Assembly (NCBI GenBank): GCA_001430755.1
Contig: CP013062.1
Span: 1,020,001 to 1,052,000 of the forward strand
DNA from: Candidatus Peribacter riflensis
Lineage (GTDB): Bacteria; Patescibacteriota; Gracilibacteria; Peribacterales; Peribacteraceae
DNA length: 32,000 bases
Reading direction: 5' to 3'
Part shown: positions 1 through 32,000 of the stretch, one piece after another
Position numbering within the stretch: the stretch's first letter is position 1
Layout of the letters: every line of letters starts with the position of its first letter
The notes under the pieces: generated by a model
What the model was told of the DNA's origin: nothing
What the model saw: only the letters and a program-made list of their open reading frames with translations
The model's database searches: none
Translations under genes and position numbers: made by a program

Positions 1-1401
<1,401 letters not shown>

Positions 1402-1578
1402 ACCAGGGAATTTCTCTGGCCCGGCATTTCTTCTTCGAAGAGTGCGCGGGAACGCATGCGCTGGCTGTGCTTTTAGGCCATCATGCATCCGATTGCCCGG
1501 GAGAGCACCGATGTCCCCAATTGGGGTCAACGACCGGAAGACTTCTCTACTCTGCAATGGTGTGATTTTGTATAAAAG

Positions 1579-2301
1579 GTGTATATATTTCTACACATGA
1601 CTCCTTTTGGACTGCCGCCTCCTGGGTCCCCAATTAAAAAAATACTCAATAGCATTTGTGACTATTCCGAAGATGACTGTTACGTAATTAGTACTGTGAT
1701 TCAGCAATCTGCTCTCGTAGAAAATATTCTAGGAACACTACTACATCGATTATTAATTACCAGGCACGGAAAGACCAAAGAAGAATTTGATAGCAGAGTT
1801 TCAGAAATAAATATTGCTATCTCGGAAATGAATATTTCCAAAAAAACTTGTTTGGTCCGAGCCCATTTAGCCAAAAAGAATGATTCTCTGGCTTCCAGAT
1901 TGGATCAAATCTTCAAAATTCGTGTTCCCATCGCACATGTTCATTATGGAATGCCTTTTGGTAAATCGATTCAAAAAGACGAAATTAAAATAGGTAGAAA
2001 AAGCATTTGGACGCCGGAAGGGCTACACGAATTTGTGCTTTCTTGCCATACAGTAGCTAAAGAGCTTATGGAAATTATTGGCGACAATCAGGAAAAGGAG
2101 TTAACGGATGCAAAAATTGAAAAGAAATTAATCGAATATACGAAAGAAAAGATCTTGAAGAAAAAGTGGTTGGGTGAAAAGGACAATACTCAATTGAGCG
2201 CGCTCTCTGAGAGAGAGAAACATCTGAATAGACTCATCGAAATGGAGGAACCTCGCAGTAAACGGGCAACAGAGAGTTTGAAAAATATGTTTCATTCCTG
2301 A
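1579..2301 (+). CDS. HEPN-like protein (MtlR/DUF4145-type helical domain with R-x4-H motif) plus a K/E-rich C-terminal coiled-coil; lies in an AT-rich island. ATG at ~1597 (MTPFG...) is a likelier start than the GTG at 1579
   Basis: 240-aa ORF fills an AT-rich patch (~1560-2330) that contrasts with the GC-rich flanks. Motif IFKIRVPIAHVHYG (R115-x4-H120, nt 1921-1938) is preceded by the amphipathic helix pattern (VISTVIQQSALVENILGTLLHRLL ... NISKKTCLVRAHL) typical of MtlR-like/DUF4145 HEPN domains. A TATATT box sits ~7 nt before the ATG. Confidence 0.55.
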   Translation: MYIFLHMTPFGLPPPGSPIKKILNSICDYSEDDCYVISTVIQQSALVENILGTLLHRLLITRHGKTKEEFDSRVSEINIAISEMNISKKTCLVRAHLAKKNDSLASRLDQIFKIRVPIAHVHYGMPFGKSIQKDEIKIGRKSIWTPEGLHEFVLSCHTVAKELMEIIGDNQEKELTDAKIEKKLIEYTKEKILKKKWLGEKDNTQLSALSEREKHLNRLIEMEEPRSKRATESLKNMFHS

Positions 2302-2335
2302 ACGAAAACAAAACAACCTACAAAATCCCGGAAAC

Positions 2336-2496
2336 GCGCCTATGTGGCGGCGATAGCGGAGGGGGTCATAGGCGCAGCACTTTCTTTCGTCCTTTCTTTG
2401 CTGCGCCTGGCAAAGAAAGGACAGATCCTGAAAACCAAAACAACAAACAGCCAACAGGTGAAGCCCTGTCACCCTTCGACAGGGCTCAGGGTGACA
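2336..2496 (+). promoter_or_regulatory. Leader region with overlapping, mutually exclusive helices upstream of the 2518 CDS (candidate attenuator/riboswitch-like leader, or stacked REP-type hairpins)
   Basis: H1 GCGCCTATG 2336-2344 / CATAGGCGC 2367-2375 (9 bp). H2 GCGCAGC 2372-2378 / GCTGCGC 2400-2406 (7 bp) overlaps both H1 and H3. H3 CCTTTCTTTGC 2391-2401 / GCAAAGAAAGG 2410-2420 (11 bp). H4 GCCCTGTC/GACAGGGC (~2463-2485) competes with H5 TGTCACCC/GGGTGACA (~2467-2496). Confidence 0.3.
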
Positions 2497-2517
2497 CTGC
2501 GGCGTACACTACACATC

Positions 2518-3003
2518 ATGGAGAACCAACCCGTTCAACCCACCGGCTGCTGCGACCCCTTCAACCCCGAACCTTGGCAGGAAAAGGAGATCACGTGGAA
2601 CAATAAGCTCTTTGTGAAGGATCACGTGACGAGCTTTCTGCATATTCCCCTCAACATGGGCAAAGTGGTGACGAGGAACATGAAACTGATCGAACAAGCC
2701 GGCGCACAGTCCTCCGTTCAGCTCATGCTCAGCGACGAAAAATCCCTCTGGGGCGCGGATATCTACATCGATGTGACGAAAGATGTCCCGGGCGCGCAGA
2801 TGGCCACGATTTCGGGAACATTCCTGACCAAAGTCTTCGAGGGACCGTACAAGAATGTCGGCAAATGGATGAAGGAGATGCAGGACTACGTCGCGGCAAA
2901 AGGGCAGACTCTCCGCAAGGTGTACTGCTGCTACACCACCTGCCCCCGTTGCGCCAAAGCGTATGGGAAGAACTACGTAGTAATTTTTGCACAGATCCGG
3001 TAG
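2518..3003 (+). CDS. Conserved hypothetical protein with an N-terminal CC and a C-terminal CxxC (possible metal/Fe-S ligand set)
   Basis: ORF 2344..3003 trimmed to the ATG at 2518 (MENQPVQPTGCCDPFNPEPW...). The upstream in-frame stretch coincides with the hairpin-rich leader. Globular-looking sequence ending YTTCPRCAKAYGKNYVVIFAQIR. I recall similar hydrolase-annotated hypotheticals but cannot verify this. Confidence 0.6.
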   Translation: MENQPVQPTGCCDPFNPEPWQEKEITWNNKLFVKDHVTSFLHIPLNMGKVVTRNMKLIEQAGAQSSVQLMLSDEKSLWGADIYIDVTKDVPGAQMATISGTFLTKVFEGPYKNVGKWMKEMQDYVAAKGQTLRKVYCCYTTCPRCAKAYGKNYVVIFAQIR

Positions 3004-3006
3004 TCG

Positions 3007-3450
3007 TTACTGCCTCTTTGCCCAGTTCTCAAACCTCCCGACTGCACCACGCACGCCCCGGACCAGAGAATCGATCCGTTGACCCACAGTCACTTTGCGT
3101 CCGTTCGTCGCCTCTGACTGCCTCCACGAACTGCGCAGTGCGAAAAGAAGCATATCGAGAGCCTCCTTCTGGTCCCGTGCGTAGATCGGCACGACGAACC
3201 GGAGGACCTGCTCCATATCGTTCGGCCAGGCAGTGTCACCTCTGCCAGACGCCTCCTGTGTCATCTCCGCAACGAGCGCAAACACAGAGGCATACAACAC
3301 GGCAGGAACTGGCATCTCTTTTTTTGGGTCACTATCTTCGCGAAAGAGAGCGTTCTGTACTCCGTTGATCCTTGAAACGATGCGGTTGGCTTCCGCATCC
3401 CGGTTGACCGATGTCTGCAGCCCTTCCTTGGAGAAGAAACGATCTGCCAT
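3007..3450 (-). CDS. Hypothetical protein (147 aa from MADRFFSKEG...)
   Basis: ORF 3007..3540 trimmed to Met31 (ATG at c3450), because a near-consensus promoter ends 7 nt upstream of that ATG. No recognisable domain. Confidence 0.6.
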   Translation of the reverse strand: MADRFFSKEGLQTSVNRDAEANRIVSRINGVQNALFREDSDPKKEMPVPAVLYASVFALVAEMTQEASGRGDTAWPNDMEQVLRFVVPIYARDQKEALDMLLFALRSSWRQSEATNGRKVTVGQRIDSLVRGVRGAVGRFENWAKRQ

Positions 3451-3457
3451 CTTTATT

Positions 3458-3486
3458 ATTATAACATGAATATTATTCATATGCAA
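3458..3486 (-). promoter_or_regulatory. Sigma70-type promoter TTGCAT-N17-TATAAT (extended TGT-TATAAT) 7 nt from the ATG, predicting a leaderless mRNA; inverted repeat in the spacer
   Basis: Minus strand: -35 TTGCAT (3481-3486), -10 TATAAT (3458-3463), 7 nt to ATG c3450. The spacer contains ATGAAT-ATT-ATTCAT (3466-3480). Confidence 0.6.
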
Positions 3487-3587
3487 TAACCTTACAGGCC
3501 TGCAGAGAACGGCTGTCTGGAGAGAGAAAATGAGGAACAAAAAACACTTTCCCTTGCTGGCAAAGCAGGCACAATGTCCCCTTCATC

Positions 3588-3926
3588 ATGGAGCACCCCT
3601 CCCCCTCTCCGAAAAAGCAAAAACTCTCCCCCGCGGGCGAGCAGAGATTGCATCAGGCAACGTCTATCCATAACACACTATGGACCGACATATTCAATGG
3701 CCAGGATTGCATTCGGAGAATGACTCCGGACCGACGGGCAGTAGTCGAATTCCGTATGCCACACATCGAACAGATACTTGATTTCGTCCGTCATTATTTC
3801 GCCTGCACCATCAATGGAGAGAAGAGGGTGGGAGTAGAAGTGGCCCTTCCCACTCGCAGTCGTGCACATGCACAGTACAACCTGGTTTGCCGGGCCCTGC
3901 TCTCGCATGAATTCGAAATCAGTTGA
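3588..3926 (+). CDS. Hypothetical protein (112 aa)
   Basis: Only sizeable ORF filling 3541-3939. No promoter or domain recognised. Confidence 0.35.
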   Translation: MEHPSPSPKKQKLSPAGEQRLHQATSIHNTLWTDIFNGQDCIRRMTPDRRAVVEFRMPHIEQILDFVRHYFACTINGEKRVGVEVALPTRSRAHAQYNLVCRALLSHEFEIS

Positions 3927-3939
3927 GAAACTCGAGCAA

Positions 3940-4752
3940 TCAAGTGTGTAATGCCGCCCGCGACATTTCCTTCAGGCCATCGCCGGGAATGTGATCGAGC
4001 AGACTCCCCAAAAATCCATCAATGAAGAGCTTCCGCGCCTGCTTCTGCGTGATGCCACGACTGGCAAAGTAGAACAGATCTTCGGGATGGATGCGCGACA
4101 CAGAGGCGGAGTGGCTGGCCTGCACGTCATGCGTTTCCACATCGAGCGACGGAATGGCATCGGCCCGCGCCGTGGGATCGAGCAGAAGAATTTTTTCGGT
4201 GAGGTGCGCCTGCGTCCCCGAAGCCTTGGGGCCGATCTCCACCGACCCATTGCACGACGCTTTCGCATGCCCTTCGACAACACCGCGGATTTCAAGATCC
4301 CCCCGCCCCTCTCTGCCCAGAAACACATTGCGCGCCGAGAGCCGGCATTCCATTTTTTTCTGCCCGTGAATGATCCAGTCGATGCGGCTCTCGCCCTGCG
4401 CACCGATCACTTCTGAAATGGTTTCCTGCGTGCAGGACCCGAGCGTGAGATTCACCAGATGGAGCCGTGCTCCCTGCGCCACGCGGATCTTCTGCGCGAT
4501 GGTCGCCCCCGCCTTCCCGCGCCAGACGAAGACAACAGTGAGCGCGGAACGCGGGTCCAGTGCGATTTCCAACGTGAGAGTGGCGTTCTTCTTGCGTGCG
4601 GAACATTCGATGAACGCAACAGACATGCTCCCGCGCGGCACACGCAGAACGAGGGAGGGATGGTGGTCCGAGAGCGTAAAAAGATGAGGCCCCTTTAGGC
4701 CATCTTTGAGCATCACTACACGCCTGTCATGTGAAGATTGAGCCGACCCCAT
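3940..4752 (-). CDS. sufD: Fe-S cluster assembly protein SufD (short form)
   Basis: The C-terminal region (...HSASVSRIHPEDLFYFASRGITQKQARKLFIDGFLGSLLD) matches the conserved SufB/SufD C-terminal beta-helix and helical tail. sufB lies upstream on the same strand. Confidence 0.8.
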   Translation of the reverse strand: MGSAQSSHDRRVVMLKDGLKGPHLFTLSDHHPSLVLRVPRGSMSVAFIECSARKKNATLTLEIALDPRSALTVVFVWRGKAGATIAQKIRVAQGARLHLVNLTLGSCTQETISEVIGAQGESRIDWIIHGQKKMECRLSARNVFLGREGRGDLEIRGVVEGHAKASCNGSVEIGPKASGTQAHLTEKILLLDPTARADAIPSLDVETHDVQASHSASVSRIHPEDLFYFASRGITQKQARKLFIDGFLGSLLDHIPGDGLKEMSRAALHT

Positions 4753-4769
4753 GGAAAGAAAGAAGATAC

Positions 4770-4797
4770 TTGCAGTTACTAATAATTAGTCTACAAT
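4770..4797 (+). promoter_or_regulatory. Candidate promoter TTGCAG-N16-TACAAT with an operator-like palindrome in the spacer
   Basis: -35 at 4770-4775 and -10 at 4792-4797, 27 nt before ATG 4825. Perfect inverted repeat ACTAAT-A-ATTAGT at 4778-4790. Confidence 0.45.
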
Positions 4798-4824
4798 CAC
4801 CTTTGTTCCCTTCCCCACAATAGC

Positions 4825-5151
4825 ATGGTTGCATTCGTCCCCAATGAAGAATTCAAGCACCGAGAACGCGTCGAAGCGATGCGTACTGCCGATACCGCAG
4901 AGAGTACGAGCGGCAGCAAAACGATGGGCGGCCGCGAGGCGGTGACGCGAGCCATGGCTGCAACGCTCCTGCAGATCAATCAGCTCCGCGCCGTGCCTGG
5001 CATCGAGCTACACATCGTGGAGCAATTGAGGAGCGAAGCGAGTGCCCTTGAGCAGAAGAGCAGGGCGACGGAGGCAGACAATGCCCTCTTCGTCCAAGCG
5101 GAATCTATACACCGGATCGGCCAGCGCGCCATGGATCTCATCGCTGCCTGA
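4825..5151 (+). CDS. Hypothetical protein (108 aa), first gene of a 2-gene + strand cassette inside the suf locus
   Basis: ORF with a promoter upstream. Its stop is 2 nt before the next ATG. Helical-looking sequence with no recognisable domain. Confidence 0.45.
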   Translation: MVAFVPNEEFKHRERVEAMRTADTAESTSGSKTMGGREAVTRAMAATLLQINQLRAVPGIELHIVEQLRSEASALEQKSRATEADNALFVQAESIHRIGQRAMDLIAA

Positions 5152-5153
5152 AC

Positions 5154-5552
5154 ATGCATCGCACGTACTCCCGCGCGCCGCGGGAACAGCAGCTCCTGCT
5201 CTTCCCTGTGAAGCGGCACACGCCGTACACATGGGCAGTGGAACGGCTGATCGAAAAAATGCGCAAGGGATTTCTGGAGCTGCCCGATTTGGAAAAACGC
5301 CTGGTGGAACTGGGCATCTTCGAGGAGGCGGAGGAGATCGACCTCGCGTGGGCGCACACGATGTATGCCCATCACCAGCCGATGCCGGATCGTGACAAAT
5401 TTCTTGGTACGCTCTGGCATCCGATTCTCGGCGCACTTGAAACGCTCAATGAGCAGGGCTTGCGCGCACTGCCGCAGGTGCGCAAAAACCTCATACAAGT
5501 TCTGAAAGAGAGGCGTGGGAACAGTGGCGATCGGATGACTACGACTCCGTGA
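5154..5552 (+). CDS. Hypothetical protein (132 aa), second gene of the cassette
   Basis: ATG 2 nt after the stop of 4825..5151. Amphipathic, protein-like sequence with no recognisable domain. Confidence 0.45.
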   Translation: MHRTYSRAPREQQLLLFPVKRHTPYTWAVERLIEKMRKGFLELPDLEKRLVELGIFEEAEEIDLAWAHTMYAHHQPMPDRDKFLGTLWHPILGALETLNEQGLRALPQVRKNLIQVLKERRGNSGDRMTTTP

Positions 5553-5856
5553 GCGCACGGAGCGTCTTTTCTGCTTCTGCCCGTGCAGGCGACCCCGGCA
5601 TACTGGAATGCAATGATTCTGCGGCATCCTTGAGAACGGCCGGATTCTCAACATAGAGAAACTGACTCCACCCGTGCCCCGCCCTATTCATGAGCGCCTC
5701 GACCGCCATGCGGGCACCCTTACTCATGCTGAGCACGGCATCGGCCACCGGAACATTGCGCTTCATGAGAAGCTGAAATTCCTTTTCGAACAGAAGAGTG
5801 GGGTCGGGCAAATCGACGCCGCTCAGACGAAGGTTGAAGCTGCTACCATCATTCAT
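5539..5856 (-). CDS. Hypothetical protein (105 aa), predicted leaderless
   Basis: ATG at c5856 lies 6 nt downstream of a near-consensus TTGAGA-N16-TATAAT promoter. Converges on and overlaps 5154..5552 by 14 nt. Confidence 0.5.
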   Translation of the reverse strand: MNDGSSFNLRLSGVDLPDPTLLFEKEFQLLMKRNVPVADAVLSMSKGARMAVEALMNRAGHGWSQFLYVENPAVLKDAAESLHSSMPGSPARAEAEKTLRALTES

Positions 5857-5862
5857 GGCAAT

Positions 5863-5890
5863 ATTATAACATATTTTATGTTATTCTCAA
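5863..5890 (-). promoter_or_regulatory. Sigma70-type promoter TTGAGA-N16-TATAAT (extended TGT-TATAAT) 6 nt from the ATG; 8-bp inverted repeat in the spacer
   Basis: Minus strand: -35 TTGAGA (5885-5890), -10 TATAAT (5863-5868), 6 nt to ATG c5856. Inverted repeat ATAACATA-TTT-TATGTTAT (5866-5884). Shares the 10-mer ATGTTATAAT with the 3458-3486 promoter. Confidence 0.6.
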
Positions 5891-5900
5891 ATAACCCACC

Positions 5901-7295
5901 TCACCCCACCGATCCCTCCATCTCCATCTCAATGAGCCGGTTCAGCTCCACGGCATACTCGAGGGGAATCGCCTGCATCACGGGCTCCACGAACCCGCGC
6001 ACGATCATCGTCTTGGCTTCGGGTTCACTCAGGCCCCGCGACATCGCGTAGAAGAGATCTTCTTCCGACAGCTTGCCCACCGTTGCCTCGTGCGCGATGG
6101 TCGCATCGTCGGTCTGCACCTTCAGATCCGGCACGGTGGCCGTGCTGCTCCGGGCATCGAGCAGGAGCGCATCACACTGAATGCTTGAAGTGGAATCCTT
6201 CGCCTCAGGTGCGATTTTGAGGAGGCCACGGTACACGGTGCGGCCGCCATCTCTGCTCACCGACTTGCTCACCACCACACTCGACGTGTGCGGAGCGAGG
6301 TGGATGACCTTGGCGCCCGTATCCTGCCACTGGCCCGCCCCCGCCATAGCCAGCCCCAGGTGTTCGCAGCGCGATCCCTCCCCGGTCAGCACCGAGCAGG
6401 GGTAGAGCATGGTGACGCCGCTGCCCAGATTGCCACCCACCCACTCCATCGTCGCTTCGCGTTCCACGATGGCGCGCTTCGTATTCAGATTGAACGTATC
6501 TTTGCTCCAGTTTTCCACCGATGAGTACCGCACGCGTGAGCCGGGTTTCGCGAACACTTCCACGCAACCGGCGTGCAGCGAAGGGCTGCCATACTTCGGC
6601 GCGGAACATCCCTCGATGTAGTGCGCCACCGCCCCCTCACCGACGATGATCATCGTGTGCTCGAACTGCCCCATGCCCCGCGCATTCATGCGGAAGTACG
6701 CCTGCAGTGGCTCGGTGACGACCGTCCCATCGGGCACGAAGAGGAACGTGCCGCCGGACCACACAGCCCCATGCAGAGCGGCAAACGCGTGATCCGTGGG
6801 ACGCACGCACTGCATAAAATGCTCGCGAACGATATCCGGATAGGTGCGCACAGCCGCATCCATATCGAGAAAGATGACCCCCTGTGCCTCCCACTCCTCT
6901 TTGAGCCGATGATAGATCACGTCGCTCTCGTACTGCGCGCCGACCCCGCCGAGCATCTGGTACTCCGCTTCGGGAATGCCGAGCCGCTCGTAGATCCGGC
7001 GGATGTCTGCGGGCACCTCGGCCCAGTCGTCAGTCTGCGTCACGCCGGGCCGCGCGTAGAAGAGAATGCGCTTGAGATTGAGCCGCGAGAGATCCGGCCC
7101 CCACGCGGGCAACGGCATCGTCCGAAAGATCCGCAGACAAGTCAGTCGGTGCCGAAGCATCCACTCCGGTTCGCCCTTATCCGCACTGATGCGATGCACC
7201 AGTTCTTCACTCAATCCGCGCGCCAGCCCCGCGGTATACGGTGCGGCATTGGGGGTATCGAGCAGGGCCGATTGCGGAAGGGAAGATGAGGGCAT
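5901..7295 (-). CDS. sufB: Fe-S cluster assembly protein SufB
   Basis: ORF 5901..7355 trimmed to Met21 (ATG c7295). Full-length SufB-like sequence (...GVGAQYESDVIYH..., ...HYIEGCSAPKY..., ...TVGKLSEEDLFYAMSRGLSEPEAKTMIVRGF...). Confidence 0.92.
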   Translation of the reverse strand: MPSSSLPQSALLDTPNAAPYTAGLARGLSEELVHRISADKGEPEWMLRHRLTCLRIFRTMPLPAWGPDLSRLNLKRILFYARPGVTQTDDWAEVPADIRRIYERLGIPEAEYQMLGGVGAQYESDVIYHRLKEEWEAQGVIFLDMDAAVRTYPDIVREHFMQCVRPTDHAFAALHGAVWSGGTFLFVPDGTVVTEPLQAYFRMNARGMGQFEHTMIIVGEGAVAHYIEGCSAPKYGSPSLHAGCVEVFAKPGSRVRYSSVENWSKDTFNLNTKRAIVEREATMEWVGGNLGSGVTMLYPCSVLTGEGSRCEHLGLAMAGAGQWQDTGAKVIHLAPHTSSVVVSKSVSRDGGRTVYRGLLKIAPEAKDSTSSIQCDALLLDARSSTATVPDLKVQTDDATIAHEATVGKLSEEDLFYAMSRGLSEPEAKTMIVRGFVEPVMQAIPLEYAVELNRLIEMEMEGSVG

Positions 7296-7456
7296 GCAGA
7301 GAGTCAGAGTGTAGGGGATGCGGGGGAGGAGACAACCCCGCCGATGCCGCCCCAATGAGCCTCTTTTTGCAGCATTCGGTCAATAACTGAAAGAGATGCA
7401 AAGTGTACTTTCCATTGGAAATTCCCGAGAAAATGCCAAACAAATATTTTATGATA

Positions 7457-7465
7457 TGGTATAAT
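7457..7465 (+). promoter_or_regulatory. Extended -10 box TGGTATAAT, 14 nt upstream of the adaptor-gene ATG
   Basis: TGG (7457-7459) plus TATAAT (7460-7465) in an AT-rich patch. No clear -35. Confidence 0.45.
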
Positions 7466-7479
7466 AATAGAACATTCCT

Positions 7480-9261
7480 ATGTGGTCCCCTCTCCCTCTG
7501 CTCCGGCGCACTTGGGAAGCCCTCAAATCCTTCGCTCTGCGGCATCCCATCTGGTCTGTCGTACTCGGGATTTTCATCCTGCTGTTCGGGATGCTCCTGT
7601 GGTACATCTTCTCGCCTGCGCAGCCGGAAATGATCACCGAAACCGTGCGACGCGGTGACCTCACCCAGAGGGTGGAAGCCGTGGGAACCATTACATCGGA
7701 TCGTGACGTGAATATGAAGTTCCCCGTAACGGGGATCGTCGCAAAGGTGCTCGTGAAGGAGGGGGACACAGTCGTTACCGGCCAGGAGCTCGTCAAACTG
7801 CGCAACGAATCATTCGCCGCAGACCTTGCCTCTGCTGCAGCCCAGTACCGACAGGCGCAGGCGAACTATCAGGAGCTCGCAGAAGGCACGCGCCCCGAAG
7901 ACATCGCCATCGCCGAAGCGGAGGTGGCCAACAAGCGTGCCGCACTGGAGGCAGCCCGGGCTGATCTCGCCAGCGCCGAAGAGAAATTGAAAACATCGGG
8001 GCAGAAGCTGGAAGCGAGCAAGCGCGAGGTGGATACGAACCTCTCGGGATACATCGCCAAGGCGGCCAGTACGGGTTCGGAGCAGCTCTCGACCGCCCGA
8101 ACAGCGCTCAAGTCACTCGAAGATATCTTCGTCGACTCTACGATCACCTTCCTTGCTGAGCAGTATCGCACGACGGCGAACAGCATCTTTGTGGCATCGC
8201 GAAAGAGAGCCACCAGCTCCCTGGATGCGGTGGGAACACTGAGTGCCGTTGCTTCCTACCAGGAGGCAGTCGACGCACTGCAACGTGCCCGCGCAGCGAT
8301 CACAGAGGTGGCAGATGCTGTGCAACAGGCCTACAACCTGATTGCGGATCTCCCGCTCACCACCGCATTCGATACCACGGTGCGCGAGACGCACAAATCC
8401 ACCATCGCCACGCAGAAGACCAACGTCCTGAGTGCCATCAGTTCCATTGATACCGCCCTCAAGAATCTGCAGGATTCTTCCGCCAGCTACGATACGAGTA
8501 TCGCAACGGAAGAGAATACCTATGCGGCGGCAAAGGCCGCCAAGCAGACCGCAGAATCCGCCATCTTCACTTACGAGACCGCCCTGCGCACGCAGGAGGC
8601 GCAGCTCGCCCTCAAGAAAGCCGGTCCCCGCGAGACGCAGCTCGATGCCTCCCGCGCAAACATGAATTCTGCAGCGGCAAACGTGGCCCGCGCCCGCGCC
8701 AAAATGGAAGACACCATCATCCGCGCCCCGACGGACGGCGTGATTACGAAAGTGGATTTCAAGGAAGGGGAATTCACCGGTGATCCGGACAACGCCAATC
8801 ATTCGATCACGATGCTCGGCGTATCGCCGTACCGCGTAGAGATGTTCCTCTCGGAGGTGGATATCCCCAAGATTCTGCTCTCGCAGAGCGGATCCATCGA
8901 ACTCGACGCCTTTCCGGGAGTGAACTACGCACTCACCGTCACCTCCATCGAACCGGGCCCCACAAAGATCGACGGTGTGTCGAAATATCGCGTGAGCCTG
9001 GGCTTTGTGTACCTGCATGATGAATTCAAGATTGGCATGACCGGCGATGCGGAGATCATCACCGGCGAACGCACAGATGTCCTTTTGGCGCCCGTACGCT
9101 CCGTGTTGCAAAAGAACGGCCAGGGAAAAATCATCCGCATTCTGGAGAACGGGGAAATCATCGAAAAGTCCGTCGAAACCGGCATGGAATCTGATACCGA
9201 TGCCGAGATTGTCAGTGGATTGAGTGAAGGAGAGACTGTGGTTGTCCTCATCAAGCAATGA
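7480..9261 (+). CDS. HlyD/MacA-family periplasmic adaptor (membrane fusion protein) with a very long coiled-coil insert
   Basis: N-terminal TM (IWSVVLGIFILLFGMLLWYIF), lipoyl/barrel-sandwich motifs (VTGIVAKVLVKEGDTVVTGQELVKL ... IRAPTDGVITKVDFKEGE), and roughly 300 aa of Ala/Glu/Gln-rich helical sequence between them. Its stop overlaps the next ATG (ATGA). Confidence 0.85.
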   Translation: MWSPLPLLRRTWEALKSFALRHPIWSVVLGIFILLFGMLLWYIFSPAQPEMITETVRRGDLTQRVEAVGTITSDRDVNMKFPVTGIVAKVLVKEGDTVVTGQELVKLRNESFAADLASAAAQYRQAQANYQELAEGTRPEDIAIAEAEVANKRAALEAARADLASAEEKLKTSGQKLEASKREVDTNLSGYIAKAASTGSEQLSTARTALKSLEDIFVDSTITFLAEQYRTTANSIFVASRKRATSSLDAVGTLSAVASYQEAVDALQRARAAITEVADAVQQAYNLIADLPLTTAFDTTVRETHKSTIATQKTNVLSAISSIDTALKNLQDSSASYDTSIATEENTYAAAKAAKQTAESAIFTYETALRTQEAQLALKKAGPRETQLDASRANMNSAAANVARARAKMEDTIIRAPTDGVITKVDFKEGEFTGDPDNANHSITMLGVSPYRVEMFLSEVDIPKILLSQSGSIELDAFPGVNYALTVTSIEPGPTKIDGVSKYRVSLGFVYLHDEFKIGMTGDAEIITGERTDVLLAPVRSVLQKNGQGKIIRILENGEIIEKSVETGMESDTDAEIVSGLSEGETVVVLIKQ

Positions 9262-10004
9262 TCATGACAAAAAAAGAATCCGCACCGCTGATCGAAACGA
9301 GAAACTTGTACAAATCCTACTTCAATGAAGAAGTTGAGACTCCCGTGCTCTTCGACATCAATGTGCGCATCGATGCCGGGGAATTCGTGGCGATCATGGG
9401 ACCCTCAGGTTCCGGCAAATCGACGCTGATGCACATTCTGGGGTTTCTGGACGTGCCGACGAAGGGCCACTTCCACTTCAAGGGGGAAGCGACGGAGGAG
9501 AAGAGCGAGGACGAACTCGCCCGTATCCGCTCCTCGAGCGTCAGCTTCGTCTTCCAGTCGTTCAACCTCCTCCCGAGGACATCGGTGATCGACAATGTCA
9601 CGCTGCCCCTGCTCTACCACAGCGGGACAAAACCGACGGAGAGACGTGAAAAGGCCCTGAAGGCCATCAAGGCCGTGGGGCTGACGGATCGCGCAACCTA
9701 TCTCAGTAACCAGCTCTCGGGCGGGCAGCAGCAGCGTGTGGCCATCGCCAGAGCACTCGTCACCGAACCGGAAGTGATCTTCGCCGATGAGCCGACAGGC
9801 AACCTCGATTCCGCCTCAGGGAAACACGTGATGGAAATCCTGCAGAACCTGCATGATGAAGGGCACACGATCATCCTGGTGACGCACGAGAAGACGACCG
9901 CGGAACACGCGGCGCGCATCATCCGCATCATGGATGGCCGCATCGTGGCGGATGACCATGCATTTGAGCGTCGCATCGCAAAGAACCTGAAAGAACTTAA
10001 ATAA
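9258..10004 (+). CDS. ABC transporter ATP-binding protein (MacB/LolD/FtsE-like)
   Basis: Walker [10 protein letters not shown], signature [15 protein letters not shown], Walker [14 protein letters not shown]-loop VTHE. Confidence 0.95.
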
Positions 10005-10013
10005 CGCCAACGC

Positions 10014-11252
10014 ATGCAACTCCGCGATACCGTCACCATCGCGCTCAAGGCAGTGAGGGGCAATAGAGCCCGCTCGCTCCTCACGATGCTCGGCATCATC
10101 ATTGGGGTAGGGGCAGTCGTGCTCATGACGAGCGTGGGCGAGAGCATGCAGAGCGTCATCCTGGGCCAGATCAGCGCTCTCGGCCCCAAAACCGTTGCCC
10201 TCTGGCCGGGAAAGAACGGACCGGAGGAAGGGGGCTCTTTTCTCAACCCTGATTTTGACAGCATTACCATCAGCGACATTGACGCGCTCCGCCGTCTCAA
10301 CACGATTGCGCATGTCACCCCCATCATCTTCATGGAGGGAAAAGTATCGTACGGCACTGAGGAATCTGATGCGGCAGTGAGCGGGATGACGCCCGATTCC
10401 TACATCAACCAGCCGGTAGTCGCGACCGAGGGGCGGCTGCACGATGAGCAGGATGAGCTCGATGGACGCCAGGTGGCCGTGCTCGGACCGGACACCGCGC
10501 GCGACCTGTTCGGTAACGCGAGCCCCATCGGCAAACGCATCGACATCGGGAACCAGAAGTACACGGTCATCGGCGTATTGGAAGCGAAGGGCTCGCAGTT
10601 CTTCCAGAATATGGATGAACGCATCATCGTCCCCTTCGAAACGGCACGAGTCACGACACGGCAATCCTACGTGGATATGGCAACCACCACGGCAACAGGG
10701 GATCCGGCGGATGCCATGAATGACATCCGGTTCCTGCTGCGGCGGCGCCACAGCATCGTGCCTCCCGCCACCGGCATCGAGACGGATAACGATGACTTTC
10801 TGGTCCGCAGTTCCGAACAGGCGCAAGAAATCCTCGGCACAGTCTCTTTCAGCCTGACGGCGTTCATTACGATGATCGCGACGATCTCGCTAGTGGTCGG
10901 CGGCATCGGCATCATGAACATCATGCTGGTTGCCGTCACGGAGCGGACGCGTGAAATCGGCCTCAGAAAGGCGCTTGGCGCGCGGCGCAATGACATCCTG
11001 ATGCAATTCCTCATCGAGGCCGTTGTCCTGACCATTATCGGCGGCATCATCGGTCTTCTCCTGGGCTTGGGTCTGAATGCCATGATTGTCGGCATTGCCC
11101 GAAAGTTTCTGGAACGCTACATCTTTGCCGTCAATATCACCGCGATGATCGCCGCTCTACTCATGGCAGCAGGCACAGGACTCATCTTCGGCATTTACCC
11201 GGCCCGCAAGGCCGCGGAACTCAGCCCCATGGAAGCCCTTCGCTACGAATAA
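10014..11252 (+). CDS. ABC transporter permease, FtsX/MacB-type (paralog 1)
   Basis: N-terminal TM, large extracytoplasmic domain, and a C-terminal FtsX-like 3-TM bundle ([28 protein letters not shown]...[22 protein letters not shown]). Confidence 0.9.
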
Positions 11253-11285
11253 CCCGTCTTCTCGCTCCGCTTCGCCGCGGTCCCT

Positions 11286-12503
11286 ATGCGCACCCAAGAC
11301 ACCCTACGCTCGGCCACCGAAGGACTCACCCGCAACATCTCGCGGTCACTCTTAACGACGCTCGGCGTCATCATCGGCGTGGGATCAGTGGTGCTGATGG
11401 TATCAGTCGGCACGACATTCGAACGATACATCCTGGATCAGGTGAGTTCTTTCAGTGGCAACACATTTGAAATACAACCAAAAGGCATGGAGCAAATCGG
11501 CAAGAACATGAATACGCTTACCGAAGCGGATGCCGAAGCCCTCGACAAGCTCTCCACGGTTCAGAACGTCACGAAGGCAATATTCATTGCACAGAAAGTG
11601 AAATACGGATCAGAGGAGGAAACTCCCATGGTGCTCGGGACATCCAAGGAAATTTTCACGAACTGGTCGCTGAAGATCCAGGAGGGGCGATTGCTGACGG
11701 ATGGCGACCTGAAAGGGGGACAGAATGTGGCGGTCATCGGTCCGCAAATAGCCGAGAATCTGTTTGGCAATGCCGACCCCCTGGGCAAGCGCATCAGTGT
11801 GGGAGAGCAAAAATTCACCGTCGTCGGCGTTCTCAAGGGACTCGGGGGCATGATGGGCACGCAAATGGATAGAATGATTTACGTTCCGTATACCGTGGCG
11901 AAGACGATGACGAGCAAAGGACAGTACGTGGATTACATTTCTGTGCAGGCAGTAGGAAGCGTTGAGCTGGCAGAAGAAGATATCAAATCTCTGCTCCGTC
12001 AGCGCCATGATCTTGATAATCCCGAGAATGATCCCGACAAAGATGATTTCATCGCACGCTCCTTTGAACAGGCGATGGATATCGTCGGCACGGTGACTCT
12101 CTCCATCACGATCTTCCTCGGCCTCATCGCCGGCATATCACTCGTCGTGGGCGGCATCGGCATCATGAACATCATGCTGGTGTCTGTCTCAGAGCGCACC
12201 AAGGAAATCGGTCTGCGCAAGGCAGTGGGGGCGCGACGGAAGGATATTCTGCTGCAATTCCTCATCGAAGCTGTGGCTCTCACGCTGCTCGGAGGCATCA
12301 TCGGCATCGTAGGCGGCGGTTTCTTCGGATTCCTGATCACGCGCCTTGCGGAGAAGTTTCTGGGGAGCCTCTCTTTCGCCCTCACCATTGGCTCAGTGGC
12401 ACTCGCACTCGGCATGGCCGTGGGGACGGGCCTCATCTTCGGGCTCTATCCCGCGCTGCGCGCGGCTAAACTGAGTCCCATTGAAGCGATGCGCTTTGAG
12501 TAG
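11286..12503 (+). CDS. ABC transporter permease, FtsX/MacB-type (paralog 2)
   Basis: Same architecture and motifs as the upstream paralog ([28 protein letters not shown]...LYPALRAAKLSPIEAMRFE). Confidence 0.9.
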   Translation: MRTQDTLRSATEGLTRNISRSLLTTLGVIIGVGSVVLMVSVGTTFERYILDQVSSFSGNTFEIQPKGMEQIGKNMNTLTEADAEALDKLSTVQNVTKAIFIAQKVKYGSEEETPMVLGTSKEIFTNWSLKIQEGRLLTDGDLKGGQNVAVIGPQIAENLFGNADPLGKRISVGEQKFTVVGVLKGLGGMMGTQMDRMIYVPYTVAKTMTSKGQYVDYISVQAVGSVELAEEDIKSLLRQRHDLDNPENDPDKDDFIARSFEQAMDIVGTVTLSITIFLGLIAGISLVVGGIGIMNIMLVSVSERTKEIGLRKAVGARRKDILLQFLIEAVALTLLGGIIGIVGGGFFGFLITRLAEKFLGSLSFALTIGSVALALGMAVGTGLIFGLYPALRAAKLSPIEAMRFE

Positions 12504-12525
12504 CCAAAAACAGACCTCTTGCACG

Positions 12526-12541
12526 CTCGATAAATATCGAG
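12526..12541. promoter_or_regulatory. Operator-like perfect palindrome CTCGATA-AA-TATCGAG
   Basis: 7-bp arms with a 2-nt spacer, too tight for an RNA hairpin and so more consistent with a dimeric DNA-binding site. Located 34 nt upstream of the Cys-rich micro-ORF. Confidence 0.25.
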
Positions 12542-12574
12542 GGACAATGTCTCCTTCCTTCCTCTTCTTATGCT

Positions 12575-12694
12575 ATGGAAGTGATCACTTGTGAGTTCTG
12601 TGACGAGACGATCTGCAAAGAGTGCAGCGGGTGCGGGTGCGACGAGAATGCGTGCACCTGCGACCTGACCCCCAAAGATGCAGACGAGGAATGA
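12575..12694 (+). CDS. Unannotated micro-ORF: 39-aa acidic, Cys-rich peptide MEVITCEFCDETICKECSGCGCDENACTCDLTPKDADEE
   Basis: Translated by hand; it is below the 60-aa cutoff of the track. 8 Cys in the pattern C-x2-C-x4-C-x2-C-x2-C-x-C-x4-C-x-C. It is the only plausible coding feature in the 230-nt spacer 12504-12733. No clear promoter or SD. Confidence 0.4.
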   Translation: MEVITCEFCDETICKECSGCGCDENACTCDLTPKDADEE

Positions 12695-12733
12695 TGGCGC
12701 GCACTCCACCCGAAGAGGACGTATACTGAGGTC

Positions 12734-13135
12734 ATGTTGAAATTGCTCACGTTCGTCTGCTTTCTCGCCGCACAGGTCATCATCACCTGGTATGGGCACT
12801 TTCTGGGGAAAGTTCCGGCGCGCGGATCGGTGTTCGGCTGGTCCTATTCATCGCCAATTGCGGGGCTCCTCGTGACACTCATCGCGTTCATCTGGATCCC
12901 CGTCGTGATCAACCTGCTCTATGGGCTCGGCTTTCAGTGGGGCAACCGCGCCTTCGGGAGTTTTCTCGTGGTCATTGGGCTTTGGATCGCCGCAGCACCG
13001 ATCGCCGCACTCATCTTCAACTCCATCACTGTCGGCGAAAAGCCCGACGTGCCGCTGCTGATCGGGCTCCTCCTCATTACGACGGGTAGCATTCTGGTTG
13101 CGGCTCACCGGGAAATCGCCCTGCTCCTGCCATGA
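12734..13135 (+). CDS. Small integral membrane protein (about 4 TM)
   Basis: Hydrophobic segments throughout. TATACT (12722-12727) lies 6 nt before the ATG. Its stop overlaps the next ATG (ATGA). Confidence 0.7.
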   Translation: MLKLLTFVCFLAAQVIITWYGHFLGKVPARGSVFGWSYSSPIAGLLVTLIAFIWIPVVINLLYGLGFQWGNRAFGSFLVVIGLWIAAAPIAALIFNSITVGEKPDVPLLIGLLLITTGSILVAAHREIALLLP

Positions 13136-13479
13136 CACACCAGCCACTCGGAGGATGGCGGTCTCGCTTCCGGTGTACTGAGTATGATGTCCTCGAAGCC
13201 TTTCGGGCAACTGCTGCCGGCATACGTGTGCTCACGCAGGCTGTGGAAGGAGGAATGACAAAAGAGAGCGCCAGTTACCTGGCCGGCCGCCTGCATGAGC
13301 AGCGGGAACTGATCCGGCAGATCATGACGCGCAGAGACTGGCAGCGCGTGCGGCATTTACTCGGCATCCACCAGAGACAGCGGAGGCGATTTCTGAACGC
13401 GGCAGAAGAACAGGGTTTCGACGTGCAGACACTGAGTACGCACTGTCGCGCGCACATCGCCTCATTGCTGGAGAAGTGA
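13132..13479 (+). CDS. Hypothetical protein (115 aa), translationally coupled to the membrane protein
   Basis: ATGA overlap with 12734..13135. Basic, helical-looking sequence with no recognisable domain. Confidence 0.5.
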   Translation: MTHQPLGGWRSRFRCTEYDVLEAFRATAAGIRVLTQAVEGGMTKESASYLAGRLHEQRELIRQIMTRRDWQRVRHLLGIHQRQRRRFLNAAEEQGFDVQTLSTHCRAHIASLLEK

Positions 13480-13508
13480 GAGGAGAAGCCCCTGTCGCCC
13501 ATGAGGGC

Positions 13509-14261
13509 TTACTTCAGCTCGTAGATGAGCGAGACCGAGACTTGAATTTCCTGCTCGCCTGTAGGCACGGGGACGGAAGGCATGGGGGCCCCGCCGCCAA
13601 CGGCTTCCATCGTCACATTCGCCTTGCGGTAATCCATGTCTAAGGCGTAGCCGCCTCCTTCAGAGAATCCCTTGAGTCTCTTGATCTTCTTGCCCAGCTG
13701 GGCTGCAAGCTCCTGTGCCTTGACCTCCGCCTTCGCAATCGCCTTCGCGCGCGCGGCAGCACGCAGAGCCTCGGGATCATCCATGGTGAAATCCACGCCG
13801 CCAACCTGATTCACCCCTTCGGCCGTCACGGCCGCGAGCAGATCGCCGATCTTGTCCAAGTCCCGCACCTTCACATGCAGGGACTGTGTGGCCTGGAACC
13901 CGCGGGGAATCTGCCGACCTTCGTTCCAATCGTATTCCGGCTGCAGCGAGAGGGAATCCGTCGTGACATCCTTCTCTTCAATCCCCTGCTGTTTCACAAC
14001 AGCCACAATGCCTGTCATCTTCTCAGTGAGAAGCTTCATCGCCTGCTGCGCGCTCGATTGCCTCCCCGTCTGGACACCGAAACTCACGACAGCGATATCG
14101 GGCACCGCCGATGCCTTGCCGGTACTCTCAACGGAAATGGTCATGGGCGAGAAATCTCGCTGCTCAATGACCTTGCCTGTGAGGTAGAACCCTCCGGCAA
14201 CGACGATGAGAAGAACAGAAAGCCAGCAGGCCGGCTTGTTGGAACAACACGTATTTTCCAT
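13509..14261 (-). CDS. SIMPL/DUF541-family secreted or membrane-anchored protein
   Basis: N-terminal TM, then the typical SIMPL pattern (GKASAVPDIAVVSFGVQT...AMKLLTEKMTGIV...GFQATQSLHVKVRDLDKIGDLL...PTGEQEIQVSVSLIYEL). Confidence 0.8.
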   Translation of the reverse strand: MENTCCSNKPACWLSVLLIVVAGGFYLTGKVIEQRDFSPMTISVESTGKASAVPDIAVVSFGVQTGRQSSAQQAMKLLTEKMTGIVAVVKQQGIEEKDVTTDSLSLQPEYDWNEGRQIPRGFQATQSLHVKVRDLDKIGDLLAAVTAEGVNQVGGVDFTMDDPEALRAAARAKAIAKAEVKAQELAAQLGKKIKRLKGFSEGGGYALDMDYRKANVTMEAVGGGAPMPSVPVPTGEQEIQVSVSLIYELK

Positions 14262-14344
14262 GATGAGGAGAAGGGAAAGGAATTGTCATGATAGAGCATC
14301 GCGCCGAAAAAGGGTAGGGGGATGGAGCCGCTTCGCACTGCGCT

Positions 14345-15106
14345 TCAGGAGCTCTTTTTGTTCCGGTACCGTGCAAATCCTTCGCGCTCGAGAGCCCGTG
14401 CCAGGGCGGGGCCGCCGCTCTCCACGATTGTGCCTGCGAGCATCACATGCACGTGATCGGGGTGGAGAATGGTGAGGAACCGCACATTGTGCGTGACAAG
14501 CAGGGCTGCAAAAGACGCGTGGCGGGCGCGGAGAGCGTGCAGCCCGTCGGCTACCACGCGCAACGCGTCGAGATCCAGCCCCGAATCGGTCTCATCGAGC
14601 AGTGCGAGTTTCGGCTCCAGAACAAGAAGTTGGAGGATCTCGAGTTTCTTCTTCTCGCCACCCGAAAATCCGCGGTGCACGGGCCGGTCCTCCCAGGAAG
14701 GATCGATCTTGAGGAGCGCGATCTCCTGCGCCAGGCGATCATGAAATTGCAGGGGGGTGAGCTTTTTCTTCTGCGCCGTCAGTGCGGCGTACAGAAACTG
14801 ACGAACACTCACCCCGGCGATTTCGCGCGGGTGCTGAAAAGCCAGAAAGAGCCCGGCCTGCGCGCGCTCATGGGGGGCCAAACTCAAAAGATCTGCTCCT
14901 GCAAAACGCACTTTTCCCGCAGAAACATGCAGGTTGGGGTGCCCCATCAGCGCATGGGCGAGCGACGATTTGCCCGCACCATTCGGCCCCATGAGTACAT
15001 GAAGTTCTCCGGGCCGGATGGCGAGCGACACGCCGCGAACGACTTGTTTACCGGCCACGGATACGTGGAGATCCTGAAGCGAAAGAATGGGGCTGCGCTG
15101 AACCAT
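14345..15106 (-). CDS. sufC: Fe-S cluster assembly ATPase SufC
   Basis: ORF 14345..15184 trimmed to Met27 (MVQRSPILSLQDLHV). Walker A GPNGAGKSS, signature FSGGEKKK, Walker B LALLDETDSGLD. TATACT lies 6 nt upstream of this ATG. Confidence 0.92.
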   Translation of the reverse strand: MVQRSPILSLQDLHVSVAGKQVVRGVSLAIRPGELHVLMGPNGAGKSSLAHALMGHPNLHVSAGKVRFAGADLLSLAPHERAQAGLFLAFQHPREIAGVSVRQFLYAALTAQKKKLTPLQFHDRLAQEIALLKIDPSWEDRPVHRGFSGGEKKKLEILQLLVLEPKLALLDETDSGLDLDALRVVADGLHALRARHASFAALLVTHNVRFLTILHPDHVHVMLAGTIVESGGPALARALEREGFARYRNKKSS

Positions 15107-15177
15107 ACGAAAAGTATACAGGGGGAAAAGACGAAAAATCTCTACATTGCAGCGCACAATTCCTGCATACTGCCGAC

Positions 15178-15459
15178 ATGCCAAAAATCACCTTTATCGT
15201 GAACGGTCAGCAAAAGATCGTAGATGCCCAGCCAGAAGAGACGATTCTGCAGGCAGCGCAGGCCAATGCCATCCCTATGGAGAGCGCCTGCGGCGGTAAT
15301 GGGTTCTGTACCACGTGCAAATGCCATGTGCGCGCGGGCATGGAGCATGTAAGCCCCCCCAACGAACGCGAAGAAATGATGGGCATGGGCAATGACGAAC
15401 GCCTGGGCTGCCAGGCCACGGTGAAAGGGGATGTGACAGTGGAACTGGAAGCGATTTAA
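15178..15459 (+). CDS. 2Fe-2S ferredoxin
   Basis: 93 aa with C-x5-C-x2-C (ACGGNGFCTTCKC) plus a distal Cys (LGCQATV). Divergent from sufC. Confidence 0.88.
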   Translation: MPKITFIVNGQQKIVDAQPEETILQAAQANAIPMESACGGNGFCTTCKCHVRAGMEHVSPPNEREEMMGMGNDERLGCQATVKGDVTVELEAI

Positions 15460-16220
15460 GTCCGCGCGAGTGCAGACAATTTCTCCTTCACGGATTCGTC
15501 GTACGGCTCCAGTTTGTTGATGCGGCGGTACACCTCTCCGGCCTGGTCGGCGTGCCCCAATTGCAAATAGCACTCTGCAAGAAGGTGGAGGAGCGTCGTA
15601 TCGCGATTCAGGCGCACCACTGCTTTCTCTATAAGGGGCACTGCCTCTTCGTAGCGTTGCGCGGCAATGCATGCGCGCCCGAGTGCGGCGCTGCGGTCGG
15701 GCGATTTGGGATCGCGATTCAGAGCCTCCTGGTAGGAATGGCACGCTTCCACATACTTGCCCTGCCGGTAGTAGGCCAATCCGAGATTGGCAAAGTAGGA
15801 CACATCATCGCGGTGTTGCAGAAGCTCGCGGTACATCGCCTCGGCTTTGTGATCGCGATCGGTGAGAAGGTAGAGCTTGGCCAGCTGGGCCTGCACATCG
15901 AAAGCCTTTGGATTGATCGTGAGCGCCTGAATGAAGAGGCGCTCGGCCTCGTCGTACTTGAGTTGGGCCAGGGCCTTCTCTGCGTCACGCGTGAGTGAGC
16001 GCACCTGTTGCATTTCAATCGCCGACACCCGGGGACTCTTGCGCGGCTTTTCGATAACAGTCTCTTCGAGAATGACAGCCCCACGCTCCCCGGCAGACTC
16101 CGTGCGCTTGCAGACACTCCGCACAAACCGGCGTACCGCATGGTGACGGACGAGCACGCGCCCGCCCAGAATCAGGCAGATTCCGAAGAGAGAGCCGAAG
16201 AGGACGTAGACGTAGACCAT
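15456..16220 (-). CDS. TPR-repeat protein with an N-terminal membrane anchor
   Basis: ORF trimmed to Met37 (MVYVYVLFGSLFGICLILGG). Repeated TPR-like 34-aa units (AERLFIQALTINPKAFDVQAQLAKLY..., YVEACHSYQEALNRDPK..., YEEAVPLIEKAV...). Confidence 0.8.
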   Translation of the reverse strand: MVYVYVLFGSLFGICLILGGRVLVRHHAVRRFVRSVCKRTESAGERGAVILEETVIEKPRKSPRVSAIEMQQVRSLTRDAEKALAQLKYDEAERLFIQALTINPKAFDVQAQLAKLYLLTDRDHKAEAMYRELLQHRDDVSYFANLGLAYYRQGKYVEACHSYQEALNRDPKSPDRSAALGRACIAAQRYEEAVPLIEKAVVRLNRDTTLLHLLAECYLQLGHADQAGEVYRRINKLEPYDESVKEKLSALART

Positions 16221-16243
16221 ACAAATGAATGATTGACTCCGCT

Positions 16244-16280
16244 CCTTCTCTCCCCCGCAGGGAAGAGACAGAGTGAGGGG
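16244..16280 (+). repeat. GC-rich REP-like hairpin element, family copy 1 (CCTTCTCTCCCC-cgca-GGGAAGAGA..AGTGAGGGG)
   Basis: Shares the layout C-rich arm / short loop / G-rich arm / (A)GGTGAGGGG tail with 20381-20417 and 27619-27660, all in the same orientation. Lies in the holB-TPR spacer. Confidence 0.6.
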
Positions 16281-16381
16281 ACCGCAGGGTAGGATCTGAA
16301 GTGCAAGAAGATCCCTATCAAGCGGCAAAAGAGGCTAGCATCCGATCCGCAGACGGGCAAGGCTGTAAGGGAAGAATCCCC

Positions 16382-17362
16382 TCACGAGACGCGCAAAGCA
16401 AAGCGCTGTGTCATGAGCCCGCGGTGCGCATTGGTCCTCAGGCCCTGAGCCAGCTCGTGGAGGGCATGTACCCATGCTCCGGACGCAGGAGATTGCTCGC
16501 GAAGCGCCAGAGCGAGGTGGAGGAGAAGTTGATCGGCCTCCTCGCCGCGTTCCGTCAGCGGATCAAGGATCTGCAGGCGCTCTTTGAGCGAACGCGTGCG
16601 CCAGAAAGATACGGCTTTTGTGTGCACAAGCCGATGAATGCGAAGCGCCTCCGGATCATGCTTGAGTTCCTGCGCAACGCCAGGGGCACCCTGCGCCAGA
16701 TGCAGGATGAACTGCCGGTCTTCCTCGTTCACTCCATCGAGGAGCGGAAGCAACTCGGGACGGGAGAGCGGATGGAAACGAAACACGCGCATGCGCGAAA
16801 CGACGGTGGGGAGGAGCGACGAAAGTGCTTGGGTGGTAAAGATGAAGACGAGAGAAGGCGGCGGCTCCTCGAGAATTTTGAGGAGGGCGTTGGCCGCTTC
16901 GGACTGCATGCGTTCTGCTGAGCGGATGATGCAGCACCGGTACTTTCCGGTCGCTGTCTCCTGCAGTCTCTCCTGCAGTGCACGAATATCATCAATGCCG
17001 ATCGTATCGGTCTTCACTTTCTTCTTTTCACGTTCCTGCTGCGGTGCATTGGATGTCTGCGCGATCGTGCCCCAATCTTCGCACTGATCGGCAATCCAGA
17101 GCTGGTCCAAAACGAAGAGATCGGAGTGCGTCATCCGTTCGCAGGCATGACGTACGTGCTCTTCTGCTTCTTCAGGCACACCGGCACTGAGCAGCCGGAG
17201 CGCGAACCATCGCGCCAGCGTCATCTTGCCCAGATGCCGCGGCCCCGCGAAGAGATAGGCATGGCTGACATTCTCCGTTTCAAGATCATGCTCCAGCTGC
17301 GCGCGAACGGCGTGATGGCCGACGATATCCTTAGGCCTCAGCATGGGAAACCATGGTACCAC
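16382..17362 (-). CDS. holB: DNA polymerase III delta' subunit (clamp-loader AAA+)
   Basis: HAYLFAGPRHLGKMTLARWFA (P-loop-like), ...KYRCCIIRSAERM..ANALLKILEEPP... (DEXX/sensor region), and the FIFTT motif typical of HolB. Confidence 0.85.
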   Translation of the reverse strand: MVPWFPMLRPKDIVGHHAVRAQLEHDLETENVSHAYLFAGPRHLGKMTLARWFALRLLSAGVPEEAEEHVRHACERMTHSDLFVLDQLWIADQCEDWGTIAQTSNAPQQEREKKKVKTDTIGIDDIRALQERLQETATGKYRCCIIRSAERMQSEAANALLKILEEPPPSLVFIFTTQALSSLLPTVVSRMRVFRFHPLSRPELLPLLDGVNEEDRQFILHLAQGAPGVAQELKHDPEALRIHRLVHTKAVSFWRTRSLKERLQILDPLTERGEEADQLLLHLALALREQSPASGAWVHALHELAQGLRTNAHRGLMTQRFALRVS

Positions 17363-17375
17363 CTTTTAAAACGTC

Positions 17376-20117
17376 TCACGCTCCCCGACCGTGGCACTTC
17401 TTGTATTTCTTTCCGCTGCCGCATGGGCACAGATCGTTGCGCCCCACATGATCCACCTTCAGGACTTTTGCGGCAGAGACGGGCTTGGAAGGAGCTCCTA
17501 GATGATTCTGAATGAGCATGGCACCACTTCCTGATTCATTATTCTTCATTCTTAATTCTTCCGTCCCGACACCGGTCTTCTCCAGCTCCCCCTCAATCTG
17601 ATCCGCATTGGTCTGCAGGTTTTGGAGCTCTTCCTGCCGTTCTTCCAGCGCCGCGCGCGCCGCGAACTGCGCGAAGTCGACCTGCAGCAGCGTGCGCACG
17701 ATTGTGGAATCAATGGTGGCAATGAGCTGCTGGAACCGCCTGAATCCCTGATCCTTGTACTCGATTAATGGATCGCGCTGGGCATAGCCGGCGAAGGCCA
17801 CCTGTTCCCGCAGATGCGACATGTCGTCGATGTGATCCATCCAGTGCGTGTCGATCGACCGCAGGGTGATGATGCGCTCCGCCTGTGCCACGGTCGCCGG
17901 CTGCTCCTCTTTGCACTTGGCCTCGTAGAACGATTGCGTCAGCTGCACCAACGCCGCTGCGAGCTCTTCGGTTACAGAGAAGGAACGCAATTTCTGTTCT
18001 GTGGCGACCTCGGCGAACGCGGGATGCAGTGCAACGAGATTTTCTGTGATCTCCTTTGCATTCCATTCGCTGGGATCGATGCTGGACGCGTGGATGGCAG
18101 CGAGAGAGCGCATATCCTTTTCGATCGCTGCAAGAACATCTTTATGGAGAGGCTGGGCCTCCACCTCCTCCTCGGGGATGTTGTCGGCTTCGGCCAGACG
18201 CTCCAGAATCTTCTGCCGGCGCAGATAGATGATCTGGCGGTGCCTGTTCATCACGTCGTCGTACTGCACCACGTGACGGCGGATGTCGAAGTTGTGACCT
18301 TCCACTTTCTTCTGCGCACCTTCGATGGAGCGCGAGACCATGCCGTTTTCGAGCGGCACATCATCGGGAACCTTCAGCCGTTCCATCATGGCTTTCAAGC
18401 GGTCCCCGCCGAAGAGACGCATGAGATCGTCTTCCATTGAGACGAAGAACTGGCTTTCTCCGTTGTCCCCCTGGCGTCCGGAACGGCCGCGCAGCTGGTT
18501 GTCGATGCGCCGCGCTTCATGCCGCTCGGTGCCGAGGATGCACAGGCCACCCAGCCCCGCCACGCCCTCGCCCAGTTTGATGTCGGTTCCGCGTCCCGCC
18601 ATGTTCGTGGCAATGGTGACTGAGCCTTTCTGCCCTGCCTGCGCCACGATCTCCGCTTCTTTTTCGTGATGCTTGGCATTGAGCACCTGGTGCGGCACTT
18701 TCTCCTGCTCGAGAAGCGCACTCATGGCCTCTGATTTCTCAATGGAAGTTGTGCCGATGAGAATCGGCTGCCCTTTGGCGTACTTCTCTTGCGCGATCTT
18801 GGCCACTGCCCTGAATTTTGCTTCCACTGTACGGTAGATCGCATCTGCCTTGTCATCCCGGACCATGGGTTTGTTGGTCGGAATGATGATGACGCGGAGC
18901 TTGTAGATGGTTTCGAATTCCTCCTCCTCGGTCTTGGCCGTACCCGTCATGCCGGCGAGTTTCTCAAAGAGACGAAAATAATTCTGGAAGGTGATGGTGG
19001 CGAGGGTTTTCGATTCGCGCTGCACCTCGACGTTCTCTTTCGCTTCGATCGCCTGGTGAAGACCGTGGCTGTAGCGGCGGCCTTCCATCAGGCGTCCGGT
19101 AAATTCATCCACGATGATGATCTCGTTGTCTTTTACGACGTAATCCACGTCGCGCTGGTACATGGCGTGTGCACGCAGCGCCTGCTCGATGTGATGCACC
19201 TCGGAAAAGCCCTTCTCAGTGTAGATATTCTCCAATCCCAACAACTGCTCCATTTTCTTCACACCCTCTTCGGTGAGGACGGCGGTCTTCTGCTTCTCAT
19301 CTTTATTGTAGTGAATGTTCTCCTGCAGTTGTCCCACCAGCATGGAGTACTGACGGTACTTGTCGGTGGATTCCTCGGCGGGCTGGCTGATAATGAGTGG
19401 CGTTCGCGCCTCATCGATGAGAATGGAGTCCACTTCGTCGACGATGGCGTAGTTGAGCCCTCGCTGCACCTGACGCTGAAGCGACGTCACCATGTTGTCG
19501 CGCAGGTAGTCGAAGCCAAATTCATTGTTGGTACCGTACGTGACATCGCAGGCATAGGCGGCCTTGCGCTCATCATTCGTTTTCTCGTGAACAATGGTGC
19601 CGACGGTGAGGCCGAGTGCTTCGTAGAGAATGCCCATCCATGTTGAATCGCGCTTGGCCAGGTAGTCGTTGACTGTGATGACGTGCACACCCTTGCCCGT
19701 GAGGGCATTGAGATAGACAGGGAGGGTGCAGACGAGTGTCTTGCCTTCTCCTGTGCGCATTTCGGCGATATTCCCCTGATGGAGCACGGCTCCGCCGATG
19801 ATCTGCACGTCGAACGGCACCATGTCCCATACGAATTCCTGCTTACCCAGGGTCGCTTTTCTCCCTGATTCTTTCAGGAGCTCGCACGCGCGGATGGCAG
19901 TGGCGAACGCTTCGGGCAAGAGAGCATCGAGTGTCTCGCCTTTGGCGACACGATCACGGAATGCCTGCGTCTTTTTGGGCAGATCGGAGAGTGTGAGTGC
20001 CTTGATGGAAGGATCCTGGCCTGCCGCGCGCACCTGCTGCACGATGGGACGGAGCTTTTTGAGCTCCTTCTCATTGGGATCGCCGAGGAACTTGTTCAGA
20101 AAATCGATGGCTCCCAT
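17376..20117 (-). CDS. secA: Preprotein translocase ATPase SecA
   Basis: ORF trimmed to Met38 (MGAIDFLNKFLGDPNEKELKKL). Motifs MRTGEGKTL, DEVDSILIDEARTPLIIS, TNMAGRGTDI, and the C-terminal zinc finger CPCGSGKKYKKCHG. TGCTATTCT box 12 nt upstream of the ATG. Confidence 0.97.
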   Translation of the reverse strand: MGAIDFLNKFLGDPNEKELKKLRPIVQQVRAAGQDPSIKALTLSDLPKKTQAFRDRVAKGETLDALLPEAFATAIRACELLKESGRKATLGKQEFVWDMVPFDVQIIGGAVLHQGNIAEMRTGEGKTLVCTLPVYLNALTGKGVHVITVNDYLAKRDSTWMGILYEALGLTVGTIVHEKTNDERKAAYACDVTYGTNNEFGFDYLRDNMVTSLQRQVQRGLNYAIVDEVDSILIDEARTPLIISQPAEESTDKYRQYSMLVGQLQENIHYNKDEKQKTAVLTEEGVKKMEQLLGLENIYTEKGFSEVHHIEQALRAHAMYQRDVDYVVKDNEIIIVDEFTGRLMEGRRYSHGLHQAIEAKENVEVQRESKTLATITFQNYFRLFEKLAGMTGTAKTEEEEFETIYKLRVIIIPTNKPMVRDDKADAIYRTVEAKFRAVAKIAQEKYAKGQPILIGTTSIEKSEAMSALLEQEKVPHQVLNAKHHEKEAEIVAQAGQKGSVTIATNMAGRGTDIKLGEGVAGLGGLCILGTERHEARRIDNQLRGRSGRQGDNGESQFFVSMEDDLMRLFGGDRLKAMMERLKVPDDVPLENGMVSRSIEGAQKKVEGHNFDIRRHVVQYDDVMNRHRQIIYLRRQKILERLAEADNIPEEEVEAQPLHKDVLAAIEKDMRSLAAIHASSIDPSEWNAKEITENLVALHPAFAEVATEQKLRSFSVTEELAAALVQLTQSFYEAKCKEEQPATVAQAERIITLRSIDTHWMDHIDDMSHLREQVAFAGYAQRDPLIEYKDQGFRRFQQLIATIDSTIVRTLLQVDFAQFAARAALEERQEELQNLQTNADQIEGELEKTGVGTEELRMKNNESGSGAMLIQNHLGAPSKPVSAAKVLKVDHVGRNDLCPCGSGKKYKKCHGRGA
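17527..17562 (-). repeat. AT-rich heptad-repeat element (GAATnAn x4) embedded in frame in the secA 3' linker
   Basis: The minus-strand sequence GGAAGAATTAAGAATGAAGAATAATGAATCAGGAAG matches 20858-20893 at 31 of 36 positions. It encodes EELRMKNNESGS in SecA. Confidence 0.6.
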
Positions 20118-20206
20118 GTTCGAGTGAGGAGAATAGCAGACGGAACGCGATCTTCTAAAGGAAAGGAGGGCTTTCTGCACCGCAACGGAGCGTCTATGGA
20201 GCCGGG

Positions 20207-20854
20207 CTACCACCCTCTGCCATACCACGGCTCAAGAAGTTCCGGTGCAAAGGTCTGCCGGGCAAGGAACTCCGGAAGCACATCGTCGAGAGACCGGAGG
20301 GACGCAGGAGTGGTCCTGTCTTTGAACAGGGCTTCGTGTTCGGGGATCAGTTCTCCCACAAAAAAGAGCTCATTCCTCATCCCCCCTCCCTCTGGGAGAG
20401 GGAAGGGTGAGGGGGGAAGCTTTGCTATAAAATCATCAACGGTTAAGTGAACCGCCTCTGGCCAGAGAGATGTATAGGACCCGAATCCCCGCGCGAAGAG
20501 CTCATGCCTCTTCGTGGAGTGAAGCCAGAGAAAATCGACGGCATCCTGTACTCTCGCCGCAGTGAGATCGCTCAAATGGATTCCCGCCCCCGGAATATGC
20601 AGTTGATGGATGAGAGTATTGGCGAATGCCACCGCCACCCTGAGGCTCATGAATCCTCCGGGACCGATGGCGCAGGCAACATGGGTGAGATCTCCGCTTT
20701 TCCATCCGGCCGCATCGAGCGTCTTTTCGAAGAGCAGAATCAGCTCATGATCGCCGATCCGATGATCGACCGGTTCGGAGGCCTTGATCGCCCGATCCTC
20801 GGCACAGGCGAGGAGGCCGGAATGGCTGGCCAGATCAAGAAAGAGACAGCGCAC
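20207..20854 (-). CDS. tsaB: tRNA threonylcarbamoyladenosine biosynthesis protein TsaB (YeaZ); GTG start
   Basis: YeaZ-type N-terminal pattern (LFLDLASHSGLLA...HVACAIGPGGFMSLRVAVAFANTL). Contains an in-frame REP-like insert (see repeat 20381-20417). Confidence 0.75.
   Translation of the reverse strand: MRCLFLDLASHSGLLACAEDRAIKASEPVDHRIGDHELILLFEKTLDAAGWKSGDLTHVACAIGPGGFMSLRVAVAFANTLIHQLHIPGAGIHLSDLTAARVQDAVDFLWLHSTKRHELFARGFGSYTSLWPEAVHLTVDDFIAKLPPSPFPLPEGGGMRNELFFVGELIPEHEALFKDRTTPASLRSLDDVLPEFLARQTFAPELLEPWYGRGW
20381..20417 (+). repeat. GC-rich REP-like hairpin element, family copy 2, inside the tsaB coding sequence
   Basis: CCCCCCTCCCTCTGGGAGAGGGAAGGGTGAGGGGGG. Read on the minus strand it encodes PPSPFPLPEGGG within TsaB. 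Confidence 0.6.
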
Positions 20855-20932
20855 GAAGAAAGAATTATGAATAAAGAATAAAGAATCAAGAAGACTGTCT
20901 CTTAATTCATAATTCTTGCTTCTTAATTCTCC
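20855..20932. repeat. Two inverted copies of the AT-rich heptad element in the divergent tsaB/GT2 spacer
   Basis: 20855-20893 GAAGAAAGAATTATGAATAAAGAATAAAGAATCAAGAAG (+). 20897-20932 is a reverse-complement copy (GGAGAATTAAGAAGCAAGAATTATGAATTAAGAGAC on the minus strand). Each copy is sense-oriented towards the gene transcribed away from it. Confidence 0.55.
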
Positions 20933-20969
20933 TCAAACGAACGGATAGAATGGAACCATCCCGCTCCAT

Positions 20970-21881
20970 ATGCCTTCTCTCTCTGTCGTCATCCCCACGT
21001 ACCGGCGGCCGAACATTCTCAGGCTCTGCCTGAAGTGCCTCGAAGCGCAAACCATCGCCGACGAATTGGAAGTGATCGTGGTGAGTGACGGTCCGGATCC
21101 CCAAACCGCAGCACTATTCAAGGAACCTACGCCCCACACCCTCCCCCCTATCACCTACCTCGAGGTTCCCAAATCGCAACAGGGGGTTGCACGCAATTTT
21201 GGCGTACGTCACGCGCACGCTCCTTTTGCGCTCTTCATCGGCGATGACATGCTGCTGGAACGCAGCGCCTGCGAGATTCATCTCCGAACACACGAAAAGA
21301 TCCGAAATGAGAAATCCCCGAAGCCCAATTCCCGATTCCCCATTCCCGAAACCGCCGTTCTCGGCTTCGTCACCTGGGACCCGGTCGTTGAGATCACGCC
21401 CGTCATGCGCTGGCTTGAGCGGAGCGGCTGGCAATTCGGGTACCCGAAGATCGCGAAGTACGCACACGCGTTCCTCCCCGAAAAGATGCAGGAACACTTC
21501 ACCTATACCAGCAACATCAGCGTGCCCACGGAGGTCGCACGGCGGTTCCGGTTCCGTGAAGACATGACCCTCTATGGCTGGGAGGATATCGAATGGGGCA
21601 TGCGGATGAAGCGGGCGGGAATTCGCCTGTACTACGAACCGGATGCCAAGGCCCTCCACCACCATCACATGACACTGGAGCAATCGCTCGCGCGCATGGA
21701 AACGCTGGGACAGTCGCTCGTCCTGCTCGCGGAGAAAGTCCCCGACTTCCGTAAACAGGTTTCTGCGGTCAGGCGGCTGGCGCTGCGGGCGAGAGCGCTC
21801 TTGCCGACGATGAGCGGAAAACACCAACGAGCTTTCTTAGGGGGAATCTCGCAAACACTTCGTAAAAAATACAAAAAATAA
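20970..21881 (+). CDS. Family 2 glycosyltransferase
   Basis: N-terminal SVVIPTYRRPNILRLCLKCLEAQT, then a DxD-like FIGDDM, typical of the GT2 GT-A fold. Confidence 0.85.
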   Translation: MPSLSVVIPTYRRPNILRLCLKCLEAQTIADELEVIVVSDGPDPQTAALFKEPTPHTLPPITYLEVPKSQQGVARNFGVRHAHAPFALFIGDDMLLERSACEIHLRTHEKIRNEKSPKPNSRFPIPETAVLGFVTWDPVVEITPVMRWLERSGWQFGYPKIAKYAHAFLPEKMQEHFTYTSNISVPTEVARRFRFREDMTLYGWEDIEWGMRMKRAGIRLYYEPDAKALHHHHMTLEQSLARMETLGQSLVLLAEKVPDFRKQVSAVRRLALRARALLPTMSGKHQRAFLGGISQTLRKKYKK

Positions 21882-21929
21882 ATCAGAGATGAGTGATCAG
21901 CCACAAGCTTCATACATCTTCATGAGAGT

Positions 21930-22066
21930 GGGGGTGGCGCGCCACGGGGGGTGAAGGGGAAGGCCCTGACACGCGCAGCGGGGAAAGCCGACGAGTCAGC
22001 TCCGAAGCCTTGGAGGAGATGACGAGGAGGCACAGGGCCGGGCGGAGTGGGGATTGGCGCGCCGGC
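21930..22066 (+). ncRNA. Copy A of an unclassified ~135-nt GC-rich structured repeat (candidate ncRNA / MITE-like element)
   Basis: Aligns with 26881-27019. Bracketing helix GGCGCGCC 21936-21943 / GGCGCGCC 22056-22063. Inner helix GGCCCTG 21962-21968 / CAGGGCC 22033-22039. Strand is assigned only because both flanking genes are on +. Confidence 0.5.
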
Positions 22067-22142
22067 GTTTGGGCGGAAGCCTTTTCGCCGGAAAAGGGTG
22101 GAAAGAGTAATGGTGATCATCCCATGCTATGCTTTCGACCTC

Positions 22143-23327
22143 ATGTTCCGCCGGATGGACTTTCTCCTCCTCGGCATCACTGTGGTGCTCACGCTCTTCG
22201 GGCTTGCCATGATTTCGAGCGTCAGTGTCTTCGAGAGCTATCAGCTGACCCAGCGGCTCACCCTGCAGGGCCTGCGCGACGGGCCGAGTAATTCGTTCTA
22301 CCTCTGGCGCAGTTTCCGCCATGTCCTGATGGGGCTCGGCGTGATGGGCTTCATCTCGCTCGTCCCCTACCGTCTCTGGCAGCGCTTCGCGTTCCCGATT
22401 TTTGTCGCAAGTCTCCTGCTCCTCATTGCGGTATTCATCCCCGGCCTGCGCGCAGACTGGGGGACGGCACGCACCTGGCTCCGCCTGGGTCCGCTGTCGA
22501 TTCAGCCGGATGAGTTCATCAAGCTCTCGATGATCTTCTACCTCTCGATGTGGCTGCAGAAACGCGAACAACTGGTCGGAACATGGAAGGAGGGATTCGT
22601 CCCATTCGCCACGCTCCTGAGTATCAGTACGATCCTGGTGGCCATCCAGCCCAACCTCGGTTCCTTTCTCGTCATCGCTTCCATCGCCGTCGTGATGTTC
22701 TACCTCGCGGGGGGAAATATTTTCCATGTACTCCTGGGGGGCGCCATGGCGAGCATTCTGGGCTTGCCGCTGATCCTGCAGAAGGAATACATCCGCAACC
22801 GTTTCCGCGCGTTCCTCTCGCCGGAAGATCCTTCTATTTCCGAAACCATCGGTTTTCAGATCAAGCAGGCCCTCATCGCCATCGGGAGCGGCGGGGCATT
22901 CGGCGTGGGCTACGGAAAATCCGTGCAGAAGTTCGGCTACCTCCCCGAAGTGCAGGCCGACACGATCTTCTCCGCGATGGCCGAGGAACTGGGCTTCTTC
23001 CGCCTGCTCATCATCCTCTCTATGTACGGCATCCTGATCTGGCGCGGGTACAAGATCGCCCGCGAAGCTCCGGACCGTTTCGGTTTTCTGGTGGCAACGG
23101 GCATCACGACATGGATCGCGTCGCAGACGATGCTGAACATCGCGGTGAATCTGGCGCTCTTCCCCCTGACGGGCATCACGCTCCCCTTCATCAGTTACGG
23201 CGGCTCCTCCCTCATCTCGCTACTGGCTGCCGTCGGCATTCTGCTCAATATCTCTATGCATTCCACGCAGGCAGCCAGCGTTGCACGCAGAACCGAGAGA
23301 CAAACTTCCTCTTTCTTGCGCGCCTGA
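22143..23327 (+). CDS. ftsW: Peptidoglycan glycosyltransferase FtsW (SEDS family)
   Basis: ORF 22047..23327 trimmed to MFRRMDFLLLGITVVL because the upstream part overlaps the repeat. Multi-TM SEDS pattern (...PDEFIKLSMIFYLS..., ...GYGKSVQKFGYLPEVQADTIFSAMAEELGF..., ...LPFISYGGSSL...). Directly upstream of murG. TGCTATGCT box 9 nt before the ATG. Confidence 0.88.
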   Translation: MFRRMDFLLLGITVVLTLFGLAMISSVSVFESYQLTQRLTLQGLRDGPSNSFYLWRSFRHVLMGLGVMGFISLVPYRLWQRFAFPIFVASLLLLIAVFIPGLRADWGTARTWLRLGPLSIQPDEFIKLSMIFYLSMWLQKREQLVGTWKEGFVPFATLLSISTILVAIQPNLGSFLVIASIAVVMFYLAGGNIFHVLLGGAMASILGLPLILQKEYIRNRFRAFLSPEDPSISETIGFQIKQALIAIGSGGAFGVGYGKSVQKFGYLPEVQADTIFSAMAEELGFFRLLIILSMYGILIWRGYKIAREAPDRFGFLVATGITTWIASQTMLNIAVNLALFPLTGITLPFISYGGSSLISLLAAVGILLNISMHSTQAASVARRTERQTSSFLRA

Positions 23328-23374
23328 GCGGAACGGAAGAGGTAAGATGGCAAGCCGATAGAAAGCCTGTCTCT

Positions 23375-24421
23375 ATGACTTCCATAACTGTTCTCTTCGT
23401 CGGCGGCGGATCGATCGGCCACATCGCGCCTGCAGTGGCGGTTGCCCGGGAGCTCTCTGCGATACGCCCGGCCGTCACCATTCGCTTCGTCGTCAGCGAG
23501 CGTGCCGAAGATGCGGAATTTTTGGAACAGAGCGGCTATGCAGTCCTGCGCCTCCCCGCACAAAAAATCTCCTGGCGTTTGCCCTGGGATTTCTGGAAGG
23601 CGGTTCGCGCCGCTCACGCCCTGCTCGATGAAACGAAGCCGCGTGCGATCTTCAGTAAGGGCGGTTTTGTGAGCGTGCCTCTCTGCTTCGCCGCACGAAA
23701 GAGGAACATCCCCGTCATCCTGCACGAGTCTGACGCCGTGAGCGGCTGGGCGAACTGGCTCACCGGCCGGTGGGCGCAGGCGATCTGCCTTGGGTCTGAA
23801 GGAGCTTTCAGAAATTCCAAAGCAATAGTTACCGGAAACCCCGTGCGCGCAATGGTCACGTCCGGCTCGCGCCAGAAGGGCCTGGCCCTCACCGGGCTCT
23901 CGCGCATGCGTCCGGTGCTCCTCGTGCTGGGCGGGAGCCAGGGGGCGCTCGCGTTGAACCGGGCGGTTGCCGCGCACCTGACCGAGCTTCTGGACTTCTG
24001 CGACATCATTCACATCACGGGGCAGGGAAAGGCCACAGTGCTGCAGAATCCTCCGGGGTACTGGCAGTGCCCCTTCGCAGGCGAGGAGCTGCCCCATCTC
24101 TACGCTGCCGCCGATCTCGCCCTCAGCCGCGCCGGGGCGGGAGCGCTCGCCGAGCTCGCAGCCATCGGCCTGCCGACCATGCTTGTCCCCTTAGACCATG
24201 TGGCGCACGACCATCAGCGCAGAAACGCCGAAGTGGCGGTCCGTTCCGGCGGAGCGATCCTGCTCGATCAGCGCTTCTTGAAATCATCACTGGTCCCGAC
24301 GATCCGTCATCTGATCGACGCCGCCGAAACACGTCGCACCATGGGGAACGCCATCCGCTCGCTCCACCGACCGGAGGCTGCTCGACAAATCGCCGAAGTC
24401 ATTGCACGGTCTCTTGCCTGA
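23375..24421 (+). CDS. murG: UDP-N-acetylglucosamine--N-acetylmuramyl-(pentapeptide) pyrophosphoryl-undecaprenol GlcNAc transferase MurG
   Basis: Starts [23 protein letters not shown] (G-loop). C-terminal ...[22 protein letters not shown]...DHQRRNA. The longer track ORF 22550..24421 is an out-of-frame overlap with ftsW. Confidence 0.9.
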
Positions 24422-24455
24422 GTGGGAGGACGCGCGTACCCTTCCGCGGTCACAT

Positions 24456-25124
24456 ATGAAAAGGTACTACGTCTTCCTCATTCCGCTTTTTGCGCTTGCA
24501 CTCTTGGTTGGGTGCGGCCAGCAAAGCGAACCGGCGCCCGAGGCCCCTCCTCCTGCCGCCGAAGCAACTCCGCCAGAGGAAGAGGCTCCTCCCCCTGAAG
24601 AGATGGAACCCCCCGCCCCTGCCGGCTTTGACGGAACACTGCTGACCGGAAAGCAAACTGTCATCCTCCACACGAGCATGGGAGATGTCACCCTGGAGCT
24701 GGATGCCGACAGCGCCCCGCAGACGGTGACGAACTTTGTCATTCTCGGTCGCACTGGCTTCTACAACGGCCTCACCTTCCACCGCGTCATTAAAGATTTT
24801 ATGATCCAGGGCGGCGACCCGAACGGCGATGGCACGGGAGGCGAGAGTATTTATGGCCCCACATTCGAAGATGAGTTGGAGGGCAACCCCCTCCCGCTGG
24901 TGCGCGGCGTGATCGCCATGGCCAATCGCGGACCGAACACGAACGGCAGCCAGTTCTTCATCATCACCCGCGCCGACGGCACTCCCTGGCTCGTCGGCAA
25001 ACACACGCCATTCGGACGCGTAGTGGAAGGGATGGAAGTGATAGATGCCATCAGCGAGGTCATCGTCGGGGAACTCGAAAGGCCGCTGGATCCGGTGACG
25101 TTTACGGTAGAGGTAGTCAATTAA
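24456..25124 (+). CDS. Cyclophilin-type peptidyl-prolyl cis-trans isomerase, lipoprotein
   Basis: Trimmed to [22 protein letters not shown] (lipobox LVGC), then a Pro/Glu/Ala linker and cyclophilin motifs [15 protein letters not shown] and NTNGSQFFI. Confidence 0.9.
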
Positions 25125-25167
25125 GAAAATACAGACCATCCATGGTGTCTTCGGGTATCCTGTTTCC

Positions 25168-25359
25168 ATGCGCACCCGTTTCGCGCCATCGCCGACAGGT
25201 TTCCTGCATGAAGGCGTGAGAGACAAACCTACGGTTTTTCTCTCACGAACTCTCTTTTCCTTTAGTGGAGTCGCTCCAGCGCGGGAACCCGCGAGACCCG
25301 CGCTTCGCGACAATTTTTTGAAATTCAACCTAACCCACTCCATTATCCATACCTCATGA
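25168..25359 (+). pseudogene. 5' remnant of gltX forming a 63-codon upstream ORF that ends in ATGA on the functional gltX start
   Basis: Its first 14 codons (MRTRFAPSPTGFLH) match the real gltX start (MRTRFAPSPTGFIH). Homology then decays (EGVRD vs VGNLRT) and is lost. The stop TGA (25357-25359) overlaps ATG 25356. Confidence 0.6.
25318..25346 (+). promoter_or_regulatory. Candidate gltX promoter TTGAAA-N17-CATTAT, 9 nt upstream of the ATG
   Basis: -35 at 25318-25323 and -10 at 25341-25346, ATG at 25356. Lies inside the segment separating the remnant from the functional gene. Confidence 0.45.
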
Positions 25360-26828
25360 GAACCCGATTTGCTCCATCTCCTACTGGCTTTATCCATGTT
25401 GGGAACCTGAGAACGGCACTCTTTGCCTGGCTCATCGCGAAACAGACGAACGGAAAATTCCTCCTGAGAGTCGAGGACACGGACCAAGCGCGATCCGTCC
25501 CGGGAACCATCGAGAGTGTCCTCAAAACCCTTCATTGGGCCGGCCTCGATCCGGATGAGGGCGTGATGCTGCGCAAAGGAGTGGTGGCACAGGAAGGCAC
25601 GCACGGCCCATACATCCAGTCCGAACGTCTGGAGCTCTACCGCACATCCGCCGGAGAGCTCCTGAAAGCAGGGCACGCCTACCCCTGCTTCTGCACGCCA
25701 GAGCGGCTCACGAAGATGCGCGAGGAACAGATGGCACGGAAACAGGCACCCATGTATGACCGGCTCTGTACACGCCTGCCGAAGAAGGAGATCGAGCAGC
25801 GTCTGGAGCGCGGTGATCCCCATGTGCTCCGGCTTCTCGTTCCGCACGAACGGACATTTACCTACACCGATGAAGTCCGCGGAGAGGTCTCGTTCCAGGG
25901 TCACACGGTGGATGATCAGGTTCTTCTCAAGAGCGACGGTTTCCCCACGTACCACCTCGCCCACGTGGTGGATGATCACCTGATGGAGATCGATCTCGTG
26001 ATCCGCGGGGAAGAATGGCTCAGCTCCACTCCCAAGCACCTGCTGCTGTTCGAGCGTCTGGGCTGGCAGCCTCCGAAGTACGCGCACGTACCACTCCTCC
26101 TGAATAAAGACCGTACGAAATTGAGTAAGCGTCAGCAGGACGTGGCGGCCGAGGAGTACATCGCAAAGGGATATTTACCCGAAGCACTCATCAATTTTCT
26201 CGCGCTCCTCGGCTGGAACCCGGGATCGGAGCAGGAGCTTTTCTCGCTCGAGGAATTGACCGAGGCCTTCTCGCTGGAACGCGTGCAGAAAGCCGGGGCG
26301 ATCTTTGACTTAACCAAATTGGACTGGCTGCAAGGCCAGTGGATCCGCAGGCTCCCGCTTGCGGAGTTTGCCGACCGGCTGCAGATGCTCACTGTGGAGC
26401 GCTTTCCGGAGGCCAAGCACGACGCGCACTTCAAAGAGAAGGCTGCACTCGTCCATGAGCGCGTAACCTTCCTGAAAGAGGGGCCCGACATGCTCGCCTT
26501 CTTCTATGTGGATCCGAAAGTTGATTTGGACCTCCTCGCCAATGAAAAACAGAAGATCACGAAGGAGCTCCTGCCCAAGGTCCTCAAGGTGCTGGTGGAA
26601 ACCATGGAGAAAATTTCTGAGGATGAATGGACAATCGACTCGCTCAAAGAAAAACTGCTCGCCCGCGCCAAGGCCGAAGATCTGACGCAGGGGCAACTGC
26701 TCTGGCCACTCCGTGCCGCTCTCACGGGTCTGCCCTATAGCCCGGGTGCCTTCGAGGTGGCTGTGGCGCTGGGCAAAGAGACCACCCTCCTGCGACTGGA
26801 AGTAGCCCGGGCAGGCCTCCAAAAATAA
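25356..26828 (+). CDS. gltX: Glutamyl-tRNA synthetase
   Basis: Class I motifs: HIGH variant PTGFIHVGNLRTALF and KMSKS variant KLSKRQ. Full-length GluRS-like sequence of 490 aa. Confidence 0.95.
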   Translation: MRTRFAPSPTGFIHVGNLRTALFAWLIAKQTNGKFLLRVEDTDQARSVPGTIESVLKTLHWAGLDPDEGVMLRKGVVAQEGTHGPYIQSERLELYRTSAGELLKAGHAYPCFCTPERLTKMREEQMARKQAPMYDRLCTRLPKKEIEQRLERGDPHVLRLLVPHERTFTYTDEVRGEVSFQGHTVDDQVLLKSDGFPTYHLAHVVDDHLMEIDLVIRGEEWLSSTPKHLLLFERLGWQPPKYAHVPLLLNKDRTKLSKRQQDVAAEEYIAKGYLPEALINFLALLGWNPGSEQELFSLEELTEAFSLERVQKAGAIFDLTKLDWLQGQWIRRLPLAEFADRLQMLTVERFPEAKHDAHFKEKAALVHERVTFLKEGPDMLAFFYVDPKVDLDLLANEKQKITKELLPKVLKVLVETMEKISEDEWTIDSLKEKLLARAKAEDLTQGQLLWPLRAALTGLPYSPGAFEVAVALGKETTLLRLEVARAGLQK

Positions 26829-26880
26829 CGTAAAGACACACCGCCGGTGCATCTCAACAAAACAACGCACAGCAACCGTT

Positions 26881-27019
26881 GGGGGTCCGCCGCCACGGGG
26901 GGTGAAGGGGAAGGCCCTGCACTGCCGCAAGAGCAGTGCGCGCCGACGAGACGAGCCGAAGCCTTGGAGGCGAGGCGAGGAGGCACAGGGCCGAGCGGAG
27001 TTGGGATTGGCGGCGGTGC
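26881..27019 (+). ncRNA. Copy B of the unclassified ~135-nt GC-rich structured repeat
   Basis: Bracketing helix CCGCCGCC 26887-26894 / GGCGGCGG 27009-27016. Inner helix 26913-26919 / 26986-26992. Variable hairpin GCACTGC/GCAGTGC 26919-26939. Confidence 0.5.
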
Positions 27020-27030
27020 GCTTCTCTTTG

Positions 27031-27065
27031 CTTCTTTCTCTTGTCGGGCAGACAAGAGAAAGAAG
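27031..27065 (+). other. Perfect 15-bp hairpin (CTTCTTTCTCTTGTC-gggca-GACAAGAGAAAGAAG) directly after repeat copy B
   Basis: Arms 27031-27045 and 27051-27065. No U tract on either strand, so it is not a canonical intrinsic terminator. Confidence 0.5.
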
Positions 27066-27141
27066 AGAACCGATAAGGCTTCTCCCTACAGATAGAAAAG
27101 TAGAATCCGTGCTAAGATCTCCCTGTCTTTCCCTCCTCCCC

Positions 27142-27606
27142 ATGCACGAAACCGCCGATCTCGAAATCGAGCTCAAGACCGAACAGAACAGAGCCATCAT
27201 CACCGGAAAAACCTCGGTCCCATTCCGTACGTTCGTCGGCCTCGTACTCCAGCGCAAGGTGTTCCAGCTGTTCAAGCAGTGGGATAAGGAGCCGGTGATC
27301 CTCTCGAGCGAACTCCTCACGCAGCTTGCCAGCGCCCCGCAAGACAGCCAGGAGAACCGCACGCACCTCGTCATCGTGACACTGGGGGTGGGCACGCTCT
27401 TCGGCATCTTTCTCTTCTCTCTGGGTCAGGCCGTGCTCACCCTGTTGGGAGTCGAGCTCGGAACGCGCGAGCTCCTGCTTGTGGCCGGCAGCCTGATCGG
27501 CCTCGCACTCCTCGGAGTGATTCTGGCTCGCATGCAAAAATTGGCCCGCGCCCAGCGCATCGCCGATGTGATGGAACGGACGGCACAATTCCTCGCAAAG
27601 AAGTAG
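27142..27606 (+). CDS. Hypothetical membrane protein (two C-terminal TM segments)
   Basis: ORF 26902..27606 trimmed to MHETADLEIELK because the upstream part overlaps the repeat and hairpin. TM segments LVIVTLGVGTLFGIFLFSLGQAVLTLL and LLLVAGSLIGLALLGVILA. Confidence 0.6.
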   Translation: MHETADLEIELKTEQNRAIITGKTSVPFRTFVGLVLQRKVFQLFKQWDKEPVILSSELLTQLASAPQDSQENRTHLVIVTLGVGTLFGIFLFSLGQAVLTLLGVELGTRELLLVAGSLIGLALLGVILARMQKLARAQRIADVMERTAQFLAKK

Positions 27607-27618
27607 GAAAATGGCTTA

Positions 27619-27660
27619 CCTCCTTCCCTCTCCCCAGGGGAGAGGGCTAGGGTGAGGGGG
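27619..27660 (+). repeat. GC-rich REP-like hairpin element, family copy 3, abutting the murB start codon
   Basis: CCTCCTTCCCTCTCCCCAGGGGAGAGGGCTAGGGTGAGGGGG. Contains the perfect 10-bp palindrome CCCTCTCCCC-A-GGGGAGAGGG. Ends 1 nt before ATG 27662. Confidence 0.65.
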
Positions 27661-27661
27661 A

Positions 27662-28528
27662 ATGCAGATCCAGGAACTCGTCCCTCTCGCCCCTCGCACC
27701 ACCATGCGCATCGGTGGGTCTGCGCGCTACTATGCGGAGCTGAAGACGCAGCAGGACGTGCAGGAAGCCTGGCAATTTGCACAGGAGAAAAGCATACCGA
27801 TGATCGTGCTGGGCGCCGGATCGAACACTGTGTTCGCCGATGGCACGATTGAGGCATTGGTGGTGACCATAAAAGCGAGTGCGCTTGAAATCAACGGCAC
27901 GACTGTGCGGGCCGAAGCAGGTCTGCCGCTCGCCACCCTCGTCGCCAAACTGGCGGCGCATAACCTCGATCTCTCCGCACTCACCGGCATTCCGGGAACG
28001 GTGGGGGGTGCGACGTTCGGCAATGCCGGCCAGGGACCCCAGGGCGTTTGGCTCGACCATTTCATTGATCGGGTGACGGCATTTGCAGATGGGGCATGGA
28101 GATCGTTCACGCGCAGCGAGTGTGCATTTCGCTACCGCGAAAGCGTCTTCAAGGGCATGGCTTCACCGTTGATCTGGGAGGTGCTGCTCGAAGTGCCCTC
28201 TCGCCCCAAGGCCGAGGTGGAAGCCGAAATCACCCGTCTCTTGAAGAAGCGGCTGGAATCGCAGCCGCACACGCGCACGGCCGGATCCTGCTTCAAGGCG
28301 CTCCCCGATGGCACACCGGCATGGAAGGCCATTGATGCCGCAGGACTCAAGGGTCTGAAGGCCGGTGATCTGCAGGTGAGCGAAAAACATGCGAACTTTC
28401 TCATCAATACAGGAAAGGGGACATTCGCAGACGTGTGTGCGCTCATCGAAACAATCCGCACGCGTACGCAGACACCGCTCGCTCTCGAAATGCGCCTCAT
28501 CGAAGAGGCGGGAACACTCCTGGCATAG
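27662..28528 (+). CDS. murB: UDP-N-acetylenolpyruvoylglucosamine reductase MurB
   Basis: FAD-binding N-terminus (TTMRIGGSARYYAE...PMIVLGAGSNTVF), GIPGTVGGATFGNAG, and C-terminal ...AGSCFKA...SEKHANFLIN. Confidence 0.92.
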   Translation: MQIQELVPLAPRTTMRIGGSARYYAELKTQQDVQEAWQFAQEKSIPMIVLGAGSNTVFADGTIEALVVTIKASALEINGTTVRAEAGLPLATLVAKLAAHNLDLSALTGIPGTVGGATFGNAGQGPQGVWLDHFIDRVTAFADGAWRSFTRSECAFRYRESVFKGMASPLIWEVLLEVPSRPKAEVEAEITRLLKKRLESQPHTRTAGSCFKALPDGTPAWKAIDAAGLKGLKAGDLQVSEKHANFLINTGKGTFADVCALIETIRTRTQTPLALEMRLIEEAGTLLA

Positions 28529-28547
28529 ACCGGCACTATCAATCTCT

Positions 28548-28575
28548 TTGTTTATGGTGCAAAAAGCGGTATAGA
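28548..28575 (+). promoter_or_regulatory. Candidate promoter TTGTTT-N16-TATAGA, 7 nt upstream of ATG 28583 (predicted leaderless)
   Basis: -35 at 28548-28553 and -10 at 28570-28575, in an AT-rich patch between convergent murB and ssb. Confidence 0.45.
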
Positions 28576-28582
28576 TTCTTCG

Positions 28583-28771
28583 ATGCACTGCTACATGCAT
28601 TCAGAATTGCACACCCGCCTTCATCCGCCTGCACCGGATGCACGTAGACCCGAAGAATACGCATTAACCCAGCAATTGAGAGATGCCGTGGATCACCGCC
28701 GTGCGTTGAGCCACCAACAGATGGCACTGTGCGTCCCGTTCGCACAGAGAAATTTTGATCCGCCGAAATGA
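28583..28771 (+). CDS. Small hypothetical protein (62 aa, His-rich N-terminus)
   Basis: The ORF starts 7 nt after a -10-like box, the same geometry seen at other genes here. No recognisable domain. Confidence 0.4.
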   Translation: MHCYMHSELHTRLHPPAPDARRPEEYALTQQLRDAVDHRRALSHQQMALCVPFAQRNFDPPK

Positions 28772-28787
28772 GAACACCAACACCCCT

Positions 28788-29645
28788 TCAGAAGGGCAGG
28801 TCCTCCACTTTCACCTCGGATGCATACTGAATCTCGGGGATGTCGGCCGATGTGGGAGCCCCTGCGGCAGGAGCCTCTTGCGATCTCGGGGCGGAACGCC
28901 GCTGGGAACTCGACTCCACGGCCTCAGAGGCCGCAGCATTCCGCACGCCCAGGAGCGCACACTGATCGGCGATGATCTCGGTCGTCGTGCGCTTCTGGCC
29001 TTGCTGCGTCTCCCAACTGCGGGTCTGTACGCGGCCGGAAACGAAGACACGGCTGCCCTTGTGCACCAGCTTGCTCACCTCATCGGCAAGCTCGCCCCAC
29101 ACCACCACATTGTGGAACTCCGCGCGCTCTTTGGTCTCGCCAGTCGAGCGTTCCTTCCAGCGATCATTGGTCGCCACACCCAGTGTCAGCACCTGCTTGC
29201 CGCCGGTCGTCGTGCGGATTTCTGGCTCACGGGTGACGTTGCCCACAACATCCGCACGGTTCACGGCCGCCAGTGTCCGTTTCGCACCCTCAGGAGTGGG
29301 CAGCTGACCGTCTTTGGGATCAAGGAGGATCATGTCGAGCGCCACGATCTTCGTCTTGCTGCGCTTTTCGTGAGTCGTCTGATCTTCCCAGGAATCGGTT
29401 TGCAGCCTGCCGCCGATGAATATCTGGGATCCCGGCCGCACGTACTGACCGGCAAAATCCGCCATAGAGCCCCACAGCGTGACGGTGTGAAAGGCCCGCC
29501 CCTGCAGCGCCTCGCCGCGCTCAGATTGAAAGGAATACGGCACCACCACATTCAAATCCACAACGCTCGTGCCCCCGGGGGTCTGACGAATTTCGACGGG
29601 CTGCGTCTGGTAGCCAACAAGGTGTACGCGATTGAGAGAGAACAT
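28788..29645 (-). CDS. ssb: Single-stranded DNA-binding protein with two tandem OB folds and an acidic ...EDLPF tip
   Basis: ORF trimmed to Met24 (MFSLNRVHLVGYQTQPVEIRQTPGG). Second OB fold starts at ...VNRADVVGNVTREPEIRTTTGGK.... Both carry the W..GRLQT/GRVQTRSWE pattern. The C-terminal disordered tail ends in DLPF. Confidence 0.88.
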   Translation of the reverse strand: MFSLNRVHLVGYQTQPVEIRQTPGGTSVVDLNVVVPYSFQSERGEALQGRAFHTVTLWGSMADFAGQYVRPGSQIFIGGRLQTDSWEDQTTHEKRSKTKIVALDMILLDPKDGQLPTPEGAKRTLAAVNRADVVGNVTREPEIRTTTGGKQVLTLGVATNDRWKERSTGETKERAEFHNVVVWGELADEVSKLVHKGSRVFVSGRVQTRSWETQQGQKRTTTEIIADQCALLGVRNAAASEAVESSSQRRSAPRSQEAPAAGAPTSADIPEIQYASEVKVEDLPF

Positions 29646-29836
29646 GCTTCGAAGGGAGAATGGAAGTAAAGGAGGCCACGCACTGCCGTGGGAAGGGAAG
29701 GTACACCAGTGCATCTCCCATGCAAACGAAAGAGGTTGAACAATGACAGAGTCTCATTCGCAATGATCATCTCCGCTTTCCAATCCCTCATCCCACCCCC
29801 TCATCCTCACCCTAACATGGTACGATACCGTCCACG

Positions 29837-32000
29837 ATGCATGCACGCGCTCCGTACGTCGTCCCGGTCGTGGCAGGTCTTCTCATGGCAGCCTCCCTTC
29901 ATGTGCTTTCCGCGAGCGCTATCGAAGTGGATGAGCCGACGAATTTTTCGGTCGTCCAGCAGAACGTGAATAGGGTGCGGGGAGATATCGCCGGAGCACA
30001 ATGCGGCGGATGGATGTTCGACGAGCGTGTGGAGGGCAAGATCTCCACGGTCACCGGAGCACCCGGACGCAAGGGCACTGTCTTTGATGGCGGAAAACTG
30101 ATTCCCGAAGTGGCAAAAAGCGGCCTCGCGAAGCGCGAAGAGAAGATAGGGGCACTGGAGGACGGCTTTGTCTTCCCTTCGTCGGGCTTGGCAACCGGCT
30201 GGTCCACCGTCTGCCACGTGAATGAATGTGGAAACAGCTATCCCTACATCCGCGAGTGCCCGGGAGAGCCTCCCTGCAGAAACCCGGATGAGTGCCGGGA
30301 GATGTGCAGCGAACTCAACGCCTGGCAACGCGTTCACCAGAGCTGCACGGCGGAATGGACGGAATATGATTGGGACGGCAATCCGTTTCAGGTATTTGAT
30401 TTTCTGGAGGATACCAGCCCCTGCAAGAACGTCGATAACGGTGACTGGTGCCAACCCGGTGACGAGAACTGGGTCGATCCCCGAACCCGCCTGCAGGATG
30501 CGCATCCCGATGCGAATGTATGGTGCGATATCGACGAAATGCTCTACTGCTGCTCAAACGCCGTTGTGGCGAACCGTGAGAACGACCCGGAACGCAACTG
30601 TCTGAACTGCAACGGGGACGGGCTCGAGGACCGCAATAATCCCGGGGTGGATTTTAATGGAGAAGTCCCGGCCGACCTGGAACAGACTGGATGCCGTAAA
30701 GGAAAGAACGCTCCAAATGGACGGGAGTACGTTTCGATATACAGACGGTTTATGGTGAGCTTCACCCGCAATGCCGTGCCCGTCGTTCCGCGGGATGACA
30801 CGCAGCGAACAGATGTCCCCGTCGACTGCTACTGCCGCTATGAGGAATTCGACCCCAAGACGCGCAAGACGCTCGCCAATGATCACCGTTGCATCGTCAT
30901 GCTCGAAGAGGAGGAGAAACGTTTCAGGGACATGAAAGAAACACAGCATGGAAAAGGCGAGTACGGCCAGAATTCCAATCTGCCGGATCCCACGTACGAA
31001 GAAAACCGGACACGCGATACGCTCAAAGATCTGTGGGTGAATAATTTCAGCGATACGTTCTCACTCTTGAACGGCAACAAAATCAAGGAATCGCCGAAAG
31101 ACAACCTCTTTCCGCTGCTCCAGCTCGATAACACCAATCTTGTACCGACCGCACAACTCGACAAGACCCGCGTCTTCTCCAGTGGAAGCTTGCTACGCGC
31201 CACCGACGACACGGTGAACACCGATCACACGGGCCGCCGCACGATCGTCGAGTGGTGGCAGGAGCAGGAAACGCAGGCTCACAAGCTCTTCACACCGCCA
31301 ATTCTCCGCCTCATCCTCCCCACGCCCGCCTCAGAAGGCCTGAATCTGACCGATCCCCTGCTGACACCAAAGGGAAACAGCCGTCCTCCAGGCTCGCTGC
31401 GTATCAATCAACAAATCATCGACCTGCAGATCCGCGCAGATCCCGAAGATCTGCTCTCTGAAGTGAGCGCCTACCTCGAGAACGCCCTCCTCATCCACGT
31501 GCAGGAGGAACCCGTCACGCTCGTGGTCCCTCTGGCTTCGCCGGTCGAGCTCCGCGCGCTGGCGCAGGGATGGAAACGATGGGGAGAAGAACAGGGGGAA
31601 GGCGAGGCGAAGTCAAAGGCGGAAGGGGCCGCCCAGAAGTTAGAGGCCTATGCCGAGCGCATCGATCAGGTCCGCGCTCTGCGCAGCGAATTAGCACAGT
31701 ACATCGGACGGCTTCTGACGTATCAGGGAACCATGACACGCGCGATCGGCGAATGGCTCGAAGGAAACCTGGGAGCCTGGGACCGGTATGCAACGGCCTG
31801 GCGGGAGCGCCTGAACCTCCAACCACAGTGGAAGGAAATCCAACAGAAGTACCGCGTATTCCATGACCGGACGAATATGCCGTGGTGTCGCAATGACCGC
31901 TATACGACTCCGATCTACTCGTTCCTCGATCCCTGGATGCCCGGTCCCGATGCCCCGCGCGATCTGGCACTCAACATTGATGAGAACCCTGCGAACGATA
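29837..32000 (+). CDS. Large secreted Cys-rich protein, 3' end beyond the window (more than 720 aa); not in the supplied ORF track
   Basis: I translated the frame line by line. There is no stop from 29816 to 32000, and the first ATG is at 29837. Signal-peptide-like N-terminus MHARAPYVVPVVAGLLMAASLHVLSASA. By my count about 19 Cys between residues ~55 and ~350. TGGTACGAT extended -10 box 10 nt upstream of the ATG. Confidence 0.8.
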   Translation, partial: MHARAPYVVPVVAGLLMAASLHVLSASAIEVDEPTNFSVVQQNVNRVRGDIAGAQCGGWMFDERVEGKISTVTGAPGRKGTVFDGGKLIPEVAKSGLAKREEKIGALEDGFVFPSSGLATGWSTVCHVNECGNSYPYIRECPGEPPCRNPDECREMCSELNAWQRVHQSCTAEWTEYDWDGNPFQVFDFLEDTSPCKNVDNGDWCQPGDENWVDPRTRLQDAHPDANVWCDIDEMLYCCSNAVVANRENDPERNCLNCNGDGLEDRNNPGVDFNGEVPADLEQTGCRKGKNAPNGREYVSIYRRFMVSFTRNAVPVVPRDDTQRTDVPVDCYCRYEEFDPKTRKTLANDHRCIVMLEEEEKRFRDMKETQHGKGEYGQNSNLPDPTYEENRTRDTLKDLWVNNFSDTFSLLNGNKIKESPKDNLFPLLQLDNTNLVPTAQLDKTRVFSSGSLLRATDDTVNTDHTGRRTIVEWWQEQETQAHKLFTPPILRLILPTPASEGLNLTDPLLTPKGNSRPPGSLRINQQIIDLQIRADPEDLLSEVSAYLENALLIHVQEEPVTLVVPLASPVELRALAQGWKRWGEEQGEGEAKSKAEGAAQKLEAYAERIDQVRALRSELAQYIGRLLTYQGTMTRAIGEWLEGNLGAWDRYATAWRERLNLQPQWKEIQQKYRVFHDRTNMPWCRNDRYTTPIYSFLDPWMPGPDAPRDLALNIDENPAND

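Follow-up and report, generated by a model that had tools for sequence, protein, structure and literature searches.

The 16S rRNA gene at the start of this stretch of DNA raises the question of whether the ribosome of Candidatus Peribacter riflensis, a groundwater member of the class Peribacteria (Peregrinibacteria, candidate phyla radiation, CPR), has lost the CCUCC core of the anti-Shine-Dalgarno (anti-SD) sequence and, if so, what still constrains the 3' tail of its 16S rRNA. "The window" denotes here the whole 32,000-nucleotide stretch that was analysed, and the features located within it are collected in Table 1. Alignment to the Rfam bacterial SSU model reached the final position of the model (1533 of 1533) at window position 1402, and the 13-nt tail past helix 45 was found to read GAACACUUCCUUA, with CCUCCU absent. 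Compared with the E. coli tail it carries C1536U at window position 1396, and an A in place of U1532. The full gene occupies genome positions 1019938-1021402, scores 1462.6 bits across the full model and is the sole rrs match in a genome that consists of one complete 1,248,026-bp contig of 58.5% GC, so that there is no second copy able to carry CCUCC. The five published genomes of Candidatus Peribacter riflensis measure 1,248,071 +/- 217 bp with 58.5% GC and have single rRNA copies (PMC4736985). The lone 23S gene lies 173 kb from the 16S gene, the rRNA genes being unlinked, and a tRNA search of the window gave no match, including after the 16S gene.

Table 1. Features of the 16S 3' end and of selected start regions in the window (window coordinates).
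Feature	Position	Strand	Details
16S rRNA gene	1..1402	+	Rfam RF00177, 1363.8 bits, model positions 64-1533; gene begins 63 nt 5' of the window
3' tail, single-stranded, after helix 45	1385..1402	+	GGAUGGAACACUUCCUUA; DNA letters of 1385-1402, GGATGGAACACTTCCTTA
Anti-SD core CUUCC (CTTCC in DNA)	1395..1399	+	U at 1396 corresponds to E. coli C1536
Tail-trailer fold-back helix	1396..1410	+	UUCCUU (1396-1401) with AGGGAA (1405-1410), loop ACC; predicted -3.7 kcal/mol
Second trailer hairpin, CCAGGGA / UCUCUGG	1403..1419	+	Predicted MFE structure of 1385-1425 and of 1360-1425
Pyrimidine box CUUCCCC	4810..4816	+	-15 from ATG at 4825
Putative leaderless-type -10 box TATAAT	5863..5868	-	-12 from ATG at 5856
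Putative leaderless-type -10 box TATACT	12722..12727	+	-12 from ATG at 12734
Pyrimidine box UUUCCCU	14272..14278	-	-17 from ATG at 14261 (SIMPL/DUF541 gene)

Of the other genomes in the genus, all five with an rrs carry the same tail; it was also present in 22 of 62 Peribacteria species genomes among the matches listed (each read in 16S context), and on 67 metagenome contigs. The initial annotation, made from the window alone, had read CUUCC for CCUCC at this position; the end of the Rfam alignment, the letters of the tail, the tails of relatives and the single rrs copy all bear it out. Its further statement that an altered core is uncommon holds in general, although this very organism had already been printed as lacking a consensus anti-SD. 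The S4 table of Amin et al. 2018 (PLoS One 13:e0202767) enters Candidatus Peribacter riflensis as "no antiSD", giving its tail as GAACACUUCCUUA without an SD to match; its entry for GCA_001430885.1 gives tail GAACACTTCCTTA and TACACT as the top motif, and another Peribacteria genome is also tabulated. To the extent of that table, an altered anti-SD without SD use in this organism is therefore already known, and the core finding, being on record, adds little alone.

Start regions were analysed for 944 genes called with a self-trained hexamer model, a simple caller that takes the longest ORF and places some starts wrongly, and for a subset of 272 genes with an unambiguous start, in which the pattern was the same. 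Sites 100 nt upstream and internal in-frame start codons, both mostly coding sequence, served as decoys. Among the 944 genes, GGAGG occurred 15 times at -22 to -4 against about 30 expected (0.5-fold), GGAAG occurred 20 times in the same interval (0.9-fold), and neither motif had a positional peak upstream of starts. At the 272 unambiguous starts GGAGG was found 3 times against 11.7 expected, with G falling to 14-15% at -13 to -6 and C and U rising. SD-like 4-mers at -16 to -7 preceded 12.9% of starts, compared with 26.0% of sites 100 nt upstream and 23.5% of internal in-frame start codons. Motifs complementary to the tail, whether read as CUUCC or as CCUCC, were not enriched before starts and were about two-fold rarer there than at decoys, a deficit which may partly reflect composition and not avoidance, since the decoys are mostly coding sequence.

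Duplex energies gave the same picture. The mean energy of the organism's own tail with positions -20 to -3 was -1.56 kcal/mol, versus -2.90 and -3.12 kcal/mol at control positions, and substitution of the canonical tail gave equally poor pairing upstream of starts. When 50 kb of E. coli was passed through the same pipeline, the corresponding values were -6.71 versus -2.65 and -2.47 kcal/mol, and 88% of genes reached -4 kcal/mol or lower. The pipeline also detected AGGAG at 8-fold in a distant member of the class. Another genome (G040) had been considered as the SD-positive control for the energy test and was dropped in favour of E. coli, its own tail being non-canonical. The lack of SD sites, together with the leaderless signal described below, held in six Peribacteria genomes (this one and five further) that carry four different tails. 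The absence of SD sites that the initial annotation had noted for genes of the window, among them SufB, SecA, GltX and the ABC genes, whose names were confirmed, thus extends across the genome in motif counts, decoys and duplex energies alike. This is a lineage without ribosome recruitment by SD pairing.

A dedicated SD-dependent gene of the rpsU type known from Flavobacteria was also sought; the strongest tail-complementary sites were found to precede implausible TTG starts within upstream genes, and the candidate was rejected. A convincing AAGGAGGTGAC was present in two genes only, which is no more than chance. The products of these genes, at G000:C1:762708 (-) and 434516 (-), are a membrane protein of 93 aa and a protein of 285 aa; the canonical-type AAGGAGGTGAC is identical in both and lies at SD spacing, and the genes may be recent imports.

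Other signals were found in place of SD sites. Among the 944 genes a TAnnnT hexamer began most often at -12 (81 genes), -15 (52) and -14 (47), in forms such as TATAAT, TATACT, TACACT and TAGAAT, often with TGC in front. A box so placed was present at 23.0% of starts, versus 4.2% and 1.4% at decoys, and it was found in 4% of operon-internal genes (those abutting a same-strand upstream gene) versus 17-22% elsewhere. Relative to the predicted starts, this spacing is that expected for mRNAs that would be leaderless or have 2-3-nt leaders, in about a quarter of the genes. In leaderless-rich genomes (the 'group C' of GeneMarkS-2, for example Actinobacteria and Deinococcus) a -10 hexamer likewise ends 6-7 nt before the start in many genes. 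Leaderless-rich Actinobacteria and Deinococcus keep a canonical anti-SD and SD sites on their leadered genes; in Peribacter the leadered genes carry pyrimidine tracts instead.

These tracts are centred on TTCCC, which was found 90 times against 19.6 expected in the 944 genes, and its extension TTCCCC 43 times against 5.1. The motif starts peak at -15 to -13, the box spans -15 to -10, and the extended consensus is approximately CUUUCCCCCU, G-poor and C/U-rich, where the start regions of Bacteroidia are A-rich. The box was present at 19.5% of starts versus 7.0% and 6.4% at decoys. Operon-internal genes carry it just as often (20%) as other genes do, so that it is a signal at the level of translation rather than part of a promoter. 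A multi-domain S1 protein would be the most plausible candidate for its reader: one reading frame in the genome has four S1 domains and is probably bS1. Many genes, moreover, overlap or abut their upstream neighbour, and 46 gene pairs share a 4-nt overlap. The remarks of the initial annotation on ATGA overlaps and nearby -10 boxes were right, and its suggestion that initiation is largely SD-independent (leaderless or coupled) is supported by the motif statistics, the -10 boxes and the overlaps together. The initial annotation mentions neither the C/U-rich box nor the tail-trailer helix. For CPR bacteria, gene callers and expression work should be built on leaderless starts and pyrimidine leaders in place of SD sites.

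C/U-rich repeats were also seen before some starts. Four tandem YTTCCTTAC-like units lie at about G000:C1:1063925-1063966 (+), outside the window and directly before an ORF start at 1063967; they have the same sense as the 16S 3' end CUUCCUUACC and nearly the same letters. Further short C/U-rich tandem repeats, TCCTTCG in four copies and CCCTAA in three, stand before the starts at 655770 and 503031.

Tails of relatives were compared across 62 Peribacteria species genomes, these being the matches listed for a search pattern that covers tail and trailer and fixes four trailer positions. Among them the core with its preceding base read ACUUCC in 22, AUCUCC in 17, AUUUCC in 11 and ACCUCC in 7 (one with C at 1540), and more rarely GCCUCC (3), AACUCC (1) and UUUUCC (1). 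Canonical CCUCC is thus the minority state, in 10 of these 62 pattern-selected matches. The core switches among CCUCC, UCUCC, CUUCC and UUUCC, with positions 1535 and 1536 flipping repeatedly between C and U. The base at 1536 was found to vary together with the eighth base of the trailer: in 65 distinct sequences the pair was U-A in 34, C-G in 28 and another combination in 3, a degree of pairing reached in none of 500 shuffles. When CUUCC was fixed in the search and the trailer left unconstrained, GGGAA followed on 66 of 67 metagenome contigs and GGGAG on none.

A maximum-likelihood tree of 47 16S sequences (900 nt, tail excluded) was combined with parsimony and gave about 5 changes at 1536, 6 at its trailer partner and 8 at the unpaired position 1535, counts which are approximate owing to the short 900-nt alignment, weak nodes and three long branches. 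Inside a U-A clade there is one reversal to C-G, with supports of 1.0. Odd tails (CCUCU, CCGCC, CUCUCU) also occur in other families of the class, where the trailers were seen by inspection to match them. Purines are rare at positions 1535 and 1536, so that some constraint beyond the helix persists. In the Peregrinibacteria assembly G043, two 16S 3' ends were observed, with tails ACUUCC and AUUUCC (C11:80987-81014 and C14:33310-33337); this assembly is either a mixed bin or has two divergent rrs copies.

Across the clade the predicted fold-back helix has 6 bp, in which Y1536-U-C-C-U-U (1536-1541) pairs with A-G-G-G-A-R of the trailer, and 99.2% of helix cells are paired in the 65 distinct sequences. 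Only one of the six pairs varies, the outer pair at 1536. The loop is formed by A1542-C-C, so that the canonical mature 3' end would fall inside it. At the level of aligned sequences, these data demonstrate that the tail and the opening nucleotides of the trailer are kept complementary by compensatory change. A second predicted hairpin in the trailer is more stable than the fold-back helix and uses the same G run, so that the two are mutually exclusive; many relatives share its motif, CCAGG(G)...C(Y)CUGG, and in the folding model the two structures may form a switch. In many relatives the second hairpin is followed by a conserved CATGCKCTGG, which may be part of a leader-trailer stem. For the mature tail itself a GGAA-CAC-UUCC mini-hairpin was considered and rejected: ViennaRNA did not predict it, giving only a weak alternative fold (-2.9 kcal/mol, z -1.8), and, because A1532 is also found in relatives with C1536, it has no covariation.

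The proteins known to contact the tail were searched for in the complete genome. A PF01165 profile search gave no match for bS21. Era was not found: the best matches were both GTPase domains of one Der-like frame of 470 aa, and all KH domains lay in frames that correspond, by their size and remaining domains, to uS3, NusA and PNPase. YbeY was likewise not found in the complete genome. As the genome is complete, the absences of bS21, Era and YbeY are real at the sensitivity of the HMM searches, and they agree with CPR-wide losses given in published accounts, including Tsurumaki et al. 2022 (RNA 28:1041).

Taken as a whole, we regard as probable a reading in which C1536U is real and clade-wide, initiation is SD-less, the core is under relaxed selection and the tail is held by pairing with the trailer. 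With no mRNA pairing to serve and its known protein partners (bS21, Era and YbeY) gone, selection on the letters of CCUCC would have relaxed, and the C/U switching would be the consequence of this combination of SD-independent initiation and lost tail-reading proteins. What would still constrain the tail is the need to pair, in the precursor rRNA, with the trailer; on the covariation data the tail seems to be constrained by pre-rRNA structure and not by mRNA pairing. For the helix itself we infer a role in processing, quality control or permanent masking: it probably presents or protects the 3' processing site, or may hold immature subunits inactive.

Several other readings of the variant tail were weighed against this one. 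That it represents a sequencing or assembly error, or a decaying rrs copy, has a negligible probability, as nothing speaks for it beyond the general rarity of such tails, while the gene is the only rrs, scores well over the full model, shares its tail with the five congeners, the 22 listed species genomes and the 67 metagenome contigs, and is followed by a trailer in which the compensatory change is present. Were the tail a working anti-SD that had co-evolved with a variant SD, GGAAG, the five occurrences of AGGAAGT upstream of called starts (1.1 expected) could be its trace; GGAAG itself, however, stays at 0.9-fold without any positional peak across the SD window, the sites that pair best stand before doubtful TTG starts located within upstream genes, upstream duplex energies are weaker than at control sites, and Amin et al. 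report in their S4 table no matching motif for Candidatus Peribacter riflensis, so that we consider such a system extremely improbable. A different case can be made that C1536U is silent, the U wobbling with the G of GGAGG and permitting low-level classical SD use in some genes. The observed changes at 1535 and 1536 are all C-to-U transitions that keep G.U pairing, and the two genes with AAGGAGGTGAC have it at the correct spacing. Yet GGAGG is at half its expectation before starts, AAGGAGG occurs 4 times against 2.0 expected, pairing energy with the canonical tail is equally poor, and there is no rpsU-like dedicated SD gene, bS21 itself being absent; silent retention of the classical mechanism is therefore quite improbable.

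Two further readings accept the loss of SD pairing and concern the fate of the trailer. The mature 16S might keep at least the first 8 trailer nucleotides, its tail locked in the fold-back hairpin, so that the RNA would blind itself as Bacteroidia do with proteins; the 16S would then end after ...CCAGGGAA or after the second hairpin, whereas a helix confined to the precursor would leave an end at ...CCUUA. Favouring retention, the trailer sequence CCAGGGA varies no more than the rRNA itself among all family members that were sampled without trailer constraint, the helix is maintained by compensation, and YbeY, the usual 3' endonuclease, is absent, while the stem would halt 3' exonucleases. The competing hairpin CCAGGGA/UCUCUGG is nonetheless more stable, and a precursor-only helix accounts equally well for the covariation. 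None of the 67 metagenome contigs ends at a position resembling an RNA 3' end; all run past the gene and are uninformative on RNA ends. We hold retention to be unlikely, and give the same low credence to its broadest form, in which the anti-SD of Peribacteria would be only one strand of a cis-helix with the 16S trailer and the mature rRNA may keep the hairpin, RNA masking the docking tail once bS21, Era and YbeY were lost. A retained trailer could also take part in an SD system of inverted polarity, in which the UUCCC box of the mRNA pairs with GGGAA of the trailer. UUCCC is the exact complement of GGGAA, and in G009, where the trailer reads GGGAG, the top box is CUCCC (32 observed, 7.8-fold, versus 5.3-fold for TTCCC), compared with 4.6-fold for TTCCC and 2.3-fold for CTCCC in the present genome (G000). 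The flanks of the box, however, are CU...CCU and not the A...UGG predicted from the trailer, and there was no preference in G012, in G022 or in the independent reversal lineage G041 (2.0-fold for both TTCCC and CTCCC). The shift of box with trailer thus comes down to the single contrast between G000 and G009, and inverted pairing is judged very improbable. The reading preferred here accordingly remains that of a relaxed core held by pairing with the trailer in the precursor.

With respect to known systems, the organism belongs with the class described by Lim et al. 2012 and Amin et al. 2018 in having a tail without CCUCCU, no enrichment of a complementary motif, and a trait shared by a clade. 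It goes beyond the accessible part of the Amin et al. survey in two respects: TACACT, left uninterpreted there, is read here as the putative -10 box of leaderless genes, and the switching of the core among four states in Peribacteria with trailer compensation was not found there. The searchable literature contained no account of either the four-state core switching, the trailer compensation or TACACT as a leaderless -10 box, and a search on Peribacteria with Shine-Dalgarno gave no match. What is added here is the core switching, the covariation of 1536 with the trailer, and the absence of bS21, Era and YbeY. The anti-SD-lacking subgroup of Parcubacteria (Tsurumaki et al. 2022) resembles the present lineage in being CPR with reduced ribosomes and a 16S without CCUCCU. 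In the accessible part of that paper the loss of the motif is highlighted in Parcubacteria, and Peregrinibacteria appear only for missing ribosomal proteins; Peribacter, unlike that subgroup, has a full-length tail with point substitutions only.

The SD-blind ribosomes of Bacteroidia (Flavobacterium johnsoniae; Jha et al. 2021; NAR 2026 gkag239) share genome-wide SD-independent initiation, and there, as here, the importance of the tail appears to lie in 16S maturation rather than in the recruitment of mRNAs in general. Bacteroidia, however, keep a canonical anti-SD that is hidden by bS21, bS18 and bS6 and used in rpsU autoregulation, whereas in Peribacter the core is mutated to CUUCC and bS21, with rpsU, is absent. 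When the anti-SD is ablated in SD-blind F. johnsoniae, processing of the 16S is impaired, and this does not depend on bS21 (2026, PMC13000453). In B. subtilis the trailer AAGGA has been proposed to fold on the anti-SD UCCUU, forming a stem-loop that contains the 3' processing site (Baumgardt et al. 2018, NAR 46:8605, PMC6144821). That proposal is a suggestion without evidence in an SD-using organism with YbeY/YqfG, whereas in the SD-less Peribacter, which is without YbeY, repeated compensatory change supports the helix. By analogy with the F. johnsoniae ablation and the B. subtilis suggestion, a maturation role for the tail-trailer helix is plausible.

The clade is of use as a natural experiment on the constraints left on a 16S tail that no longer pairs with mRNA, and the C/U drift with trailer pairing kept supports the experimental hint that the anti-SD has a role in 16S maturation. 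If true, even as a helix of the precursor only, this would be the first comparative proof we have found of anti-SD nucleotides being selected for a structural role independent of mRNA.

Some additional observations were made on the rRNA genes and their surroundings. The 16S genes of two genomes of the same genus, G007 and G008 (L016 and L017), are about 1750 nt long compared with 1465 nt here, owing to an insertion of about 290 nt that is absent here. The 23S gene, which lies outside the window at G000:C1:1194029-1198017, measures 3989 nt against a model of 2925 positions, implying an insertion of about 1 kb. Directly after the rrs, window positions 1560-2301 (+) contain a 234-aa ORF (ATG at 1597) that had no Pfam match and was rejected by the composition-based gene caller; the segment forms an island of 37-40% GC in a genome of 58% GC and may be foreign DNA.

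Follow-up and report, generated by a model that had tools for sequence, protein, structure and literature searches.

A putative HEPN-like gene of a very rare family occupies an AT-rich cassette behind the 16S rRNA gene of Candidatus Peribacter riflensis

An AT-rich single-gene cassette follows the 16S rRNA gene

Candidatus Peribacter riflensis has been described from five complete genomes of 1,248,071 ± 217 bp, with 58.5% G+C and single 16S, 23S and 5S genes (PMC4736985). The genome of this ultra-small bacterium used here (G000) is a single contig of 1,248,026 bp, and the window that we analysed is a stretch of 32,000 nucleotides from it (CP013062.1, positions 1,020,001 to 1,052,000, forward strand). 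The left end of the window is occupied by the 16S rRNA gene, an AT-rich island encoding a 234-residue protein (P0001), a field of GC-rich repeats and a hydrolase gene, with the following features in window coordinates.

1–1402, forward strand: 16S rRNA gene (Rfam RF00177, 1363.8 bits, model positions 64–1533), truncated at its 5' end by the window edge; flanks the slot upstream
1403–1567, forward strand: 16S 3' trailer, with the 3' strand of the pre-16S processing stem at 1538–1567; kept in congeners to about 1569
1570–2301, forward strand: AT-rich single-gene cassette (the island), 37.3% G+C, within which homology to congeners breaks
1584–1589, forward strand: −10-like TATATT box, seen in the sequence 7 nt before the ATG; no −35 partner found
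1597–2301, forward strand: coding sequence of P0001, 234 aa (ORF translation), with full-length alignment to two homologs at 30–38% identity
1669–1956, forward strand: N-terminal helical domain, about residues 25–120, with remote similarity to MtlR-type HEPN (hhalign, HMM ranks)
1921–1938, forward strand: R109-V-P-I-A-H114 codons (R-x4-H); R109, A113 and H114 invariant in the three family members
2014–2295, forward strand: Lys/Glu-rich C-terminal tail, two long predicted helices, residues 140–187 and 194–233 (AlphaFold2)
2300–2423, no strand assigned: GC-rich folded repeat of about 105–120 nt with two hairpins; five genome copies and many in congeners; a resident of the slot
2467–2497, no strand assigned: short dispersed hairpin repeat, near-identical in at least 8 copies across G000 and congeners
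2518–3003, forward strand: Bact_hydrolase gene (PF20603, Pfam E = 3.8e-65), G+C 54%, GC3 74%; downstream flank of the slot

A first-pass annotation of this DNA had described an AT-rich island after the 16S gene, and its outline could be confirmed: beyond the 16S end at 1402, local G+C falls from 0.50–0.55 to 0.34–0.42 between about 1570 and about 2300 and then returns to 0.52–0.55. The G+C content of 1570–2301, set against the genome mean of 58.5%, corresponds to z = −5.5 among same-size genome windows, and only 0.07% of those windows are equally AT-rich; segments below 42% G+C number only nine in the whole genome, the island included. The P0001 ORF has a GC3 of 36%, the downstream gene one of 74%. 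Similarity to the DNA of eight congeners runs from the 16S gene through the trailer, ends at about 1569 and picks up again beyond the cassette, in the repeats and then in the hydrolase gene. The final 30 nt of the trailer pair with the 16S leader (genome positions 1019817–1019843), giving the outer helix of the stem from which pre-16S rRNA is processed. With the outer strand of this stem ending at 1567 and the island starting at 1570, only a few bases separate the cassette from the outer end of the stem. At the other side, the stop codon of the ORF directly abuts the GC-rich two-hairpin repeat. As the first-pass annotation had it, the island is filled by one ORF (ATG at 1597 to TGA at 2301), with a TATATT box about 7 nt from the ATG.

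The encoded protein belongs to a very rare, horizontally acquired family

An exhaustive phmmer search of 1.84 billion representative proteins returned only two relatives of P0001, namely P0003 (38% identity) from a genome of another genus (G009) and P0004 (32%) from a 1-kb ENA contig, and no further member was found by word-indexed searches with P0001 or with the family profile. All three proteins can be aligned over their whole length, and 51 positions are invariant, among them E42, H50-R51-L-L, R109, A113 and H114. The public gene call for the locus (P0002, 201 aa) starts from a GTG at 1696. Because residues 12–33 of the ATG-start protein are conserved in the homologs, this call is too short and the ATG at 1597 is preferred as the start. 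The IRVPIAH (R-x4-H) sequence noticed earlier is present in the product, where its Arg and His become R109 and H114 when counted from the ATG; the earlier numbering, R115 and H120, was counted from a GTG at 1579. We also considered whether the frame is no real gene but a chance ORF in AT-rich filler DNA, a reading to which the truncated public call lends something, as does the argument that fewer stop-free frames are expected by chance in AT-rich DNA with gene callers trained on GC-rich sequence. However, the existence of three intact full-length ORFs that share 30–38% identity and those 51 invariant positions in three unrelated contexts effectively refutes it, and we give it next to no weight.

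The family gene is present in 2 of 200 Peribacterales genomes and missing from 8 of 8 congeners. Weak order-wide matches were rejected as spurious, those in G431 and G401 being GC-rich frames without the motif. Viral contigs, phage records and plasmids (tblastn for the phage and plasmid records) and a metagenome-contig scan yielded no relatives. The P0003 locus is a 38% G+C island within DNA of 60–69% G+C (about 65%), and P0004 is encoded by an AT-rich ORF just past a terminator hairpin, with GC-rich flanks. That three divergent copies are all still AT-rich in GC-rich hosts indicates that they were acquired separately and fairly recently, from a low-GC gene pool not yet sampled. Horizontal acquisition, proposed in the first-pass annotation, is thus strongly supported by the absence of the gene from eight congeners and from 198 of the 200 order members, by its AT-rich composition in GC-rich DNA at all three loci and by its different location in G009. 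With none of the eight congeners carrying the gene, the island is not ordinary core sequence. The P0001 family is very rare, and window positions 1570–2301 represent a horizontally acquired single-gene cassette.

The post-16S interval is a gene-turnover hotspot

The island had been proposed to sit where a 16S–23S spacer and a 23S gene would normally be. However, all eight congeners share a backbone of the 16S gene, a variable stretch, sufD, a second variable stretch and sufB, and the only 23S gene lies 173 kb from the 16S gene. Given that this 16S to sufD/sufB order is found in all eight, the unlinking of 16S and 23S is ancestral to the genus and not due to the island, and displacement of the 23S gene by the island was rejected for this reason. 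Unlinked rRNA genes are common (bioRxiv 10.1101/705046).

Three congeners (G006, G007 and G008) carry other AT-rich ORFs directly after the trailer, encoding 132–254 aa at a G+C of 0.37–0.39 on the opposite strand; their products mostly have predicted transmembrane segments and show no similarity to P0001. Unrelated AT-rich ORFs likewise follow the 16S gene in two genomes from other genera (G031 and G034). In G484 the slot is empty, so that the trailer is followed by 555 nt of GC-rich repeats and then by the hydrolase gene. Conserved flanks (the 16S trailer on one side, the hydrolase gene or sufD on the other) therefore enclose unrelated occupants or none in G006, G007, G008, G031, G034 and G484. 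The post-16S interval is an ordinary gene-turnover hotspot, located between the outer end of the processing stem and the GC-rich repeat field before the conserved hydrolase gene.

The repeats in the empty G484 slot have the same A/C-rich leader, T-rich/A-rich hairpin with a GCGC loop and CGCCGCCAC...GGGGGTGAAGGGG motif as those behind cassettes elsewhere, indicating that the repeats belong to the slot and not to the cassette. We had examined the folded repeat after the stop codon as cargo or as an attC-like cassette end, and rejected both; the repeat fills the empty G484 slot, and its other genome copies are not beside AT-rich genes. The folded repeats are scattered singly and do not form arrays. 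An 18-mer hairpin common to the surroundings of the G000 and G009 copies is likewise best read as a property of the slot.

The first-pass annotation had further suggested that the small genes at 2518–3926 might belong with the P0001 gene to one accessory module. It is true that these small genes are also variable among congeners. However, they have host-like G+C and are found beside the 16S gene in congeners or G484 that lack the P0001 gene: the hydrolase gene adjoins the 16S gene in G007, G008 and G484, and the neighbour genes of 147 and 112 aa are present in G002 and G007. The neighbours in G009 and on the ENA contig are entirely different, and a multi-gene module is very improbable. The three family loci share no neighbour, the upstream element being the 16S gene, groEL or the terminator of an unknown gene, and downstream come repeats followed by unrelated genes (in P. 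riflensis the PF20603 hydrolase; in G009 an opposite-strand gene for a DUF6166 protein). These different surroundings indicate that the gene is a stand-alone unit. The earlier statement that no MNT antitoxin or partner is recognisable holds at all three loci, where neither an MNT gene nor any conserved neighbour was found, and a Pfam search detected no similarity to the HEPN-MNT families PF05168 and PF01934.

A second slot after groEL and the defence context

In G009 the P0003 gene lies right after groEL, its ATG being 7 nt past the groEL terminator stem. Of 30 Peribacteraceae genera sampled, 8 have an AT-rich ORF that is co-oriented with groEL and starts 5–15 nt past the groEL terminator; these occupants all differ from each other, and the P0001 family alone is common to both slots. 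In P. riflensis the groEL slot (genome positions 403801–404595) encodes a 264-aa protein that matches PDC-S45, a phage-defence candidate of PADLOC, with E = 8e-13. Elsewhere in this genome, AT-rich islands carry genes for a restriction endonuclease of the XcyI type and for a peptidase of the ImmA/IrrE type. The occurrence of a PDC-S45-like gene, a restriction enzyme and a peptidase in AT-rich DNA suggests that the low-GC flexible gene pool has a defence flavour. On the strength of this context, P0001 may itself have a defence or conflict role, for which we would give odds close to, or slightly short of, even.

Evidence for and against a HEPN domain in P0001

AlphaFold2 models built from the alignment of three sequences are all-helical, with pLDDT of 77 and 79. 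The Lys/Glu-rich coiled-coil tail of the first-pass annotation is borne out by the prediction, which places two long helices over residues 140–233 with pLDDT of 82–91 over most of the tail length (in the model from three sequences); the tails of the homologs have weak coiled-coil-type Pfam matches.

The same annotation had likened the R-x4-H and the helix pattern before it to HEPN domains of the MtlR/DUF4145 type. P0001 has no significant family in Pfam, NCBIfam, PADLOC or PHROGs. None of the three members matches a HEPN-clan Pfam family, including PF05068, at E ≤ 10; a PF05068 six-frame search of the P. riflensis genome found nothing, and a sequence profile search of the PDB found nothing at E ≤ 10. 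In PADLOC-DB 2.0 neither P0001 nor P0003 had a match and P0004 had weak matches only, one of which is to the HEPN part of the CARF-HEPN Csx20 model (E 0.0023). Foldseek searches of PDB and BFVD returned generic helical-bundle and coiled-coil matches, none of them with E < 0.06 (full model) or E < 0.29 (domain model). A HEPN toxin (7ae6_A) appeared at E 3.4, and the top TM-score in the PDB fold search belonged to E. coli MtlR (6kcr_C; 0.40, E 1.7), a value below any fold-identity threshold and obtained with a model from three sequences.

Profile comparison gave a more specific signal. The family alignment was compared by hhalign with five MtlR-like proteins, a set seeded from a CPR protein that passes PF05068, resulting in a probability of 43.5% and a score of 33.8, with RVPIAH placed on RNKFAH and the helices in the same order. 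The real score exceeds all 200 shuffled controls (100 column shuffles, 12.5 ± 2.5, maximum 20.9; 100 block shuffles, 16.4 ± 3.3, maximum 30.4). As a yardstick, the MtlR-like alignment scores 29.0 against DUF4145, its accepted clan-mate, which is under 33.8. An HMM of the MtlR-like proteins, run with filters off, ranks the P0001 ORF first among 7,482 six-frame genome ORFs of at least 80 aa (E = 0.021; next E = 8). Conversely, when 7,505 sequences were ranked with the family HMM, 5 of 6 MtlR-like proteins came within the first 10. Set among 222 AT-rich decoys matched for composition, the MtlR-like proteins rank right behind the family's own three members and above DUF4145. The signal depends on the MtlR sequences chosen: upon addition of E. 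coli MtlR to the profile, the hhalign probability falls to 11%, and with an HMM built on the enlarged alignment the ORF loses its first rank. A relationship to DUF4145 itself was rejected. Comparison with 17 CPR DUF4145 proteins gave an hhalign probability of 0.25% (score 14.8), which is at noise level, no Pfam match was found and the genome search was negative, so that the DUF4145 part of the earlier assignment did not hold.

The motif residues provide a second line of evidence. R109 and H114 are invariant in all three members, so that the R and H are conserved among homologs. P0004 reads RNIFAH, the canonical form, next to RNKFAH in the MtlR-like proteins. The residue after the Arg, which is typically polar (N, D or H) in active HEPN RNases (PMC3710099), is Val in P0001 and Ile in P0003, and only in P0004 is it Asn. 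The HEPN superfamily has a second conserved acidic residue upstream, typically in the form E-x3-[KR] (PMC3710099). In the P0001 family the invariant E42 lies in the first long helix and is paired by hhalign with a Glu of the MtlR-like proteins, with no K or R at +4. The HEPN assignment is thus partly upheld: the invariant R-x4-H in all three members and the remote MtlR-type profile signal speak for it, but no HEPN-clan Pfam match at E ≤ 10, no significant fold match and no polar residue after the Arg of P0001 came with them. Membership of the HEPN superfamily, with the MtlR type as the nearest, appears probable to us at the level of remote homology.

By contrast, P0001 could be a helical orphan unrelated to HEPN, such as a remnant or accessory gene of an unsampled low-GC Peribacteria phage or plasmid, to whose family the R-x4-H would be coincidental. 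Such an origin would fit with nothing significant being found in curated or fold libraries, with profile evidence that is sub-threshold throughout and varies with the MtlR sequences chosen, and with the orphan nature of the other cassettes of both slots. However, the MtlR-like and P0001 family HMMs pick each other out with DUF4145 and decoys ranking lower, the motif and the helix order are in register, and relatives were found in none of the viral contigs, phage records or plasmids. We consider an unrelated orphan unlikely.

If P0001 has a HEPN-type fold, it may or may not be catalytic. Analogy with other HEPN proteins makes an active RNase conceivable, although we hold this only tentatively, at somewhat worse than even odds. 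Alternatively, the protein could be MtlR-like but non-catalytic and regulate a host or mobile-element process through binding to RNA or to a protein partner, the mode of action proposed for E. coli MtlR. Its nearest detectable relatives are indeed MtlR-like, Val or Ile follows the Arg where a polar residue aids catalysis in KEN-domain RNases (PMC3710099), and a cell would run a risk with an active stand-alone RNase that has no antitoxin. However, all three members have kept R and H at identities of just 30–38%, and inactive MtlR members typically lose the motif (PMC3710099). Mannitol or PTS context is absent as well, and the patchy, hotspot-bound distribution fits a conflict gene better than a housekeeping regulator. 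A non-catalytic role seems distinctly unlikely to us.

Possible routes of expression

A consensus scan found no full sigma-70 promoter at the cassette, just the −10-like TATATT. The spacing of this box fits the near-leaderless geometry of other genes in the window. Four congeners (G001, G002, G007 and G008) have an intrinsic terminator (AAAAGGGG...CCCCTTTTT) directly after the 16S trailer, and the cassettes there face this terminator. It is absent from P. riflensis and G006, and in P. riflensis the stretch from the 16S trailer to the ATG is free of terminators. The P. riflensis cassette is co-oriented with the 16S gene, and its ATG lies 30 nt past the processing stem. Co-orientation, the lack of both a terminator and a full promoter, and the 7-nt gap in G009 make read-through from a strong upstream unit a plausible source of expression. 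The gene would be expressed as a near-leaderless mRNA from the TATATT box, by read-through from the 16S promoter, or by both.

A bolder extension would be that Peribacteraceae use the DNA just downstream of their most heavily transcribed units (16S rRNA and groEL) as promoter-less docking sites for foreign single-gene cassettes, in an integron-like manner without an integrase, the P0001 gene being co-transcribed with pre-16S rRNA and freed by cleavage of the processing stem as a near-leaderless mRNA. We regard this as a long shot. If it were true, the dose of an RNase-type defence protein would be tied to rRNA synthesis.

Proposed mechanism and significance

The explanation as a whole, to which we assign a probability of about 0.5, is that of an acquired single-gene cassette in a turnover hotspot encoding a stand-alone HEPN-like RNase or RNA-binding conflict protein. 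P0001 would be a cytoplasmic protein, predicted to consist of an N-terminal divergent MtlR-type HEPN-like domain and a C-terminal long two-helix coiled-coil hairpin. By analogy with HEPN proteins it may form a dimer, probably with help from the coiled coil, in which the R-x4-H motifs of the two subunits are opposed, and the dimer may bind or cleave RNA without metal ions. In such a scheme the gene would work in conflicts on its own, in the manner of abortive-infection genes, and not as half of a toxin-antitoxin pair.

Little is known about defence and gene uptake in CPR bacteria with 1-Mb genomes, and Candidatus Peribacter riflensis has been reported to be without CRISPR-Cas (PMC4736985). Previously unannotated and extremely rare, the P0001 family, with its predicted coiled-coil tail, probably forms a new and divergent branch of the HEPN RNase superfamily. 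Both slots, post-16S and post-groEL, could be mined across Peribacteraceae for new defence genes, and a possible toxin gene behind an rRNA gene without a terminator is a testable case. Gene-turnover hotspots between core genes are a known phenomenon (PMC5635113). Given that such hotspots and stand-alone HEPN genes are already known, the advance is incremental unless the coupling of expression is real. The locus appears modestly novel, as a new and very rare family, HEPN-like at the level of remote homology and with a coiled-coil tail, in an ordinary turnover hotspot.

Comparison with known systems

Among known HEPN systems, the HEPN-MNT (HepT-MntA) pairs share with P0001 a small HEPN-type protein with R-x4-H; they differ in their nucleotidyltransferase, none of which is found near the P0001 family at its three loci. 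The closest match in architecture would be MtlR (PF05068; E. coli MtlR, PDB 3BRJ/6KCR; classified by Anantharaman et al. 2013, PMC3710099). The P0001 model is likewise all-helical, with the same order of a long helix with a conserved Glu, a loop, a short helix and a helix ending in R-x4-H, and RNxFAH in CPR MtlR-like proteins has its counterpart in RNIFAH of P0004. By contrast, P0001 has an extra helix (residues 61–77) and a 95-residue coiled-coil tail, has neither a PF05068 match nor mannitol/PTS context, carries Val in place of Asn after the Arg and resides in a horizontal-transfer hotspot of a CPR bacterium. In lifestyle, P0001 would resemble the HEPN abortive-infection proteins Abi2/AbiD/AbiF, AbiJ, AbiU2 and AbiV (PMC3710099), with which it shares a stand-alone, AT-rich, horizontally mobile and patchily distributed gene and an R-x4-H that, by analogy, suggests a metal-independent RNase; in sequence, P0001 matched none of these proteins in the Pfam and PADLOC searches.

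The slot itself is best compared with the core-gene hotspots of horizontal transfer (Oliveira, Touchon and Rocha 2017, PMC5635113) and with defence hotspots of core genomes, in which a fixed interval between conserved flanks also holds varied foreign genes or none, and at least one occupant of the Peribacteraceae slots is a defence candidate (PDC-S45-like). However, Peribacteraceae cassettes are single genes of 0.4–0.8 kb without an integrase or other mobility gene, the groEL cassettes are co-oriented and placed 5–15 nt past the terminator, and the slots are packed with GC-rich folded repeats.

The 16S rRNA boundary, the HEPN-like gene start and the 23S rRNA gene

Comparison of window positions 1567-1597 with the corresponding loci of four congeners (L020, L021, L023 and L024) placed an intrinsic terminator directly 3' of the 16S trailer in all four of these genomes, and this post-trailer terminator is lost in P. 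riflensis and in its nearest relative, G006. The public gene call for the ORF of the HEPN-like protein P0001 starts at a GTG codon (window 1696-2301, 201 aa), leaving out 33 conserved N-terminal residues. The sole 23S rRNA gene of the genome (L002, G000:C1:1194029-1198017) is 3,989 nt in length versus a model of 2,925 positions and therefore contains about 1 kb of extra, inserted sequence, which may represent an intron or an expansion; unlike the 23S, the 16S has no inserted sequence.

Dispersed folded repeats behind the HEPN-like gene

Two repeats lie downstream of the P0001 gene:
window 2300-2423, folded GC-rich repeat of about 105-120 nt with two hairpins
window 2467-2497, hairpin repeat of roughly 30 nt, GTCACCC...GGGTGAC

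The second hairpin of the longer repeat is formed by CCTTTCTTTGC-loop-GCAAAGAAAGG. This repeat is found in five copies in the genome, with stems differing between copies by compensatory changes, and in many copies in the congeners. The homologous gene in G009, a genome of another genus, is followed by related repeats that contain the same 18-mer hairpin, and the empty post-16S slot of G484 is likewise filled by related repeats. The shorter repeat occurs at no fewer than eight sites in the genome and is present in all congeners. The helix chain at window 2336-2496 consists of copies of such dispersed repeats.

Occupants of the post-groEL slot and of other AT-rich islands

The following AT-rich features lie outside the window:
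G000:C1:403801-404595 (L064:647-1438), single gene, 264 aa, 40% G+C, directly after the groEL terminator
L068:529-1464, two-gene cassette in the post-groEL slot of genome G018, first gene for a zinc-ribbon protein, second for a protein of 155 aa
G000:C1:485485-486522 (L058), AT-rich island
G000:C1:163413-163961 (L055), AT-rich island

Of 30 Peribacteraceae genera sampled, 8 have an AT-rich ORF at the post-groEL site that is co-oriented with groEL and differs between genera. Island L058 contains the gene for an XcyI-type restriction endonuclease (Pfam, 4.6e-15) and island L055 that for an ImmA/IrrE M78 peptidase (1.3e-23); large orphan proteins (548 and 554 aa) are encoded next to these two genes. 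As for the slot itself, the 155-aa protein of G018 shows weak Pfam (0.0011) and PADLOC (0.031) similarity to nucleoside 2-deoxyribosyltransferase and TIR-type effectors, and the 264-aa protein of P. riflensis matches the PADLOC phage-defence candidate PDC-S45 (E = 8e-13).

Follow-up and report, generated by a model that had tools for sequence, protein, structure and literature searches.

A modular, covarying intergenic repeat of Candidatus Peribacteria whose orientation follows replication rather than neighbouring genes

Modular intergenic repeats of 100-200 nt with predicted stable folds and compensated changes are known from the pneumococcal BOX, Neisseria Correia and Bacillus cereus bcr families, which occur in either orientation relative to genes, with terminal repeats and target duplications in the case of Correia and bcr1. 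We know of no report of a replication-linked orientation for BOX, Correia or bcr repeats. REPs likewise keep their complementarity while their sequence differs and are processed as single strands by TnpA-REP, each being a single imperfect palindrome, 21-65 nt long, that has a conserved guide tetranucleotide on its 5' side and needs its stem mismatches for activity (PMC3333891, PMC6006769). Members of the IS200/IS605 group have subterminal hairpins, and their insertion is oriented with the lagging-strand template (PMC5027513).

Here we describe a repeat of Candidatus Peribacteria that shares features with each of these systems. Similar to BOX, Correia and bcr repeats it is modular, intergenic, compensated and found in either orientation relative to genes, however it lacks the terminal repeats and target duplications of Correia and bcr1. 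It resembles REP/BIME elements in consisting of extragenic, multi-copy, GC-rich hairpins that keep their complementarity across types and are built as mosaics of modules, but the Peribacteria unit is ~190 nt long with four helices, a three-way junction and near-perfect stems, it shows no visible guide tetranucleotide (none by the 3' hairpin beyond the module sequence itself), and no RAYT (TnpA-REP) gene flanked by copies was found in the sampled 8-kb blocks. As in IS200/IS605 elements and PATEs, terminal inverted repeats and target-site duplications are missing, a hairpin sits near one end, and orientation is biased relative to replication (PMC5027513), the active strand in our case being deduced. 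It differs from IS200/IS605 in that tnpA/tnpB are absent near the copies, in having no conserved target tetra- or pentanucleotide, in a left end made of a G-rich box and a long-range helix instead of a simple subterminal hairpin, and in a much more elaborate core. Because of its size, its multi-helix core, the missing guide tetranucleotide and the unseen transposase, the repeat is not a member of either the REP/BIME or the IS200/IS605 group. With orphan structured RNAs in Rfam it has in common covarying helices, conserved unpaired nucleotides and a multi-stem junction, yet it has no Rfam match and no consistent relation to genes, contains few wobbles and is oriented with replication. No description of the family was found in Rfam or in the searchable literature, including large motif surveys, and the paper reporting closed Peribacter genomes does not mention it (PMC4736985). 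The family thus appears new to the literature, while structured intergenic repeats as a kind are already known.

The window analysed here is a 32,000-nt stretch of Candidatus Peribacter riflensis (contig CP013062.1) whose Pfam-identified + strand genes encode GT2, FtsW, MurG, cyclophilin, GltX, a 154-aa protein of unknown function and MurB; the window GltX is identical to GltX of NCBI assembly GCA_036837745.1. All features below are on the + strand. The original prediction had picked out two related segments at 21930-22066 (copy A) and 26881-27019 (copy B), and we find these coordinates to be correct: the two align in the same orientation with long identical blocks, and the window contains exactly two occurrences each of the 21-mer GGGGTGAAGGGGAAGGCCCTG and the 18-mer CGAGGAGGCACAGGGCCG, compared with 0.00 and 0.04 expected from shuffles. 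The 8-nt arms are, as it had claimed, unlike between the copies and complementary within each, namely GGCGCGCC in copy A (21936-21943 and 22056-22063) and CCGCCGCC (26887-26894) with GGCGGCGG (27009-27016) in copy B. The four compensatory exchanges seen between these arms are real differences, but they are one block difference between two subfamilies and not independent events; at least six independent compensated arm variants are contributed by other copies. The gene context was also confirmed, with copy A lying between the GT2 gene (stop at 21881) and FtsW (Pfam), and copy B between GltX (stop at 26828; Pfam) and the gene for the 154-aa protein, which starts at ~27143. What had been described as an element of ~135 nt proved to be the core of a longer unit that also has a 5' G-rich box and a 3' T-rich tract with a hairpin, for a total of ~190 nt (copy A ~21928-22104, copy B ~26879-27069), and a third copy of the window, at ~2356-2421, is without the core. 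That the region might belong to a conserved protein-coding frame was ruled out, as the copies differ by 1- and 4-nt indels; these non-triplet indels and a coding-potential model both led us to reject a coding frame.

Searching for further copies, as the original prediction had proposed, showed a family of at least 120 copies in 26 Candidatus Peribacteria assemblies, with up to ~25 copies per genome. An exact scan of the 20-mer GGGTGAAGGGGAAGGCCCTG over 185,579 species, one genome each, returned 115 stretches, of which 112 were in 26 Candidatus Peribacteria/Peregrinibacteria assemblies and three were chance matches in other phyla, such that no true copy was found outside Peribacteria/Peregrinibacteria among these genomes. 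The exact word is present in ~70% of copies, as estimated from blocks holding two copies, and a covariance model built from 88 copies recovered the same copies and only a handful without the word. UBA11694 carries 24 exact-match copies over four contigs that add up to 1.15 Mb, or about one in every 48 kb. Across the family, the majority of copies are located between called genes. A phage origin was rejected, since the matches on viral contigs are chance matches without a covariance-model match and no true copy is found there. This is a lineage-specific repeat of Candidatus Peribacteria with a modular unit.

From 5' to 3' the unit is made up of a G-rich box (~7 nt), helix P1, the strand CGGGGGGTGAAGGGGAA, helix P2 (GGCCCUG/CAGGGCC), a variable P3 position, a long arm, a GGGYGGAG strand, the right arm and a 3' module. 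P1 corresponds to the 8-nt arms plus one A-T pair, giving a 9-bp helix that closes the core, and the core itself is a three-way junction with conserved purine-rich unpaired strands. The P2 helix had been described as enclosing a length-variable stem-loop; it is present in both copies around the variable hairpin, however it also encloses a second, longer hairpin arm. This long arm consists of a GCC/GGC helix, a symmetric purine loop GACGA/GAGGA, a 9-bp P4 and the conserved loop GAAKCCYTGKA, and the 3' module is a T-rich tract followed by a perfect hairpin of 11-15 bp. There are two types of 3' module, each going with an arm type, with copy A carrying type 1 and copy B type 2.

In copy A the outer left end is the G-rich box GTGGGGGT (21928-21935), placed there by a position profile of 84 copies in which conservation begins ~7 nt 5' of the arm, with G in 60-73 of the 84 at positions -5 to -1 and zero conservation further upstream. 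The 5' strand of P1 (GGCGCGCC plus A, 21936-21944) pairs with its 3' strand (T plus GGCGCGCC, 22055-22063), and the 5' strand of P2 (GGCCCTG, 21962-21968) with CAGGGCC at 22033-22039, the pairing in both cases being that of the 88-copy alignment. Between the 5' strands lies the unpaired purine-rich strand CGGGGGGTGAAGGGGAA (21945-21961), which is the same in both window copies. The variable P3 position (21969-21986) holds a weak hairpin here, and the long arm (21987-22031), defined by covariation, contains the GCC/GGC helix, the GACGA/GAGGA loop, P4 (GTCAGCTCC/GGAGATGAC) and the conserved loop GAAGCCTTGGA. A second purine-rich unpaired strand, GGGCGGAGTGGGGAT (22040-22054), follows the consensus GGGYGGAG and then a variable tail. 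The type 1 module of copy A (22064-22104) reads GGCGTTTGGG, then the hairpin CCTTTTC-GCCG-GAAAAGG, then GTGGAAAG; the 5' half of its stem is partly degenerate relative to the type 1 consensus, GGCGTTTTGGCKCCACCTTTGTC-GCCG-GACAAAGGTGGMAA, which is found in ~50 copies.

Copy B starts with the G-rich box TTGGGGGT (26879-26886), and its core (26887-27016), closed by a P1 of CCGCCGCC(A)/(T)GGCGGCGG, matches the covariance model with 100.6 bits (E = 1.5e-19). It has P2 at 26913-26919/26986-26992, a P3 hairpin CACTGC/GCAGTG at 26920-26938 and a P4 arm with the loop GAAGCCTTGGA at 26942-26984; read from the sequence, its subfamily has G.A/A.G mismatches in place of the lower P4. Its type 2 module (27017-27069) is TGCGCTTCTCTTTG followed by the hairpin CTTCTTTCTCTTGTC-GGGCA-GACAAGAGAAAGAAG (DNA fold z = -4.4), and modules of this type, present in ~34 copies, go with the arm types CCGCCGCC and CCGCGCGC. 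The core-less copy (2356-2421) has a G-box GCGGAGGGGGTC, a short linker, TTTCTTTCG and a type 2 hairpin TCCTTTCTTTGC-TGCGCCTG-GCAAAGAAAGGA. Across the family the P3 position is taken by perfect hairpins of 3-15 bp with unrelated sequences and is empty in some copies, and the P3 loops are often C(GAA)G or C(GTA)G triloops, i.e. GNA closed by C-G. The unpaired strands that are at least 90% conserved are GCCGACGAG, the P4 loop and GAGGAGGCACAGGGCC. As the CGGGGGGTGAAGGGGAA strand overlaps the 20-mer scan word, its conservation is partly a matter of ascertainment.

The helices are maintained across the family, as the original prediction had held for the arms. P1 is 97.5% paired in 88 copies with double substitutions at 9/9 pairs, and over the whole structure 95.6% of cells in the 88-copy alignment are standard pairs, compared with ~40% when partners are slid by 1-3 columns; the structure lies above every slid control. 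Double substitutions occur at 20/28 pairs, and 0/500 shuffles reach the observed values. Every pair of P4 covaries (for example columns 88-124, with C-G in 32 copies, U-A in 29 and G-C in 23), as do 2/3 pairs of the GCC/GGC helix, and P2 is nearly invariant (99.7% paired, zero double changes, U.G for U-A in five copies). Mutual information shows the known helices only, with no extra pairings or pseudoknots. As for the chemistry of the pairs, the core helices contain 2308 Watson-Crick pairs with 30 G.T (1.2% of cells) and 19 A.C (0.8%), the remaining mismatches being mostly at one fixed G.A position. For the 3' hairpins, with the two module types taken together, 86 distinct sequences give 1038 Watson-Crick pairs against 5 G.T and 1 A.C, and P3 stems have zero mismatches. 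By these counts wobbles are rare and only weakly asymmetric between the strands, and the pairing looks DNA-like rather than RNA-like; in typical RNA families wobble pairs are common. Folding energies, calculated as RNA and as DNA on both strands, were uninformative at such high GC (z -0.2 to -1.9 relative to shuffles).

These features must be weighed in considering whether the repeat is a functional structured RNA of a new, unclassified class, whose transcription from the G-rich strand would rely on read-through or on weak promoters nearby. Its function would then lie in the three-way junction and the purine-rich loops, possibly as a G-quadruplex or a protein-binding GA motif, and the DNA copies would be either multi-copy genes or a mobile element with RNA as its active form. 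The covarying helices combined with unpaired strands at least 90% conserved are what such an RNA would show, as are a variable-length P3 hairpin at a fixed position, a symmetric GACGA/GAGGA loop that can, reading from the sequence, form tandem G.A pairs, the excess of G.U over A.C on the reported strand (30 vs 19) together with the U.G of five P2 copies, and the loss of the conserved core sequence in truncated copies. However, wobbles make up just 1.2% of cells and the folding energies are no better than those of shuffles. That the element matches no known RNA class was upheld: searching Rfam on both strands, at the gathering threshold and at E<=10, gave nothing meaningful, the only gathering-threshold match in the window being the 16S rRNA and the E<=10 matches around copies having chance-level scores of 11-22 bits, which for an RNA family is one more point against. 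Moreover, no conserved sequence was seen beyond ~7 nt upstream of the arm or past the 3' hairpin, and hence there is no conserved promoter; at the two window copies we found no promoter- or terminator-like site, with the exception of one minus-strand hairpin after gltX. A terminator reading of the 3' hairpin was also rejected, as the sequence that comes next on the element strand is A-rich and not T-rich, and the T-run on the opposite strand precedes the hairpin.

The relation of the copies to genes and to replication bears most directly on this question. Genes were called by a codon-usage model trained on the loci, which reproduced the Pfam-verified window genes, and the genes flanking 78 copies are oriented at random relative to the element: 24 copies lie same/same, 18 opposite/opposite, 20 convergent and 16 divergent, and restricting the count to high-confidence genes does not alter this result. 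The element shares its strand with the upstream gene in 44/78 copies and with the downstream gene in 40/78, and the flanking genes are unrelated housekeeping genes. Eighteen of the 78 copies would thus be antisense to both neighbours and 36 to one, and with neither a constant sense orientation nor a constant position relative to a regulated gene, a cis-regulatory mRNA element was rejected. In contrast, the orientation of the element follows local GC skew. With elements masked in the calculation, the G-rich strand of the element lies where that strand's GC skew is negative in 78/95 blocks (binomial p = 1.6e-10), strong-skew blocks go in the same direction by 53 vs 5, and ~18% of copies are oppositely oriented relative to skew. 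Along long contigs the copies keep one orientation and reverse it where the skew changes sign, and the window copies obey the same rule. Because the rule holds alike within genes of the one and of the other orientation (67/86 and 63/82) and genes show no strand bias (48.5% vs 51.5%) by which the leading strand could have been calibrated, the signal is replication-associated. The original prediction's preference for a UTR element or small RNA does not survive the random gene orientation, the missing conserved promoter and the few, near-symmetric wobbles; random gene orientation, lack of a promoter and replication bias do not fit either a cis-regulatory RNA or a small-RNA gene family. Considering that the copies also decay or are replaced at orthologous sites, we regard a structured RNA as unlikely, and since the copies follow the direction of replication and not that of neighbouring genes, a DNA-level, probably mobile, repeat is likelier than a gene-regulating RNA.

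By the usual rule the leading strand is G- and T-rich, and in these genomes the G-rich genomic strand is also T-rich. This leading-strand signature, together with the regular bipartite skew of closed Peribacter genomes (PMC4736985), suggests that the G-rich strand of the element corresponds to the lagging strand, with its C-rich complement on the lagging-strand template. The 16S gene of the window, which sits on the skew-called lagging strand, counts against this strand assignment. The orientation bias could also stem from selective loss of one orientation and not from the mechanism of insertion.

Such selection would be expected if the repeat were a fork-polar DNA site that serves the host, for the binding or loading of a replication, repair or segregation factor or as a single-strand initiation signal, with the one orientation held by selection and not by the mode of insertion. 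A strong replichore-wide orientation bias, copies along whole contigs at about one per 48 kb, a core sequence conserved over 26 species-level assemblies and the finding of no mobilising gene in the flanks are all consistent with a site of this kind. However, ~18% of copies are oppositely oriented, and known polar sites such as Ter, KOPS and Chi, at 8-23 bp, are far shorter than this unit of 190 nt with its several hairpins. A KOPS- or Chi-like motif in particular was rejected, by what is generally known of the strand and size of such motifs, as the unit is far too large and, if the usual skew rule applies, its G-rich strand is not the one on which such a motif would lie. Further evidence against a host site comes from the turnover of copies. 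In L016, a related species with 80-87% protein identity, both window sites are occupied, yet the copy between GT2 and ftsW is interrupted by ~190 nt of another repeat and the gltX copy is truncated. At the site 3' of gltX a full copy is present in the window, one and the same truncation, with a mutated core, in two relatives, and unlike sequence in two others, one of which has another repeat there. Copies that are core-less or have internal deletions are also found in L080 and L083, and several copies have small hairpin repeats (25-38 nt) nested within them, at more than one position. Copies at orthologous sites are thus truncated, interrupted, internally deleted or replaced without apparent consequence, and the truncated ones decay. 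Moreover, 42/79 copies have their nearest relative within their own genome, compared with 6.6 expected, and paralogous copies in one genome share variants that are absent from their orthologues; this clustering by genome suggests proliferation or gene conversion. We therefore consider a host-serving site distinctly unlikely.

The alternative raised by the original prediction, a MITE-like element, was right in that this is a multi-copy interspersed element, but not if a classical MITE is meant, i.e. a derivative of a DDE transposon whose terminal inverted repeats would be the 8-nt arms. Such an element would be multi-copy and intergenic, ~130-190 nt long and provided with inverted repeats, as this one is. 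The arms are however internal and not terminal, as conservation continues for ~7 nt beyond the left arm and for ~45-55 nt beyond the right one, and the two outer ends of the unit are not inverted repeats of each other. The arms also vary between subfamilies, where repeats bound by a transposase should be conserved. We found no target-site duplication, the longest word shared between the flanks of 77 copies being 3.90 nt compared with 3.80 nt in shuffled pairings, and no related insertion sequence in the flanks. Cut-and-paste movement into double-stranded DNA would in addition not be expected to give a replication-strand orientation bias, and we judge a classical MITE highly improbable.

The reading that we favour, with confidence and doubt about evenly balanced, is that of a non-autonomous interspersed repeat, folding as single-stranded DNA at replication forks and spreading in that form. 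One strand of the element would fold into hairpins while single-stranded at the fork, an enzyme whose gene lies elsewhere in the genome would recognise the folded form and its conserved unpaired bases, and copying or movement of the element to other intergenic sites would follow, much as HUH (Y1) transposases handle REP/BIME and IS200/IS605-derived miniature elements. A single-stranded DNA repeat of this type would account for the near-perfect complementarity, for intact copies that are alike within a genome while truncated ones decay, for the missing target-site duplication, and for an orientation that is fixed relative to replication and random relative to genes. Membership of the family, its distribution, modular build, covariation, orientation statistics, lack of duplications and the decay of truncated copies are observed here, and the activity of the single-stranded DNA form, the mobility and the kind of enzyme are deduced; none of four syntenic pairs gave a clean filled-vs-empty site, their flanks being too diverged or occupied by other repeats, so mobility in particular is deduced.

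Several observations count against single-stranded DNA repeats as the explanation. The 130-nt multi-helix core, the conserved purine strands and the tandem G.A loop look RNA-like, and this core is more elaborate than any known HUH substrate. On the reported strand G.T slightly exceeds A.C (30 to 19), and five P2 helices have a U.G. The missing filled-vs-empty pair also belongs here, as does the outcome of our search for a mobiliser: in ~0.9 Mb of flanks there was no transposase, HUH/Y1 or reverse-transcriptase ORF beside copies and no autonomous insertion sequence with the same ends, and an HUH/Y motif scan of all ORFs of at least 90 aa in the 8-kb blocks around copies gave no candidate. Clustering of 713 flanking proteins brought out no partner protein but only orthologous housekeeping sets, the recurrent ones by Pfam being SLH/sortase, MFS, UvrC, DHFR and similar. 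Nor was a conserved target tetranucleotide visible at the unit ends, where upstream flank information is <= 0.24 bit. We would give a slim chance to a further possibility, that this is a structured module of single-stranded nucleic acid, new in kind and linked to the replication fork, either a mobile element or a chromosomal signal. In the first case the mobilising enzyme would belong to a class that has yet to be connected with transposition in these minimal genomes; in the second it would be a signal read on one template strand, for example in priming or restart. In both, recognition would be through a quadruplex-like core, formed by the conserved internal loop of G-tracts that is clamped between two helices.

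The candidate single-stranded DNA repeat has implications beyond its own mechanism. For RNA discovery it is a caution, as DNA-level repeats can show strong covariation and conserved loops, and testing orientation relative to genes and relative to replication is a cheap way to discriminate between an RNA and a DNA-level repeat. In metagenome-assembled genomes the copies can be of practical use as markers of replichore orientation and strain history. Bacteria of the Candidate Phyla Radiation have tiny streamlined genomes and are thought to be poor in repetitive DNA, and here a genome type of 1.2 Mb carries ~25 copies of an elaborate 190-nt element along with at least two further families of small hairpin repeats. 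If the mobility proposed here is true, it would point to single-strand DNA transposition, or a new mobilising activity, in the Peribacteria lineage.

The ~190-nt modular, hairpin-rich intergenic repeat of Candidatus Peribacteria (the main element) shares its loci with two further repeat families. We found that the first of these is a tiny hairpin of ~25-38 nt with the consensus GTCAYCCTGAGC-n(3-6)-GTCGAAGGRTGAC, in which a UGA/GAA purine loop is closed by a 5-7 bp stem. Peribacteria loci totalling 0.82 Mb contain 43 matches to it; it occurs in both orientations and is also nested within the main element at several different positions. The window carries one at 2467-2496 on the - strand, with no Rfam match found in the window, and others lie in L022, L036, L051, L059, L101, L102 and L113, among further loci. 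The other family consists of C-rich and G-rich palindromes, CCCCCTCTCCC...GGGAGAGGGGG (L016 1395-1590 and 7005-7050; L124 2990-3130; L030 around 567); a member interrupts one main-element copy, and in another species a member occupies the site downstream of gltX.

The window mini-hairpin lies, together with weak ORFs and a main-element copy lacking the core, in the 1.6 kb (1403-3003) 3' of the 16S rRNA gene (1-1402). This gene has the shortened helices typical of CPR and is on the lagging strand as judged by GC and AT skew, and no 23S rRNA gene was found downstream of it within the window.

Directly 3' of the gltX stop codon we observe a separate hairpin (window 26833-26855; L016 6347-6367; L123 around 2978-2998) whose stem is preserved between species by compensated changes. 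On the gene strand it is followed by A-rich rather than T-rich sequence, and the 3' hairpin of the main element displays this pattern too.

Two proteins were also noted: a 308-aa single-strand DNA-binding protein (window 28788-29714, - strand) with two SSB (OB-fold) domains in a single chain, and a UvrC homologue (L036 803-3262) with a GNAT acetyltransferase domain inserted between its RNase H-like domains.

Just 3' of the main element and ahead of the next gene are conserved, extended -10-like boxes, TGATATACT and TGCTAAGAT (L056 around 1520-1545; L103 5140-5160; window 27100-27118). This suggests that the main element is located upstream of the native promoters without replacing them.

Follow-up and report, generated by a model that had tools for sequence, protein, structure and literature searches.

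A structured repeat between two copies of the gltX start in Candidatus Peribacter riflensis, with predicted translational restart at the downstream copy

In the 32-kb stretch of the Candidatus Peribacter riflensis genome studied here (hereafter the window), gltX, the gene for glutamate--tRNA ligase, is preceded by a short remnant of its own start, and a terminator-like element of about 105 nt appears to have settled between the two, within the first 15 codons of the gene. Since the gene start is present twice, gltX would stay functional. We consider it probable that this intragenic insertion is tolerated through termination and reinitiation at the duplicated start. The old start would retain the native upstream region and ATG and open a 63-codon upstream ORF (uORF) translated through the element, this uORF would terminate at the UGA of an AUGA overlap, and the ribosome would reinitiate on the complete downstream gltX. 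Translation across the element would melt both of its hairpins, by which the terminator-like stem and U-tract would be counteracted. Translation of the uORF, reinitiation and suppression of termination are inferred here from sequence organization and from its recurrence at other loci.

Anatomy of the gltX locus and of the element

The conserved 5' neighbour of gltX is a peptidyl-prolyl isomerase gene (PPIase; 24456-25124, + strand, from the ORF list). PPIase-gltX synteny is kept in relatives, and the 174-kb Rifle scaffold L057 has a Pro_isomerase call at the corresponding position. The C-terminal 150 aa of the PPIase are 83-86% identical to close relatives, the same as the relatives among themselves. 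The gene is followed by the native gltX upstream region (25125-25167, +), which aligns together with the remnant to the relative L003, and by the remnant itself (T_L; 25168-25209, +), the 14 codons MRTRFAPSPTGFLH of the original gltX start that now open the uORF. Over 70 nt, upstream region and remnant are 83% identical to the region around the native gltX start in L003, the matching part being the remnant plus 23 nt upstream. T_L has the residues FLH, as do at least 30 relatives, and its GC3 of 0.62 is typical for the clade. Direct reading of the sequence gives GAAGG (25210-25214, +) as the junction between remnant and element; in other element copies this junction comprises 1-8 variable nt, often with a stop triplet.

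The functional gene (25356-26828, +; 490 aa, PF00749 and PF19269) begins with the second copy, T_R (25356-25397, +), a recoded and AT-shifted duplicate that provides gltX codons 1-14, MRTRFAPSPTGFIH. The two copies are identical at 30 of 42 nt. The codon comparison of a first-pass annotation, made from the sequence alone, was reproduced exactly (4 codons identical, 9 synonymous, one L/I change); the homology that it extended to about 19 codons stops after codon 14-16, and the copies are separated by 146 nt (25210-25355) instead of 130 nt. Its 63-codon ORF (25168-25359, +) is present as described: it runs from the remnant through the element, and its TGA shares bases with the gltX ATG at 25356. 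Genes in the window are without Shine-Dalgarno motifs, and the 16S tail is CTTCC rather than CCTCC; no tRNA genes were found in the 32 kb.

Positions 25215-25319 constitute one copy of a conserved structured element of ~105 nt. In order, it comprises a 15-bp hairpin, a linker, another stem-loop whose internal loop is invariant, and a tail rich in T. The two structures noted earlier, a hairpin and a "GC hairpin", are the conserved, covarying stem-loops of this element. Hairpin 1 (25215-25247, +), previously taken for an 8-bp structure, has a 15-bp stem with one C-T mismatch, formed by pairing of 25215-25229 with 25233-25247, and the loop TAC; 10 of its 15 pairs have compensatory changes on both sides in 44 copies. 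The linker AACTCTCTTTTCCTTTAGTGGA (25248-25269, +) is a conserved pyrimidine-rich block in the alignment of copies. A possible alternative partner for it is the 5' arm of hairpin 1, with 73-87% paired cells, but slid registers score equally high. Stem-loop 2 (25270-25311, +) is built of the outer stem GTCGC/GCGAC, the internal loop TCCA/TTC, the inner stem GCGCGGG/CCCGCGC and an 11-nt loop; the previously listed GCGCGGG, CCCGCG and CCCGCGC motifs were located at 25279-25303. In the outer stem 4 of 5 pairs covary, while the inner stem covaries in the variant copies L113, L091, L114, L065, L006 and L018.

A 34-nt core inside stem-loop 2 (25274-25307) is identical in 52 metagenome contigs. Standard pairs fill 93.8% of cells of the fold, compared with 84.1% after shuffling and 38-55% in slid registers, 14 pairs are changed on both sides, and none of 500 shuffles attained the observed values. 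The invariant feature is the internal loop CUCCAG...CUUCG, placed between two covarying helices. This combination of covarying fold and invariant loop makes the element a candidate protein-binding or recombination site.

Together with stem-loop 2, the T-rich tail AATTTTTT (25312-25319, +), present in nearly all of the 44 aligned copies, resembles an intrinsic terminator. A terminator-like match at 25290-25309 is accompanied by ACAATTTTTT, and the full interrupted stem of 12 bp (25270-25311) precedes a T6 run (25314-25319, as first reported). By sequence, the element thus looks like a terminator. The promoter-like TTGAAA-17-CATTAT was likewise confirmed (25318-25346, +), being recognized by consensus match; it ends 9 nt before the gltX ATG and is the one site found by scan versus 0.2 expected from shuffling.

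Differences between the two start copies are strongly directional, which adds to the near-saturated synonymous change remarked on previously. GC content is 0.45 in T_R versus 0.62 in T_L, with 8 GC-to-AT and only 1 AT-to-GC difference. GC3 of codons 2-14 is 0.23 in the window versus 0.46-0.92 in 12 relatives, and the shift is confined to exactly these codons. The ATGA overlap is itself a consequence of codon 2, which is AGA in the window and CGN in the seven closest aligned relatives. Recoding of T_R to A/T-ending codons would fit a start needed right after a GC-rich folded element, in genes without Shine-Dalgarno motifs.

A repeat family and the recurrence of the layout

The element represents an undescribed structured repeat family of Peribacteria, defined by its covarying fold and invariant internal loop. 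The insert is accordingly a member of a widespread family and not the private promoter-bearing spacer that it was first taken for. Its exact 34-nt core occurs on 52 Peribacteria metagenome contigs, the element is also found in several related genomes, and a covariance model detected further copies with variant cores, as well as the single copy in the window. Up to three copies are found per ~14-kb contig stretch (e.g. L065, L091). Copies usually lie a few bases past either a stop codon or the 3' end of a tRNA. For about 21 of 46, a co-oriented upstream ORF terminates between -9 and +15 nt relative to the first base of hairpin 1, in most cases 0-9 nt ahead of it.

Many dispersed non-coding copies (the 52 contigs with exact core) are a feature shared with MITEs. 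Terminal inverted repeats are absent, with no inverted similarity between 5' CGTGAGAGACAAACC and 3' GCGACAATTTTTT in the 44-copy alignment. There is also no short target-site duplication of fixed length: about 44 of 52 copies are without any flank repeat, and where flank duplicates are present they are variable in length, 22-62 nt or more. No RAYT/transposase or other recurrent enzyme was detected among ORFs up to 3 kb away from the 52 copies in both directions, orthologous loci aside. An integrase with a fixed att core, as in the icd/e14 type, is not indicated, as the 146-nt insert contains no ORF and the duplicated segments vary by locus (gltX, GT4, kinase, tRNAs). Phage origin was rejected on the absence of the core pattern from viral contigs. 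In Rfam, the whole window matched only 16S rRNA at the gathering threshold, leaving the element unmatched, and the segment 24900-25600 gave one chance-level sRNA match on the opposite strand at E up to 10; no T-box, riboswitch, known sRNA or aminoacyl-tRNA synthetase leader was obtained in either search. The element is unmentioned in the Ca. Peribacter riflensis genome paper (PMC4736985), and a full-text literature search returned no description of a layout composed of start remnant, element and complete gene.

This layout, in which the old gene start comes first, then the element and then the complete gene, was found at gltX in the window, at a GT4 glycosyltransferase gene (L099, L110, L113) and at a GHMP-kinase-like/mevalonate-kinase-like gene (L062, L102). 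L099, L110 and L113 are mutually orthologous and so are L062 and L102, so that the independent gene contexts number only three. At every one of the six protein-coding loci the uORF begins in the old gene-start copy, crosses the element and terminates at a TGA that shares bases with the new ATG, its end lying 4 nt into the gene start. The ATGA overlap was computed for the window, L110, L099, L062 and L102; for L113, genes called at 236-466 and 463-1371 imply it, together with the sequence. The spacing from old to new ATG in the five computed loci is 188, 179, 179, 167 and 149 nt, in every case 2 mod 3. The reading frame through the element is not the same in L062 as in L102, with differences of 17 nt upstream of the core and 1 nt downstream, 18 nt in sum; both uORFs nonetheless end at ATGA. 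An upstream stop overlapping a downstream start, as required for translational coupling, thus characterizes all six loci. Element frames are open in 31, 22 and 33 of 52 copies, and an open uORF is therefore not improbable in itself.

The restart copy is AT-shifted at every locus, with 41 GC-to-AT versus 12 AT-to-GC differences over the six. The promoter-like motif of the window is not conserved at the other element-bearing loci with a duplicated gene start, where the gap between element and ATG is only 5-12 nt. The same order also occurs at two tRNA genes (L064, L095), and in L063 flank duplicates adjoin the element at the 3' terminus of a gene on the minus strand, although flank duplication of any kind is seen in only about 8 of 52 copies. 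Duplicates in L110 look young, with 89% identity over 62 nt and an identical run of 31 nt.

Three origins had been suggested for the arrangement, and recurrence of the ATGA overlap in 6/6 protein-coding loci and three unrelated genes gives the best support to a uORF acting in termination and reinitiation. An old duplication with a constrained remnant holds true at the glycosyltransferase locus, where the layout was in place before two genomes diverged; at gltX the layout was seen in one lineage only. The comparison of gltX loci in relatives, proposed with the first-pass annotation, disclosed neither remnant nor insert. A regex scan for a second gene-start motif up to 600 nt upstream gave 0/45 gltX loci from Peribacteria and other bacteria, but the motif missed the true start in 10 of the 45, so that the scan says little for those 10. 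The covariance model, applied to 49 sources (the window and 48 relative loci), located no element upstream of gltX in any relative.

Divergent gltX 5' patch and alternative readings

Codons 1 to about 98 of gltX (25356-25650, +) form a divergent, apparently imported patch, while the remainder of gltX and the PPIase gene are typical of the clade. Nucleotide identity of the patch to close relatives is 60-73%, versus 78-89% among those relatives, and dN is 0.19 versus 0.03-0.07. Residues absent from all 10 close relatives number 14 of 100 in the patch and 6 of 386 downstream, the last in the patch being residue 98. The first ~98 codons therefore look imported, and we infer that element, spacer and patch may have arrived by recombination from an unsampled diverged Peribacteraceae lineage. 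The replacement of the gltX 5' end suggested at the outset is partly supported, by this discrete divergent segment, by its clade-typical surroundings and by the match of the remnant plus 23 nt upstream to L003. As candidate donors, 41 gltX genes reached at most 72% nucleotide identity per segment, a protein search with the first 113 residues gave only fragments of up to 76%, and among 119 full-length homologues the maximum identity over the N-terminal 100 residues was 83%. The mosaic patch suggests that such elements may travel between lineages together with adjacent gene segments.

Alternatively, the element could have transposed in place with a target duplication of ~45-90 nt, followed by AT recoding and faster evolution of the N-terminal 100 residues, with no foreign DNA involved. 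This possibility, which we regard as doubtful, bears solely on origin and could hold alongside the uORF mechanism. It would account for duplicates that flank the element regardless of gene type and orientation (tRNA genes in L064 and L095, a minus-strand 3' end in L063), for the young-looking copies in L110, for an AT shift that stops exactly where the duplicated segment ends, and for the failure to find a donor of the patch. Less easily reconciled with it are dN and dS raised as far as codon ~98, well past the 14 duplicated codons, with a sharp boundary and normal GC3, the ~44 of 52 copies without flank duplication, and an element with neither a linked enzyme nor terminal inverted repeats. 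Moreover, drift in an unconstrained remnant should affect every codon position, whereas the window copies differ synonymously save for one L/I change; in L110 and L113 there is one non-synonymous codon difference each between copies.

A neutral recombination scar, in which a foreign 5' fragment left 14 native codons behind, an internal promoter drives gltX and the uORF with its ATGA has no role, is in our estimation unlikely. The mosaic patch and the composition-driven openness of element frames agree with it, and so does the promoter-like site, which lies just downstream of the terminator-like stem and T-run and so close to the ATG that a near-leaderless transcript could make the uORF irrelevant. 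Against it speaks the overlap in 6/6 loci of three unrelated genes, and no room is left for a promoter in the 5-12 nt available at the other loci. Compensating indels keep the frame in L062 and L102, the layout is kept across diverged genomes (three for the glycosyltransferase, two for the kinase gene), and AT recoding is limited to the duplicated codons, among them the AGA that creates the overlap in place of CGN.

A gltX-specific attenuator, in which Glu codons of the uORF would sense charged tRNA-Glu or translation capacity and tune read-through, appears very improbable. The uORF does span a terminator-like stem-loop with a U-tract and has GAA at codons 15 and 40, the latter within the core, and the linker may pair with the 5' arm of hairpin 1, though slid controls score as high. 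Nevertheless, the same element and peptide precede glycosyltransferase and kinase genes, and the element also follows stop codons and tRNAs. Two Glu codons in 63 are not the enrichment expected of a leader, and no T-box or other Rfam leader is present. The Glu codon of the core recurs in all copies read in that frame, regardless of which gene follows; as part of the invariant core it is no adaptation to gltX.

That the arrangement is a metagenome assembly chimera of two strains' gltX loci is scarcely credible, even though chimeric or mosaic GltX sequences do exist in databases (P0002). L057 is an independent scaffold that does not differ from the window at any of 4,473 compared bases, and across 45 blocks of the collection at least 24 contigs, some of which exceed 1 Mb, encode the exact GltX protein; on these two grounds an assembly artefact was ruled out. 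In addition, the source organism matches five curated complete Ca. Peribacter riflensis genomes (PMC4736985), and the layout occurs in unrelated genes from other studies.

Beyond tolerance of the insertion by termination and reinitiation, which we favour, the element might be a mobile non-autonomous module that settles in essential genes, is accompanied by duplication of their start and exploits host translation, with ribosomes from the old start crossing the element, neutralizing its terminator and passing to the recoded new start at AUGA. We put this forward tentatively. If true, it would represent a translation-level bypass of intragenic insertion, functionally comparable to splicing for introns, and a portable device putting any gene under translation-coupled read-through control.

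Relation to known systems and implications

In E. coli, e14 and phage 21 in icd, like elements integrating into tRNA genes, are of kilobase scale, use an integrase and fixed att sites, and duplicate 3' ends. The arrangement in gltX is similar in that the insert is flanked by a gene-end duplicate with mainly synonymous differences, leaving an intact copy and a short remnant. In the icd type, however, the gene needs no translational restart, whereas here only ~105 nt without an enzyme are inserted, several genes are struck at their 5' ends, and expression would apparently depend on the uORF.

Small structured bacterial repeats include REP/BIME/REPIN, ERIC, Correia/NEMIS and Rickettsia palindromic elements. 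The Peribacteria element shares with them a length of ~100 nt, non-coding character, dispersal, conserved stem-loops and location mostly at gene ends, as well as the occasional terminator-like copy or copy within an ORF. It differs in the lack of terminal inverted repeats, in the invariant internal loop, and in that no linked transposase was found within 3 kb. Rickettsia palindromic elements are read in frame within the protein, while here the gene would restart after the element.

The trp, his and pheST operons are controlled by leader-peptide transcription attenuators, in which, as here, a short ORF crosses a terminator-like hairpin before the regulated gene, in this case that of an aminoacyl-tRNA synthetase. 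Unlike in those leaders, cognate codons are not enriched, and the module is common to unrelated genes and non-coding contexts. Two further routes are homology-facilitated illegitimate recombination during natural transformation and the long variable target duplications of the IS1634 type. Either could yield a foreign segment with a homologous anchor on one flank, or a long direct duplication of tens of bases around the insert. Neither route, however, predicts the kept frame relation, the AT recoding or a constant element at the junction. Coupling of adjacent cistrons by overlapping stop and start (AUGA) is described for orf121-tnpA in an account of IS91 (PMC13181058). There too the upstream stop overlaps the downstream start and permits termination-reinitiation, but the upstream ORF here is no gene, being a chimera of the gene's duplicated start and the translated repeat.

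If termination and reinitiation take place as proposed, a minimal-genome bacterium tolerates a folded, terminator-like repeat where the coding sequence of an essential aminoacyl-tRNA synthetase begins. The route would be one outside textbooks, a duplicated gene start combined with a stop/start overlap, and the need to restart translation would reshape codon choice near the start. Short gene-start remnants upstream of genes would furthermore be a recognizable signature, now ignored by genome annotators. Among remnant-plus-element uORFs in protein databases, a profile search gave 3 matches and a full HMMER scan of 1.84 billion representatives one relevant uORF match. This route is unproductive because gene callers rarely call such uORFs; its gains were L113 and a ValRS-like remnant, P0243.

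Two copies of the gltX start

The DNA comes from a member of Candidatus Peribacteraceae (Peregrinibacteria, CPR), and in the species-level genome set the nearest gltX loci belong to Peribacteraceae MAGs, with protein identity of 81–87%. As noted in the first-pass annotation, the gltX start is present twice, as a remnant at 25168–25209 (encoding MRTRFAPSPTGFLH) and as the functional, or restart, copy at 25356–25397 (encoding MRTRFAPSPTGFIH), with 4 codons identical, 9 synonymous and one L/I change. The 63-codon ORF (uORF, 25168–25359) indeed terminates in a TGA that overlaps the ATG of gltX, and the TTGAAA-17-CATTAT motif is present at 25318–25346. Other details had to be corrected: similarity of the copies ends after codon 14–16 instead of about codon 19, the intervening segment is 146 nt long and not 130 nt, and the first hairpin, described as 8 bp, has a 15-bp stem (25215–25229 paired with 25233–25247).

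At least 24 contigs, drawn from 45 blocks of the assembly collection and in part longer than 1 Mb, carry the identical GltX protein, a 174-kb Rifle (ANAN16) scaffold matches the window without a difference across 4,473 bases compared, and the data agree with the complete, curated genomes of Ca. Peribacter riflensis (PMC4736985). The arrangement is therefore real, and the scaffold match together with the contigs carrying the exact GltX rules out an assembly artefact. A GltX 89% identical to that of the window (P0002) is like another protein, P0020, in its N-terminal half, apart from isolated substitutions, and equals the window protein in the C-terminal half; either the mosaic is natural or the assembly is chimeric.

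A family of structured repeats

Judged from its sequence, the insert in gltX belongs to a new family of structured repeats. The element is about 105 nt long (25215–25319). In a BLAST search against related loci, the intergenic region gave a 36/36 match in locus L011, whose GltX is only 65% identical, and further collinear matches immediately 3' of ssb in L006 and L011. The 34-nt core (25274–25307) was found by a pattern scan in 52 JGI metagenome contigs. No match to the element exists in Rfam, it was not found in viral contigs, no recurrent protein family was detected among ORFs neighbouring its copies, and the copy alignment revealed no terminal inverted repeats.

Aligned copies have a single common architecture. 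Hairpin 1, with a stem of 14–15 bp, is followed by a linker rich in pyrimidines. Next come an outer stem (4–6 bp) and an inner GC stem closed by an 11-nt loop, the two stems being separated by an internal loop that reads TCCA in its 5' strand and TTC in its 3' strand; a T-rich tail completes the element. Pair counts in 44 distinct copies, with shuffled and slid controls, support this fold: 93.8% of cells are paired, compared to 84.1% in shuffled and 38–55% in slid alignments, and none of 500 shuffles reached the observed values. Changes on both sides were observed in 10/15 pairs of hairpin 1 and 4/5 pairs of the outer stem. The inner stem is invariant in this set by construction; copies found with the covariance model of the element (R1) carry its compensatory variants GCGATGGG/CCCATCGC, CGTTGGGT/ACCCAACG, ACAGGC/GCCTGT and TCGGGC/GCCCGA, and retain CTCCAG...CTTCG.

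In about 21 of 46 copies, a co-oriented upstream ORF ends between -9 and +15 nt from the start of hairpin 1, mostly 0–9 nt before it, and in L077 and L108 the element follows a tRNA 3' end after 5–6 nt. With its stem and T-run, the sequence looks like an intrinsic terminator. R1 detects exactly one copy in the 32-kb window, at gltX. Three diverged lineages have the element directly behind the stop codon of ssb, always on the minus strand (L006 6076–6190, L011 6017–6127, L018 6348–6458), and no copy is present in the region 3' of the window's own ssb (28540–28787). Two inverted copies, one with a long core and the other with a short inner hairpin, are placed tail to tail between two tRNA genes in L077 (2135–2363). 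In L068 and L086 the element is flanked by GGGGAGGGG palindromes that resemble the short inverted pair CCCCCTCCCTCTGGGAGAGGGAAGG / CCTTCCCTCTCCCCAGGGGAGAGGG of the window.

Duplicated gene ends and the ATGA overlap

Flanks that duplicate a gene end and abut the element occur in about 8 of 52 copies. The 5' end of a protein-coding gene is involved in gltX of the window, in a GT4 glycosyltransferase gene of three genomes (L099, L110, L113) and in a GHMP-kinase-like gene located beside mevalonate-pathway genes in two (L062, L102). P0243, seen as a protein alone, joins a ValRS-like N-terminus to the peptide that the element encodes. In L064 and L095 the order is tRNA 5' fragment, element, intact tRNA, and in L063 a gene on the minus strand has its 3' end duplicated around the element (53 nt, 89% identity). 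The tRNA 5' remnants to the left of the element in L064 (about 5180–5280) and L095 hold a nested GC-rich palindrome insertion of 35–41 nt, and the L095 element itself is split by about 80 nt.

Each of the six protein-coding loci has an ORF that begins in the remnant, crosses the element and stops at a TGA overlapping the new ATG. The overlap was computed directly for five loci, with spacings of 188, 179, 179, 167 and 149 nt between the old and the new ATG, all 2 mod 3, and was read from called genes and sequence in L113, where genes 236–466 and 463–1371 overlap by 4 nt, ATGA is visible, and the overlap is kept although the core has diverged. The frame in which the element is read differs between L062 and L102, yet both end in ATGA, their length differences (17 nt upstream and 1 nt downstream) adding up to 18. 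Approximate chance factors per locus (phase 1/3, open frame ~0.4–0.6, A at +4 ~0.2) give ~0.04 per locus and ~1e-4 for three independent gene contexts, as a rough estimate and not a computed statistic.

The two GT4 remnants in L110 and L113 have ATT CTC CTC ATC in common, and their restart copies ATC CTT CTK, so the duplication is older than the split of these lineages. Within each genome the GT4 copies are identical in their 3' parts, including the lineage-specific EE vs ED, and this sequence pattern indicates gene conversion. For both reasons, the remnants are not freely decaying pseudogene fragments.

Among the three explanations offered in the first-pass annotation, a uORF acting in termination-reinitiation is the best supported, on the grounds of comparative anatomy, from which each functional step is inferred. 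Transcription would start at a native promoter upstream of 25168, and ribosomes would enter at the old ATG, translate across the element and open both hairpins, thus countering termination at stem-loop 2 and the U-tract. They would then stop at the UGA of AUGA and reinitiate on gltX. The promoter-like motif, present only in the window, could add to this route or replace it.

Recoding and origin of the gltX 5' end

At every locus the AT content is higher in the restart copy than in the remnant, and remnant-to-restart differences sum to 41 GC-to-AT and 12 AT-to-GC. GC3 in codons 2–14 of the window gltX is 0.23 vs 0.46–0.92 in 12 other lineages, and normal (0.67–0.73) from codon 15 onward. Codon 2 is AGA instead of the CGN of the seven closest relatives aligned, and this change gives rise to the ATGA. 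SD-like motifs are nearly absent from window genes, regions upstream of starts are pyrimidine-rich, and the 16S rRNA 3' end (about 1385–1402) has the tail ...GGATGGAACACTTCCTTA with an anti-SD of CTTCC, not CCTCC; start-site accessibility is thus probably what matters. The near-saturated synonymous change noted earlier is real, but selection on the remnant peptide is not needed for it: in the functional copy protein function holds the residues while silent sites are driven to A/T, and the remnant stays near the native sequence.

The remnant and 23 nt upstream of it are 83% identical over 70 nt to the native gltX start of L003, and the remnant carries FLH of the clade, while the functional copy carries FIHVGN. 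Over codons 1 to ~100, nucleotide identity of the window with close relatives is 60–73%, compared to 78–89% among the relatives; past about codon 105 the distance from window to relatives is no greater than that among the relatives themselves. In codons 2–100, dN is 0.19 vs 0.03–0.07, with dS also raised, and 0.07–0.10 for all pairs in codons 105–489. Residues absent from all ten close relatives number 14/100 in the first 100 positions and 6/386 thereafter, residue 98 being the last one. The upstream PPIase gene is clade-typical. Taken together, these data make the 5' patch look like an import whose source is a diverged lineage not yet sampled; among the gltX homologues compared, none exceeded 83% identity as a donor. 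The proposed 5'-end replacement is in this way supported in part, by the divergent patch and the native-like remnant. The element-bearing allele probably got its recoded start in another lineage and would then have recombined into the present one, crossing over near codon 100 on the right and, on the left, at a junction either homologous, inside the remnant, or illegitimate.

The duplication itself could have arisen as a long target duplication upon insertion of the element, as duplicates at tRNA genes and at one 3' gene end would suggest; however, most copies lack duplicates, and the foreign patch of the window reaches past the duplicated segment. One-sided homologous import could also have produced it.

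Upstream of gltX in L001 (2756–2885), L002 and L007, the PPIase 3' end (last 27–30 nt with the stop codon) is doubled around a different insert of ~70 nt with the palindrome GTCACCCTGAGC...GAAGGGTGAC, a mirror image of the gltX-start scar in the same intergenic region. Coding differences between the L007 copies are synonymous, and the palindrome family is also present in flanks of L076 and L102. Given this scar, duplication of gene ends around small inserts seems to be a broader habit of these genomes. A G-rich repeat family of ~143 nt, not found in Rfam, occurs twice in the window (21928–22070 and 26879–27023, ~85% identity), once directly 3' of the gltX stop codon, and adjoins the hairpin element in L084, L106, L065 and L090. 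A 269-nt direct repeat (10785–11053 and 12036–12304, 70% identity, 1,251 nt apart) is probably paralogous coding sequence, and the short inverted pair CCCCCTCCCTCTGGGAGAGGGAAGG / CCTTCCCTCTCCCCAGGGGAGAGGG (20382–20406 and 27622–27646) looks like a further small palindromic intergenic repeat.
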